Assembly (NCBI GenBank): GCA_010093605.1
Contig: MU004196.1
Coordinates: 704,606-768,605, forward strand
DNA: 64,000 nt
From: Lophium mytilinum
Taxonomy: Eukaryota
Direction: 5' to 3'
Position numbers and translations under genes: made by a program. Below the pieces are notes generated by a model that had not been told where the DNA came from, did not search any database, and was given only the letters and a program-made list of their open reading frames with translations. Below are positions 1 through 64,000 of the stretch, piece after piece (position 1 is the stretch's first letter; the number at the start of each line of letters is the position of its first letter).

Positions 1-1628
1 ACATATGAGAGTCGAGTTGAAGCTCACGGTCTACGAGCGCTGGCTTGCCGTGCGAGCGCTGCTCGGAATGGGCCCGGTGGTGTGATGTTGCTTAGACACA
101 TATTTGACGAGTCGTTTGCGCGATTTGATAGATTTGATAATGCATTTCGGTAGCGGCTGGGAGATGATTGATGTATAGATATGATTGGAGCACCCTTAGC
201 AATTGCATTGTCAGCAATAGTGGCGGTGCAGTTCTCGAGCATGGCACGCTGGGCATAACAGAAATGGCACACCTGGTAGGCATTTTGCCTTATTTACTTC
301 TACACTTGCCTGCCACTGCTTGGAGTGCTTCGATGCATTTTTGAAATCAGAGATTCTCAGCTTTGGGCTATGAGGAAACATGTCAAGTCACTCCAAGCAG
401 TAGCAGACCGGAGCATCTACTGTACCTACTAGGTAGAACAGCCGTAAGAGAGCGTAGTAGATAAGTAGCAGTAGATATTAAGTCTATGAATCTGTAAGGG
501 ATTCTAATATTTCTATGCTTATTTACTACTATTAGAGGTCCTCTAACATGCTATTACTACTTATCAAATACCAGCTTTAAGAAGCCTGATAGCTTTCCAG
601 GCCACCTCAGACGGTGTTGAGTTGCTTGAGTGTGCCACTTTTTTTCTGCCTAGCGTGCATGGAACAGTCGGCATGGTAGCTCCCCTCAAGCTTTCACCAG
701 ATAGCGACGCTCGGATGCCCTAGGCATGAATTGCCCCGTCTTGCCCCGTCTGGCTAGGACAGAGTCGTCTTAAAGGGCCTCGTCATGAGTCTACGTACAC
801 TCGTCTGGCACTCCTATGATGATGGAATGCATTTACAGGAGTCCGTAGGGGCGGTCGAAGCAGGCACAGCAAGCTTACAGACTCTTCAAAATAATGGGAT
901 AATCATCTCGATTGGGGGTTTAAAAAGGTCTTAGAATGCTCTTAACAGTGGCAAAAAGGTATACACAGCCCTATGACAAGGTACTGCAATTGTAAGCGAA
1001 AGCAGTGAATGTTGCGAAGCCTCAAAGCGAGGGTAATTTGACATCATGGCCGGGGTGCGGCGGAGCTGAAGAAACACACCAAGACGCCTGACGGTCTTAC
1101 ACATGCTCTCGATACAAGAGCGTTCCTATGCGTTTGCGGTGCTTCTGAAGTCCGTTTGGCCGCACCGGCTTGCATGAATTGGAGCAGCTCTTCCAAGGTT
1201 GCAACGAGAGGCGGGGCATTCTCTACCTAGAAGTTAGCCGCTTGACTGAAAGAGCCATCTCACGAACACTTCTCTCTACACCACCGCACCCTCCCCCCTC
1301 CCTCTCTCTCGCATCTCCTGCCGCCCTGTCCTAGGCAGTCCGGCGTGAGCGTTCTGGTTGCTTGGTCGTCGTCGCCTCTAGCACTCGTCTGCAGCGGCCG
1401 CCTTCCCGCCTTTGTCGCCGTCACAGGCCATCACTTGGCCCCGGCCTCTACACAGCCTCCATCTTCTCCCCAGTCGCTCGCCGCGAGTCCGCCTGCAACC
1501 AACCTTGGGAATCTCGCTGTTGCGCACGACTTCTGACCCTCACACCTGCATAGGAGACCCGGTCTCCAAGGCTTTGATAGCCTTCAGCTCTCTTTTTACC
1601 GTCAGCACTCGACTCCACGGCCAACATC

Positions 1629-4554
1629 ATGGACGGAGCCGGCCAGCCCAACCTGAGGGTCACCAGTACGTCTGCCTGAGCTGTCTCCTCCGTCAGACGC
1701 GAATGGCGATGCTAACAGAGCACAGTTATTGCTGCCGATGGCCTCTATAAGCGGGATGTCTTCCGTACGTACTCTCTAGGCAACATCGCATGACACCCCT
1801 CTCACATCTGATGTAGGATTTCCGGATCCGTTCGCCGTTGCAACGGTGAATGGCGAGCAGACACGCACCACCAGCGTAATCAAGAAGACGTTGAACCCCT
1901 ACTGGAACGAGAGCTTCGACATGTACGCCATTGCCGGTCCAAGCTTCGCCCCACCATGCATCATGCTGATAGTCATACTAGGAGAGTCACCGAGGAAAGC
2001 GTTCTGGCAGTCCAAATCTTTGACCAGAAGAAGTTCAAGAAAAAGGACCAGGGTTTCCTTGGCGTCATCAATGTCCGCATAGGGAGCGTGATTGACTTGG
2101 ACGCCGGCGGTGACGGTAGGGATTATTCCCCGCTTCGGCAAGGCTGTGCTAACGAGGACAGAAATGCTCACACGCGACCTCAAGAAGTCGAATGATAACA
2201 TGGTCGTGCACGGGAAGCTTATTCTTAATCTATCCACTAATCTAGCAACGCCCATCAATCCTCCCGCACAGGGTCCTCCTACAAATCGACCCTCGGTTTC
2301 AGCGCATTCGTCGGTGAACGGTCTACCTGCACAAGGAATGGCGACGCCTGTTCCGCAGCAGTCTGCGCCTTCTCTGCACCCCGATACGTATCCAGGAAAC
2401 CGTAACCCGATCCCGACGCAGCCTACTCCGCAAAGACTAAGTCAGCCTACACCTGTTGCTCCTCCAAACTCTTTGCCCCCCCCGCACTCGGCGAACGGAG
2501 CACAACCGAGGAGTGGGCCCGGATTCAGTGCATTTGAAGATGCTCAAGGCCGTCTGCCTCCGGGATGGGAACGCAGGGAGGATCATCTGGGACGTACATA
2601 CTATGTTGATCACAATACGAGGCAAACCACATGGATCAGGCCCGGCGCTGGGTTCAACGAAGCCGACCAGAGGACAGCGCTGGCTGCTCAAACCCAGGTA
2701 GAACGTACTCGACATCAAAACCGAATGTTGCCAGAGGACAGGACAGGCGCCAATTCGCCAACTTTGTCCGACCGACAGCCGTCTCCTCCTGGTGGCACCG
2801 CAAATGCTGTCTCGATGATGGCAACGGGCGCTACGACTGCGGGCACTGGCGAACTACCGTCTGGATGGGAGCAACGCCATACGCCTGAGGGACGTGCATA
2901 CTTCGTGGACCACAACACGCGGACAACTACTTGGGTGGATCCGCGGCGCCAGCAGTACATTCGGATGTATGGAGGGCAAAATGCGAACAACAGCACTATT
3001 CAGCAGCAGCCTGTCTCCCAACTTGGACCCCTGCCTAGTGGATGGGAAATGCGTCTTACGAACACTGCTCGAGTCTATTTCGTGGATCACAATACCAAGA
3101 CCACCACTTGGGATGATCCTAGATTGCCGTCGTCACTGGACCAAAATGTGCCACAGTACAAGCGTGATTTCAGGCGGAAGTTGATCTACTTCCGTTCGCA
3201 ACCTGCGCTTCGGATTGTGTCTGGACAGTGCCATGTCAAGGTTCGGAGAACTCACATTTTCGAAGATTCGTACCATGAGATCATGCGGCAGAGCGCTGCT
3301 GATCTCAAGAAACGACTAATGATCAAATTCGATGGTGAAGACGGTTTGGATTATGGCGGTCTTTCTCGGTTTGTGCCCCTACTTTGATTGACTAGAGGCG
3401 TAACGAGGCTAACAATCATGCAGAGAGTTCTTCTTCCTCCTTTCCCACGAAATGTTTAATCCTTTCTACTGCCTGTTCGAGTATTCCGCGCACGACAACT
3501 ACACTCTTCAGATCAATCCTCATTCCGGCATAAATCCCGAGCATTTGAATTACTTCAAGTTTATTGGCCGAGTGGTTGGTTTGGCAATCTTCCACCGACG
3601 ATTCTTAGATGCTTTCTTCATCGGAGCTTTCTACAAGATGATTCTCCGCAAAAAGGTGGCGCTTCAGGACATGGAGGGTGTTGATGCCGACTTCCATCGC
3701 AATCTTGAGTGGATGTTGTGAGTGCCAACTTGATGCTCTTCGAAGACCCCGATTAACAATCTCTTTAGGAATAACGATATCACTGATGCTCTAGAGCTGA
3801 CGTTCTCCACTGAAGACGAGCGATTCGGCGAGACTGTCAGCATTGAATTGAAGCCTGGAGGAGAGGAAATTGAGGTAACAAACGAGAACAAGCGAGAATA
3901 CGTCGAGTAAGTGAAGCCAGTGTTATTATGGAGCCAGAGACTAACGCTAGACCAGCCTCATTACGGAATGGCGAATTGAAAAGCGTGTTGAGGAGCAGTT
4001 CTCGGCTTTCATATCAGGCTTCCACGAGCTGATTCCCGCAGATCTCGTCAACGTCTTTGACGAGCGCGAGTTGGAGTTGCTCATTGGCGGTATCGCTGAC
4101 ATTGATGTCGACGACTGGAAGAAGCATACTGACTACCGTGGCTACACCGAGAACGACGAAGTTATTGCGAACTTCTGGAAGGTTAGTACTAGTCTCTATT
4201 GGTTGACGTATCAAGATGCTGACTTTTACGCAGTGCATTCGGAGCTGGGATGCGGAACAGAAATCCCGCTTGTTGCAATTCGCAACCGGTACCTCGCGTA
4301 TTCCCGTCAACGGCTTTAAGGATCTGCAAGGAAGTGACGGCCCGAGGAGGTTTACGATCGAGAAAGCCGGAGAGCCTAATCAATTACCGAAGTCCCATAC
4401 ATGGTTAGTACACTTGGGAATTTTACCGACGGGCATGGCTAATTCGAGGAACAGTTTCAATCGTCTCGATCTTCCCCCATACAAGTCGTTTGATGCTCTG
4501 AATGGAAAGTTGACAATTGCCGTTGAAGAGACGGTCGGATTCGGACAAGAGTAG
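1629..4554 (+). CDS. RSP5: NEDD4-family HECT E3 ubiquitin ligase (C2 - 3xWW - HECT), multi-exon
   Basis: Spliced N-terminus [36 protein letters not shown] (C2); three WW domains ([30 protein letters not shown]); HECT motifs [14 protein letters not shown] and [16 protein letters not shown]; ends ETVGFGQE*. Introns GT-AG. Confidence 0.97.
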
Positions 4555-4577
4555 AGAGAGAGTGTGTGTGTGTGTGC
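4553..4577 (+). repeat. (AG)n(TG)n microsatellite directly after the RSP5 stop codon
   Basis: agagagagagtgtgtgtgtgtgtg read directly. Confidence 0.8.
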
Positions 4578-5842
4578 GGTTGGTTCCCCATTGATATCTT
4601 TGCTGCTCCTGTTTTTTGGAGAATGGTACATATCCAGCCTCAATCTCCCGTGTATAAAAGTGCGGACGAGGTTTGGGGAAAGCAGGCTTGGAATTTTGCG
4701 TCAAATGGCTTCATTACATTTGATATGTTCTTGCGTGGTGGTTACGGCCTCGAGGACAGGAGGCGTTGCTGAATATGCAGGCAGCCGAGATCGTCGCGTG
4801 GATGAAACGAGGCGTTTAGGATTATTTCAACGTTTTGCGGTGTAACGGGAGCGAGCGGGGCCGTAGGTGCCACAGTAAATGCAGTTAAGACATGTAATGG
4901 TTGTTGATGGTGTCACGTCGCGCTGTTCTCACCTCGACTGTGACCTCGCGATCGAGTGATGGTCCTATGGCAACTGGACAAGCTTCTCCCTTTTCACAAT
5001 CACGGGCCGAGCTGCATCTCATATCCCACCGCCAAGCCGCTCCATCTCCCCCGAATGGCTGCCGGATCGGAAGCTGAAGCTCATCTCGTCTCCATGCTCC
5101 ATGAACCCTGCACACGACAACCCTAATCCAGCGATCACACCCTCTCTGCCAATCAGACCGGACACTGCATCGGGAGGCGTTAAGCTTTTGCGGCTTAAAT
5201 ACGCGAGCAAGGGGGACCCTTTCGTTGCTCGGACCCTCATATATCTCTTTGGGAAACCAGCGGATGCTCCCAGCGCGCTAGCTTCAGGGTGGCAGCAAGC
5301 CATGAGAGCCACCGAGTGTCTTCCAGCTGCTGTCTTCCTTTGCTCGATAGTTGAAGGATGCTGCGGATACGCGTCCTCGACGCATATCACATCACTTACC
5401 GCCCTTTTTGGAGGAAGGGATTGGATACGGACTTTCATAACTGGCATGCCAACCGGCTGCCGTGGCTCTCTCTCCTCATCATGCGATTCACGCTTTAGTG
5501 CTTCTGAGCGCCCGCTCGCACGGCCCCCTTTGAGGCGTGCCCCAGACTCGAGCGAGATTGAAAGTTTAAAATTCCGCGGGCCCCTTCCCGGAGCGCGGTC
5601 CTTGGCTTCTGCTTCGTGAACTCTCTTGTCCCGTCGTCGTTGTCTGCTCGATACCAAGTTTGCATTCTTTCTCATTCCATACCCTCTGACCCATCACTCG
5701 CTTTGGGTATTCTTAATAACAAATAAACTTTGCCTCCCATCATCCTATACACTCGCTCGCTCTATCCAAGCTTGCTCTGCTTGCATTCCTCTTATACTTT
5801 ACGCATATCAACACCGAGATTCTAGACCTGTTTACCGCCAAC

Positions 5843-6470
5843 ATGCGCTTCTTCGCAACCCTCGCTTTCTTCGCGACCGCTGGCCTCGTGGCCGCCCAAA
5901 CGCAATCGTCTGCCGTCATGCCCAAGCCGACGACTGGAACCTGCGATGCGCAGAAGTCAGTCACATGCATCCCGATTCCAGCCCTCCGATAGCGTGTTAC
6001 TAACACCCACCCCCAGCATCGTCGACGCCTGCGTCTCAGGCATCCAGCCGCAGATCACAGCCTGCGGCGGCAACGACTGGATCTGCCTCTGCCAGCAGTA
6101 CACCAACCTGCTGACGTGCTACAACAACTGCCCCAACGACCCCAAAGGTGCGACGGTCCAGACCCAGGTGACGTCGTATTGTCAAGCTGCAGCTCCGTAA
6201 GTAGACCGTACTCTTTCAGTTAGTGTTGTTTGCTAATAAGTATGATGCAGGTACATCTCCGCCAGCCTCTCCGCCGCCGCCACCATGCCCCACTGGTCCT
6301 CGAGCGCGACGGCCTCCGCTACTGCCAACTCGGCTACGACTGGAACTGCGTCCAAGGCGACGGGTACGGCGGCTGCGGCGTCGGCGTCGTCGACGGGGGT
6401 GGCGGGAGTGGTTGTGGCGCCGGTTGGGGGCGTGCTTGCTGTTGTGCTTGGGCTTGTGGGGCTGTTGTAG
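5843..6470 (+). CDS. Secreted, probably GPI-anchored Cys-rich / Ser-Thr-Ala-rich cell-surface protein (3 exons)
   Basis: Signal peptide MRFFATLAFFATAGLVAA; Cys domain CDAQN|IVDACVSGIQPQITACGGNDWICLCQQYTNLLTCYNNCPND; S/T/A-rich stalk; hydrophobic tail GVLAVVLGLVGLL*. Confidence 0.85.
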
Positions 6471-7781
6471 TTGAACTTTTGAAGGGGAGACTAAGAGAAA
6501 GAGAGGAGAGTGGGGATTGGATGTTGGGGTAAAAACGGGGATAGTTGTATACTTAATTCTTAATGTGGATTAGACTGTGCTGGACTGGAGAAGGAAGGGG
6601 TGACGTTGATATGTGGAGGTGGTGGTGACTTTTGGTTATGTAGTTTTACTATGCTAGAGCAGCCTTTTGTGAGGATATTTGTAGTGAATGGAGGTGTGGG
6701 GCTTCGTAATAGTGATGCAGATGTTCTGAGTAATGCTCTGACAAATGAAGGGCAGTAGCAGAAGGCTAGTACGCCCTCATGAGGACGCATAGTAAGTGTG
6801 TATACTTACCTGCCTTTGTGGGAGGTCTCTCGATACGTATAAGGGAATCTGCCGAGCTGTACCTTACATATTGTGAGCCAGTCTGTGACCTTGCCGAGCC
6901 ACTCCAACGGCATCATCTGTAGAGGTTGTGACAAGGTATATGATATGAATATGGTAGGATAAAGATTGTAAGTCACTCTTAATCCCAACATTGGCTGCAG
7001 TCCACTTCTCTGTCCCTGAAAGTATCGTAGAGTGTACACTGTCTTACTGTAGCTAGCTGGACGTACCAAGTTTAGTCGAGACCACAGGTAGGTATAAGAG
7101 TCGATCGAAGTGTATCATGTCTTCAGCAATCGATGCGAAGTCGGTATACCCAGTTTAGAACTTAGCCGGTGCCCGGGCTGTCGGAATCAAAGGGCACGGA
7201 ACCGAGCAGCGCCTTGTTCGATACAGACCCCGTGACTGGTGGTCGTCGTTCCCCCGCGATCCTTCATGGAGATTGCTGCCGCGATTTGTCCGGGGAGTGC
7301 GTAGATCCTTGAATGGTGACGTGCTGGCAGCTTGTCTCCGCACTTCACCATCTTCTGCCCAATGACGCCGGCTGAAACAAGCTATCCAGTCGCAACCCAC
7401 CGAGCATCACTCCGCACACCGCACGATGCCCGCGCTGGCCGCCGCCCGGGTCTTGCTAAACGCCAAGCGGAAAACTCTGGGGACTAGTCATTCCCAAGAA
7501 CACTTTCCGGGCCGATGACTGACAGCTAAATCCCGCTGTCGGCGTAGAGATCGACTTCTCCAGCTGCCACGGTGCCATTGCCGCGGGATGCAACCTCCTG
7601 TTCTCTTTTGCTTTTCTTGTGCCTACCCGTCGTCATCGTCTGCGACTTTTCTGTTTGTCTCCTCCTTCGTGGAGGTCATGTTGGGCACGTTGGTCACAAT
7701 CTCAAGACATCCAGCAAACGGCAGCGCTTTCTTCCATAATTCTTAGACCATGGTCCAAGGCACATCTGCAACGCTTCCAAC

Positions 7782-10538
7782 ATGGCGAACGAAACCAGCG
7801 GGGACCACCATGTCGTATCAAGAGGTCCTGTCGTGCTGGGCGTTACAACTGCCACGATCGTGTGCGCCACCGTCTTCGTTGTGCTACGTTTGATCTCGAG
7901 GATTGGAATTGTGCGAAGAGTTGGCTGGGATGACCACTTCATCATTCTCGCTTGGGTAGGTTAATCATGGGTTCGTAGTTTTGAGTATTGAGAAACTAAC
8001 CGTAGCACTGTACAGGTCCTCGCATTCGGCACTTCTTTCTCCATTTGCTACGGGACGTCCGTTGGCCTTGGACGACACGAGGTGGATGTTCCAGCAGACT
8101 GGGATCCTATTCTAACCAGGATGGAATATGTCTTCTCGGTTCTCTATGTCGGTACCCGTATTCCATGTGCTTGAAAAAGACACTGAGACAGGCAGAACCC
8201 AGCCTTGATGGCTACTAAGACGTCTATCCTGATCTTTTATTTGTCTCTTTCCAAGACCCAGAAGATCTTCCGTACCGCCACCATTGCGACCCTCGCCGTA
8301 GTCAATATTGGCGGATTAGCGTTGACGCTCCTCAATGTTGTCCAATGCCGACCTGTCGGTGCCGCTTTCGATAATCCGGTCCCGGAAAGTGCAACTTGCA
8401 CAGACATTATTACCATTTACCTTTCTTCGGCGCCATTGAACATCATCACGGATCTGGCAATTCTGTTCCTTCCAATGCCAATACTAACCAGTATGCGTCT
8501 GCCAAAGAAACAAAAGATAATACTCGTCGTCACCTTCGGGTTCGGTATTTTCGTCGCCGTTGTTGATGTAGTTCGAATTGCATACCTTCAATCCGCAGCT
8601 CGCACGCACCTGCGAAACGTTGAAGACAACAGTGACCCGACAGGAAATGACTCCCGGAATTCGGAGAATGATTTCAGCTGGTATGCTTCTTTCTCGCTGA
8701 TGTTTTCAGCCATCGAGGTAAATGTCGGACTCATGTGTGCCTGCGTGCCAGCCATGAAGCCCCTAGTGTCTCGCTTTATGCCTCACTTACTGCGGGACAA
8801 TAGCCAAACCGATAAGACAGCACTCACGACTGGAAGCGGATTGAACCACCCTGATATTGCAAATGGGAATCTACAGGCACCCTCTCAGGACTTACCAACA
8901 AGGCCAGCACCTGTTGCCACCCCCGGAGGCGCCAACCCAGCAGCCACGTTAGGAGCAATTTCAGGTGGAAATGGCGATGGGACAATGGGTATGATGGATT
9001 TCCTAACGACACCAGATATGACCGAGCTACCGGTAGAAAGGACGAATACGTATGCGACGGCCGCTACAGCAGGGAGTGCTCCGCCCTTCTTCGACTTTGT
9101 GACATTTAACAAAAAGAAGAGCATTGTCAACATGACGACGAGGGAAAGCATCTATCCAGTGATGATGGTCACCGTCTTGTTCTTCGTCTGGGGATTTGCA
9201 TATGGACTCCTGGACACACTTAATGCTCAGTTCCAGACTGTTGCTCACATGTCATCCGCACAGTTCATCGGTCTTCACAGCGCATACTATGGAGGCTATT
9301 TCTTGGGACCGCTGACTTTTGGCCGGCTCGTCTTCAAGTACTGGGGCTTCAAAGCTTGTTACACCGTTGGACTAGTCATATACGCGTGTGGCACTTTGGT
9401 CTTCTGGCCTTCTGCCGTTCTGACATCCTTTCCCGCTTTCTTCATCTCAAACTTCATTGTTGGCCTCGGCCTATCTACGCTGGAGATCTCAGCGAACCCT
9501 TTCATTACACTTTGTGGGCCGCCGGAATGGGCAGAGGTTCGACTCAATCTCTCTCAAGGCTTCCAAGCGATTGGGACCGTCGTTTCTCCGTTGCTCGCAA
9601 AGAAAGTTCTCTTCAAAGCCTCGGCCGACTCCCTCATCGACGTTCAATGGACCTATCTTGGCCTCTCGCTGTTTACATTTGCTCTCGCAATTGTTTACTT
9701 CTACATCCCCCTACCAGAAGCCAATGATGACGAGCTAGAAGAAGCATCTCAACGCATCAACACTCCAAATACGGAAAAGCTTCTCAACGTGAAAGTGATA
9801 TGGATCACTCTTGGTCTTGGATTATTCTCTCAAATGTGCTACGTCGGTGGTCAAGAGAGCATTTCCACAACATTTGCGGCGTATGTCACCAGGATTTACC
9901 CAGGCCTCAACATGGTAAACCTCCAGGCAATCGGCCATACAGCCTTCGCCCTCTCGCGCTTCCTCGCTGCCGGTGCCGGATTATGGATCAAGCCACGCTA
10001 CCAGCTCCTCTTTTTCTACCTCGGCGCTATTGCGTTCGCGGTAGCATCTATGAATGGACATGGCACCGCACCTGCCGCGCTCGTCGTCACGCTCTTCTTC
10101 TTCGAAGGACCGATATTCGCCCTTGTCTTCGCGCAATCGATTCGTGGACTTGGAAGGAATGCGAAAATGGCCAGCGTGCTACTCACCTCAGCGATAGGTG
10201 GCGGAGCAGTATTCCCTCCTATTGCATATGGTGCGATGAAGGCAAAGAACGTGCAGTATGCGTATTGCGTGGTGGCGGCTGCATTTGCTGCTGGCGCTTT
10301 GTTCCCGATATGGCTGAATTTATCGCCTCTCGCAAAAGCGATAGTTGATCCTAAGAAATATGACGATTCCCGAGCAGTCGGAGATGCGGGAATAGAAGTA
10401 GATGGGAAGAGACACCGGAGCTTCTCTTCATTTAGTGACAGTATTAAGAGGAGGTGGCGGAAGGACGGTGCCAAAGATGACCCTCCTCAAGCTGAGCACA
10501 AGGAGAGGAGCTCATGGCCGCCTGTCTCGATTGTATGA
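7782..10538 (+). CDS. Fusion protein: N-terminal PTH11-like (fungal rhodopsin-type 7TM) domain plus C-terminal FucP/glucose-galactose-type MFS permease, ~882 aa
   Basis: Exons 7782-7955, 8016-8147, 8196-10538. PTH11-like motifs LRLISR..VGWDD, GLGRH, TKTSILIFYL, NIITDLAILFLPMP, SAIEVNVGLMCACVP. In the same exon, FucP-type motifs LFFVWGFAYGLLDTLN, LEISANPFITLCGP, RLNLSQGFQAIG. Confidence 0.9.
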
Positions 10539-11057
10539 GCTACACAGAGTTCTCTTTCATATGTTATGCTTTGCAGAACTCAGGTTCCGCTCAATTGTTC
10601 TCTTTTAAAGACGGCGCACGGAGTTACTGGAGAGTGACCGTACGCTAGACTCCCAAACTTCATTTATCCATGGGCGATTTGGGAGGTAGTCGTATTCGCA
10701 TTTACATGGGATGGAAGCCACGGCCGTACGAAGACATTTGCTTCATTGTTGTATGTACATATGATCGATCGATACCCTGTACTTAGTTTCTTTATAAGTG
10801 TATATAGAGAAGACAATACTTCTGAGAAAAAGAGGAAATGTATAAACTTGCAAGGGATATAGCTTTAAAGAGCAGTACCCACTACTTGACATGCGCGCAG
10901 AGAATAGTATGCGAGCCACACAGCTAAATCGAGTTTGTCATCACTCCCCCAAGTCTTGGCACTGAGGTCATCTAATCCAATATTCGATGCGGCGAATGTC
11001 GGGAGTGCCTTTCACCACAACCTCCAACCTCACCTACCTCCCACCTAAACCGCCACC

Positions 11058-11729
11058 ATGTTCGCACGACCAGCAATCTCTTCCGTATGCCCACTATCCC
11101 AATGCTTCATACTCCCTTTGGAACCCTTTCTAATTAGCTCAACTACAGGCTCTCCGGACAGCTACCCGCACCACACCTCTCATGCGCCCACTCCCCACAC
11201 CCCGCTTCCTCACCCCGTTCCAAGCGCGCCTGCTCTCTTCCGAAACCCGCACCGCGATCGATAAGGCTGTGAGCTCGGCGCCTGTCGTGCTGTTCATGAA
11301 GGGCACCCCCGAGACGCCGCAGTGCGGGTTCTCGCGCGCGAGCATCCAGATCCTGGGGATGCAGGGGGTGGATCCGGGGAAGTTTACGGCGTTTAATGTG
11401 CTGGAGGATGAGGAGTTGAGGGCTGGTGAGTTGCAGTTTTCTGCTTTGTAAACTGGGAGGGTTGGGGTGGGAGTGGATGGGGTTGAGGTGGCGTCGGCTG
11501 AAATTACATATGTATTGGTCGTTTGGATGCTAATCGTTTATTTTATGTTGTAGGGATTAAGGAATATTCAGAGTGGCCGACGATACCCCAGCTTTACGTG
11601 GATAAGGAGTTTGTGGGGGGCTGCGATATCTTGATGTCGATGCATCAGGATGGGTCGCTGGCGAAGATGTTGGAGGAGAAGGGCGTGCTTGTTGAGCCGG
11701 GAGAAGAGGAGCCGGCGCCGAAGGAGTAG
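11058..11729 (+). CDS. GRX5: Mitochondrial monothiol glutaredoxin (CGFS type), 3 exons
   Basis: Arg-rich presequence; [47 protein letters not shown]. Confidence 0.96.
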
Positions 11730-12491
11730 TTTTGTGCTGTCATTGAGAGTTGAGCAAGCAGCGTAATAGAAGGGCGAAGAGGAGCGGTCTCCGTTTGACG
11801 TCCTGGGACCGTAAAAGATATTCCTGTACAAAATTCTTATGGCCAACAGGATCGGTCTTTAACTTCGTCTTCTGCTAAAAGAAGTAGTCGATAAGGTCGG
11901 TATTGAGCTAAGGTTCTATCTAGATCGCCCGGTTGCGGGAGTGCTGGCCATCAGAGAGCTTTTCGAGGGGCTGGAAGACAATTCGAGAGTCTTTCTAGAG
12001 CCTTTGACACGCTCTGTCGCACTCCTCCATATTTATGTCTAGCCTAGCAGTGATGCGAGGTTTTGGGTAGGTCACGCAAAGATTGTGTGCTGGTAAAGTA
12101 GAGGAAATGATTAACAAGACTTTGCAAAGCATTTCCAGTCAAACCATCTTCATGCGGTGTTCATAGTGCCTCATTACAGATCTGTGTACGCTTTCTCGGT
12201 ATTGTTTGGAGTGCTTTGATACTACATCATGGATCCAAATGGTTCTCATCTCAGCTGCTCTTCCTCTAGTAACTAGACCAGAACACCTAAGTATATACTT
12301 TTCCTATAAACAGCGACTTTATCAGTCAACGAAATGTTCTCAATCTTCTTAGGTTAGTCTCACCGTCCTTGTTGTTGTGTCTTTCCTATTCTACTCATGA
12401 TTAAAGCGCCGTCTACTTCGGCTTTAACGGCTTCAACTCCTATTCCAACGTCATCCCAACTCCTACCATCCGATCTCCACCACATCCAACA

Positions 12492-13553
12492 ATGGCAACC
12501 CGCCGCCGCGCTCCAATAGTTCCCCCTCGCACCGTCCCAAAGACACATGTCACCTCTACCAGAAAGGAAAAACAAGTCATCTCCACCACCGCAATGTTCA
12601 AGCGTCCCCTCCGTCCACGCCAAACCTCCATCTCCTCCGCTCCAACCCGCACCCCAAAACCCAATGCCATCCCAATCAAAGGCGCCGGCATCATCAAACC
12701 AGCGCACAAGTCCCCAGGCCCTTCAATCCTAAAGAAAACCCGAATCGTTGGCGAAAGCGTAGCAGCGAAGCATCCGATCTCAGTAGCGTTCAACGGTACC
12801 TACCTCCACCTTTCCCCTCACCTCCACCTCCTTAAAAAGTAGCCCATCTCACCCGCGATCATAGAAACAACAACAACCTACCTCCACACCGCCACCGCCT
12901 CCCTCACCTCCGCCCTCAGCGAAACCCACGCCGCCCTCCTCGCCGAGCTCGCGGCCGCCGTCTCTACGAAGCCCAACAACCCTATCAACCCCCTCAACGA
13001 TTCCGAAAGCAATAGAGCGCCAGAACAAGCGCCAGACGCAAGCACCAGCTCTCCCCAACCCCTCGCAACCCGCTACGCCGCCGACATCGCCGCCCTCACG
13101 GCCCCGCTGGGCAACATCACCCTCACGTCCGCGCAGTGGACGCGGGACATGACGCTGCACGAGCGGCTGTCGCGCTTCCACGCGACGCTGCAGGCAGAGG
13201 CGCAGGTGGTGCGCGAGCTGCAGGCGGAGTACGAGGAGGTGTTGGGGGAGCTGTATTGGGTGCTTCACGCTGCGGTGGGAGAGGAGGCGGCGGGGAAGGT
13301 GCTGGAGGCGAGTGGAGTGGGGCTAAGAAGCGGAGAGGAGAAGGAGGGGGGATTCGCGGAGTCGAAGCTTGAGGCGTTGGAGTTGGCGCCGCGGGTGGAG
13401 GGAGAGGGGGTTGAGGGGATGGAGAAGGAGATTAGGGAGGTGAGGGGGGAGGCGTTGAGGGAGTTTCAGAGTGAGGAGAATGAGAGGAGGGGGAAGGAGA
13501 GGGAGCAGAATGAGAAGATTGTCGAGTCGATGAAGCGGGTGCAGGGGTATTGA
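12492..13553 (+). CDS. Hypothetical protein, basic disordered N-terminus and coiled-coil-like C-terminus (intron ~12797-12864)
   Basis: ORFs 12492-12842 and 13149-13553 join through a gtacct...atag intron into one open frame; C-terminus is E/R/K heptad-rich. No family recognised. Confidence 0.65.
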
Positions 13554-13983
13554 GGGAAGTGGATTGGGATCATATACTACGTCATATCTGGTTTATGGGT
13601 CTGGTGTGGGAAGGAGTCTATCTGCAAATCACATGTGAGTTGAATGTGCGTATGGGGCTAAGGATAAGGTTAACATATTCAGAAGTTTCTCGTAAGGGGG
13701 AACTTTAACGGAGCAGCATGTGTACAAAAGCTTCTGGTTTATTGTTCGCGCTATGTTACAGGAAAGCAAATCATTAGACTTCGAGGGGGTCATGCTTATC
13801 TGCAACACGCCTGAATTGTGAAAGATCCATCTACGGTGTGCTTCAAGGGCCTCGTTTCCTCTGCCATGGCAGCAAGTGAAATCCCTCTTGAAACCTCATC
13901 TAAGTCTAGGATATCAAACTTCTAGGATATCTCTCTTGCTTGCAAGCAAGAATTCGCTCACAGTCTAGTACGCATCAACCACT

Positions 13984-15233
13984 CTACGCCGACGCCGCCT
14001 CGTCGAAAGAACTCTTAAACGTCCACCGCGCGTCCTCACCTTGTGTGAACGGCACTCCAAGCTCGAACAGCCTTAGCACTACATCTGAGAAGTCCTTGAA
14101 GAAGGCGTCATTGTCCCTGGCGTACTTGTCGACATACTGCTTAAAGCTCTTGTCCTTAACCAGAGCCATATCAGTCGGCAGCATCATGAGTGTCTTAGTC
14201 GTGACATCCTCAAACTGCTTGGGGCCGTTCCACTTCTTGTTTTGCCACTTCTCCTCTACTAGCAGCTTGAAGTAGTCGTTCGTGAGGGTGGTCGGGGAGA
14301 AGGTCCAGGGTCCATCGAAGCCGGAGCGGTCGGTGTGGCAGCGGCCTAGAGCGTGGGCGCCGGATAGAGCGACGATTTCTTGGTCATTGAAGCCCATGCG
14401 GCCGAAGATGGCGCGGAGGTGCTTTTGCTCCTTGGAGGCGTCAGGCAGGCGGCCGTCAGGCGTGCAGAAGGATAGATCGCGGTCGGAGCGGCCGGGGCGG
14501 TAGGGGATGTGAGGGCCCTGCATTTCTTGGATGGCGGTGACGCCGGCGAGAATCCAGAGGTCGGAGTAGCTAATCCAGGGGTATGCCTCTGGCGGAATGT
14601 TAGCATGCTATTGGGCGTATATGATGGTGGAGGAGAGAGTGAATTACCTTTGACGGGCTCAAGGAAATCACGGGCAGCTTTCAGGCCAGCATTGGCTCCA
14701 TGGTCACCCTCCGGGGCAAACCTCATGGTCGCACCGTTCGAGCCTCCAGTACCAGTCTCCTTGTCGTACCTGCATATCGTCAGTCTGAGGCCTGTATCCG
14801 GCTCCGGAAAGTATGCCTGTACTCACGTTCCGCTACAATGCCATGCCAACCTCACCAGCACGGGGCCATAGCTGCCATCGTCGTACTCGTCCTTTTCCTC
14901 TAGAAGCTTTGCGATGGTCTTGTAGACCTTTTGGTAGTCCTCGTACTTGGGCTCAAAGGGGCCCTTGGTCTTCTCCTCGGCTTTGGCAAACAAACCCGGG
15001 TTCTGGCTATAAGCGTAGTACCCTCCGCCACCAAGAGCTGCCAACCCAATGCCCCAGATCAGTCCACTACTGCCGCCAGCTTTGGGAGCGCCGCTGTCAG
15101 CATAGCCCCGACGTGATTGCTGGAAAGTCTGGCGAGGGACGACTAGGCGCGAGTTGCGGGTGACGGTGGTCTTGAAAGTCGCGGGGGAGCTGCGCAGGGC
15201 GCTGCGGGTGAAGGATCGCGCTGCGGTGGCCAT
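13984..15233 (-). CDS. CCP1: Mitochondrial cytochrome c peroxidase, 3 exons
   Basis: Presequence plus TM segment; [62 protein letters not shown]. Confidence 0.97.
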
Positions 15234-15704
15234 GGCGGAAGCTGTCTGAGCTCGATCAAGGGGTGATGGGAGCTGTCGAGGGCGTAAAAAGCGGGGATTG
15301 GCGGTTCTAGAGTATCACACACAGGGAGAAGGTGAGTTGCAAGAAGGAGAGATAGATTTGGAGGCGTGGTTTTCACTGGAAAGATTCGACAACATTCGGC
15401 GGCGGGTGCTGATAACACTCCCGAGGAGACCAGGAGGCAGCCGGTGGACCCCGATAGCAGCCAATGGCGCGCCCGCCCGGCAGCACTTGCGTCTGGAACG
15501 CTTGTGCTTCATAATCGAGCATCGCGTCACTTGGGGCGACCGTTGCGCACTGTGAGGGGAGAGTCCTGCCGTGGCGGTTAAAGATTTGACGCATTATTCC
15601 AGGGTCTTTTTGAGGCTCAAGCAGCGTGGCAGCAGGGTCCAGAAGGTTTCCGGCTCGACGTCTGCCATGGCCACATGGAGAAGAGGGGAAGGCAATCTAG
15701 ACGC

Positions 15705-16007
15705 CCAATCAAACGTCTTGCATTTCGCACTCTCTCGGCCATTCACAGTCTAGCTATTCCAATTCACGTGATAGAAAACGATACAGTCGGCTCCAATAGG
15801 ATAGAGCAGAATAGCTTCAAACAGTGCGGTTAGCATAGCGCAAATACAGAAGAGGGGCGCCAGCTGAGTAGCCAATCAGGAGCCTTGCATTTCTCACTTG
15901 TCTCAACCGTTCCATATGAGGCTGTTCCAGTTCACGTGATGGTGAGTGTTACAGATCATTTCGTAGAGCACATATATTGGACAGGAGAATGTTTGGCTCT
16001 CCATTGG
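15705..16007. promoter_or_regulatory. Cluster of CCAAT boxes (four fit CSAAT-N12-RWT) and two TCACGTGA E-boxes in the CCP1/VFA1 divergent promoter
   Basis: CCAAT-N12-RWT at 15705, 15793, 15872 (+) and 16007 (-); TCACGTGA at 15764 and 15932. Confidence 0.65.
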
Positions 16008-16237
16008 CTGATTACGCTCATCGATGTGAGATATTTCTGATGCACCCGAGCATTTCTTAATAGTGTATCACGATCTGTTGGGGTATTTTTGATACATTTA
16101 TTTAGGGTAAGTTCTGATGATGTAAGCATCGGGATTTCTTTTCGCCGGTATCCAGCTTCCGAACGATCATGCCACGAGTCAACGTGACGCCACCTTTAGC
16201 ATCCTCTTTATGCAGCGTAACCACTCCCGAGATCAAG

Positions 16238-16972
16238 ATGTCGCTTCCAAACATCTGGCATCACCGTCGGGTGGCTGAGAGCTCGGCGAAGGCATGCTGG
16301 ATCTGCTACAAGCCCACTTCTAGCGTCCTTATTACACCAGATAACAAGGTAATCAAAACTAGCTGTCCTATATCGACAGCCAGCTTACAATTTCCAAGGA
16401 CTTCTTTTATATCTGCGTTGGCCATCTCAAAGATCGGCAGTTTTGCCGAGCTGACGAGGATGAGGTTGCCGCTGCTGCGGCCAAGAAAGCTAAAGAAGAG
16501 CTCGATCGTGAGATCGAAAAGGTGAAGCAAGAATACGAGGAAAAGCAGAAACGAAAGAAAGAGAAGCGGAAAGAGAAAGCAAAGGAGAAGGGCAAAGACA
16601 AGGAGAAAGACAAAGATGCCAAAAAGAATGATGATGAAGAAGACACTAAAGATGAGAAGGCAAAGGATGACAAGGTGAACTCGCACAGACGCTCTCAGTC
16701 AAAGACGACTAATGATTCTTGATAAAGATCAAGCAGCTCTCTGAAGCCAAAGATGCTCCAAAAGCAGACGATGGACCACGCATCTATTCTCTCACGAAGT
16801 ACGCTCTTGCCAGTTTCTAATCGAAGCATCGCGGATCGGCGACTGACTTGCCCTTAGGAATTTCTACCAAATGCGTGTTGACCGAATCCGAAACGCTGAG
16901 ATTGCGAAACGGAGTAGAGAACGTCTTAAGAGCCCTACCGCTTTCCCATCTGTGCCTAGCGGCGATCTCTGA
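16238..16972 (+). CDS. VFA1: VPS4-associated protein 1 family (Vfa1/DUF1742), 4 exons
   Basis: MSLPNIWHHRRVAESSAKACWICYKPTSSVLITPDNK|DFFYICVGHLKDRQFC; K/E-rich coiled coil; ends FYQMRVDRIRNAEIAKRSRERLKSPTAFPSVPSGDL*. Confidence 0.88.
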
Positions 16973-19900
16973 GCAGTATGGGGTCCGATTGCTTCACCAT
17001 TGCCTATTTTTGGTCGCTATCAGTCCAAGCTGTCAATTACCTCATTCGCGGCGGCGGCCAAATCACTTGGCAGTTACCGTCCGCTTAATGCCACCAAACG
17101 ATGCTCGTGTTCCTCTCACCCCCAGCCCTAAGATGCATTTGTAGGGAAAGAATATGCAGTCAGCAATTAGCGACCGACCACAAGGCCTACGCAGGCCAGA
17201 GCACAGGTGGTGTCGTACCAGAACGGCTCTGCGTTGTCTATGCTGCACATCAGAACTTCGGAAGCGGATATTGATCCGCGTGCTGGGATAGCTAATCAAT
17301 CCGGGCAGACAGCTCGCGTAGTATCCAAACAGCAGCCATTCTTCGGGTCAGACGACGACATGCTGACTGCATGCGGGGAAAAATGCGGGGATTTTAGTGT
17401 TGTTTCACGGTCAGTCGTCTTCTCATACAAATCTGATCATTTCCACAAGTCCAATGTGATAAATCTGTTGCGGATGGAGTCTTGGCTGTCTCATTGAGCG
17501 CTTGCTTGATCCGAGATCCTGAAGAGCACACTCGCGACCTTGCGGAGATCCCACATTGGCACACGCATGCTCTTCGAGAGGCTGTCCGTGCTTCTGCACC
17601 CTATCTGTTTACTTTCCTGTTGAGTTTCATTGTGCTTCGCAACAGTTAGAGCATTCGCCTAGCTTGATGTGCCGCGGGATCACAGAAGTCACCCTTTGCA
17701 CACGAAGGCATGCCATCCAGGCCGCCTAGCTACCTGATCGAATGTATTCACCCGAACTTGATTCCCTGCACTCAACACTGATCATAGTTGGGAACACGTC
17801 GAACAGCTTGGTACCAACTCCAATTTTATCCAGCATCTCTGGGTATGCCTACAGGTGAAGCGAAGAACTAGCACGACGGAGCTATTTGTGAAGGGACCAC
17901 GTCTTGAAATATGATCAGGCACCATGTTTATCTTTCAATGAAGAATCGCAACCCAGCGGCTTACGTACTCCCGCTCTCCGCCCATATTGCTAGCATTCAT
18001 GGCCAGCGCGCAATCTCTGCAGAGCTCGTCTTATCTGGGTGCTTTAATCCAGTTGCCCAAGGCGACACCAAATGCTATGGAACGAGGTGTGAAGATCACT
18101 GGAGACTCTGCCGACAATGGCCACAAGGCAGTGGACGTTGGGACGTTGGGACGTTCTCCACATCGGTATGAAATCTCGTTTCGAGAGAAGTACCCAGATC
18201 TTCATACGACAGAACGACTTGTCAAGACTCGAAGCTGAGGATCTTCCCAAGGAAGACAGCCTTTTCATGCTGGTTAGACTCGAGGTTACACAGCAGGTTG
18301 CTTGACCATCCACAGCATCATGCGTGGTTGGGTTTAGCTGCTCGGTCACAAAGCTAGCAGGCCCTCCAACGCTGAGCCTGCAGCTACAACAGCGCTCCTA
18401 GCTGATGTGTCTTCCCGAAAGCTTGATATTTGCAGATGATCAGCAGAAGTCGTTTGTGGATATATGTCCGATTGGCAGAAGGCGCGGGACGGCAGAAATT
18501 TCTTTTCCGAAGCATCTAGCTCTAGGTGCAGCTCCCTGCAAAGCGACGAGCCCCTCGAACACCTGCAGGTCTGCAGAGTTACCTAGCGCCTTCAAAACTC
18601 TTCCAGTATGGTACTCCAGGGCACTCGAGGCGGTCAAGAAGCAGGACGCCACCAAGTCGTCTCTGCCTTTCTTCGCTATATGCAGAAGAAGGCCTCGTCT
18701 GCTTCGCCAACAACGGGCTCCACAAGTCTACCTGATGGGACCATACGACCAATGAAGGGCGTGGCGCGAGCTCAAGCGATCGCATAATCCTAGAATGGCA
18801 CGAGGGACAGACGCCACGCCACCTGGCACGCGGATCTTGGGAGTTGTGTGGACGGGGAAGCTGGTTCAGAGTTCCGCCTTGCCATGCCAAGCCATGCACC
18901 AGCTCCCCCAAACTGCAGGCCTCTAGGCGCGGGAGGCCTGTGGTATCACGATATCGACGTTTTGGTAATGGAAATGTCTTGGCCACTCTCTACTCCGGCG
19001 AATACTCTTAGGCGAACAACCAACTCCCTCCCAACCTGGCCCTGAGGTATTGGGAACAACCTCGATGCCAAACCGAGACCCTGGAAGGGTTCCTTACCCT
19101 ATTCTAGCTCGATGATAGCGTGGACCCTCTCTGACATTCACGGAGAATACTCCGAGTGAATCTCAGAGCCAGCGCTGGGAGCGAGCGCTGGGAAGCGAGC
19201 TCTAGGCTTAGCGACGCTCAATCACAAAATGAAATATCCGTGCTGGAATGCAGCTTGCTGAACTGCACTGCGTAATTACATGTTTCTGTACCGGAGAGCA
19301 AGTATTTTCGGGCCATCGGTCGGATGTGCGCCCAGCATTACTCGATCCGAGTCGTCTCCCTACTGCCATCAATGAACACGGGACGGGGCGCCAGAGCATC
19401 CGTGGGCGCCGAACCGCAAACCCATGGAGTTTCGGTGACGTTCACATTCGAAATGCTGGACTGCATGTTCAGCCCAGGGCCTTGATTCGAGGGCGGCCGT
19501 GTTGGCACTATATACAGCAGGTCTCTCGGGATTCCCCTGATTGTCATATCACAGCAATTTATACATACCTCGGATAGGGCTTATTACAATGACCTCACTT
19601 TGGTTACTCTGCTCACAAGCATTTTCCAAACCTGTGCCCTCCTACCAGGGAACAGGCCAGGCTGGGTATGTATGTCTCACCCTCTCCATGTCGGAGGAGC
19701 AACAAGCATCAATCTAGCTCCTCCCCCATCCCCTCCCCCACGTCTGCCAAGCATGCCCGTCCGCTCGGCCTCGCCGTCACCCAATCGATATTTTCAATTC
19801 CCATGTCGAATCCTGGAGAAAAATGCTCAAACGGGCGTCCTGCATTCCACCGCATTCCCGCACCCTGTATTGTGTTTTGGCGGTGGGAGGGATTAGGGTG

Positions 19901-22153
19901 GTAGAGGGAGGATAATTCTCCGATGTCGGTCTAGCGTGTGCGACGTTGACGACCTGGGAGGCCTGGTATCATGGCGATGATTGCTGGTGAAGGCAAATCG
20001 AACTGGCGTTTCCGTAAGGCCACCCGCTGCATACTTCGCGTAGACGCGGGACGAACCCACACCCGCACCGTCGACAAGCGGCACCGAAGCGCCACAACGG
20101 CACGCACCTTTTCACCGTCTGCAAGGCTGAAGCTCCGCTTCGGTGAAGCTCTGGATGGGTGATCGTCACACCGTCGTACCGCGTATCGCCAAAACCGCAC
20201 AGTTCAAGGAAAGTCCTCGCATGACGTTCAGGCCAGCAGCACGCGATTTCTGATTTGCCCGTGCTACCACCACCGCCCGACATCTGACAGCGATCCCCAC
20301 AAATTCTTGTATGGGAAGTGTTGTGAGTAGAGTGTCACAAGCTGTGTCAGCCCACGCCTGGATCCCAGATAATCACCTGACACCACCGGGGGGCCGAGAT
20401 CCGGCGATCTGAGATCCATCCCATCGTATCGAATGTTACCCAGAGCCAAGGCGCTCGCCCCCAGATCTAGCAGCCCGTCCCATCGCTATTCCTGCCCCTT
20501 CAAGTCATTTTTTTTTCTCGCTGGGACGTTGAGAGAAGGCCAGGCCCTTGGGTGGAGACGGTCGTTTGCGTATTATGGGTACGGCGCGCGTAAGGCGCCC
20601 AGCCCTACGCGGGCTCCGGAGTCTGCGGTCTCTCTGCATTGCGATGGAGAAAGGAATTGTCGGTCTGTGATGCGACCGTCGCATCGCATATACCTGTCCA
20701 CAAACGCGTGCATGTGTCCATCGCTCCGTTCAGGTTTTGCAACCAAACCTCGCACTTCCTTGCATTTGGGCCTGTGCGGAAGCGGCAACGATCATTTGGA
20801 CATGGCCGGTACACAAATTGTCCTCTTACCAGCACCTCCCCTCCTCCCGCCGCCATCAGCACAGACGCTGTCAAAGAGAGCGTTGCGCTCGCGGGGCAGC
20901 GAGTCTTCCCATGCGATTGTGAGACATAAGCGCTAGCTGCGAGCGGGTCAGGCGCGCGTTTAGGCCTGGCGTAGGGGCCTGGCGAAGCCTGTCAGCTCCC
21001 ATCAGCAGGGAGCCATGAGTAAAATGCACCCAACTGGGACTACTGCGTGCAGTAGCTCGCGAGGGGGCTTGGCGAGCGGTGCACGTTCTGAGTAGGTGTG
21101 AGACATTGGGATGTGTGTTGTGATACAGGTTGATGGAACTACTGGCCCTGAAGACAGGAAACTCATTTTTGCGGCTTATTGATTCTTGGTCGGGCGGTGG
21201 GTGAGCTGGGATATGGCGGTGATGTTGAGGCTGTGGAGTGCTCACCGGTTGGCTGGAGCGATCGTCTGTCTTCCTGTTTTGGGGTTGAGCTCGGTAGGCG
21301 ACTGGTGATGAGACCTGGGATGCTCACCGGTTTAGCGATTTGCGCAACACAACGTGCCGCGAATGTCTCGGAACGGCATCCATTTTGGGAACGCTAGCGT
21401 GCTGAATAAGGCACCAGTATCAGTAAACCACTGCCGCTTTCTCGTATTGGCGAGCCAAGAGGACGCAATTAGTAGTATTTCGCCGACCAGGAGAGGAACC
21501 AGGCCTTTGACAAACATTCATTTTTAGATTACGTGATACGATACGTAAATTTGTAGCGCACTTCGGCGGCGGTAGAGACGTGTGTATGAGGTATGTGTGT
21601 GCTTTGCTGAGACACACATCAAAAGCCAAGTGTAAGTCGGGCAGAGCGAAGACAAGCACGGTCTGTGAAGAGACCACCATCCCCAGCAAACATGACACCG
21701 GAGATGCAACAATCCAACCAAAACAGCAAAACAGCCCAGTGCTGGAACATGCTCCGAGACAAAGCCAAAACAATCCCGTTCACCCTCGCGAAGAATAAAA
21801 CAAGTGTACGCCGTCGTGAACGTCATGATGAGAGAGTTGTGTAGAGTACTTTATGGAGAAAAAGCAAGGCCCTGCTGGGCGGTCGAGAGCCAGCCAAGGC
21901 AGGGGTGTGAAAATTGACGAATGTTTTTCGCTTGAATCGAGGCATGCAGAATAAAAGGTCTAGGCCTCTGGTGAATGAAGCCACCGAGAAGAACCCTAGA
22001 AAAGAAACAAGACCGCCGGCTCCATAGAAAAAGACCAAGTCCAACCTATGGTGGAGATGTCGAAGTTTTGGAGATGAAACAAAGCGCTTAGATCAAATGC
22101 ATTGATGAATGAATGCTCGCTCAATCAATCGACGAACCGCGATAACCCCCATC

Positions 22154-24376
22154 TCATGACTCGTCGTGGACCTCGTCGATTACGCCCGGCTTCGATGCCG
22201 ATGCCAACAGCCCCCCGGCAGATGAGCCGCTGAGGGAGCCTACGGATGACACCCTCTCCTTGGGTGGGGGTTCGTCCTTCATGCACGCGTTCTCCAGCAT
22301 GTTGGTCCACTTTCCGCTGGTCCCGGCATGGCTGTGTTTCAGGTGTTGCCGGAAATGATCGGCGCGGAAGAACTTCTTTGCTTGGTTGCACTCGCCGAAC
22401 TTGTGCACGTGATTCAGGTGTTCGGACCGGGCTGGCCAGTCGGCAGGATTGGGGAACTCGTCGCCGCAGTACCCGCACACATCGGCGAGGGCTGGGCGTG
22501 CCGAAGAGGGGTGAAATGCGCCCTCGACGCTGGAAAGCGCAGCGCAGGACCACGAATGCCGCCGTAGATGCAGTGAATTCTGGTGCCGCTCGGCCTCGTT
22601 CTTGTTCTTGAAGCGGTTCGAGCAGTACGCGCACGTGTACTGCTTTTCGAGCTCGTGGATTCTGGGCACGTCAGCGATACAGCACAGTCAAGGGATAGCG
22701 GGTCTAGTTGAGGGCTTACCGTAGCTCGTCCTCGGTGTCGAACTTCTTGGGCTTCTTGGGACAGCACTCGCAGATCAAGTTGCCCTGGATGCGCTGGACG
22801 CCGCTGTTCTGGCGCGAGTGCGAGAGGCTGGCGTCCGACATGGTGCGGTGGTGCGGCTCGTGGTCGGACGGGCCTCGCTGGTGTTGCGGTCGAGACAGAG
22901 ATGCCCGGGGACTGGGGTTGAGCGACCTACTAGCCGTAAACGGCGAGACGGCGCCAAACTCTGATTCTACCGAGGGCGAGAGGGCTCCAGGCGACAGACG
23001 TTGCTCTCCGCCGTTGTAACTCGTCGCGCTCGATGCGACCGACAGCCCATACGACGACGCAAACGACCCCGTGCGCTGGCTCAGCGACGACGCCGACGAG
23101 AGTGACCCCTGGTTTGCGTGGAAGCGCGACACGGGTGAGTTGCGGTTCACCAGCATCTGGGCAGACCGCCGGTGGTACAGGTCGTTACCGCCTCCTGTGA
23201 GCGGCCGGTCATCCCGCGCCGCTTCGGAGGGCGGTGATGACGCCCGCCGCTTGATGCCTGCCTTGGAGCCGGGGTACTCGTCGGACCCTGCAGGGCTGCG
23301 GTCGTTGATGTTCAGGTCGCGCAGACCGCTGTCCTCCATACCGAATTCCTGCTCTGAGAAAACGCTGACGTCGAAGCTCTGGTGCCTGGGATGGGCCGAC
23401 ACGCTCTCTTCCACGGTTGAGGGGGTCGACAGGCTGCCGTACCGCCGTGGGTGGGTGCTGTCGTAGCTGGGGTCGAATCCTGGACTGCGGAATCCCGAAT
23501 GCCCAGGCGACACCCCTCCTGACGGTGTCCACCGGGATATGGGTGAATCGAGCGACGAGTACAGGCGGTCGGGCACCGAGAGGGGTTTCAATTGCCCGTT
23601 GAGTTTGTTTAGAGTATTGTGGGGGACGGTTGAGTTTTCCTGTGCGCTAGAGGAGAACAGGCCGGAGTTGGATGTTCTTGTAGGAGTATTCGGGCCGCCA
23701 ATCTTGGATAGGAGCTGTTTGTCGTATGCGTGGGAGGAGTTCTGCAGAGTCTGCTTGCCAAGCTGGCTTTCGCTGGTGAATCTGCGGGTCATGGTGGACA
23801 TGTTAGCGTTCATGTTGCAGTCTGGAGTATTACGGGGCGGACGAGCCACGCCTTGTGCGCGTGCCAGTGGCGACTGGTGGAAGTCGACGGATAGGAAGGG
23901 AATGCATACCGGTGGTTTCCCAACGACGGGCGCGCTGGACCGCGGTCCTCGTCACTGCGATCCGAGCTGTCGGTGTTCATGTCCACGTCAAAGGAGCGCG
24001 ACGACGCACTCTCGCGCCGGGCATGGCCATATGCATAGCGGTCGCCGTCCGACCTGTGGTGCTGCACCTGACCAATGCCGCCTCCACCGCCCAGCAGACT
24101 CGACCCAGGCTTCACCGAGGCGGCCGATCTCCCGAAGCCTGCGCCGTTGGGACTGTGGGTATTACCCCACTGCCAGCCCGGGTCTTGGCCCTCAGCGAGC
24201 TCGCCAATGTAACGTGGAGGAGGTAAGGGCGGCGGCGGGCTCTCACGAGCATTTGGAATCGCCATGGGGACTCCTGAGGCGGCGTAGGAAGAGCGGCGCG
24301 GTAGCGAGTACCGGTTGTGGTGCGGCGCCGAGTCATATACGCGAATAGACGGTGTCGATGTTGTTGCGTGCGACAT
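22154..24376 (-). CDS. C2H2 zinc-finger transcription factor (3 exons; introns 23782-23909 and 22662-22719)
   Basis: Long S/P-rich region, then CECCPKKPKKFDTEDELR|IHELEKQYTCAYCSNRFKNKNEAERHQNSLH, CGYCGDEF...HLNHVH, KKFFRADHFRQHLKHSH. Confidence 0.9.
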
Positions 24377-27075
24377 GGCGACGAGGAGCAGGGGGCTTTT
24401 AGAGTTGCCACCAGCTGAGTTTGTGAGCGGGCCCAAAGTGGCAATACTAATCCACGGCGACTCGACGCTTCAGCGCTTAAGGGACGGCAGCAGCAGCCAC
24501 GAAGCCACGGGGGGCCCGAAGCAGCACGCAGGCACACAAATAGGCCGCGAGCCGCCAGGTGGGTCGGGCAGCGGGCGGCGGATGGGCGTGCCTCAGGGAT
24601 GAGGGCAGTGGAGGGTGGTGTGGACGGCGAGGCGGGCTGGAGGCGTTGAGTTCGTGATACCGGGGACTGGAGGACAGGAGATTAGCGGACTTTTGGATTT
24701 CGGCCTCAGCCCTACGAGGCTGGACAGTGCCGGCTGAAGAAACGCACCCGCCTGGGCCGCACAGCCACGCCGCGGAGCTACGCCTAGGGCAGAAGGCCTC
24801 GAGGAGTCTGGAGTGCGCGTCGTCGGCAGGCTCATGCGGGTAGCGTGCTCGCGGTGCGTTCGCTGCAGTGGCCACGGCGCATGGGCAGCACGCCGGCCAT
24901 TCGAAGCAGCCCGGGGACCAGAGAGGGCGGCGATGCTGCTGGCCGCGAGTGTGCGGGTCCGGTGGCGCGTCGTGGGTGGGTGAGGCTCGGGAGCAGCAGA
25001 GTCAGGGGAGAGACAGCAGCTGTCACGGCGAGCAGACGAGGTGCATAGAGAGCAAGACAGCACAAGACAACAGGCGGCGAGAGGTGAGGGGCGGTCCGAT
25101 GCGTTTGAGAGAGCGGTGCTGCGTCCAACGGTACATATTCATAAGAGGGGACCGCCATAAGCTCGCTTTTCCGCCAAAGGCTGCTCCGTGCCCATCGCCT
25201 GGGGGGTCCTCCCAGCCGCTAAACGGCGCGGATTGGCCCTCTCTGCGCACCGAACGCACTGGAGGGCGGCAGGGGAGTGCCTTGGTGTGCAGGCCTCAAC
25301 TCGAGCTTTCCAGAAGGCGTGCAGAATCCCGCAGGGCCAGCGAATGCTGTCGAGTCAACTGCCTGCGGCCGGCAGCAGCACGCTTCTCGAGCAGCGATGC
25401 ATCCAGCACTTCGTCCGCGCCCAGCAAGGCCCCGGCCACCCGCCAGAGGGCTGTTTCAAGATGACGGCGAGCATTCCCGGCAGCGTGGGACCTCAGTACT
25501 GTCAGCCTGGCCCTCATCTCGGGGCTCCAGCGCGCCCGCTCATCCGCTGCTGCAACCCGTCTGGGAGCACGGCCAAGCCCACCGACTACCCAGGCGCGCG
25601 CCCTCGCTCCAACGCTGTGTGGGGACACGGACACGGTGACAGGGCTCGCGGTCGACGGTCGATGGTCGACGACAGTGAAGCGCCGGCGAGACGTCTCGGG
25701 CGGCACAACTTGGGCGTGGCCAGCGGCATGCACTCATGGCGTCGTATCGTGAAGGCGCCGACGCTGTGCAAGACGGGCCGTGGCCAGCAGACGGTGCAGA
25801 AAAGCTGAGGGCGACGCGGTGAGGACGGATGCACGAAGCTCGCTGAGGTGCATGCGAAGACGGCCTTACAACTGCTAGCGCCCACGACCCAGGGTCCCTC
25901 CCAAGGCTCTAGCGACTCCTTCAGCCTTACGGGCGTTACTGGCGGCCGATATCAAAAGCGTCGACTCGTGGACCGTGGGACTCGATTCGATGCCCCCTCA
26001 CGCTGCCAGCCTCGGGGTCGACCACACAACCACAACGCCGTTCTTGTGCAACACCACCCAAAGCACCCCCGCCCTTGAACGCTGATCGCTGGATCGCCGC
26101 CGCTGCATCGTCTCAAACGCTGTCGGCGTGCTGGCGGGCGAATAGCGGTGGCGGTGCCCCATCCGGTGCATCGTGCCACTCACCACTCGTTATGGCCCGG
26201 CAGCCCTGCTCTCCGTCCAGGCTCTTGACCCCATGCTGACCATCTCTTGAACTCGACGCTTGGATGAAACAACGGAAGATGGACGTAGGATAGAGGCAGA
26301 ATACGCAGGATAGATGCAGGAAGCCCTACGCTTAGCGGGAGAAGCCGGCTGTCCTGCGAACTCGTCGTCCTCTTCGGGCATGGGGTCCCAGGTTCCCCAG
26401 ACGTGCCGCAACTGACGCCGGCTGACCACTTGGGTCGGCCAGGGATGCAACGGTGAGATAGATTGACGGGCACATTCACCAACCGCGAGACAGGCCTCAT
26501 GCTGGACGTGACACGGCTGCAGGCGTGACAATCGCCGGCTTCCACGGTTCGCGCTGCAGATGTGAGGGCTGCTAGCGCCTCTCGTGATGCCGAGCCAGAA
26601 AAAGCGGACACGGCACGCCGCGCACAAGCAAGGAGACCCCCGACATAGAGAGCTTCGGTGCACGGGAGCTGGCGCCCTGAGCCGTCTGTGGCGCGCTCAG
26701 ATCCTCAGCCCTATCACGGCCTGATCGGCTTCCTGGTCGGCGGCGTGCCGCAAAGGCACCGCACCGGGCGCCGAACCGAATGCTCGCAGGCAGGTTTTGC
26801 CTACTGTTTCGGTGCCTCTGCCGTCTCCACGCTCCAATTGCCGGCGCGGGAGGCAAGGGAAATTTGTTGCGGTGTGGGAAAGTCGCCTGGCAGCGCCAAA
26901 GCGGGCGTCTCATCCGCGCTCTAGAGATTACGGCTTGAACGCCCACACACGAGCCTCGGCCAATGTTGGACCAGCGAAAAACGCTGATTCACCAGGCGAC
27001 GTCTGCCCATCATCGCCAGGCCACACGCGGGAGTCTCCCCCTCTGGAGTACGCAATACTGCAATCTCCGACTGCG

Positions 27076-28513
27076 ATGGCCCTGCTCGACAGAGTCCCCG
27101 GCGATCTGAAGCTGTACATTGGCGGGTGCGTCGCTAACCTCCACTGGGCCATCATGCCCGTCCTCCACACACGCCTCACAGATCCGTCACTGACGCGTCC
27201 ACGATTGCTATAGGCTGTTCACCCTCCGCCGCCGCGATGCACTGGAGGAAGCCGGCGTTACTCACGTCCTGTCGGTGCTGCGGCTGCCGCTCGATCAGCG
27301 GCTCTTCGTGCCGTTCAAGCACATGGTCGTCGAGGTGGACGACGTCGAGGATGAGAACCTGCTGGAGCACTTCCCGGCCACCAACCAGTTCATCCAGGAG
27401 GGTCTTGACGCTGGTGGCGGCGTCCTTGTGCACTGGTGAGTCCACACCCTGGTGCAGCTGAGCGCCGCATGTCCAACTATTGATCGCCACCCCGGACTTC
27501 TCTTCTTGGCAATATCGCCATCCTCAAAAGCAACAAGCTGTCATTGTGTCATACCGCAGCGTGCATGCAAGCCCCTTTCTGCGTCTCCTCTTGTTTCTGT
27601 GCTTGCCGTCTTGTTTTGCTCGCACGTTTCTGTGCTCAAGCTGGGATATCCTTCCATCTTACTTTCTGTCTTTCACATGCCGAAAATACTCATACACACC
27701 GCTCGTTTGCCACTATTTTCAAGATGCCAACTTTTATTTCCCCTCTAGTGCAATGGGCAAATCCCGGTCCGCAACCTGTGTTATCGCCTACCTGATGCAA
27801 CACCACAATATTTCCGCCGAAGAAGCTTTGTCCCACGTACGGGAGGCACGCGCGATCTGCGAGCCAAATTCGGGATTCATGAGCCAATTAGAGCTGTACG
27901 GGAGCATGCGCACTCCTGAAAATGTTGAGGAGTCGCCAGCATACCAGCGTTGGGTATTTCAACGGGAGGTTGAGCTGTCCCGAGCGTGTGGACAAGCGCC
28001 TGATGCCGAGAAGATCAGGTTTGAAGATGAGCATACTTCTCAAGACTCCGTTGACTATGAGCTACGCTGTCGCAAGTGCAGGTAGGACTCCATAATGCTT
28101 GCCACGATGCTTTTCACATCAAATCACAGATTAAGCTTACTATATTTAGGCGAACACTGGCAACATCTCAATACCTCACTCAGCACGGGTCTGCATCCTC
28201 AAACTCAAACCCTTCCAAAGTTCGTCCATGTGCACATTATTTCCTAGACCCACTCTCGTGGATGCGTCCAGAACTCGAACAAGGCAAGCTAGATGGACGC
28301 CTCGAATGTCCCAAATGCCACACCAATGTGGGCAAGTACGCGTGGCAAGGCATGCAATGCAGTTGTAGCGAGTGGATCTTACCCGCCATCAGCCTGTCGA
28401 AGAGCCGAATCGACGAGGTGAAGCCACAGTCATCTGCTGCTACCGGTATACGACGACCTCCAGGAACAATCGTCGCGCCACCAAGCCGAGGCCCGCCGAA
28501 AGAGAGTTTGTAG
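27076..28513 (+). CDS. YVH1: Dual-specificity phosphatase with C-terminal zinc-binding domain (Yvh1/DUSP12), 4 exons
   Basis: Catalytic VLVHC|AMGKSRS spans intron 27436-27748; CEPNSGFMSQL; LRCRKCRRTLA; GRLECPKCHTNVGKYAWQGMQCSC. Confidence 0.94.
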
Positions 28514-30469
28514 GGCTGTAAGGCAAAGTATAAATTACACTGGACAACTAGCGCGATAACAGCGTCGGCGCATCCAGCCTAATAGTATCTAGTGTTAGAA
28601 GGCCTGGATGGATGTTGGATTCGAGTTCGCTTATAGGGTCTCTCTTTCGATTAGCCTCAAAGATCTCCCAGCCGTCTCCTCTTCGGATTTCGGAGTCCCA
28701 GTCAAGCGGTTTCAGTTCGAAAGCTATTGACGTCAGCCCGCAGTCTGCACGTCTGAACTTACGTTTCTGGGTACCTTATGAGAGGCTATTCAAAGTTTCT
28801 TTTGATCCGGAAGCTCTGATCGTATGTCGACGCATTGCCGTATCGCACTAGCGCTCGCACCAGAATGAAACCGCAACATAGAACCTAGAAAAGAATGAGG
28901 GGGCAATCAATATCCATAAAGCATCAGTATACCCAATTATCATCCTTTGTAAAGGTCGACCACGTCTTCTAATTGGATGGCATTCGCGATTTGACAAGCC
29001 GAAAAGAGCAAATGCTTAAATAAACGTCCGAAGATAGACCGCTGGGTAGGACGTCGCAAGGCTAGCATCATCCTACTAACCACGTCACGGTCTATCATTG
29101 AATAGCATCTGCCTACTAACCACACTACGCGAATCTTGAGCACGTTTGCTTGCACCTTATGGCCCCAAATGGCCGTTCGCGTTGTATGGCTGCGTTGAGT
29201 TACTCCCCACAGCAAACACGACGCACTACGTGATATTTCCTTATTCCGGCAAAGCGCGTAAGACTCCTCCACACTTAAGATCTTACACGCGTGTGAAGGA
29301 TGCAGCCATGTGTCGTTTCAGCCTTTACATGGCTAGTCGTTCAGCGATCGTCCACCATGTGCGCCGCCAACACTTGGCGTTAGTGATTCGCGATTACTCG
29401 GAGTAAGCATTGTGCTCATTGGGCTTCGTATGGGAAATGCCAAAGTCAGCCTTATGGATGTTGGCCCATGAGTATTAGTCGCCGTTCGCGACCTGTGTAG
29501 GCAATGCAGGAGGGAGTAGTATGACGCGCAATCTCCGATTCTCTGACAAAATGTCTAAAAATCCGAGGGCCGCGACTGCACGGTAATTTGGAATCCCCAG
29601 ATAATCTTCTACCCCAGACGACCCCTGCTCTCGGAGCCCCGCACAATGGGTTTACCCTTAATGGATACAGTCCGAGTACTGACATCGATCGTGATCGCAC
29701 AAAAGCCTGCATCGGGATGAAGATCCGAGCTTTGCGGATGGATACCACAGTGCAGGTTGCCTAGCCGCTAACGAGTCAACATACATTCCTACCTATCTAC
29801 TGTAGGCAAGATGAAGGTGATTGGGATGCAGCTCAGAAGCAAGAAAGCATGCGGCCCGGATGTGCGGGCATTCCGGATATGAGATAATGATAACATTATC
29901 CTGCGCATATATATAGAATGCTATATACAAGCTTTTAATAAGCAAGCTTGGCGCGGGAAGATGTTGGGACCGGGTATTAATTTCATGTTTTGCATTAGGG
30001 CCATATAGAGGCGTATCATGAGATATGTATCTGACTTGGATGAATCATCAACTGAAAACAAAAGGGCTGTGAAGGGCTGCAAAGGTTCCGAACATGCTTG
30101 AGTCGTTGATCCACGTGACTGCGGGAAGGGCTGAGAAGCTCGAGCCTTCCCGCTAAAACCATCTCGAGCCACGGGAGCCACCTACGATGCGTCACGAGAA
30201 AATACAGACATCATCAAGAAGCTCCACTGGACATGACTGTACGTGTCTATGAAATCTAAGTATCTACAAATAGGCCACAGGGCGGTGCTGCGTACCTCTC
30301 ACACTCATCAATTTTTCTCTACTCAAGCATTTGCATCTCCTTTAACCAAAGTCAACGTGTCGTGCAGTAAGTGAAGCTATAATTGAGACTGAAACGAATG
30401 AGCACTTACCCCTTTGAAGAACCGCAAACCTCTTTCAAAAATACCAATCTCCTGTTCTCAACTTTCACA

Positions 30470-31678
30470 ATGTCTCAAAACGCATCTGCTTCAGCATCAG
30501 GGCCCGCCCCGGCCGAGGAAGGGGATAGCTCTCAGAAGCTACGATACGTTGATGTTTGTCCGCCTATCCACGTTTCCCATACGTCGAGTCTTCTAAAAAG
30601 TCATATATTAGATTGGTATCAACCTCGGTGACCCCGTATTCCGCGGCAAATACCACGGCAAGCAAAGCCACCAGGACGACTTCACAGACGTTCTCCAGCG
30701 GGCTCTAGACGCTGGCTGCAAGAAACTGATGGTCACGGGGTCCGATCTAAAAGAGTCTCGCCATGCCGTCGAAATCGCTAAGCAACATCGTCCGTGTACA
30801 ATTCCCCAATGCCATTTGTCGTAGACTAACGACCTCCGCAGCCGGACTCTGTTACGCTACAGTCGGCGTCCATCCATGCTCCGCAAAGCACTTCGACTCC
30901 CACCGCGACGGCCCCGCGGCTTTACTCGCCGCCATCGGCGACCTCGCTCGCAGCTCCAAGGCAGCCGGCCACACCGTCGCCTTCGGAGAAATCGGATTGG
31001 ACTACGACCGCCTATTCCTCACCCCTAAAGACCAGCAGCTCAAATACTTCGAGGCGCAGCTCGACCTCGCGGTGGACATCCAGCTCCCCCTATTCCTGCA
31101 TTCCCGAGCCGCGAGCGAGGATTTCGAGAGACTGCTCGCTGCGAAACTGCCCCAGCTGCCGAAGAAGGGGTTGGTGCACAGCTTTACTGGCACCGCTGAG
31201 GAGATGAAGCGGATGGTGGAGCTGGGGTTGGATGTTGGGGTCAATGGGTGCAGTATGAAGACGGAGGAGAACGTTGAGGTGGTTAGGCAGATTCCGCTTG
31301 AGCATTTGCAGATCGAGACGGACGGGCCTTGGGTGGGTGATCCCGGACTTTAGCGCTAATGGGCTTTGCTGATGGGTGTTCAGTGCGAGATGCGTCCCAG
31401 CCATGCATCGGCGAAGTTCCTCCAGGACGCGCCTCCGCTGCCAAAGGCGGTCAAGAAAGAGAGGTGGACGCAGGGTGTTATGATCAAGGGACGGAATGAG
31501 CCGGCAACGATACCGCATGTTGCGTATGCGATTGCGAGGATAAAAGACATCTCGGTAGAGGAGGTTTGCGAAGCGTAAGTGCACAGCGGGCCACATTCGA
31601 ATATCTCTTGCTAATTCTAATCACAGTGCGTGGCGTAATTCGATCAAAATGTTCGGATTGGGAGAGAAAATAGAATAG
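30470..31678 (+). CDS. TatD-family deoxyribonuclease (TATDN1-like), 5 exons
   Basis: RYVD|IGINLGDPVFRG; ATVGVHPC; AFGEIGLDYDR; PLFLHSR; LVHSFTG; IETDGPW; KGRNEP. Confidence 0.94.
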
Positions 31679-33093
31679 AGTAGGCAGTCTTTGTACATTA
31701 GGCATTAGAAGCGGTCTGGGCCATAAGGCGAGCGACTTGCATATAGTGACTGGGTAGATTGATGGCGTATTATTGATTTCTGACAATACTACAGGAGCAT
31801 GACTACGTGTTTGAATCCAAGTACTAGCTTTTTAGAGCCAAGAGTCTTTAGACTGCACTTTATATCTCCCCACTTTATATCAGATCTCTTCACTTCTTAG
31901 CAAAGTCAACTTAGTTCGAAAAGGTGCGCAGAACCATCCACGGGTGAAGCCAAATAGCCGTGCACCGACTGTTGTAGCTCGAGAGAAAGATCTTCGAAGC
32001 AAAAAGGCTGTGTGTGGAGACTTAGGCCAGAAACTCCAGCCAGCCTGTCGACAACGAGACCGGGCACATTCTGCAGAGCTTGCATAGTAATTTCAGCAGT
32101 AGTATTGTCGCTAGGCTTTAAGATATATGTTTAAGTGAGCTCATTAGCGGATCTTATGGCAAACACTCTCACAATGAATACAGTCGCCGTGACCATTTTT
32201 TTCTACCCTCTTCTATTTTTCTGTTCGAGGTTCTTGGGGGTTAGTCTGATGATCTTTATGCAGACACCCTGTTGAGGCATAGACGTAACAACTTAGCCAT
32301 CTTTGATTGCAGATTTTCGCTCAGCCTTCTTCTTGAAGGCTTAGGTGCGTCGGTCTGATCCTCATCCTACCGAGAGGCACTTTGTTGCGGCTCGGGATTC
32401 GGACGTTTTTTACACTATAATTTCGCCATATCGCTCAGACGAGACCGAATGGAGCTCAAAGGACAAGGAATCTTGATTAGTTATCAGCAACGACTACGAC
32501 GTATATGGTCATCAATGTTTGCCGAAGCAACGCGCGGATACTTTGATGGATGCGCGTATGACCTAGGTAGTGAAGAGGCGCAAGGCAGATCAATCGAGGA
32601 AACCTTTACCAGTGTGGTGTATCTCCAGGTGCTCAAGCGCATGTCGTAAAGTGATTTCAGGACGAGTGAGCCATCGAGATTTTGCTAAAGCTCGTCCCGA
32701 CTGCGACATTCAGCTGCTCTCCGCAAATAGTTTGGGTCATACCTAGCAAAGGAGTAAAGTGCTTATGCCATGGCGCGAGACCTCCTTTGCAACTTCATCA
32801 ATCCACGACTCGAATACGTACGAGGTATAGAGGAACAAATGGACTAGGTGGAACCGCCATATTCGATTGAAAAGCAATCTCGGCGCCGATTCTGCAGCAT
32901 TCAGTGTAAAGTATACATTCGGAAAAAAACCTTATGAGAAGCCTTGAGGCTGAGCTTGTGCATAGCCACAAAGCTTGTTAGAGACAACTGCCAACCCTGC
33001 TCATTGTGGTTAAGAACCAAACCAGAACCCTTAGCCCGACCTTGCCTGTACCCGTTATCCACGCAAATGTATACTCCTAAACATTCGATTCGC

Positions 33094-35463
33094 TCACATT
33101 CCAGGGGGAGGAGGAACCTAGAGACAGTTAGCCCAGTTCAACAATCTCGATGTGAAAATTGAACAAAAGCAGATCCACGGTACAATCAGGCAGACTGAAA
33201 GTCGCAGCTCCTGAAACCAAAGCCCTCGAAAGAGGAGTTGACCGGCTGAATGAACGAAGAAGATGAAGAAGAAGCATGCTCCTCAAGCTCTTCGATTTTG
33301 ATTTCAGGAGTGTCTTTCTGTCATTCGAAATTCTGCATAGGAGTGTCGTCCCGCGGTCTAGTGAAAGAGGTTCCGTCTTCAGCTTTGACCACAGAATTGT
33401 AGTTTTGCGGTGCAGCGAAGGGAGTATAGTGGCCATACGGAGGATCGTAATACCCGGTCTGAGCTTGTTGGCTTTGTGTGGATCGATAAAATTGAGGGTG
33501 CCAGGAGTACTTAGAAGAAAAGTCCTAGGATAAGAAAGGCTCAATGACATGAAGAATAAGTCCAATTACTTACGGCATTGTATCCAGATGATGGTGGAGC
33601 TCCTGGTGGGGGAGGAGGAGCCTCGCTAGGAGGTGGTGGGGGAGCTGTGCCTGGGGCAGAAGCAGTGCCCGGAGCTGGAGTCTGTTGCTGGGCACCTTGC
33701 TGTCCATACCATTGGTAGTAGTACGCACAATAGGCTTCGTAGCCACCGTAAGCGGCATACGGGTCCTGTCCGGCGGCGTACATCTGAGCCATTTGGGCAG
33801 CATAGTCTGCAGTTTGACCGGGGGTTCCTGGAGCAGGAGTTGTGGGACGCATTAGTGAAGCTGCGGCGCCGGGCGATTGCTGCCCGCCGTTACCTTGCCC
33901 GCCGTAGCCGTTGTAGCCACCGTAGCCACCGCCACCGCCATAACCGTGGTTCTGGCCGCGGTCGCGGTCACCTCTGTCCCCGTAGTTGGAACGTCCGCCG
34001 CCGTTGGAGTAGCCGTCTCCGCCGAAGCGATGGGTTGGGCCACGCTCTTTGAATCTCTCATACTCGCCCTTGACGTTCCCAAGGAGATCCTCGCACAGTG
34101 CCTTGGCGGTTTGTACCATTTCAGGGTCCGGGCCGCTGCTCGCTATTAGATCTCGGACATGAAAACAAGTGGGGGTTGCACTTACGCGACATGCAGATAC
34201 ATGGCCTCATCGCTCTCTTGGCCTGAAGCAGGCTCCATGAAGCCAGATCCACGGCCTTTGATCTGGACACGGCATCGAGTCTCTTGCTGAATATGTTTGA
34301 CGTAAGTGCCTCCATGGCCAACTACCTGAGCCCTCAAGTTGAATCCAGGAATGGGTTCCAGATCGATAGGAATCCTCTCTTCGGGCCATTTGCGCTGTTG
34401 TTTGTTAGCATCTAACAAGGCTTGTAATACCAAAATACTGTACCCGGCCAAGCTCGTCACGCTCGAATTGTTCTGGCTCGCGACGACGAAACCTACGCTC
34501 GTCCACAAGATTGGGCAGTTCCTGATTCATCATTTCTTCGATCTTCGCGACCGCCTTCTCCAAACCCTCCTTGGTGGTGCTAGTGACGTGCAAGTAGAGC
34601 GGTGGATTCTATTGCAAATTAGCACAGTTCCATCGTGTCTTCGGGGTGATTTTGTACATACCGCAGCAGTCGCCATGCTCTTATTGGGATAATAGCTGCC
34701 GCGAGTTGTGACATCTTCTCATCAATAAGCAAGGTATTCTACAAACGTTAAGTGGTGGAAGGTGGTTGAGCATACCGGCACCAGTTTCATCTGCAATCTA
34801 AATGTCACACAAGCGAGGTCAGCAGATGCCATTTACGGGTGGTGTAGAACAGCTAATTCAGGACGATAAGTGAGCGCTAGCACTTCTCCACGATGTAGTG
34901 ACAGGAACGAGAGACCTTGCGCCATGCCTTGCTTGTAGCAGGATGCGCGCTCGGCAGGCTCAAGGTCTCTCGCCCCTGGGCCCTGAAAGTATCAGTTGGG
35001 GAGGAAGAGGGGTGCTTACCATCTTTTGAGTAGCGCCTTTGGTCAGTGTGTAGCGGTTGCGCAAGTCGTTGACTTCGATGTCCTTGATGTAGTCCCCATC
35101 TTGCTGATAGACTTCATTAGTGAGCGCAGCGGCGGCAGCGGCGCCCGGAGAGGCGGCGACTGCGGGGCTTGATGCAGCACGGATGGGCGGTACATCGACA
35201 GGCTGAGCCCGCTTGCGCGCCTCGATCTGCGCATTAATTTTGGCAGCAGCCGCAGCAGCTGCAGTAATAGCAGCGACCGGGTCGATTTTCTTCTTTTCTG
35301 GCTCGACAGATTTGGGTTCCTCTCGTGGGATCGGGCTGCGACTGCGGCGCGCCTCGGATTTGCGCGCAGACGGCGAGCGCGAGCGTCGGTCGAATCTGGC
35401 TGTCCGCTTCTGCGCAGGCTCGACCTGATCGAAGCGCGAGCGTCGACGGGGCTCGTCAGCCAT
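33094..35463 (-). CDS. KH-domain RNA-binding protein, KHDC4/Blom7 (KIAA0907)-like; includes a 22-nt microexon (34776-34797) and a 24-nt last coding exon (33094-33117, VPPPPGM*)
   Basis: RS-rich N-terminus; KDIEVNDLRNRYTLTKGATQKM|IADETGA|DVTTRG; PLYLHVTS; FNLRAQVVGHGGTYVKHIQQETRCRVQIKGRGSGF; Y/G/Q/P-rich tail. Last intron ends gctaactgtctctag. Confidence 0.88.
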
Positions 35464-35625
35464 GGTGGATGGCTGTGGTGATAGGAGTGTTTGGGGTGGC
35501 GATGTTGGAGTGTTAAGAAGTGAGGTGGTGGAGGTCAAGGTGGTGACAAGAGGTGAAGTGGCAGTTGTCGAACATGCGGGCCGAGAGAAAGCCCTAGCGG
35601 TCCGAGTCCGAGCTTCCAGCCTTGG

Positions 35626-35635
35626 CCGGCCTCGG
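35626..35635. promoter_or_regulatory. Candidate Leu3/LeuB site CCG-N4-CGG upstream of ILV6
   Basis: CCGGCCTCGG ~160 bp upstream of the ILV6 ATG; a Gcn4/CpcA-like TGATTCA lies at ~35678. Confidence 0.4.
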
Positions 35636-35794
35636 CAAACCGATGCTCCGATCTGCGGCGCCCCAGGTTTTTCTGTGTGATTCATCCAGACATCCTCGTT
35701 CGCCGCAAACATCCAAAATTACTTTGCCCAATTCACACGCTGGTGAGAGGTTCTACAACCTCCAATTGACCCGGAAAGGCCCTATATAGGCATC

Positions 35795-36839
35795 ATGGCC
35801 TCCCGAAGAGCTCTGGCGCTGCCCCTCCGCAGTCTCGCTCAACGCCCAAAGACCTCCGCATTCCTCCTCCAGCAAAAGGTCCACAGCTCCTCCTCCACCC
35901 AAGCGCTCGAATACAAGGCCCTGCACCGCCGCATTGCACCCCTCCCGACCGAAGACCGCCCGCCTGCATGGTCCGCCCAAGCTGCCGTCAGCAGCATCCT
36001 CTACGAGACACCCCTCCCTTCGCAAGCACCGCCGAAACGCCATATCTTGAACTGTCTTGTGCAGAATGAGCCGGGAGTCCTTTCTCGTGTGTCTGGTATT
36101 CTTGCCGCTCGAGGCTTCAACATCGACAGCTTGGTCGTGTGCAACACCGAGGTCGAGGACCTTTCTCGCATGACCATCGTACTACAGGGCCAGGACGGCG
36201 TCGTCGAACAAGCCCGGCGTCAGCTTGAAGACTTGGTGCCTGTATGGGCTGTTCTAGATTACACTTCAGCACCCTTGGTTCAGCGTGAGCTTCTTCTCGC
36301 TAAGATCTCTACGCTGGGCCCGGAATACTTCGAGGAGTTGCTCGCTCACCACCGAGAAATGGTCCAGGAGCCGGAACGGCCACCGATAGATGTTGAGAGC
36401 ATTGAAGAAGGCTCTGAGGGAGATGCTGAGTTCCAAGCCGAGCTGGCAGCCCGTGAGGCTCTGAGGAGAGACTTCCACCCCAGCAAGCTAGCTGTCAGCC
36501 AAGCGATGAGGCACAAGCACCAACATCTGCAGTCTATCACCTATTTCACCCATCAATTCGGTGGAAAGGTTTTGGATATCAGTACGAACAACTGCGTTGT
36601 GGAGGTCTCAGCGAAGCCTTCGAGGATTGACTCCTTCATGAAGCTGATTGCGCCATTTGGTATCCTAGAGTCAGCGAGAACTGGTAAGCCTTTCCTATCC
36701 AATTCTTCTAAACGAATTCATGCTGATGAAATACGCAGGTCTCATGGCCCTACCTCGATCTCCACTACACGATCCCAACGAGATAGAAGATAAGGATGCC
36801 CAGGATATTGTGGACACAAGCACCCTTCCTCCCGGTTGA
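35795..36839 (+). CDS. ILV6: Acetolactate synthase regulatory (small) subunit, mitochondrial; one intron near the 3' end
   Basis: HILNCLVQNEPGVLSRVSGILAARGFNIDSLVVCNTEVEDLSRMTIVL; GILESARTG|LMALPRSP; ends LPPG*. Confidence 0.96.
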
Positions 36840-37282
36840 AGTGCTCACTTCCCAATGTGCTCGTAATGATTTTGGGGAATCTTCAGCCTTACTGTCCCGG
36901 CGTTTACGTCCTCTGTATATAGCCCAGTTGGTTGGTTCGAGAATGCCTCAGCGGGTGTTGATGTCTTTGGCGCTTCTGGGAGGTACCATGATTTCTACTT
37001 ACACTTGAAAGTGACAGCAAAAACCAAGCGGAATATTACTCGCTTCTGCGAAGATTCCAGCGGTCTCGTGCAATGATTATAATACTTTGACTTCTTTCAT
37101 GTGCACACCCAACTGAAGGATTTATATCACTCGACGTATAATCATCTCCCAGACAGAAGATACTGTACGTATACTACTCGTAATGTACAGCGTTCCTCTC
37201 GCAGAGTCAAGAGTCAGCTAGTCCCAACGCCTGCCCAATGCTATAATATACATTTTCTCTTCGGCATGCTTGCCACAAGACC

Positions 37283-37921
37283 TCAATGCGTATACTTATC
37301 CTCATCATCCCTCGACGTAATCTTCTTGAACGGATCCGGGCCTTCAGGCTTGAACAGCTGTACCACCTGCCCATCTTCAGACGTCAAACTCCACTCCAAC
37401 GTCTCAAACTACATCGGCCAATTAGCGCTCACCCCTCACAAACAGGATAAACACATATAACTCACAAACCCCGTTCGCGTCCGCCTCACACTCCTAAACC
37501 GCATCACCGCCCCCCGCTTCGTCCCCTTCACCCCAAAACTAATATCAATGCGCCCATGCAGCTGATTCAGCTCCCCGCTGATCCACGGCATCCGGTCTCG
37601 GAAGTAAATCTCGTCCCCCAGGATCTCCCGCGCCTCGTCATTCGTGCGCAGTGCGTACAGCGTCGATGTCGTGACGGACGACGACTGCTTCTGGTAGTTG
37701 AAGATGGCGAGACAGGAAGCGCCGACGACACCGGCGAAAATGGGGAGGGTCTTCAGCCAGCCCCAGCGCGTTGGGAGTGTGGGGAGGGCGCGATCGGCGC
37801 GGCGCTCGAGGAGGGGGCCGCTGGTGGCTTTTGGGGCGGCGATGAGGGTGCGCCTTGTTGTCCTGGAAACGCTTCTGAGTGGGAGGCGGGCCGGCCGGGG
37901 GAGCGGTATTCGGGGGGGCAT
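37283..37921 (-). CDS. COA1: Cytochrome c oxidase assembly factor Coa1 family, 2 exons
   Basis: Presequence; TM followed by IFNYQKQSSSVTTSTLYALRT..AREILGDEI; WISGELNQLHGRIDISFGVKG; second exon FETLEWSL. Confidence 0.88.
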
Positions 37922-38133
37922 TGTTGGGGCTGAATTGGGGGTCAATTCGTAGCGGAGGAGGATCGAATGATGCATGATGTTCAAGCTGGAGTCGGCGGAT
38001 TGTTTTTGCGTAGCCGTGGACCCTGGAAATGTGGCGCGCGTGGCGTAACTTCCGTCATCGCGGTCAAGCTTCAGGCAGATGCTATATATATCACCACATC
38101 TCGCAAGCTCAAAGAAAGGATTAAAGAATAAAA

Positions 38134-38852
38134 ATGGCGACAACCCGCCTCCGCCACGCGTTCCGCTATCCCACCGAATCCGACTCAGACGAGCCTCCAG
38201 AAGGCATCGACGAGCAAGGTAGCTAAATTCCATTCTTCCCCATCCAGCTCAACTTATAGCTCTACTCTCTGTCCACTCCCTTTATTTCGTATTTTCCTCT
38301 TCTACCCTTACATAACACACCACTAACCCTTTCTTCTCAGAACAAGAAACTCTCATAACCAACCTCACCACCACCGATGCCACCAACACGCTCCTCTACA
38401 CCCGCCTCCTCCTCTCCCTCCCCCTCACCCCCACGCTCCTCTACCTCCCAACCCTCCTCCGCCCCCCCTCCTCCAGCGCCTGGCTCTCCACCCTCTTTAC
38501 CATAACCTCCCTCCTCGCCGCCGCCTACATCCTCTACTTCCTCCCCCTCCCACCCTCCAGCTCCACATCGAAACCCCCGCAACAACGAAAACCGAACCCT
38601 CACGCGCACCTAGACATCGAGGGCGACAGCGAGAGCCCGCTGCGGCGGTACATCACCTACCTAAATGGCGCGCTGGTGGTTGTACTAGCGTTACGGGAGT
38701 TGAGCAGCGGAAGAGGATGGCGGGAGGGGATGGCGGGGGGCGGGTACGTGCCGGGGTTTGTGTATGCGGTGGTGCTGTTTGCGCGGACGCAGTTGCGGGC
38801 GGTAGATGTTGGTGTATTGGAGGGGTTGCGGTATCGGTATAAAGGTGCATAA
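38134..38852 (+). CDS. Conserved-looking fungal hypothetical membrane protein (2 exons; not in ORF track)
   Basis: MATTRLRHAFRYPTESDSDEPPEGIDEQ|EQETLITNL..., several hydrophobic segments, ends LEGLRYRYKGA*; intron ~38219-38340. Confidence 0.75.
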
Positions 38853-39009
38853 GGAAGAGACACTCAGTGGTTCTGGGTGCAATTCCGGACCAGGAGTTAC
38901 AATATGAAATAAGTTAGGAGGACGACTATCACTTTCAGCATTTAATAAAGATACGTTTATAAGTGATGGGAGCGCGCATCGAACTCTTAAGCAATAGGAG
39001 AGCAAAATC

Positions 39010-39176
39010 TCGGGCCCGAAGCCCTACAAAAAACCCCCGCTGCACACAAGGAATTTTGAGATGATATATTTGAAGCTAGGAATTTCCCGGGCTCGAACTA
39101 CCACCATACCACTGAACCACCGGGTTACAAGCCACGATCGTCAGGGGCCCCGAAGGGCCAGGACGGCTGGAAAGTA
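39010..39176 (-). ncRNA. Candidate structured small ncRNA (snRNA-like layout; identity unresolved, possibly a U1-like variant or a Pol III-type RNA)
   Basis: Minus strand reads ACUUUCC, stem AGCCG/UGGCU enclosing GGCCC-UUCG-GGGCC, UGUAA, stem CCCGG/CCGGG, a third weaker stem, GUUUUUUG, then terminal hairpin GGGCUUCGGGCCC. Lies between convergent genes with no credible ORF. Confidence 0.6.
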
Positions 39177-39752
39177 GAGCGGATATATGCATGGGCTGAA
39201 GAGGTGATATGTCGAAGAAAGCAAAGATAGGGTGTCCGGTCGATCGAGGCCGCTACAGTTCAAATTATAAGAGTATTGCGACACACCCATATCACTCAAG
39301 AAGCTGATTAATTGATTTAGAAGTTTTTGTTTCTTAACATCATCCAAAGTTTTCGTTTTTCAAACTCCACGTCGTTGGGTCTGTGCCCATATCCCCTGCT
39401 CTCGCAACACGACTTAGTCCAGTCCAGTTTTAAGCCATCATCAAGAAAAGACTGTCCAAGCGTATCAATCAATCTCTGGTATCATACTCATCAAAAGAGT
39501 GGCAAGTCCCACCTGCACCCCGGATCCCGCTAGCGCCATATGTACCCTACGACTGCAACACACTCCCAATCGTATCAGTGTGTAGTCATGAAGAAGAAAG
39601 GAAAAGTCGTAAAGAGAGTCAAAAAGTATGCAAATGCATATCGAAAAGGAATGAGAGAATCATAACCGCCGAGCCGAGCCACACTGCCACAGAATCATAT
39701 CATCTCAATGGGTAAGTTAGTAGAATCGTGTCGGTCGTAAGGGCTCTTTTTT

Positions 39753-40846
39753 TCAGAACCCCAATCCAGTCTCTGACCGATCAACCGGGCTGCGATGGGA
39801 GGGGTGATGTGCCATATCAGGTCTCACGAGATGCGCAAACTGCGGATTCACGTTGAGCGGCGCTGAGATGTTGATCGGAACCCTCGGGCCGGTGCTGCTC
39901 CGCTTGCTCTTCTTCGACGGCGACGTATCAGTCGAGTTGGAGGAGGAGTGGAAGACGCGCAGGGGCGACGAGCTATGGTAGGATGGGAGGATGGAGTTGC
40001 GGGCGTTGCGGAAGGTGCGGGCAGGAGAGAAGGTCCGGTGGGGTTCCTTGACTGGGGACGTGAGCTCGATATGGTGCAGCGTGCCCGAGGATGAGGAGCC
40101 GGTGGTGTGCGTGTTGATGCTGAGAGATTTGCCGATGCCGATGTTTGGGGCGGATTCGGTGTCGGTGAGGGCGACAGCGCCATGAGAGCGGACGCGGCGG
40201 GCTGTGATGCCTCGGCTGGAGTCGCGGAAGACGTAGCTCTGGGCTTGGTCAGTATGCCGTTCTGCATCAGCTGAGGACAGTGGGGTTGACTTACAGCGAC
40301 GACGTTGAAGAAGCCAATGACCAGGCAAAGGATGCCTGATGCAAGGACCAAGCGCCAGAAGGGCAGGCCTAGCGACTCCTGGCTGGTAGCCTCCTTGTTC
40401 ATGTTTCCGAGGATGTTGAGACCGAGGACGATCATCGCGCAGCCAAGACCAACGAAGCCATGAGCTGGGCTAAGCAGTGGCCAGTTGCGAGCGAAGAAGC
40501 TGCGGAAGAGCGAGCACTCAGAGACGACGAGAAACACTGACGTGGCGTTAGTATGAGTTTCAGATTTGGGTTTCAAAACCTGGAGCTTACTGCTTGTGAG
40601 GGCTGTGATGACATGGCTGACGGCGTCGAAGAAGAAGAACTGGACAATGTTAGCTTGAGCTTCTAGATGTAAGAGTTGAGCTGCTGGATGCAGAGCTAGA
40701 CGTACCTTGGAGACCACGAACGTCTTGACAAGCATGACGAAGCTGCCTGTGACCACAGCGGTGAGGGCAATGATGTTCAAGGCGCGGATGACATTAAGGA
40801 TGATGTATCCTGGGCCAGCCAGAGACTTGGTGGAGAGGAGAGCCAT
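39753..40846 (-). CDS. Conserved fungal multi-pass membrane protein with S/P-rich cytoplasmic tail, 4 exons
   Basis: SLAGPGYIILNVIRALNIIAL; FFFFDAVSH; FFARNWPLLSPAHGFVGLG; LGLPFWRLVLASGIL; SYVFRD..GITARRVRSHGA. Confidence 0.82.
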
Positions 40847-41857
40847 CGTGCAGACTGGGTATCGGTGAAGGTGATGATTCTGTGGAGTAGGGCTGGCCGG
40901 CAGTCGAATAGAGGTCGCGTCGAGCGGTTGCAAGGAAAGCTACAGAGCGAGGTCGTGTAGAGCAGTAGATTATAACAGAGAAGGAAAGAAGCTGGTGATA
41001 ACTGGAGGAGAAGTCCTGAGCCGTGACGGCAAAGGAATCTTTCTGGCCGCCGCTCAATAGTATCGATAAGGCACAATAGGAAGAGAATGACAATAGGAAG
41101 AAGAGAAGGATCCAGAATGGGGTGGGGTGGCCATTTTCACCAAAGTACGGCAGCGCGGGCGCGTTCAGCGTGGGCCACCTCACGATGGCCAATTCCGTCA
41201 CAGCACAGAAATGAGTGGTCTACATGGCTCCACCGCTGCCTCTTGCTCGGCAGCACTCATGCTGAAACGCGGGAATCGCTCCCGGTTGAAGACTAGAGGG
41301 TTGGCAAACAGCTGGAGCAACGGGGATCCAGGCCAGCAGTCAACGGGCCTGTCTCTGCGGAGCGTGGGCAGGCCAGTGTCGTCGAGGCCTGAGGGCGACC
41401 GACTGCAGTCGAGTGAGGCAGGTTTGGCAGCGGGCAAGGCATCGCGGAAGCATTGGCTGTGGGTGCATGCAGCGCGCCCGCGAGAGACGCGCCGCCGTGT
41501 TTCAGCCCTCTTAAAACAGATCAAGACAGCAGATCCTTGGGCGGCAAGAGCCAGGCTTGACGCTCGACTCACCTCGTGTCGCTGAAGAAGCTGGCAACAG
41601 AGGCGGAGAATTGAATGGTATTTCTGGCCTCATGGTGACCTCTTTGGGCCGTCGTGATGTCTACTGCAAGTGCTGCTCGTGATTGGGCGAGACCTGCAGA
41701 CAAAGCCAGACCCTTCTTCCCGCCTATTTTTATCAGCCCGATAACCTTTTCCCTCCTCATCCCCCGTTTCCACCTCTCCAGTTCAGCCTTACGGTCAGCC
41801 ACCGCGACGATCGCACTCTGAAACCCTCCAGCAACTGCCAGCCTACTCTCCTCAACA

Positions 41858-42329
41858 ATGGCCCGCGGTAACCAGCGTGAAAACGCTCGCGAGAAGAACG
41901 CAAAGAAGACAGCCGGCGCAGTACGCTACACCCCTCCTCATCCACGACCACCTCCGTATCACTACTAACACCGGCGCAGGGAAAGAAGAACGCGGTACGC
42001 ATACACATCTCCACCCGCCACCCACCTCTGCCAGCGCATTCATCCCATCCCATCCCATACCGCAACAGCTTCACTCCAGCCTCTAACGCCGCCACAGATG
42101 TCCGGCACCGAAGCCGCCCGCAACAAGGAGAACGTGGCCGCCATCATGCGCGCCAAACAGATCGCAGGTACCTCTCGTCCCGTCCCGTTCCAGCCCATGC
42201 CTCGATTCCAAATGCGCCTTCATGCCCTGGATACAGATGTGTGAAGGTTGGGACCACCCCGGACAATGCTAACACGTGTCTCGAACAGCCGAGGAGAAGA
42301 AGAAGGCCGACGCCTCGTCCTCCACCTAG
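41858..42329 (+). CDS. SERF/4F5-family small protein, 62 aa, 4 exons (41858-41920, 41980-41994, 42098-42167, 42289-42329)
   Basis: MARGNQRENAREKNAKKTAGA|GKKNA|MSGTEAARNKENVAAIMRAKQIA|AEEKKKADASSST*; MxRGNQRE and IMRxKQ are SERF hallmarks. Confidence 0.88.
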
Positions 42330-42956
42330 ACGACCTGATGTCCGATCCGACGCATGCGCTTCATTTGTGTGCCATGCCAGCGTGGGGTCCTGGGGGAAGC
42401 GGGGCGGGAGATTAGACTAGAGCATCAACGGGGTTGGAGAGGGGCGGTAGATGGGGTGGTGGGATGCGGACGGGAGTTTTCCAACGGTGCTTGATCCTGC
42501 AGTTTTAGCGATAGATGAGTACCTACGAACCCGGGAGCTTGCCTTAGCGTCGACGATATCCCCAACGCGCTGTCAACGAAGAAAGTGGAGTTCTAGGTTT
42601 GTTCATCGTGGTGCCCTTATGCCAATCTCCCCTGTTTTCGCGTGATATCAAACTCCCTACACCGTCCACATTCAGCCTTCAAGCGTAAGACAAGAGTGTT
42701 CTCTCAAAGTCGTCCTATTCAAGATCTATCTTATTTCTACAAAGTCGCACAATCAATGCGCCTTCCTAGGGCAATTACGGTATAATGCAAGGAACGCCAT
42801 CCCCAAAACTCAAAAGCCACAAAATCCGGGGTCAGTCTGCCACTCAACAGCGACCACGACCCCTTTCAAGAAGTGAACCTTCCAGTTCGATATGCTGTCG
42901 GCATGACATTACACCTCTTGCCCAATTTCTAGCCCCGTCTCTGTTCATCCAGACAA

Positions 42957-43808
42957 TTATGATAGCATACCAGCGAACCCGCCGAAGGAGTTCACAGCCG
43001 CAGCTTGCGGGAAAGAGTTGGCGCCGCACAAGCATGCGCACGAGCACGCCGTTCCATCGCCCGTCTGGCCTTGACCAGCAGCGATAGTGGCAGCGGCGGA
43101 TGCTCCTGCGGCGATGGTGACGGTGCTTGCAGGCGGTGCGGCAGCGACTGATGCACCGCCGCTAGGAGCGATGTTGGCGGGTAGAAGACCAGTGCCGTTC
43201 TGCGCGATGGCGAGCTGCTTGTACGCGGCCGAGTTCTTCTCGCCGGATTCGACGGCGTTGACGGAGAAGACCATGCCCTTGCCGCAGTGGGTGCCGTTCT
43301 TTTGTTTGCAGTAGAACCCTGGCACTCGTCAGTCCATGTCTGGATAAGCGGTCTGAGGTGGAGTGGACTTACACATTGGGTCCGTGGCCGGAACGGTCAT
43401 CTGGAAGGTGACGCCGGGCTTGCCCGAGGGGTTTGGCAAGAAGCCGGAGTCGATACCTCCAGCCATCTTCACGCAAGGGTTGGCGAATGTGGATTGCGTA
43501 ACCGTGTGGTTTTTCTGCATGAAGACGAACTCGACAACATCGCCGACGGCAGCGCTGATGGCCTCGGGCGAATAGCCTAATATCGGGGTTGGGGTGCCGG
43601 AAGGGTCTGCAGCCGCTTTTACACCTCCTACGGTAACCTTTCATACTATTAGACTTCCATTCAGCTTCACGATCTTGGCTGGGCTCACGGTATGTGTCAT
43701 GGCGCCTGCTGCAGCAGCTACGGTACCAGACGGCGCCGCCACGCTCATCATTTGCGCGGTGGCAGAAACGGCGCTCGCAGCCAGGGATAGGATGGTGAAG
43801 GACTTCAT
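42957..43808 (-). CDS. Secreted cupredoxin-like (extracellular serine-rich family) protein, 3 exons
   Basis: Signal peptide; AAVGDVVEFVFMQKNHTVTQSTFANPC; WFYCKQKNGTHCGKGMVFSVN (His, Cys, His, Met type-1-copper-like set); C-terminal CSCACLC. Confidence 0.85.
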
Positions 43809-44618
43809 TTTGAGTGTTGAGATAATGGTATTAGGCCTTAAAGAGTGGAAGCGTCCGCGCTGCGGGCTGTGTAATGGTACTTTGGGTGAAGACGAAGGAC
43901 TGAAGGGCGCAATGCGAGGGCCGGCTCGGTAATAAGAAGACCTAAAGGGAACGAGAACGAGAGAGATTAGGCACGTAGAATGGAAATCGAGGTTGAATGG
44001 AGCAGAGAATGTAGGGGCGCTGAGGGCTTATATTGTAGCATGAAATTGACGGTTTGAGAACATGCAGTCGCAAAGGGGAGTCATGGCGAAACAACACCGC
44101 CCCTCGGCTTGCCTGGCCTCCGTGAAAACAGCAGCAAACGCAGCAAGAGGTGCGGTTTGAAGTCATGATGGCGAAGCGCCGCAGACGGCTGTTGTGTGAG
44201 AGTCGTCTGGGCCATGACCCCTGGTGTCGCAGCCACGTCTCAAGCGCACGGGGTTCAATCGCTTGAAGCCCGAGCTCCACGACAAGACGGCCAAGCTTCG
44301 GTCAAGCTTGCGATTTGCGACCCTGTTGCCTGTAAATAGTCTTTGAAAAAGGTACAGCGCATAAATGGGCGGGCTAGTCAGTTCATGGTCGACGATTTCG
44401 ACTTGCCCCGTTGAGCGGCGTGAAGCAGTCCGCGCCACACCTCCGCCATACTGTGGAGATTAGCCCCATTTCGACGAACAAGTGCGACGTTCTCACCAAT
44501 AGACACTCGGTTTCTAGCAGAGTCTCTTCGGCGTGTTCTCGAAAATGGCGTGTTGCTTGATTACCTAAAGGTCTAGCCAAACCGTCCCTAGACCGACGAT
44601 CATCGGGTCTGCAAACAC

Positions 44619-45374
44619 TCAAGACTTGTTCTGTTCCGTAGTCTTCTGCTGTCCTTCGTGCAAGCCAGTGTAGTATCCGGCGTAGTACCAAGCCATCATG
44701 ATATTCTTCATGTTCTCGTCTTGCACTGTGAAGGTCAGCATGACTTCGCCTCTGTGATGAAGGCGCGCGGGAGGCATATCTCCAGGCTTACCATTTGCGA
44801 GAAGGACCTGCGGCATTGAAGCTGGTGCAGCTGTGCTATGCAATGGGACAGAAGAATCAGCTGACTCGTGAGCCTGCTGCTGGCCGGATGTCGTGGGCTC
44901 CATGAAATTAGCCAATGCCTGAGACTGCGCCGCAGGTATATCAAATCGCACCTGGTCCTCCATTTTGGTTCCGTTCGTCTCCCCGGGAACAACACTCTCG
45001 TCTGCTACTGGATAGTCGTTTTCAGAGGCTTTCGGCTTTCTGATTCTTTTCTTTTTGGGCTTCTTGTCCACTTCGACTTCCTCCTTCTCGTGACCCAGCT
45101 CCCTGTGAACGTCAGTCGTTTCTTCGAAGCAGTACAGGAAGCGTCTCACCTTCTCAATTCTATCAGCTCTTCTGAGCTAAGTACATCCTCGACTCGTTTT
45201 CCTTCCAGATGTATGCTGTGATATCTCTGCGTCCAATATTAGCGGCTTCGGACCAATGTGGTGCCTGAGACATACCTTGTACTCAGCAAGAGCGCCCTCC
45301 CACGAGCTGACCAGGGCACTATCATCCCATGCCCGTCGGTCGTTGAAATCAACATCAACAACAATAGGAGCCAT
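44619..45374 (-). CDS. SMN1: Survival motor neuron (SMN)-like protein, 4 exons
   Basis: N-terminal Gemin2-binding motif AWDDSALVSSWEGALAEYK|RYHSIH; C-terminal YG-box MKNIMMAWYYAGYYTGLHEG. Confidence 0.9.
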
Positions 45375-45529
45375 GATGGTGATGATGGGATGCGGAGGAT
45401 GGATGTTCGCCGCTCTTGCTGAAAGCGAGCTTTGATCGTATCGGCTACACTTCGGCGAATTGGCATGGAGCTCTGTGATTGGCTGGACTGCAATATCACC
45501 ACATCGGGTAAGCATTCTACAGGAAAGGG

Positions 45530-47120
45530 GCATCCCTTTGACTATTCAGCTATATACTTGCTGGGGTACTCCCAACAGTGGTATTAGGCGTGCAAGAGTA
45601 AAGAAAATTGATGTAAAAGTGAACGCAATAGGAATAGGATATCTTTTTAACTACTCAGCTATAGTGACAGGCCATAACTCTATGCACACTCGGTTGCCAC
45701 TGTCAGGAGCGCCCCAATAGGGAGACAACAACGTAGGCGTCATGTCAAGTTCTAGACCGCGTAGTTTAAGCTTCCTCTTGACCAAGAGGTATCCTCGCGA
45801 TGGGGCCGCCCTTGACAGTGGTGTCCAGCTTGTAAAAGCGACACTCGAACAGTAATATTCGAGTGCCTAAACTTGTCGCCTAGTACTGGCTACAGGCCAC
45901 ATGTTTGAGCACACTGGTACGTCACTGCTTGGGGTACCCTATAGGGTTTCATATACTCAAGGGCGATGCCAAACTTCAAGCAGTGCAGATTACACTGTCT
46001 CTTGACTAGTTGCCTGCTCAGCAGTCAGACTACCCCCAACAGTAGTGTTAAGTGGACAAATTGAAGCCGAGTCCGTGTATCTAGACTTATGGCCTAGGAT
46101 TATATATACTAGCTGGGCTACTCCTCACAGTAGTATTAGGCGTGCAAAAAAAAAAGTAATGTAATGGTGAACGCAATAGGAATAGGATATCCTTTTGACT
46201 AACCAACAACCTGCAAATCGGGCCGCTCCTGACAGCGGTGTATCGCGAGAAAAAGCGAAGTCCAAGTGGAATTGGAGTACTCGCGATACCGAGAGGTTTC
46301 CTTTTGGCCAACCAACGACATACTAGTCAGGGTCCTCCTGACAGCGATGTTCTTCCAGCAACGCGAAACCTAAGTCGGATCAGAATGCTGCCGGGGCTGA
46401 GAGGGTTCCTTTTGACTGGCCAGTCACCTGCTAGTCAGGGTCCTCCTCACAGCGGTATTTTGTGAGCAAGACAAAGCCTAATCGGGATCACAATGCTACC
46501 CGGAGTGGGAGGTATCCTTTTGACTATCTCAGCTATGTACTAGTTGGGCTACTCCTCACACGGGTATTAGGCGTGCAAGATGGAAGAAATTGATGTAAAG
46601 GTGAACGTAGTACGAATGAGACATCCTTTTGACTACTTAGCTATATACTAGCTGGGCTACTCCTCACGGTGGTGTTATGCGTGCAAGAAAGAAGGAAGTG
46701 ATGTAAAAGTGAACGCAATAGGAATAGGAGATCCTTTTGACTACTCAGCTATATACCAGCTGGGCTACTCCCCACGGCGCTATCAAGCATCCAAAAGGAA
46801 GGAACCCCATATAAAGAACGATGCAGTTCAGAGCAGACTTCCTTCTGGCTGATCAGATACCGGCTGGCTAGGCTGCTCCCAACAGCGCTATCAGGCTTGC
46901 AGAATGAAGAAATTGATGTAAAAGTGAACGCGATAAGAATGGGACATCCCTTTGACTACTCAGCTATATACTAGCTGGGCTGCTCCTTACAGTGGTATTA
47001 TGCGGGCAAGAATGAAAAATTTGATGTGAAGGTGAGCGTAATAAGAATAGGACATCTTTTTGACTACTCAGCTATATACTAGCTGGGCTACTCCTTACAG
47101 TGGTATCAGGCGTGCAAGAA
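45530..47120. repeat. Degenerate tandem array of ~108-bp units (about 9 regular units 46100-47120 plus looser copies from 45530)
   Basis: Anchor CCTTTTGACTA (or a variant) recurs with its G at 46197, 46306, 46414, 46522, 46631, 46739, 46847, 46954, 47062 (spacing 107-109) and at 45540/45649. Confidence 0.9.
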
Positions 47121-47474
47121 CAGAACCTGTGCTATAGTATAGCCGTGCACCCGAAATTGAGACATAATACGGTAATCTTTACATCATTTTCACGTACGCG
47201 TAGTGGACACGATGAGGAGCATTGTTCTGTTCATTACGACAAAGGAAAGGGGTCTTACGGACCAATATTAAGCAGAAGAATCGACAAAAACAACCAAACA
47301 CCACGTAATAGGACCCAAACTGGTATCATAAGCAACAATTCCGCCCATTTTGTGCTCCGACCCAATGCCGCTGTGTCCACGCTATGCCGGAAAGTGATTA
47401 CAAAGGGAGAAAGAGAGGAGAAAGTGTCAGTACAAGGTGTGCTCTATACTACCTCGTGTGCACGCTTTCGCCCA

Positions 47475-48969
47475 TCAAAAGAAATCTTCTGCCCCACGGC
47501 GTGGGCCGCCGCGGCCCTTGTTCTTCGTGTCAAACAGCTCTTTACCACCAAAGAGCTCCCGCGTCTCCTGCGCCGCTCCACGGATCGTGAAGCCCTCCGC
47601 CTGGCCCTCTTGGGCGTTGTTGGTGATTCTGCTCGCAAGATCGCGAGGCTTCGTGATGCGGTCTTCGAGGCTCGGGGGCCCCCGCGTGATTCGATCCGCC
47701 AGGCTTCGTGATTTGGCCGGCGCTTTTCCGAAAAGTTCCGGAACATCTTCGCTCGCGTCGACGGCGTCGCTGCGCCGGTGGTTGCTGTTGGGAGTTCTAT
47801 TGGGGAAGAGCTCCTTGGATCGGGGGGCGGTGGGGGTCTTCTTCTCGAACAACTCCCTGTCAGTCGACGCATTGACTGCTTTGACCGGAAAGAGCTCGTT
47901 GCCGCGGGTGCTTCTGGCGTCCTTTCGATACGACGGGGGGGTCGGGGTGCGGCGCCGAATCTTACGACGGCTAGCCTCTTCATCTGCCTCAAAGCCCATT
48001 CGGCCGTCACCCTCAGGGTCTGGTGACGCGCTCCGATCGCGCAGGCGGCCACGGTCGTCCTCGCGGGAGAATTGGACCTTCTTGCGACTGCTCCCGTCTC
48101 CAAACAGCTCCGTGTCTCGTGCGCGGGGGTACGCGGTGTGGCCTCTGTCTCCGGACATACTCCTCATTCTGGAGGTAGCGTCTCTCTGCCTCGACGCGTC
48201 TCTTGACGACCCGCTCGTGTCATCTCCGTACAGATTGACGTCAAATTCGCCGTCGCCGTGTCGGCCTTTGCGTGGCGCGTCCAGGTCACGCGGCTTCCTG
48301 AATCTTCCCCGGTCACGCGAGCGGCTGTCGCGACGATTGTTGTTCCGGTAGTACTGGCTGCGCTCACGGGCGCCCTTCTGTTTCGCGTCGTAGATGGTCG
48401 CAAGTCGCACCCTCAGCTCGACGTCTGGTCGGTATGACAGCTCTTTCGTCTTCAGACCGGATTTTGGCACGCCCTTCTCCTCCCAGTCCTCAACAATCAA
48501 GCCGGTAAATGCATTCAGGGCTTGCTTGGCCGCTTCATCGGTCACGAACTCGAGATTGGCTGACGAGTCGTTGATCCAGTCAATCTTCAGGAAGGTCTGG
48601 TTGCAGCCATGTTCGGCAACGAAGGCTTCGACATCGCGCGTGCTCAAGGTGTTGAGGCCCATGATGTGCACTCGGCGAGGGACGGTGTCTGTGAGCTGGG
48701 TCCTCGGGGCGGGGGGGTCGTTGAGGCGTTCGAACGGGTGAAGGAGGGATTGCTGTCGCTTCAGCTCTTCCGCCGCGTTGTCCTGTAGTGATGTTAGATC
48801 TTTGCGAGCAAACACTCCAGTACAAGGCGCGTTGACGTACCTCTCTGGTCTGCTCTCGTACCTTCTCCCAGAGCTCATCGTCGTCGAGGTCGAGGTCAAT
48901 GTCGCCGACATCCTCCATGTCAACGTCGGTGAGGTACTTCTGCATGTTGGTGGGTTCGTTAGTCTCCAT
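47475..48969 (-). CDS. Nuclear cap-binding protein subunit 3 (NCBP3/DUF2414)-like, 2 exons (intron 48783-48840)
   Basis: RVHIMGLNTLSTRDVEAF; KIDWINDSSANLEF; VRLATIYDAKQKGARERSQYY; R/D/S-rich tail with repeated ELF motifs. Confidence 0.85.
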
Positions 48970-49284
48970 GGTAGCTGTGAATGTGTGAGCGGCGCCGGCA
49001 AGACGACGACGGGTGGTCACGGCGACTGGTGACTGATGAGGACGATGAGGAAGTGGTGTTGACGCGCTCGGGCAGCTTTGACGTTCAGAGGTTCTCGCTT
49101 ACGCTAGCGACCACGCTAAGCCCCGCATCACGTGGCCTTCGACGCGTCAAAGCGTTCGACCAGGCTTGGAGGTAGTCAAACTAACTACCAAAAGATGTTG
49201 TGTTGGTGAAGGTGAGAAAGCTGGTTGTTGTGTAGTAGATATAATCTGACATTGCTGAGTAAGCTGTAAGACTGGAAGGCAACA

Positions 49285-49990
49285 AGCGCCTGGATTGGAG
49301 GTGGTGAAGTGATGTTTTGAGGACGTAGATATAAGTCTGAGGTCTTTCATACCCATTCATCTTTCAGAGTTCACGGTGTTGTTTCTGTGAGGTCGTAGAT
49401 CAGGGCGGACTTTAGGTTTGCCTCATGAGCCCGGATTGGAGGTATTGAAGTGCTGGTTTGAGAGCGTGGTTATGAGTTCCAGGTCTCTCACGCCTGTTCA
49501 TCTTTCAGAGTCCACGATGTTGTTTCTGTGAGGTCTCAAATCAGGCTGGGCTTTCTATATGCCTCATGAGCCTGGAATGGAGGTGTCAGAGTGTTGTTTT
49601 GAGAGCGTGGGTATGAGTCTAAGGTCTTTCACGCCTGTTCATCTTTCGAACTTCAAAATGTCTCTTCTGCGAGGCTGTAGATCTGGCTAGGCTTTCCGTT
49701 TGCCTCGTGAGCTTGAAATAGAATTGTTATAGTACTGTTTTGAGAAGGTGGGTATAAGTTTGAGGGCTCTCATACACCATTCATCTTTCGAGGTTCACGA
49801 TGTCATTCCCCCGAGGTCATGAATCAGGGAGGCGTCTAGTTGTGCCTTATGATCCCAGATTGAAGGTGCTAGAGTGATGCTTTGATAGGGCAGATATACT
49901 TTTGTGGACTCTCACACCTATACATCTTTCAATCTCTACAATGACATTTCGTCGAGATCGTAAATTGAGCAGCTCATCCCTTATGTCTCA
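49285..49990. repeat. Degenerate tandem array of ~141-bp units (about 5 copies)
   Basis: Anchor T(T/A)CATCTTTC at 49356, 49497, 49638, 49780, 49921 (spacing 141-142); GGATTGGAGGT..GAAGTG..GTTTTGAG also recurs. Confidence 0.9.
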
Positions 49991-50262
49991 TGAGCAAGAC
50001 AGGTTACAGAACCTTGTGACAAGGCTATGTACTGTCGCGGTAGGGCAGGTAGGTTTTGAGGTGTTACATCACTGCAAAGAAACGATGGAGAAAATGTGAG
50101 TTCCACCTTTCGGAAAATAGACGATTTTGGGAGCCTTGACACTCGAGATCTCAACATTCCAACATCCGTCCCCATACAATCCAATCAAACTCCCAGATGC
50201 CGAAGGGTATCGGGTTTCGGGAATACGTAGGCAGGACTGCGAAGACATCCCCTGCGAAATAA

Positions 50263-51098
50263 TCAACCATCCAGCTTCGCCGCAGTGTCGGCAACCTCGC
50301 TCGCCGTCTTAGCTAGGTCTACATCCTCCTTCTCTTTTGCGACCTCGGCCGGCGCAGTGCCCTCTCCACTCACAAGCTTCTTTACAACATCTACTGTAGC
50401 TGCCGGTCCGCCTGTCTCAGCTGCTAGCACCTTGCCTTCTTTGTCAATGACGAAGACTCCGCGCTTGGTGCCCTTAGGTGCCTTCTGTAGGCCGATGGCC
50501 TTGATGAGCGTGGCGGAAGGATCGCAGAGAAGCGTGTAAGGGAGGTTCTGCTTGGCCTTGAAGGTGGTGTTGGCTTTCGGGCTGTCCGAGCTGAGGCCGT
50601 AAATTTGGAAGCCAGTGTCGGTTAGGGGGGTGTAGGAGTCGCGGAAAAGGCACGCCTGAGTTGTGCCTATTCATCCTCATTAGTTCGATCCTGAACAAAC
50701 GTATAGTCGAGCAAAGCATGTTTGACAGGGGCGCATTGGAGCAAACGAGGTCACTTACATCCTGGTGTGCTAGCCTTGGGATAAGTGAACAGCACAACGC
50801 CGCCCTTGCTCTCCTCCACCAGCGCCTTGAGTGTCGTCTTCGCGCCCTCGTGTGTCTCGATCTCGCCGCCAAAGGTCGCTAGGTCAATGATGTCGCCGAC
50901 AGCTGGCGCGCCAGTCACTGGGGATGCTTTCTTCGCGCCATTGGTCGGCACTACGGCTTCTTTCACAGCTTCGACTTTGGCGACGACTGCCTCCTTGACT
51001 TTCGCAGCTTTGGACGGCGCAGGCTTCGCGGCAGCCTTCTTCTTTGCGGGCCGCACGGGCGCGGGAGGGGGCGTCTTGCGCTTTCGGAGCTCGACCAT
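50263..51098 (-). CDS. DOT5: Peroxiredoxin Q / BCP-type nuclear thiol peroxidase, 2 exons
   Basis: Basic NLS-like N-terminus MVELRKRK; VVLFTYPKASTPGC|TTQACLFRD; LPYTLLCDP; RGVFVIDKEG. Confidence 0.92.
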
Positions 51099-51999
51099 GG
51101 CGACGGACAAGTAAGTTACGCGTGGAAATTGAGTTTGGAGCTGGAAGCGCTCGCGATCAGTGTCTTTCGCGGGTTATATAGAAGAAGCGGGTGGGGAGAT
51201 GTTTGGGGAGCTGCGACACGGAGGGCCTCGATGCCCTGCTGGCGCTTACGAACCTGGTTGTGGTGGTACCTGTCGTATCACGAGAAGCACGATCTAAAGA
51301 CACAGAAGATGCGCTGGGGGTCTGTAACACGGGCAGACCAAGTTCACGGGCGGGAATTGGAGAAGGGGCAAGCTCTCGCAGCAGCTCTGGAGCTCAGCTT
51401 GGGGGACACGGGATGGCTCCCGTTGACCACCACAAGCTCCCCTTGGCGCGCAGCCATGTCGACAATCAGCGCGATAGTGGTGTTCTTGGGGCGAAAGCGA
51501 CGCCGCTGCCCCTGGTTCCGCTCGATGGATCGTGCCGTGCTGATTGGGTGTTGCAAGGCTGCGTGAGGATTGAGGGGGCTGGCGGATGCACTGGCTCCCG
51601 TCGAGCCGTCAAGCATCAACCGCTCTCCGACGTCCTCTTTCCCCACTCCCTACGCAGTCATCAGCAAGGCCACCTTCGATTGTCTATATGGATGTGTATC
51701 AATTCAATTTTAGGACGAACGAGGCGACTGCACCCTCTTCGAAGCACTCAGTGGTCAGACTTCGATGTATCAAGACTCCAATCCCTGCATTCAAATTTCA
51801 TTATCGAAAACGAACATCGCATTTCAAGGTGCTCTGGTACTGCCTCAAAAGGCCAACACAGACATCATCAGTATGCGTTTAGATCAATATGTCGAACACT
51901 AAATATATTGGTAATCTTCTAAACTGAAATTTCATCACAGCACTTTCCATACCTCCTTCTTCTTTACTGTTGAAGGAAAACGCTCCATGCCCAATGGCA

Positions 52000-53710
52000 T
52001 CACTCCAAATCCGCAGCGGACTTAGCGCTGTAGTTGTTCTTGCATGAGAAGGCCTCACCAGCAGCACCAGACGCCAGCGCAGTGCCCGAGGACCAGAGAC
52101 CTAGTACGCACTACGAAACGCAAGAACGTGAATTAGCACGGATTCGCGCGAAAAGAGACAAGTAGTTTAGTTGGGGATGCTTACCATGGCTGTGCCCAAG
52201 AGAAACACTCCAATGTTGAAGACGAATCCTGCCGTCTTTACCTTAGATGAAAACAGCCTGGTTCTGTTCATGTAGATCCAGAGAACGGCGGGAAGACCAT
52301 CTTTGAAGCGTTAGCACAAGTACGCGAAACTTATCTGATAAAAAACACTTACAGCTGAACCAGGAGCAGAAAAGGGCGCTCTGTGGCCAATGTCAGTGCC
52401 TAATCAACCTGAATTTGTCCAAAGGTGGCGATATGACTTACGATGAAACCTAGAAGTAAGTTGAAGCTCGGAATAGCCTCTGCAATTATCCAGCTGATGA
52501 CCCACGCCAAACCACAGATCCCAAGCCAGCTTCCGATGGCCTTGGTCCCGCTCTCATGGATCACGTCCGTACCCTTCCACAAGCGTACGTAGAGGTATTT
52601 GCAGGCTACCGAACCGTTGACGACACCCGCGATGACGATGGTGGGCAGCGCGATTCCAAAGCAGATTTTTGCCACTGTAGGCGATGCGGAGCCTAGGGCT
52701 GGCGACGCAACGCCGCGCCCAGCATAGTAGTATATGACGGCCGCGATGAGCATGTAGAACGTGCAGGCGGTGATCTGCATGAAAGCGAGAGCTTTCGGGA
52801 AGTCGTTGGGGTTCCTGAGCTCAGCGCAGAAGGAGAAAAAGGCGACATGGCCAGCGTATGCGAGGATGATGTTCATCACTGGACCCAAGCCCTTGATCAC
52901 CGGAACACCTGGTCGGACAGCGACAATGTGGCCCATATCAGGCTTCGAGATCCCGATGGCAATCATGGCAACGGTTACGGCGACGATGACGGATATACAC
53001 GAGAAGATAGATGCCCATGACACCCCCTTGAACGTGCGCGGAAGGCCAAAAATGAAGGACACAATCGTGCCAATCACCCCAAACCAGACTGAGCATATGG
53101 CGTGATCAGTGAGAACGTTCATCGCGATAGAGAACGACAGGACATGGGCGGCCATGATGAAGATCAGGATGAGGATCTGAGAGACCGCCATGATCTCTCG
53201 ACCGACAGGCCCAGCAATCATTTCTCCAGCATCCGCAAAGCTCTGGATCTGGGGATATGCCTTCTTGAACTCTCCTACGACAAAGCCTGTCCAGTAGGCG
53301 ATTATCCCGAGGAAGAAAATCAGCAAGAGGCCAGGGACTAATCCAAGCGTTGCGACTGCTTGTGGTAAGGACAGAACTCCCAGGGATATTGTTTCTGCGA
53401 GCATCAGGACACCACAGTGCCTATAGTACTCGTCAGTATAGTTTGAAAGTCGTATAGTGCTACCAGCGAAGATCACTCACCACCACTCCATCGACCTGTA
53501 ATGAATCCCGTCGCCATCTTCGTTGCCGAACACTGGATCCACGGCCTGTACATCTTTAGCAAGAATATCGCATCCATATGGCGATCCAGCACATACATGT
53601 CCATCATGGCTATTTTGGCCTTCCAAGCTCGACTCGGTGGACCCTTCGCAAACTGCCTCTTTAGCTTCCTTGTTTGGGGTTGAGCCCCATTTTGGTGTGC
53701 TCATTTTCAT
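52000..53710 (-). CDS. AAAP-family neutral amino-acid permease (Neurospora mtr-like), multi-exon
   Basis: IHYRSMEWW|HCGVLMLAETISLGVLSLPQAVATLGLVPG; AYAGHVAFFSFCAELRNPNDFPKAL; SPALGSA; IAEAIPSFNLLLGFI|SALFCSWFS. Confidence 0.92.
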
Positions 53711-54886
53711 TGTTCGGTACAGGCCCGGAGTCTACTGCAATTTTCGAATGTATCTGGGAGCGAAGAGTGTGTGCGAGCGAAGTTCGTGTGCGAGGAATTT
53801 TGAAAGTTGAAGAAGAGAAGACGCAGAAGTCGCGGACAGGTTTTATGCACGCGGGCCTATGTGCGACTGGTTGCTGCTATCTTACTGATCATGGGCCCAA
53901 CATCGAGCGTAATAAGGGACCCAGAGCTCAAGATACATACTAGCCTATGGCAGCCTCGACGAGTCTCTGGAACCCGTAATCAGACACCCGTACCATGGAT
54001 TGCCCCACGCACATGATTACACCTCAAAGTTCATGATTGTTATCTCGAGCGCTAGACGAGTTTATGATTTCCTTGTATTTCTATCTGGTTTCTGTTATCT
54101 CTCTTTCTTGTCACACATGGAGCTCCGCAGACTTCGCCTCCCTGGGGGAGCTGATGCAGGCATGGCGGACCGGCTCGTACCGTTGGAACCGAACACGCGC
54201 TGGTAACGTTCCAGGTCCCCCGGACATTCGACCGCGGTTTAGCTTATCTGCAAGAAGCCACATAACGTTTCAAATTAGTACTTAAAACTGGCACGATGAC
54301 GACGCACAGCGCGGGGAAGTGGGGCACACCTAAGTTTCTGCGTTTTGTCAGTTTTAAGATCATATATCGGTACCGTATATAAGTAGTGGTACATACATAC
54401 ATCAGATGCGATACCTGAGCAATTCCAATGGGGGGCACCTGGCGTCTCGCTTCGTTCTTCAACATTGATCTCCTATTATCTTGACACCGCAATGCGCTAC
54501 CTTCTCTCCCTTTTCTCTCTCCTGACACAGCACACATGAGTTAGCCGCAACCGCAACTGCACAAGACACGCAAAGGAAGAGTTTGCTCAAGATGATCGTG
54601 TGCTATTGCTATCCTTTGGAAAGCCATGTGCCTTGTAGACCGCTCGCACCCGGTGATTCCCCCCTTTAGATTGAAAGACCAACAGTCCCAGCAACCAGCC
54701 ATGAAAGCCATCATCACGACAACATCGTCCCCAAAACTTATCGCCATTCCAGGGAAGTTGCCCCACCCGCCTTCAAATAAGCCTTGTCTGTGATAGCTAG
54801 CCCTACATACCCAGATTAGCATCAGTATCAACTTCCAGTCCATCCGTCCCTGCATTTAGCTTACATGCTTGCCCATTTTCACCGGC

Positions 54887-55120
54887 CTACTTCTTCTCCG
54901 CCTTATCGATCTCGCGAAAGCCCTTCTGGATCTCCTTCGCCGTCTCGCAGTCGGCTGGGTTATCGAGGCGCAGGCCGTAGGACTCCATGAAGTGCTTTTG
55001 GTTGTCCCAACCGCCGTCTTTGATGAGTTGGTGGTTGGACTTCGCGCCGCCGGAGGTGGTGTTAGCAGACTTGCTGGAGTTGTTGGCCTTGGAGGCGGAG
55101 TTGGTAGATTGAGCGGGCAT
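54887..55120 (-). CDS. Small hypothetical protein, 77 aa
   Basis: Good start context (caagATG), C-ending codon bias, structured-looking motif IKDGGWDNQKHFMESYGLRL..DCETAKEI. Confidence 0.7.
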   Translation of the reverse strand: MPAQSTNSASKANNSSKSANTTSGGAKSNHQLIKDGGWDNQKHFMESYGLRLDNPADCETAKEIQKGFREIDKAEKK

Positions 55121-55387
55121 CTTGGATGCTTGGATGGGTGGTCGGTTGGCTGGTAAGGTTTGTGGAGGAGTATGGGCTTATTGGAGTGGGATGTTGTGGG
55201 TAGGTGTTGGGTTTGAGGAGGCGATGCTGATAATGAATTCATCGAAGCGGAAGTGTAGGCGACGTGAGTAAGGTGCACTATAAGGTGAATGAAACATAGA
55301 ATGGCGTCAGTCGGCGTTCTAGCGCCCAAGCCATGAGGATGTGGACACTAGTCGGCCTTAGATGCCGCCAGCTGGCTGTACTGAGAG

Positions 55388-55500
55388 GTTCACGAGCTCA
55401 AGAAATGACATCGTAAACTTCGAAACATAAATAGGCATGAGAGGCCTCAAACTCATACCTAAGCTATCAAAACAGCACTTCAACACCTCCAATCTAAGCG
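55388..55500 (-). repeat. Isolated inverted copy of the 141-bp array unit
   Basis: Reverse complement reads GATTGGAGGTGTTGAAGTGCTGTTTTGATAGCTTAGGTATGAGTTTGAGGCCTCTCATGCC...TTTACGATGTCATT, matching the 49285-49990 units. Confidence 0.8.
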
Positions 55501-56545
55501 TACTCCAGGTAGCGATTTCTTAGGTAGCTAAAAGGCAGATTAGCCTATACTACGTTGGCTTTTACCTCTGCGATCCTATATTTGCGGCAAGGCGGGAGTC
55601 TTCTCACCCCTATATTGGGACTACCATGGCGTTATGACAATGGTTTTTGGCGAATTTGGGGGAAACAATGTGGTATGCCTGGCCAGGCTTGACAGCAGAA
55701 GAACTTGTTTCCTGGGCTGAGTCCTAAGGCGCATTTCCTGGCGCTTCCCCCTTCTCCATCTACATAAGAGAAGAGGATACCCTATTTTCAGCCTCAGTGA
55801 CGTGTTCATGACCCGTTTTTGCACGGAGGACCTCAGTGAGTATGTTCTCATGCAGTTAAAAGGTAGGATGGTTTCTACTGCATTGATCTTCACATCGTAC
55901 TTAGAGCCTACATAATCTGTCAGCGATATGTTGTTGTACTGGAACTTCTCTCTTACTATCTGGACATCGCCGTAAGGAGCACTACAGTTAGCACGCCTTC
56001 GGTCTGCCGACCAGTAGTCCCACGTCCTCTGCGGAGAGTTTCACATCGTATGCACATGTCGTAAAACCCGCAAGGACATTGCAAGCGATTGCAAGCTGCC
56101 TGAACGTATGTCTTAGAGCGGTCGTACTGCTATACCAATATAGCGGTACCGCTTTTGCCAGGTAAATATTGCTGTCAAGGGTAGCCCAGCTAGCACATCT
56201 TCATTAAGTCAAAAGGCAATTAATCAATTGTAATAATGGCATTCAATTCTGCGAGCCGAAGCTCAAGGGTATCAAGAATCCTATCGTACACTCCCCATCA
56301 TGAAATCGTTCCAAAATGCTAGAAGTACACCAAATCCCAGTTGAATAGTAAAGGAAAAGCCAGAGTCAAGCGCACCAACTGCCCGCGCGTTCCAAGCTGA
56401 ACGCAATGCCCGAAACCCAACTAGCACGCCATTACGCGGGTGAACGCGCCATGGCGCGCAGGTCGAGAGTGGCACTGGCTCTGCTCAAGAAAGCGAGGCA
56501 CGTCTATGCAGGCTTGCGGAGGTCGGTTGGATGCAGCGGGCGCGT

Positions 56546-56945
56546 CTAGTAGACTTGGTGCGCGCCACGGCCATCAGTGCCGTGCATGCGGCGGGTGCCA
56601 GCAGCCTAAGAACTTCAAGTCAGCATATATGTATGGCTAATGGTCATAGTTGATAGTCCTTACCTTCAGACCCGGACGCCTCGTCAAAGAGCCTCGGAGC
56701 TTCATCATTGCGCCAGAGACCTTGTCGCCCATGCTGACCTTGCGCCTGTGATGAACGCCTGTCGTTCCGACGCCAGCTCCGCCGTGTCCGCCATGGGTAG
56801 TGCGGGTGGTCTTGGTCGTAGTGGTAGTGGTCGTCGTAGCGGGAGTGTGGCGGGTGGTGCGTGCAGTGCGGGCACTACGGCGGCCGCGAAGGCGCGACAT
56901 CAAGCTAGGCTTGCGGGTGGTGGTGCGGGTTGAGCGGCGGACCAT
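56546..56945 (-). CDS. Small basic R/T/H-rich conserved fungal protein, 2 exons
   Basis: HHRRKVSMGDKVSGAMMKLRGSLTRRPGLK|AAGTRRMHGTDGRGAHQVY*; intron gtaagg...gctgac...cttag. Confidence 0.8.
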
Positions 56946-58038
56946 GATGAAGAGTTGTTGTTTGGTTTGGTTTGGTTTGGTTTTGAAGTTGAGTTGCTGT
57001 GGTGTGGAGCGATGTGATGTTGTTGATAATGAAAAGACGAAGAGGCGAATCTCAGCGGTACTTTATACCTTCTCTATCAAAGAGCTCACCCATGTCTTAA
57101 AACAGGTTCACATTCACCCCAGGATCGGCGGGCGTGAGACGTCATGGCCGTGAGGTGGTGTGGCGCATGACGACCCCCCTGTGGAGGCTGGGATTCGGGC
57201 AGGGAACAGCGGGCGGGGACACTTGTGGAGACTGGGCTTTCGTCATTGCGTTGATTGGCTTTCACAGCACGAGAAAGCCTCCGATGCGTTTCTGGCTTGC
57301 GGAGAGTTGCTGGATCGAGATGAAACCGGGTATGGGAAGCGAGAGAGCTTGGACCCTAGCAGAAGCGGCGACGTCATTCTCAGCCCTATGGAAACCGCCA
57401 GTAACCTCACCTCATGATCGTGAGACCCCAGCAAGGCCTGATGATGCCCCAAGTCTACCATGGAAACAAGGCCCGCGATCCGGATGATTGTTTCCTTGTC
57501 TGTTTGTCTCAGGCTATGTAAATGTCTTGGGATTACGACGAATATGAACGCCTTCTTGGCACCTACGTACTGGCTTCACAGTTCCGCGATCCTATCCACG
57601 AGTCAAGAAAACAGCATAGCTGACGAAATGCAAGAAGACGCGTTTTGCAGTAGACTGACCCATTCAATAGTAGCATTTGGGGGCCTTTCGAGCAAGATTA
57701 GACGATCATTGCGAATCCAGAAAGGAATAAGGAAAGTCACGTGCACTCGAGACGCGCGTTTCGTACTTCGCCCATGTAGTTTCCTAGAATCTCACGATAG
57801 CTTCAAGGTGTTGTAACAACGTCTAGATATGTAGGTACAATTAAGGTAACGGCTTCGGGCCGACATCTCAAAGATCCACTCACTATCGATATGACCGCGA
57901 AGTGATGTAATGATGTGCTCACCACACGAATATTTCCCATGTCACCGTCCTCTCAACAAACCATTACCTCCAAGCCTAATCAGCATTTCTCTCAAGGAAA
58001 CTCTCAATCTATATCCTCAAGACCAGCCAGCTACCATC

Positions 58039-59055
58039 ATGAGCGAGTCAAAGTCTCAATTCGAACCTGGTACGTTTCCTAGCATCTTAGTCAATTTCTC
58101 CGTTCGATCTCTAATACGTTCTAGGCCATGAGGTCCCGGTGGCCCACCAAGACGCACCCGGCCTCCAACACAAGATGAAAGGGCCTGACCCGCAGGACGA
58201 GAACGTCCCCACCGAAGATGGCGGCTATCAGCTCTACAAAGCCGCGGGCAAGCTTAAGGGCAAGCGCGCCTTGATCACGGGCGGAGACTCAGGAATTGGC
58301 CGCGCAATTGCCATTCTATACGCCATGGAGGGTGCAGACAGCTTCATTGCCTACCTCAAGGAAGAGGAGAAGGACGCACAAGAGACGAAGCGGAAAGTCG
58401 AAGAGAAGGGGCAAAAGTGCCACCTCATGGCCACCGATCTCACGGACATGAAGAACTGCAAAGCTGTTGTGGAGGCAGCGGTGAAGGCGATGGGTGGGCT
58501 TGACATCCTAGTCAACAACGCCGCGTATCAGATGATGGTTGAGGATATCTTGGACTTGCCCGAGTACGTCTAACCCCCTTCTCTATCAGACTCTACCTTC
58601 AGCACGCAAAGCTTACACAACCCAGGGAACAATGGCTCCACACCTTCGCAACTAACATCCACCCCCTCTTCTACCTCTCTAAGTACGCCATTCCCCATCT
58701 CTCCCGCGGCAGCACCATCATCAACAACGCCTCCATAAACGCCTACATCGGCCGCCCGGATCTGCTTGATTACACCTCCACCAAGGGCGCCATCATCTCC
58801 TTCACGCGCGGCCTCTCCAACCAGTACGTCTCCAAGGGCATTCGAGTGAACGCAGTTGCACCAGGCCCGGTGTGGACGCCGCTGATCCCGGCGACGATGA
58901 ATGAGAAGGCGCAGAAGGAGTTCACGAGCCCGATGGGCAGGCCGGCGCAGCCTAGCGAGATTGCGACGTGCTTTGTCTTCTTGGCTAGTACGGACAGTTC
59001 CGCGATTAGTGGGCAGACGATTCATGCGAATGGAGGGGTTGTGGTGAATGGATAG
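58039..59055 (+). CDS. Short-chain dehydrogenase/reductase (YghA-like oxidoreductase), 3 exons
   Basis: YKAAGKLKGKRALITGGDSGIGRA; ILVNNAAYQ; LLDYTSTKGA (YxxxK); VNAVAPGPVWTPLI. Confidence 0.94.
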
Positions 59056-59412
59056 GTCGTGAGAGTCTGATAGCGTAGTAGATGTAATGATATGTGATCC
59101 AGAGCTTCATTAGCAGATTTCAGATTCAAAGTGATTGGTGATGATGAGTATATGAGCAATGACAAAGTAGAGAAGAGTACTGGAAAACTGGTCGTTATGC
59201 ATTTTTAGTGTGTCAAACTTTCTATGTAGTCACAAATATTGACTATAAAATCCTTGAAGCCGAAGGGAGCACTTTTCGTCTTCTTCGGCCCTCTATTCCA
59301 TACTTATGCGGGCCTCTGTAGCCTGAAGTGCCACCGCACGCGTGGTCAGAAAGACCCGCACGTAAAGTAAAGCCCTCGAGGGCATGGATTGGGTGTCTTC
59401 CGAGCAGCCACC

Positions 59413-60175
59413 TCATTTGATGCGCCCATCCTTGACCATCTCCCTGATCGTATCGATAGACCCCTCAACAGCCATCTTCGCCATCTGTTCAACGTGTTAG
59501 CCAGTCCCTTTACTCGCTCGATATCGCCGCCATCCGTCCCGCAGCTAATAACCATCCGGGCAATCAAAAGCCAGTCCGACATCATACGCAGATTTCCAAA
59601 AGAGCATTTGGCCTCCCTCGCCGCGATGAAAAAGCAGAATGAAGCAAACCACCACACACTAAAAAAAGAGACACTCACAGCCTTCACCTTCGCATACCTC
59701 TCCCCGGCCTCCTCACTCCCCTCCTCCAACTCCGGAAAAATCCACTCAAACATATACGTCATATGCAAATCCTCCACCCCCCCACTCGGCCCATCCGAAA
59801 TCAGATTCCGAATAATAGACCCATCTTCCTGCTTGAACTCAACCTATAACACCACCCATCGTTAGCATCAACGTTCCTTTTCCCAGCCGTTGATGGATTA
59901 GGTAGGATAGGCACACGTACCCACGCGTTCCCAAAACTCGTCACGACCTCCTTCGCGCTCGGCGCGGCGCCCATCCCGGGCTTGAACTGCACGACGCGCG
60001 TGACGACGCCCGCGGCGTCTTCGGAGAGCACGTCGCAGGATGTGATGGCGGAGACGAATTCTTGCGCGAAGCGGATCTTGCGCTGCAGGCCGGCCCAGAC
60101 TTGGGGGACGGTGAGGACGGGGGTGGCGGAGGGGGGGTTGATGGGGGCCGTGTAGGCGAGGTGGAAGTTGACCAT
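59413..60175 (-). CDS. DUF1857 (SRPBCC/AtaL-like) protein, 3 exons
   Basis: AYTAPINPP..PVLTVPQVWAGLQRKIRFAQEFV; VTRVVQF; NLISDGPSG..DLHMTYMFEW; last exon MAKMAVEGSIDTIREMVKDGRIK*. Confidence 0.85.
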
Positions 60176-60755
60176 TGCTGCGGTTGGGGGTTTAGGATGT
60201 TGTTCGTTGTTGGTGAGGGAGGTGGGGGTGGTGAGATTTGGGAGATTGGTGAGGGGTGAGGTGGAGTGGAGTGGGTGGACCCCGCGCGTTGTGGAACTTG
60301 GTGGTCGTTTTGCTTGTTTATTCAGGCCCCCATAGCTTTTGCATTACGCGGGTTTTATGTTTTGAGGTGAGATAAGTCGATGTTTGACGAAGGTGTACAA
60401 AACATTTGTGAATTTGATTCAATTTGCGGCGACGTCGTGCAAAGTGCAAGCGTGTAGGATGTCTAAGGGATCCAATCAGGGGCCCCGTGAATTTTACATG
60501 GTGAGTAATAGTTTAGATAGGTGTGAGGTGGCCGAATAGGCTATCAATGTGCGAAAGTGCAGACAGAGTCAAAGTGAGCTACTCCAGATTTAGAATCACA
60601 CCGAATAGAGTACCTTCTTAGAAGCTCCTAATTCACACCGTGTACCCCTAAGAGGAGTACCTAACTCCACATAAAGTGAGCCTCTTCAAGGCATAAATCC
60701 ACTCCGGGTATTCCATCTCGGTCCCTTAACCCACAATCGCAGCACTTCTACCACA

Positions 60756-61397
60756 TCACAACTTACTCCCATCCCTCCCCACCTTCCCCGTCCCCTCCAA
60801 ATGCTCCTCCCGCAAACTCCTCCCCGTCTCCCCAACCTCAAACGCCTCACACGGCAACGTCACCGCCACAAACCTCGCCGGCTCCGTCTCGCTCCCATTC
60901 CTCCACTGATGCATCGTGCCCCTCTGCACCACATGATCTCCCGGGTTCAACGTCAGCACCTCCCCCCCATCCAACGCCAGCTCCACAACCCCCAGCACAC
61001 AGATACTAAAATCCACGCTCACAGTCCGATGCATCTGGCTCACACCCCCCGGCGCGATATCCACGACAAGCAGGGTCGCGCCGCCCTTCCCATTGCCTTC
61101 GTGGACGCCGGCGACTTCCCCGGGCCCGATCACGATGTTCGTGCCTTTGTGGCTCGCTGGCCCGTTTTCGGCGAGGTAGGCGGTGATGTCGGCGTCGTTG
61201 GCGAGGATGGGTGGGAGCGTGCTAGTGGCGTAGGAGCGTGCCATGCCGCCGACGCCCTCGCGGCCGTGGTAGAGCTGGGGTGGGGAAGAGTGGACGACGG
61301 AGACGCCGGCGGGGGTGTGGGTGAGGATGTAGCGCTTGTTTGGGGGGAGGGAGGTGACGGCTTCGGTGAAGGCGCCGATTGTTTTTGCGTCGGCCAT
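60756..61397 (-). CDS. Cupin-domain protein with C-terminal PTS1 (-SKL)
   Basis: DIAPGGVSQMHRTVSVDFSICVLGVVELALDGGE...PGDHVVQRGTMHQWRN; ends DGSKL*. Confidence 0.88.
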   Translation of the reverse strand: MADAKTIGAFTEAVTSLPPNKRYILTHTPAGVSVVHSSPPQLYHGREGVGGMARSYATSTLPPILANDADITAYLAENGPASHKGTNIVIGPGEVAGVHEGNGKGGATLLVVDIAPGGVSQMHRTVSVDFSICVLGVVELALDGGEVLTLNPGDHVVQRGTMHQWRNGSETEPARFVAVTLPCEAFEVGETGRSLREEHLEGTGKVGRDGSKL

Positions 61398-64000
61398 TTT
61401 TCTTTGGGGTTTGGGGCCAGGTGGGTAGCAATCGTGACTTTTGGAATAAAGAGTTTGAAGACAGGATTGATTGGTGAGCGATTGTGAACCTAAGAATGAC
61501 GACCGGAGACTATTGAGGAGGAATGGTTTACCTATGCGAATAGAGAGAATGAGAGAATGTTGGATTTGAGTCAAGTAGTGTACTCAGGGTAGGCTAAGTA
61601 TGCGGAGATGTGATCGCGAGGAAATGTACATCCGGGCCTTTGATTTCGACTTGCTGGACCACGTCCGCGATCTTTTCGCCTTCTGCCGATTCCGGTTGCG
61701 TGATTCATTAGTGGTGTCGGAGCTGTGAGCTTTCGAGAATGCGGGGTAGCTCTGCTCATAGTAGATTTTGGAAGTGGAGGTTTAGACCCCGCATGGTTGA
61801 TCAGGGTCGACGGCTCCGGCGCGAGTCATGTGTTGCTATTCGATGAAGTTTGTAAATGCTGTCAGGTATAGAGTACGATAAGTAGGTCTCAAAGCAATTA
61901 GCTATTGATATGAGAGTAGAGCATCCGTCGAGCTTATCTACAAGCTGGGCGGTGTTCTGATCTATTTGAAGTTTCAAGGACCAGAAGTTGTCATTGATTG
62001 CATTGAACCGATCGTATCTCGAGTAGGCTTGGTGTTGAGTTTCCGACACGAGACGTCGCGAACGGAATGCTTGGCTGCCGAAACACGGCAAGCTGAGACG
62101 GGAGAGCACCCGAGTGGTGTGCCTGATCTGCAGGATGAATCGGCCCAGTGAAGAGATGGTGCTACACGGAGAGCGAAGCTTAAAATCGCTTGGGCTGGGA
62201 AACATTCCGCACGCTACATCGCTGTCGATATCAGAGTCAGCATCGGTGCAATCTCGCATGTCGGTCGCGAGGGGACTATGCAGGCATTGTTATCAGTCAG
62301 CGGGGCGGAGAAATGCTGTTTCTGTTGCAATATTGGATGGCGGTCTCCACTCTAGATGAGCGGCTACGAAATAGGCAGTATACGTGTTCTGGCGTCATCG
62401 AGGTCGGGAATGAAGAATATGAATGGCGATGGAAGTGCAGGATGACCAACAATGCAGCGCTGAGAAAGAGGTGATAATGTACTACCAATCTGTTCCGCTG
62501 ACATAAGATCCGCATAGCTATTGATAGAATAGCTAGCATGGAGTCCCATGTGTTGGAGGAGGACTGAAGCGAGGAATGAAGCAGGCCGAGCAGACTAATC
62601 GTGGCAGCACGAGGTGGCTATGGGTGATGGGATCGAGACGGGGGCAGATGCCGTTCGTGGAATGCGCAAGGACCCCGCTGCGGTGTTGCGGGCGTACAGA
62701 TGGGTCTAGAGAGATGAGGGAGGTGGAAAACTGGAACGGGGGAGCAAGGACCGTGGTGTTGGGGTGCTGTGCTGGGGTGGCAAGGGGCCAAGGGCATGGT
62801 TCGCATTGCTCACTTTTGGCGAGATGCTTGATTGAGGGCGGCGGTGCTGAGCGAAGAAGACGTGTGCAGCCCGTTCGAAGCTTAAGGCCAGGCCCAAGGG
62901 GTTTGGTCAGCGTAGATTTGGTAGCCTGAGGCTCGTTGGGATGGAGCCGCTCGGCCCCTTTTCCATCACCAAGCAAGCGTCAGGGTCCGTGGTGTTGAGC
63001 TTCGGCGAACTGCCACACCGCAACGGTGCTTGCATCGGGACGGCAAGGCTCCTTGGACGGCATCTCGTAGCCGCTGGGACGACGCTTAGCACGCTCGAGT
63101 CGGTGGCTGCCGAGCGTCGCAGGTTGAAAGATTCGGAGATTTTGCCAAGGGCGGCCCTGTCGTGACGACCCCGTGGCTGAAACGATGACGGTGAGGAAAC
63201 GAGGGCGGCCACAAAGGGCGGCGTTCCCATATGGCCGCCAATCGCGAGTCTGTCTCGATGCCACGAGAAGGTGAGCGTGCGAGCTGAGGGCACAGTAACG
63301 CTGGCGGTGGCACACAGCGTCCAGCCCCGAGGGCAGAGCGTCAAAGTCAACGAGAGGTTGCGCGCAATCGAGCTCCCCTCACGGACCCCGGCTGGCGTGC
63401 TCTTAGACCGTCATGGCGCCAGGAACCCGCGGCCGCCCATTCGCTGGCCCGCTCGCCCCCCGGCCAGGGTCGTTGTTTGAGATGGACGATCGTTCTAATT
63501 TGGTGGAGTCTGGGTGGGTCGCCCCGTTGGAGGAAACGAGATGAGAGGAAACAACACCACGCCCTCGGCTCGCAGTCGGCATGCCGGTGCCCAGCGTCGG
63601 CTTCCGCTGGCCACGGCATGGAGAGACACAGAAGCCAGGACAACTCCGAGAGCGAGCTGCCATCGTGTGCGTTGTCGTAGCTGATGCAGCCGGGAGCCAG
63701 CTGGTGCGATGCACGGCGGGAGGGCGCAGCGGCTGGGGCGACGACGGTGGCCGGATCGCGGCCGTTGAGTGGCTTCCAGGGCCTCTGAGCACGAGCCCGC
63801 CGGCGTTGCTAGCCTGTTCCTGGGGCCGCCGGCTTGAAATTGCTCACAGGGGCCTTGCGCAGCCGCTGGACGAGTCTTGGCAGCAATCAGCGTGCGACTT
63901 TTGTTCAACACCCCCCGCTGCCGTCTCTCCTCTTCTCCTTCACCTCACAAGACTTCAGTTCTTCCACACTCGTTCCAGTCTCTTGCAGACGTGCCTCTCT

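Follow-up and report, generated by a model that had tools for sequence, protein, structure and literature searches.

Gene structure and transcript

The gene lies at positions 7782-10538 of the forward strand in the window (the whole stretch of Lophium mytilinum DNA that was analysed, 64,000 nucleotides of contig MU004196.1). It consists of three exons and gives rise to one spliced mRNA, which encodes a single membrane protein of 882 amino acids with 19 helices. The model was read from the sequence and its product (58+44+780 residues) is 100% identical to the annotated L. mytilinum protein (P0001). The following parts of the gene are distinguished:

7362, 7426, 7588 and 7750, + strand: starts of four upstream ATG-started ORFs in the 5' UTR or contig leader
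7400..7781, + strand: 5' UTR; record positions 2716-3270 of 3322 in the intron-less X1 contig align colinearly with the genome from 7400 on
7782..7955, + strand: exon 1, residues 1-58, ATG at 7782, donor GTAGGT; based on the spliced joint and identity to the annotated protein
7956..8015, + strand: intron 1, 60 nt, GT..AG, with a branch-point-like CTAAC motif (CTAAC...CAG); absent from the X1 and X3 contigs
8016..8147, + strand: exon 2, residues 59-102, donor GTCGGT
8148..8195, + strand: intron 2, 48 nt, GT..AG; absent from the X1 and X3 contigs
8196..10538, + strand: exon 3, residues 103-882 and stop, coding to 10535
10539..10777, + strand: 3' UTR, to the end of the spliced X1 contig

Exon 1 carries an N-terminus of 14 residues, predicted to be extracellular, together with the first transmembrane segment (TM1) and the beginning of TM2, while exon 2 continues TM2 and reaches into TM3. 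The remainder of the seven-transmembrane (7TM) domain, the linker, the whole domain of the MFS type and the C-terminal tail are encoded by exon 3 in one frame, which in the raw sequence runs from stop to stop (8187-10538, + strand) for 783 codons with no interruption.

A single contig of run X1 (3322 nt, 100% identical) spans the 5' UTR, both domains and the 3' UTR (7400 to 10777) and extends about 52 nt beyond 7400, upstream to roughly 7348. Both introns (GT..AG in each case) are removed in it, with splice joints at 7954/8015 (cut +1) and 8147/8196, and the identical two joints occur in run X3 from a related organism. The X1 contig is taken as cDNA-derived because it is without both introns, its source type ('RNA?') being a guess with no matching run registered as RNA; assembled contigs of this kind carry no information on transcript starts and ends or on expression level (depth).

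The neighbours of the gene are of the housekeeping type (an Rsp5-like E3, a Grx5-like protein, a peroxidase and Vfa1) and offer no clue to its function. Among the 18 neighbouring ORFs scanned with Pfam, 10 of which had no Pfam match, there was no sugar-catabolic or signalling cluster around the gene.

Domain architecture

The protein is divided into the following regions, in which the residue borders of the larger parts are approximate:

7824..8792, + strand, split by both introns: PTH11-type 7TM domain (PF20684), residues ~15-301, from the Pfam match (1.2e-59) and AlphaFold helices
8793..9137, + strand: predicted cytosolic linker, residues ~302-416, from AlphaFold helix boundaries; predicted disordered
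8985..9020, + strand: conserved linker motif MGMMDFLTTPDM, with a short helix at 368-373 in the AlphaFold model
9138..10322, + strand: FHS/FucP-type MFS domain, residues ~417-811, 12 helices, from PF07690 and from the FucP sequence and fold matches
9213..9215, + strand: codon of Asp442, aligned to FucP Asp46 (H+ site)
9483..9485, + strand: codon of Glu532, aligned to FucP Glu135 (substrate recognition)
10323..10535, + strand: hydrophilic C-terminal tail, residues 812-882, from hydropathy and AlphaFold

The sequence-only reading had placed a PTH11-like receptor, a hydrophilic linker of 110-120 amino acids and a FucP-type permease in one uninterrupted exon, so that a gene-merging artefact was not to be suspected. 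Exon 3 indeed stays open from within the 7TM domain, most of which it encodes, across the linker to the end of the MFS domain, the X1 contig agrees, and exon 3 alone matches PF20684 at 1.8e-43 and PF07690 at 5.8e-15. The total of about 19 transmembrane helices proposed there was also found in the AlphaFold model (7 + 12), and the linker measures 115 amino acids by AlphaFold helix boundaries (~302-416) or 136 by hydropathy (residues 287-422), both taken as agreeing with the length first read. In the full-length protein no Pfam domain other than PF20684 and PF07690 was detected. That two domains match over their full length within a single frame, and do so in hundreds of species, is not a matter of chance, and the fusion as an observation is confirmed.

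The linker shows pLDDT below 50 over most of 312-399 and is poorly conserved except for short motifs. One of them is MGMMDFLTTPDM, in which F371 is nearly invariant; the other (F401/F403/V404) stands directly ahead of the MFS domain. The linker also holds three Met codons (Met366, Met368 and Met369), and its length in the fused family varies from 66 to 244 residues with a median of 134. The tail is rich in charge (15 K/R and 12 D/E among the 73 residues past the last hydropathy segment) and is modelled with low confidence from about residue 839, and a stretch near its end (E-H-x-E...W-P) is partly conserved. Neither linker nor tail showed a known signalling motif.

The 7TM half

The PTH11-like character of the N-terminal half, as first read from the sequence, is upheld by the match of the full protein to PF20684, which reaches 202.1 bits against a gathering cut-off of 27 (E 1.2e-59) over residues 35-295 and covers the profile completely (1-237 of 237). 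Seven hydropathy peaks are seen within residues 17-286, and seven helices likewise in the AlphaFold model. Loops rich in K/R lie at 36-52, 116-129 and 200-209, that is after TM1, TM3 and TM5, so by the positive-inside rule the N-terminus would be outside and the linker and C-terminal end of the 7TM domain inside the cell, which matches the requirement of the MFS N-terminus. Across the family 11 residues of the 7TM half are invariant, among them R36, D51 and R229 as well as Cys153 and Cys170 in the TM4-TM5 loop, predicted to be outside. The mean column conservation is 0.67 for the 7TM domain, 0.71 and 0.54 for the two halves of the MFS domain and about 0.3 for the linker. The Pth11-like class is fast-evolving, and by its usual standard the fused family seems very strongly conserved.

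A GPCR-like fold of this half is suggested by models. With the model of P0258, a 7TM-only relative which is 47% identical to the L. mytilinum protein, the best of 48,161 chains was yeast Ste2 (7ad3_B; rmsd 4.1, 246 aligned residues) at Z 17.1, a value only modestly above the chance level for helical bundles (about 14), and the top rows were nearly all GPCRs. Foldseek with the 7TM model gave no match at E<=0.001. This half has in common with Pth11 of Magnaporthe oryzae, and with Pth11-like proteins in general (fungal GPCR class XIV), the full PF20684 profile, seven helices, an N-terminus predicted outside and a GPCR-like fold, and its named relatives are likewise all from Pezizomycotina. In contrast to Pth11 proper, the fusion protein has no CFEM domain (PF05730), as searched with Pfam over the full protein, and carries a covalently attached permease of 12 TM; only 14-16 residues precede TM1 (family median 15). 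Identity with a CFEM-type Pth11 orthologue was dropped because of the missing CFEM domain, and the protein is called Pth11-like instead. A light-sensing rhodopsin was also considered and dropped, the Pfam name of PF20684, 'Fungal rhodopsin', being a historical label.

The permease half

The MFS half is best classed, by sequence and fold, as a member of the FHS/FucP type (FHS family, presumably TC 2.A.1.7) with FucP as nearest relative. The L-fucose:H+ symporter FucP of Escherichia coli was the best PDB sequence match (3o7q, about 4e-34, between 2e-33 and 4e-34, over ~390 residues) and the best Foldseek match of the full model (3o7p, E 2.1e-12, TM 0.79, identity 24-25%), in a search that returned MFS chains only and is silent on the 7TM half. 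The FucP-type assignment made from the letters alone thus stands as a matter of kinship, although not as an identification of the transporter: the best NCBIfam model is fucP, but the scores remain below the equivalog cut-offs (147.7 vs 280.4 bits for TIGR00885 and 119 vs 427 for NF007524), so the name L-fucose permease is unwarranted and no substrate is assigned. The equivalents of FucP Asp46 and Glu135 are both present (Asp442 and Glu532), whereas Asn162 of FucP (3O7Q/3O7P) is replaced by Gln and the FucP transporter has no attached 7TM domain. The roles of Asp46 in H+ binding and of Glu135 in substrate recognition are those given in the available parts of PMC4882079 and PMC3824880.

The H+ site is not uniform in the fused family. 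At the Asp46 position D was found in 33 of 101 fused proteins and N in 58, the others having G, S, F, A or L, so that the carboxylate is lost in 68/101. In the standalone permeases it is lost in 2 of the 120 listed (D in 118). Glu at the Glu135 position is kept nearly everywhere, in 99/101 fused and in all 120 listed standalone proteins. Asp was retained in 25/25 Dothideomycete rows of the fused family, while Asn stands in 50/52 Sordariomycete rows. Loss of the H+ site, frequent in the fused family and almost never seen in the standalone one, suggests a shift of function in the former.

Predicted packing of the two halves

The full-length AlphaFold2 model has pLDDT 84 and pTM 0.83, although 117 residues are below 50, whereas for domains not placed relative to each other a pTM of about 0.55 would be expected by our own arithmetic; this one pTM number implies that the predicted 7TM and MFS halves pack together. 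The Atlas model and that of a relative agree with TM 0.87 over 804 residues, both halves being covered. In an ESMFold2 complex of the separate parts, 7TM (1-300) and MFS (398-825), calculated without the family alignment, the score was 0.08 vs a mark of 0.34, a value that weighs on neither side of the packing question.

Conservation and origin of the fusion

It had been supposed that similar fusions may exist in automated annotations, and they do so in hundreds, under transporter or rhodopsin names such as 'MFS monosaccharide transporter-like', 'fucose permease' or 'Rhodopsin domain-containing protein'. The possibility that orthologues are always split into two genes was contradicted: both PF20684 and PF07690 occur in 120/120 listed relatives of the L. 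mytilinum protein, and among the listed relatives of the Sordariomycete protein P0166 PF20684 is present in 120/120 and both halves in all 118 new ones (phmmer). Of the 150 top-ranking representatives at 50% identity, 88 possess both halves. At least 18 of these 88 are ORF-style calls whose start is the first Met encoded in the counterpart of exon 3, and the junction therefore falls within a single frame in other species as well. The frame is open across the junction in all 238 named or listed relatives checked, at divergence down to ~35-45% identity. In the Atlas the pair of PF20684 and MFS forms four clusters, and the three displayed have 60, 184 and 97 members. PF20684 is also fused to unrelated modules, for example a GMC oxidoreductase (Atlas cluster of 52).

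Named fused members belong to Dothideomycetes and Sordariomycetes (all Pezizomycotina) and include Neurospora and Podospora species; this class assignment rests on the named relatives, the best-150 representatives having carried no taxa. The MFS half has its nearest unfused kin among standalone fungal FucP-like permeases of ~470-480 amino acids, such as P0220 of Mycena venus (37% identity), P0437 of Zopfia rhizophila and an Aspergillus 'putative L-fucose permease'. They have the same key residues as the fused proteins, are far more uniform in sequence, form a separate clade and carry PF20684 in 0 of 120 listed. In a tree of complete MFS domains (50 fused, 20 standalone) one branch with SH-aLRT 100 divides the two groups, which points to a single origin, and both forms coexist in Zopfia, Lindgomyces, Lophiotrema and Clohesyomyces. 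As judged from these relationships, the fused family is an old one in filamentous ascomycetes, and its sister paralogue is the conserved standalone permease of FucP-like type that occurs in the same genomes.

In a first MFS tree of 79 rows, which included fragmentary gene calls, MFS-only rows were scattered among the fused ones (15 changes). This group vanishes when only complete sequences are used, which suggests that its members are truncated gene calls rather than fissions. Nevertheless three MFS-only entries (P0175, P0184 and P0236) look complete and may represent true secondary fissions.

Relation to known systems

No functional characterisation was known to the sequence-only reading, and no describing paper or functional study of a PTH11-type/FucP-like fusion was found in full-text literature searches (subscription journals and supplements being outside their reach). 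The architecture is common to hundreds of filamentous fungi and apparently has never been studied. In the available part of bioRxiv 2024.11.25.625238 MFS appears merely as a family co-expanding beside PTH11, a preprint of 2026 that deals with modular rhodopsins of fungi mentions neither MFS nor PTH11, and in the accessible portions of a Neurospora GPCR survey and of a 2026 review (PMC13308352) no MFS-linked member is mentioned.

The closest analogue, although not a homologue, is human LYCHOS/GPR155, since in both cases a transporter fold and a GPCR fold are joined in one polypeptide. The transporter half of LYCHOS is of the PIN/AEC type and not MFS as in the fungal fusion; LYCHOS is also said to have the reverse order with the transporter first, 17 helices rather than 19, a DEP domain and a lysosomal location. 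Neither PIN-like transporter nor DEP domains were detected by Pfam in the fungal fusion. In the accessible part of its description LYCHOS is presented as a PIN-like transporter-GPCR hybrid and called a nutrient sensor or 'transceptor' (Nature 2024, PMC11525196).

Among the proteins named as yeast transceptors or sensors are Gap1, Pho84 and Mep2 as well as Snf3/Rgt2. In the yeast transceptors the transporter itself signals and there is no receptor-fold domain, whereas the fungal fusion adds a separate 7TM module. Proteins of transporter families have been proposed as substrate sensors in which cytosolic extensions may relay the signal (available part of PMC3824880).

Possible function and alternative explanations

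It is proposed, with slightly less than even confidence, that the protein is a built-in sensor-transporter hybrid in which the 7TM domain, linker and tail couple the permease to regulation or signalling. The MFS half would bind a small neutral sugar, and the Dothideomycete orthologue, with both FucP carboxylates, would probably still perform sugar:H+ symport. The 7TM half would dock against the permease within the membrane and, with linker and tail, translate the occupancy or conformational state of the permease into regulation or signalling, so that a signalling ('transceptor') role may be considered. Such coupling has circumstantial support: the 7TM half is strongly conserved, the two halves are predicted to pack, repeated loss of the H+ site is peculiar to the fused family, and a standalone paralogue coexists. 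Against it speaks the presence of both carboxylates in L. mytilinum, which is equally compatible with a plain transporter.

The latter explanation, which is held to be somewhat unlikely, regards the protein as an ordinary sugar:H+ symporter whose 7TM domain is a structural module that neither senses nor signals and helps only in folding, stability, membrane-domain targeting or oligomerisation. Both carboxylates here and in all 25 Dothideomycete rows, the transporter names in public annotation and the joining of PF20684 to a GMC oxidoreductase, as would be expected of a generic membrane module, are in its favour. According to the accessible part of PMC13308352, output through G proteins/cAMP is reported for Pth11 itself, but G-protein coupling is documented for very few Pth11-like receptors, being unproven for nearly all PTH11-like proteins, and their ligands are unknown. 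Yet the contrast at the H+ site (68/101 vs 2/120) argues against the fused family being just another symporter, its 7TM half, with the Cys pair of the outside loop, is as conserved as the permease, and the same genomes already have a standalone one. The opposite possibility is a sensor that does not transport, in which the MFS half only binds its ligand, as in Snf3/Rgt2, the yeast glucose sensors, and the 7TM domain and tails relay the signal. The disappearance of the Asp46-equivalent carboxylate from most fused proteins while the Glu135 equivalent is kept, the long hydrophilic linker and tail and the coexisting standalone permease would fit it, but it appears quite unlikely: the H+ site is kept in the L. 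mytilinum protein and its class, Asn at this site could equally mean an uncoupled facilitator, and there is no sign of transport loss.

It could also be asked whether one protein is made at all. The locus might yield the PTH11-like protein and the permease as two separate products, through an internal start of transcription or translation at the linker Met codons or through proteolysis of the linker, which is disordered and variable in length; some database entries begin in the linker (for example P0126) and the contigs are compatible with internal starts. This is thought very unlikely, as the frame stays open across the junction in 238/238 relatives even at ~35-45% identity, which would be unnecessary for separate products, the spliced contig is continuous, and the MFS-only entries lie singly beside fused sisters and vanish with complete sequences, as truncated calls would. 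An assembly or annotation artefact which fuses two adjacent genes is almost inconceivable and was rejected, with nothing found in its favour: in the raw sequence no stop codon separates one domain from the other, a transcript contig obtained independently is 100% identical, and the same architecture occurs in hundreds of independently assembled genomes.

There is also a bolder idea, to which little probability is given, namely that 7TM domains of the PF20684 type are mainly membrane partners of MFS permeases, which they would dock on, gate or sense the state of, rather than classical GPCRs, the fusion being a 'Rosetta stone' of the class. If this were true, the Pth11-like proteins that stand alone, of which each Pezizomycotina genome has dozens, would partner transporters in trans, the fusion would be the covalently fixed case and the fungal counterpart of LYCHOS, and the fused permease would name the ligand class (small sugar) for at least one receptor branch.

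Significance

In filamentous ascomycetes no predicted receptor class is larger than that of the Pth11-like proteins, according to the available part of PMC13308352, which also ascribes to them roles in the infection of plants, insects and nematodes. Surveys demanding exactly seven helices would presumably miss a protein of 19. The fusion would be the second independent joining of a GPCR fold with a transporter fold, after LYCHOS/GPR155. The permease half predicts a ligand class which is assayable in transport-null yeast and so offers a direct handle on the orphan Pth11-like receptors, and the natural variation of the H+ site, Asp in Dothideomycetes and Asn in most Sordariomycete rows, provides ready-made coupled and uncoupled versions. 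The family is present in tractable fungi, and the fusion could reveal what a large family of orphan receptors does.

Gene model and transcript

The gene is real, conserved and expressed. In the plus-strand frame 8187-10538, 783 codons are open without a stop, and three exons were read from the sequence:

7782-7955, +, exon 1, beginning with the ATG, donor GTAGGT
8016-8147, +, exon 2, preceded by CTAAC...CAG, donor GTCGGT
8196-10535, +, exon 3, followed by the stop codon, whose last base is 10538

These exons encode 882 aa, identical at every letter to P0001, which public annotation names "MFS general substrate transporter [Lophium mytilinum]". The boundaries 7782-10538 proposed by the sequence-only reading are correct. 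It had also placed both domains in a single exon, which Pfam confirms on exon 3 alone, and its linker length (roughly 110-120 aa) and linker motif MGMMDFL, at 8985-9020, hold as well.

None of the sequencing runs matching the gene is on record as RNA. In the public run X1, a single 3322-nt contig is identical to the window over the blocks 7400-7954, 8015-8147 and 8196-10777, reaches ~52 nt past 7400 and omits 60 nt, then 48 nt, both gaps being GT..AG; as it lacks the introns, it derives from spliced RNA. It extends from the 5'UTR through both domains and the linker into the 3'UTR, and both splice joints recur in run X3 from a related organism (90-99% identity). Judged by the X1 contig, the 5'UTR is no shorter than 382 nt, or ~434 nt with the overhang (7348-7781, +), and contains four ATG-started upstream ORFs, which may exert translational control unless the X1 contig merges an overlapping upstream transcript:

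ATG 7362, +, upstream ORF of 41 aa
ATG 7426, +, upstream ORF of 30 aa
ATG 7588, +, upstream ORF of 52 aa
ATG 7750, +, upstream ORF of 47 aa, overlapping the main start

Domains, topology and packing

Pfam finds PF20684 (Fung_rhodopsin, the Pth11-type 7TM domain) in the full protein at residues 35-295 (1.2e-59, entire profile covered) and PF07690 (MFS_1) at 429-748 (5.7e-15). Hydropathy gives seven segments within 17-286 and 11/12 MFS helices, while the AlphaFold2 model built on A1, an alignment of 101 full-length fused relatives, has 7 + 12 helices (mean pLDDT 84). Loops rich in K/R follow TM1, TM3 and TM5, and therefore the N-terminus is outside and the linker cytosolic. This is what the MFS N-terminus requires, the odd helix count keeping the fusion topologically clean.

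The linker is disordered in the model (pLDDT <50 across most of 312-399) and its length ranges between 66 and 244 residues across the family, with two short motifs kept: DFL at 370-372, and F401/F403/V404 directly ahead of the MFS domain. A 173-nt contig of run X2, from a more distant organism, matches the window solely over the 36 nt coding MGMMDFLTTPDM (8985-9020), with unlike flanks; this motif stands out from the divergent linker even in DNA. The C-terminal tail (~812-882) is hydrophilic and weakly conserved.

The full-length model reaches a pTM of 0.83 despite 117 residues with pLDDT <50. By our own estimate (d0 ~10 Å, 882 residues) unplaced halves would give ~0.55; 0.83 would be unreachable with randomly placed halves, which suggests that AlphaFold sets the 7TM bundle confidently against the permease. 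An independent ESM Atlas model superposes on that of a relative with TM 0.87, the 804 superposed residues coming from both halves.

The 7TM half

The fold was judged on P0258, an unaltered 7TM-only database relative (47% identical; model pLDDT 79). Foldseek gave no match at E<=0.001, the top rows nonetheless being GPCRs. In VIA-align against 48,161 chains the top match was Ste2, a fungal pheromone receptor (Z 17.1, rmsd 4.1, 246 aligned), with TAS2R14 and many other GPCRs behind it. The modelled fold is GPCR-like, its score somewhat over the chance level of helical bundles; a common fold says nothing on function. The half belongs to the Pth11-like class, having PF20684 and no CFEM domain, for which the ~14 residues ahead of TM1 leave no room. 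Eleven of its residues are invariant in A1, among them C153 and C170, which lie in the outside loop TM4-TM5.

A second PF20684 fusion is found in ESM Atlas, a cluster of 52 Ascomycota proteins (~1015 aa) that join CFEM and Fung_rhodopsin to the N and C domains of a GMC oxidoreductase. It therefore looks as if the Pth11-type 7TM domain is a module that different proteins can reuse.

The MFS half

E. coli FucP is the sole PDB sequence match at E<=0.01 (2e-33 to 4e-34) and the top fold match (Foldseek, E 2e-12, TM 0.79 by target). Among NCBIfam models fucP scores highest, but its 147.7 bits fall short of the 280.4-bit cut-off, and the domain is therefore FHS/FucP-type with its substrate unassigned: a member of the group, not a FucP equivalog. 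In the alignment FucP Asp46, the H+ site, corresponds to D442, and Glu135, which takes part in substrate recognition (PMC4882079, PMC3824880), to E532.

The H+ site is Asp in 118/120 listed standalone proteins but in merely 33/101 fused proteins of A1. Residue 442 (window 9213-9215) is Asp in all 25 Dothideomycete fused rows, P0001 included, and its column holds Asn in 50 of the 52 Sordariomycete rows and Asp, Asn, Ser, Gly, Ala, Phe or Leu in the remaining fused representatives. At the Glu135 position Glu is kept in 99/101.

Relatives and origin of the fusion

Both Pfam domains occur in 120/120 of the query matches listed (58-100% identity), the named ones being Dothideomycetes. For a divergent fused representative from Lasiosphaeria, PF20684 is present in 120/120 of the matches listed, and 118/118 new relatives in that listing have both halves by phmmer; named there are Neurospora, Podospora, Fusarium, Colletotrichum, Diaporthe, Cytospora and many Xylariales and Hypocreales. 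A library clustered at 50% identity gave 310 matches at E<=1e-30, and the best 150 representatives comprise 88 with both halves, 53 with MFS alone and 9 with 7TM alone, the single-domain ones being mostly short fragments. ESM Atlas holds four clusters with the PF20684 + MFS pair, three of them listed with 60, 184 and 97 members (Ascomycota).

Among standalone sequences a single clade is clean (P0220 and relatives): a uniform FucP-like permease, ~475 aa long, present in Basidiomycota and Ascomycota, with PF20684 in 0/120 of the matches listed. Both forms occur together in Zopfia rhizophila, Lindgomyces ingoldianus, Lophiotrema nucula and Clohesyomyces aquaticus. In an MFS-domain tree with 50 complete sequences from the fused family and 20 from the standalone one, one branch parts the two (SH-aLRT 100), which fits a single fusion event provided that the root of this tree, built without an outgroup, lies on the standalone side.

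Agaricomycete standalone sequences are nested in this tree within Ascomycota, beside two Dothideomycete sequences (supports 83-98; rows P0430, P0431 with P0220, P0399, P0410, P0415, P0421, P0446), and cross-phylum identity of the standalone permeases is very high (66-71%). This closeness may reflect horizontal transfer or unusually strong conservation.

Neighbouring genes

The neighbours are ordinary housekeeping genes:

2092-4316, +, Rsp5/NEDD4-type ubiquitin ligase gene (three WW domains, 3.6e-37; HECT domain piece, 4.3e-22)
11134-11448, +, monothiol glutaredoxin-like gene (PF00462, 3.5e-07)
13984-14819, -, haem peroxidase, at least 2 exons (PF00141, 2.7e-30)
16121-16522, +, Vfa1-like gene (PF08432, 1.5e-12)

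Rsp5/NEDD4-type ligases drive endocytosis of transporters in fungi; the adjacency of the ligase gene, upstream on the same strand, is probably coincidental.

Novelty and interpretation

The PF20684-MFS architecture is already present in public annotations, and a full-text literature search found no paper describing it. A 2026 review of fungal GPCRs assigns PF20684 to class XIV and has neither "MFS" nor "fused" (PMC13308352); the main text of a Neurospora GPCR survey lacks fucose, MFS, permease and "major facilitator". As far as this search shows, the fusion is a variant not described before, built of known kinds (Pth11-like and FHS/FucP-type MFS).

A built-in sensor-transporter hybrid is the best reading, held tentatively, its functional steps drawing on sequence, models and analogy. 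The permease half would bind a small sugar, in the P0001 orthologue probably symporting it too, and the 7TM half docked on it would, together with linker and tail, couple binding or symport to regulation or signalling. Closest in working principle is human LYCHOS/GPR155, a hybrid of PIN-like transporter and GPCR (PMC11525196), to which the fusion protein is not homologous.

A plain permease carrying a structural 7TM module is somewhat unlikely: by mean column conservation in A1, the 7TM half (0.67) is as conserved as the permease, whose two halves have 0.71 and 0.54. Distinctly unlikely is a sensor without transport. Contigs are blind to transcript starts, so an additional shorter transcript may exist; two products from this one locus, where the X1 contig runs through both domains, are less likely again, and an artefact is scarcely credible with the fusion recurring across relatives.

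The variable Asp46 position and the kept Glu135 suggest that binding is conserved in the fused family and obligatory proton coupling is not. Nature would thus provide, in the H+-site variation, a series of proteins with and without coupling.
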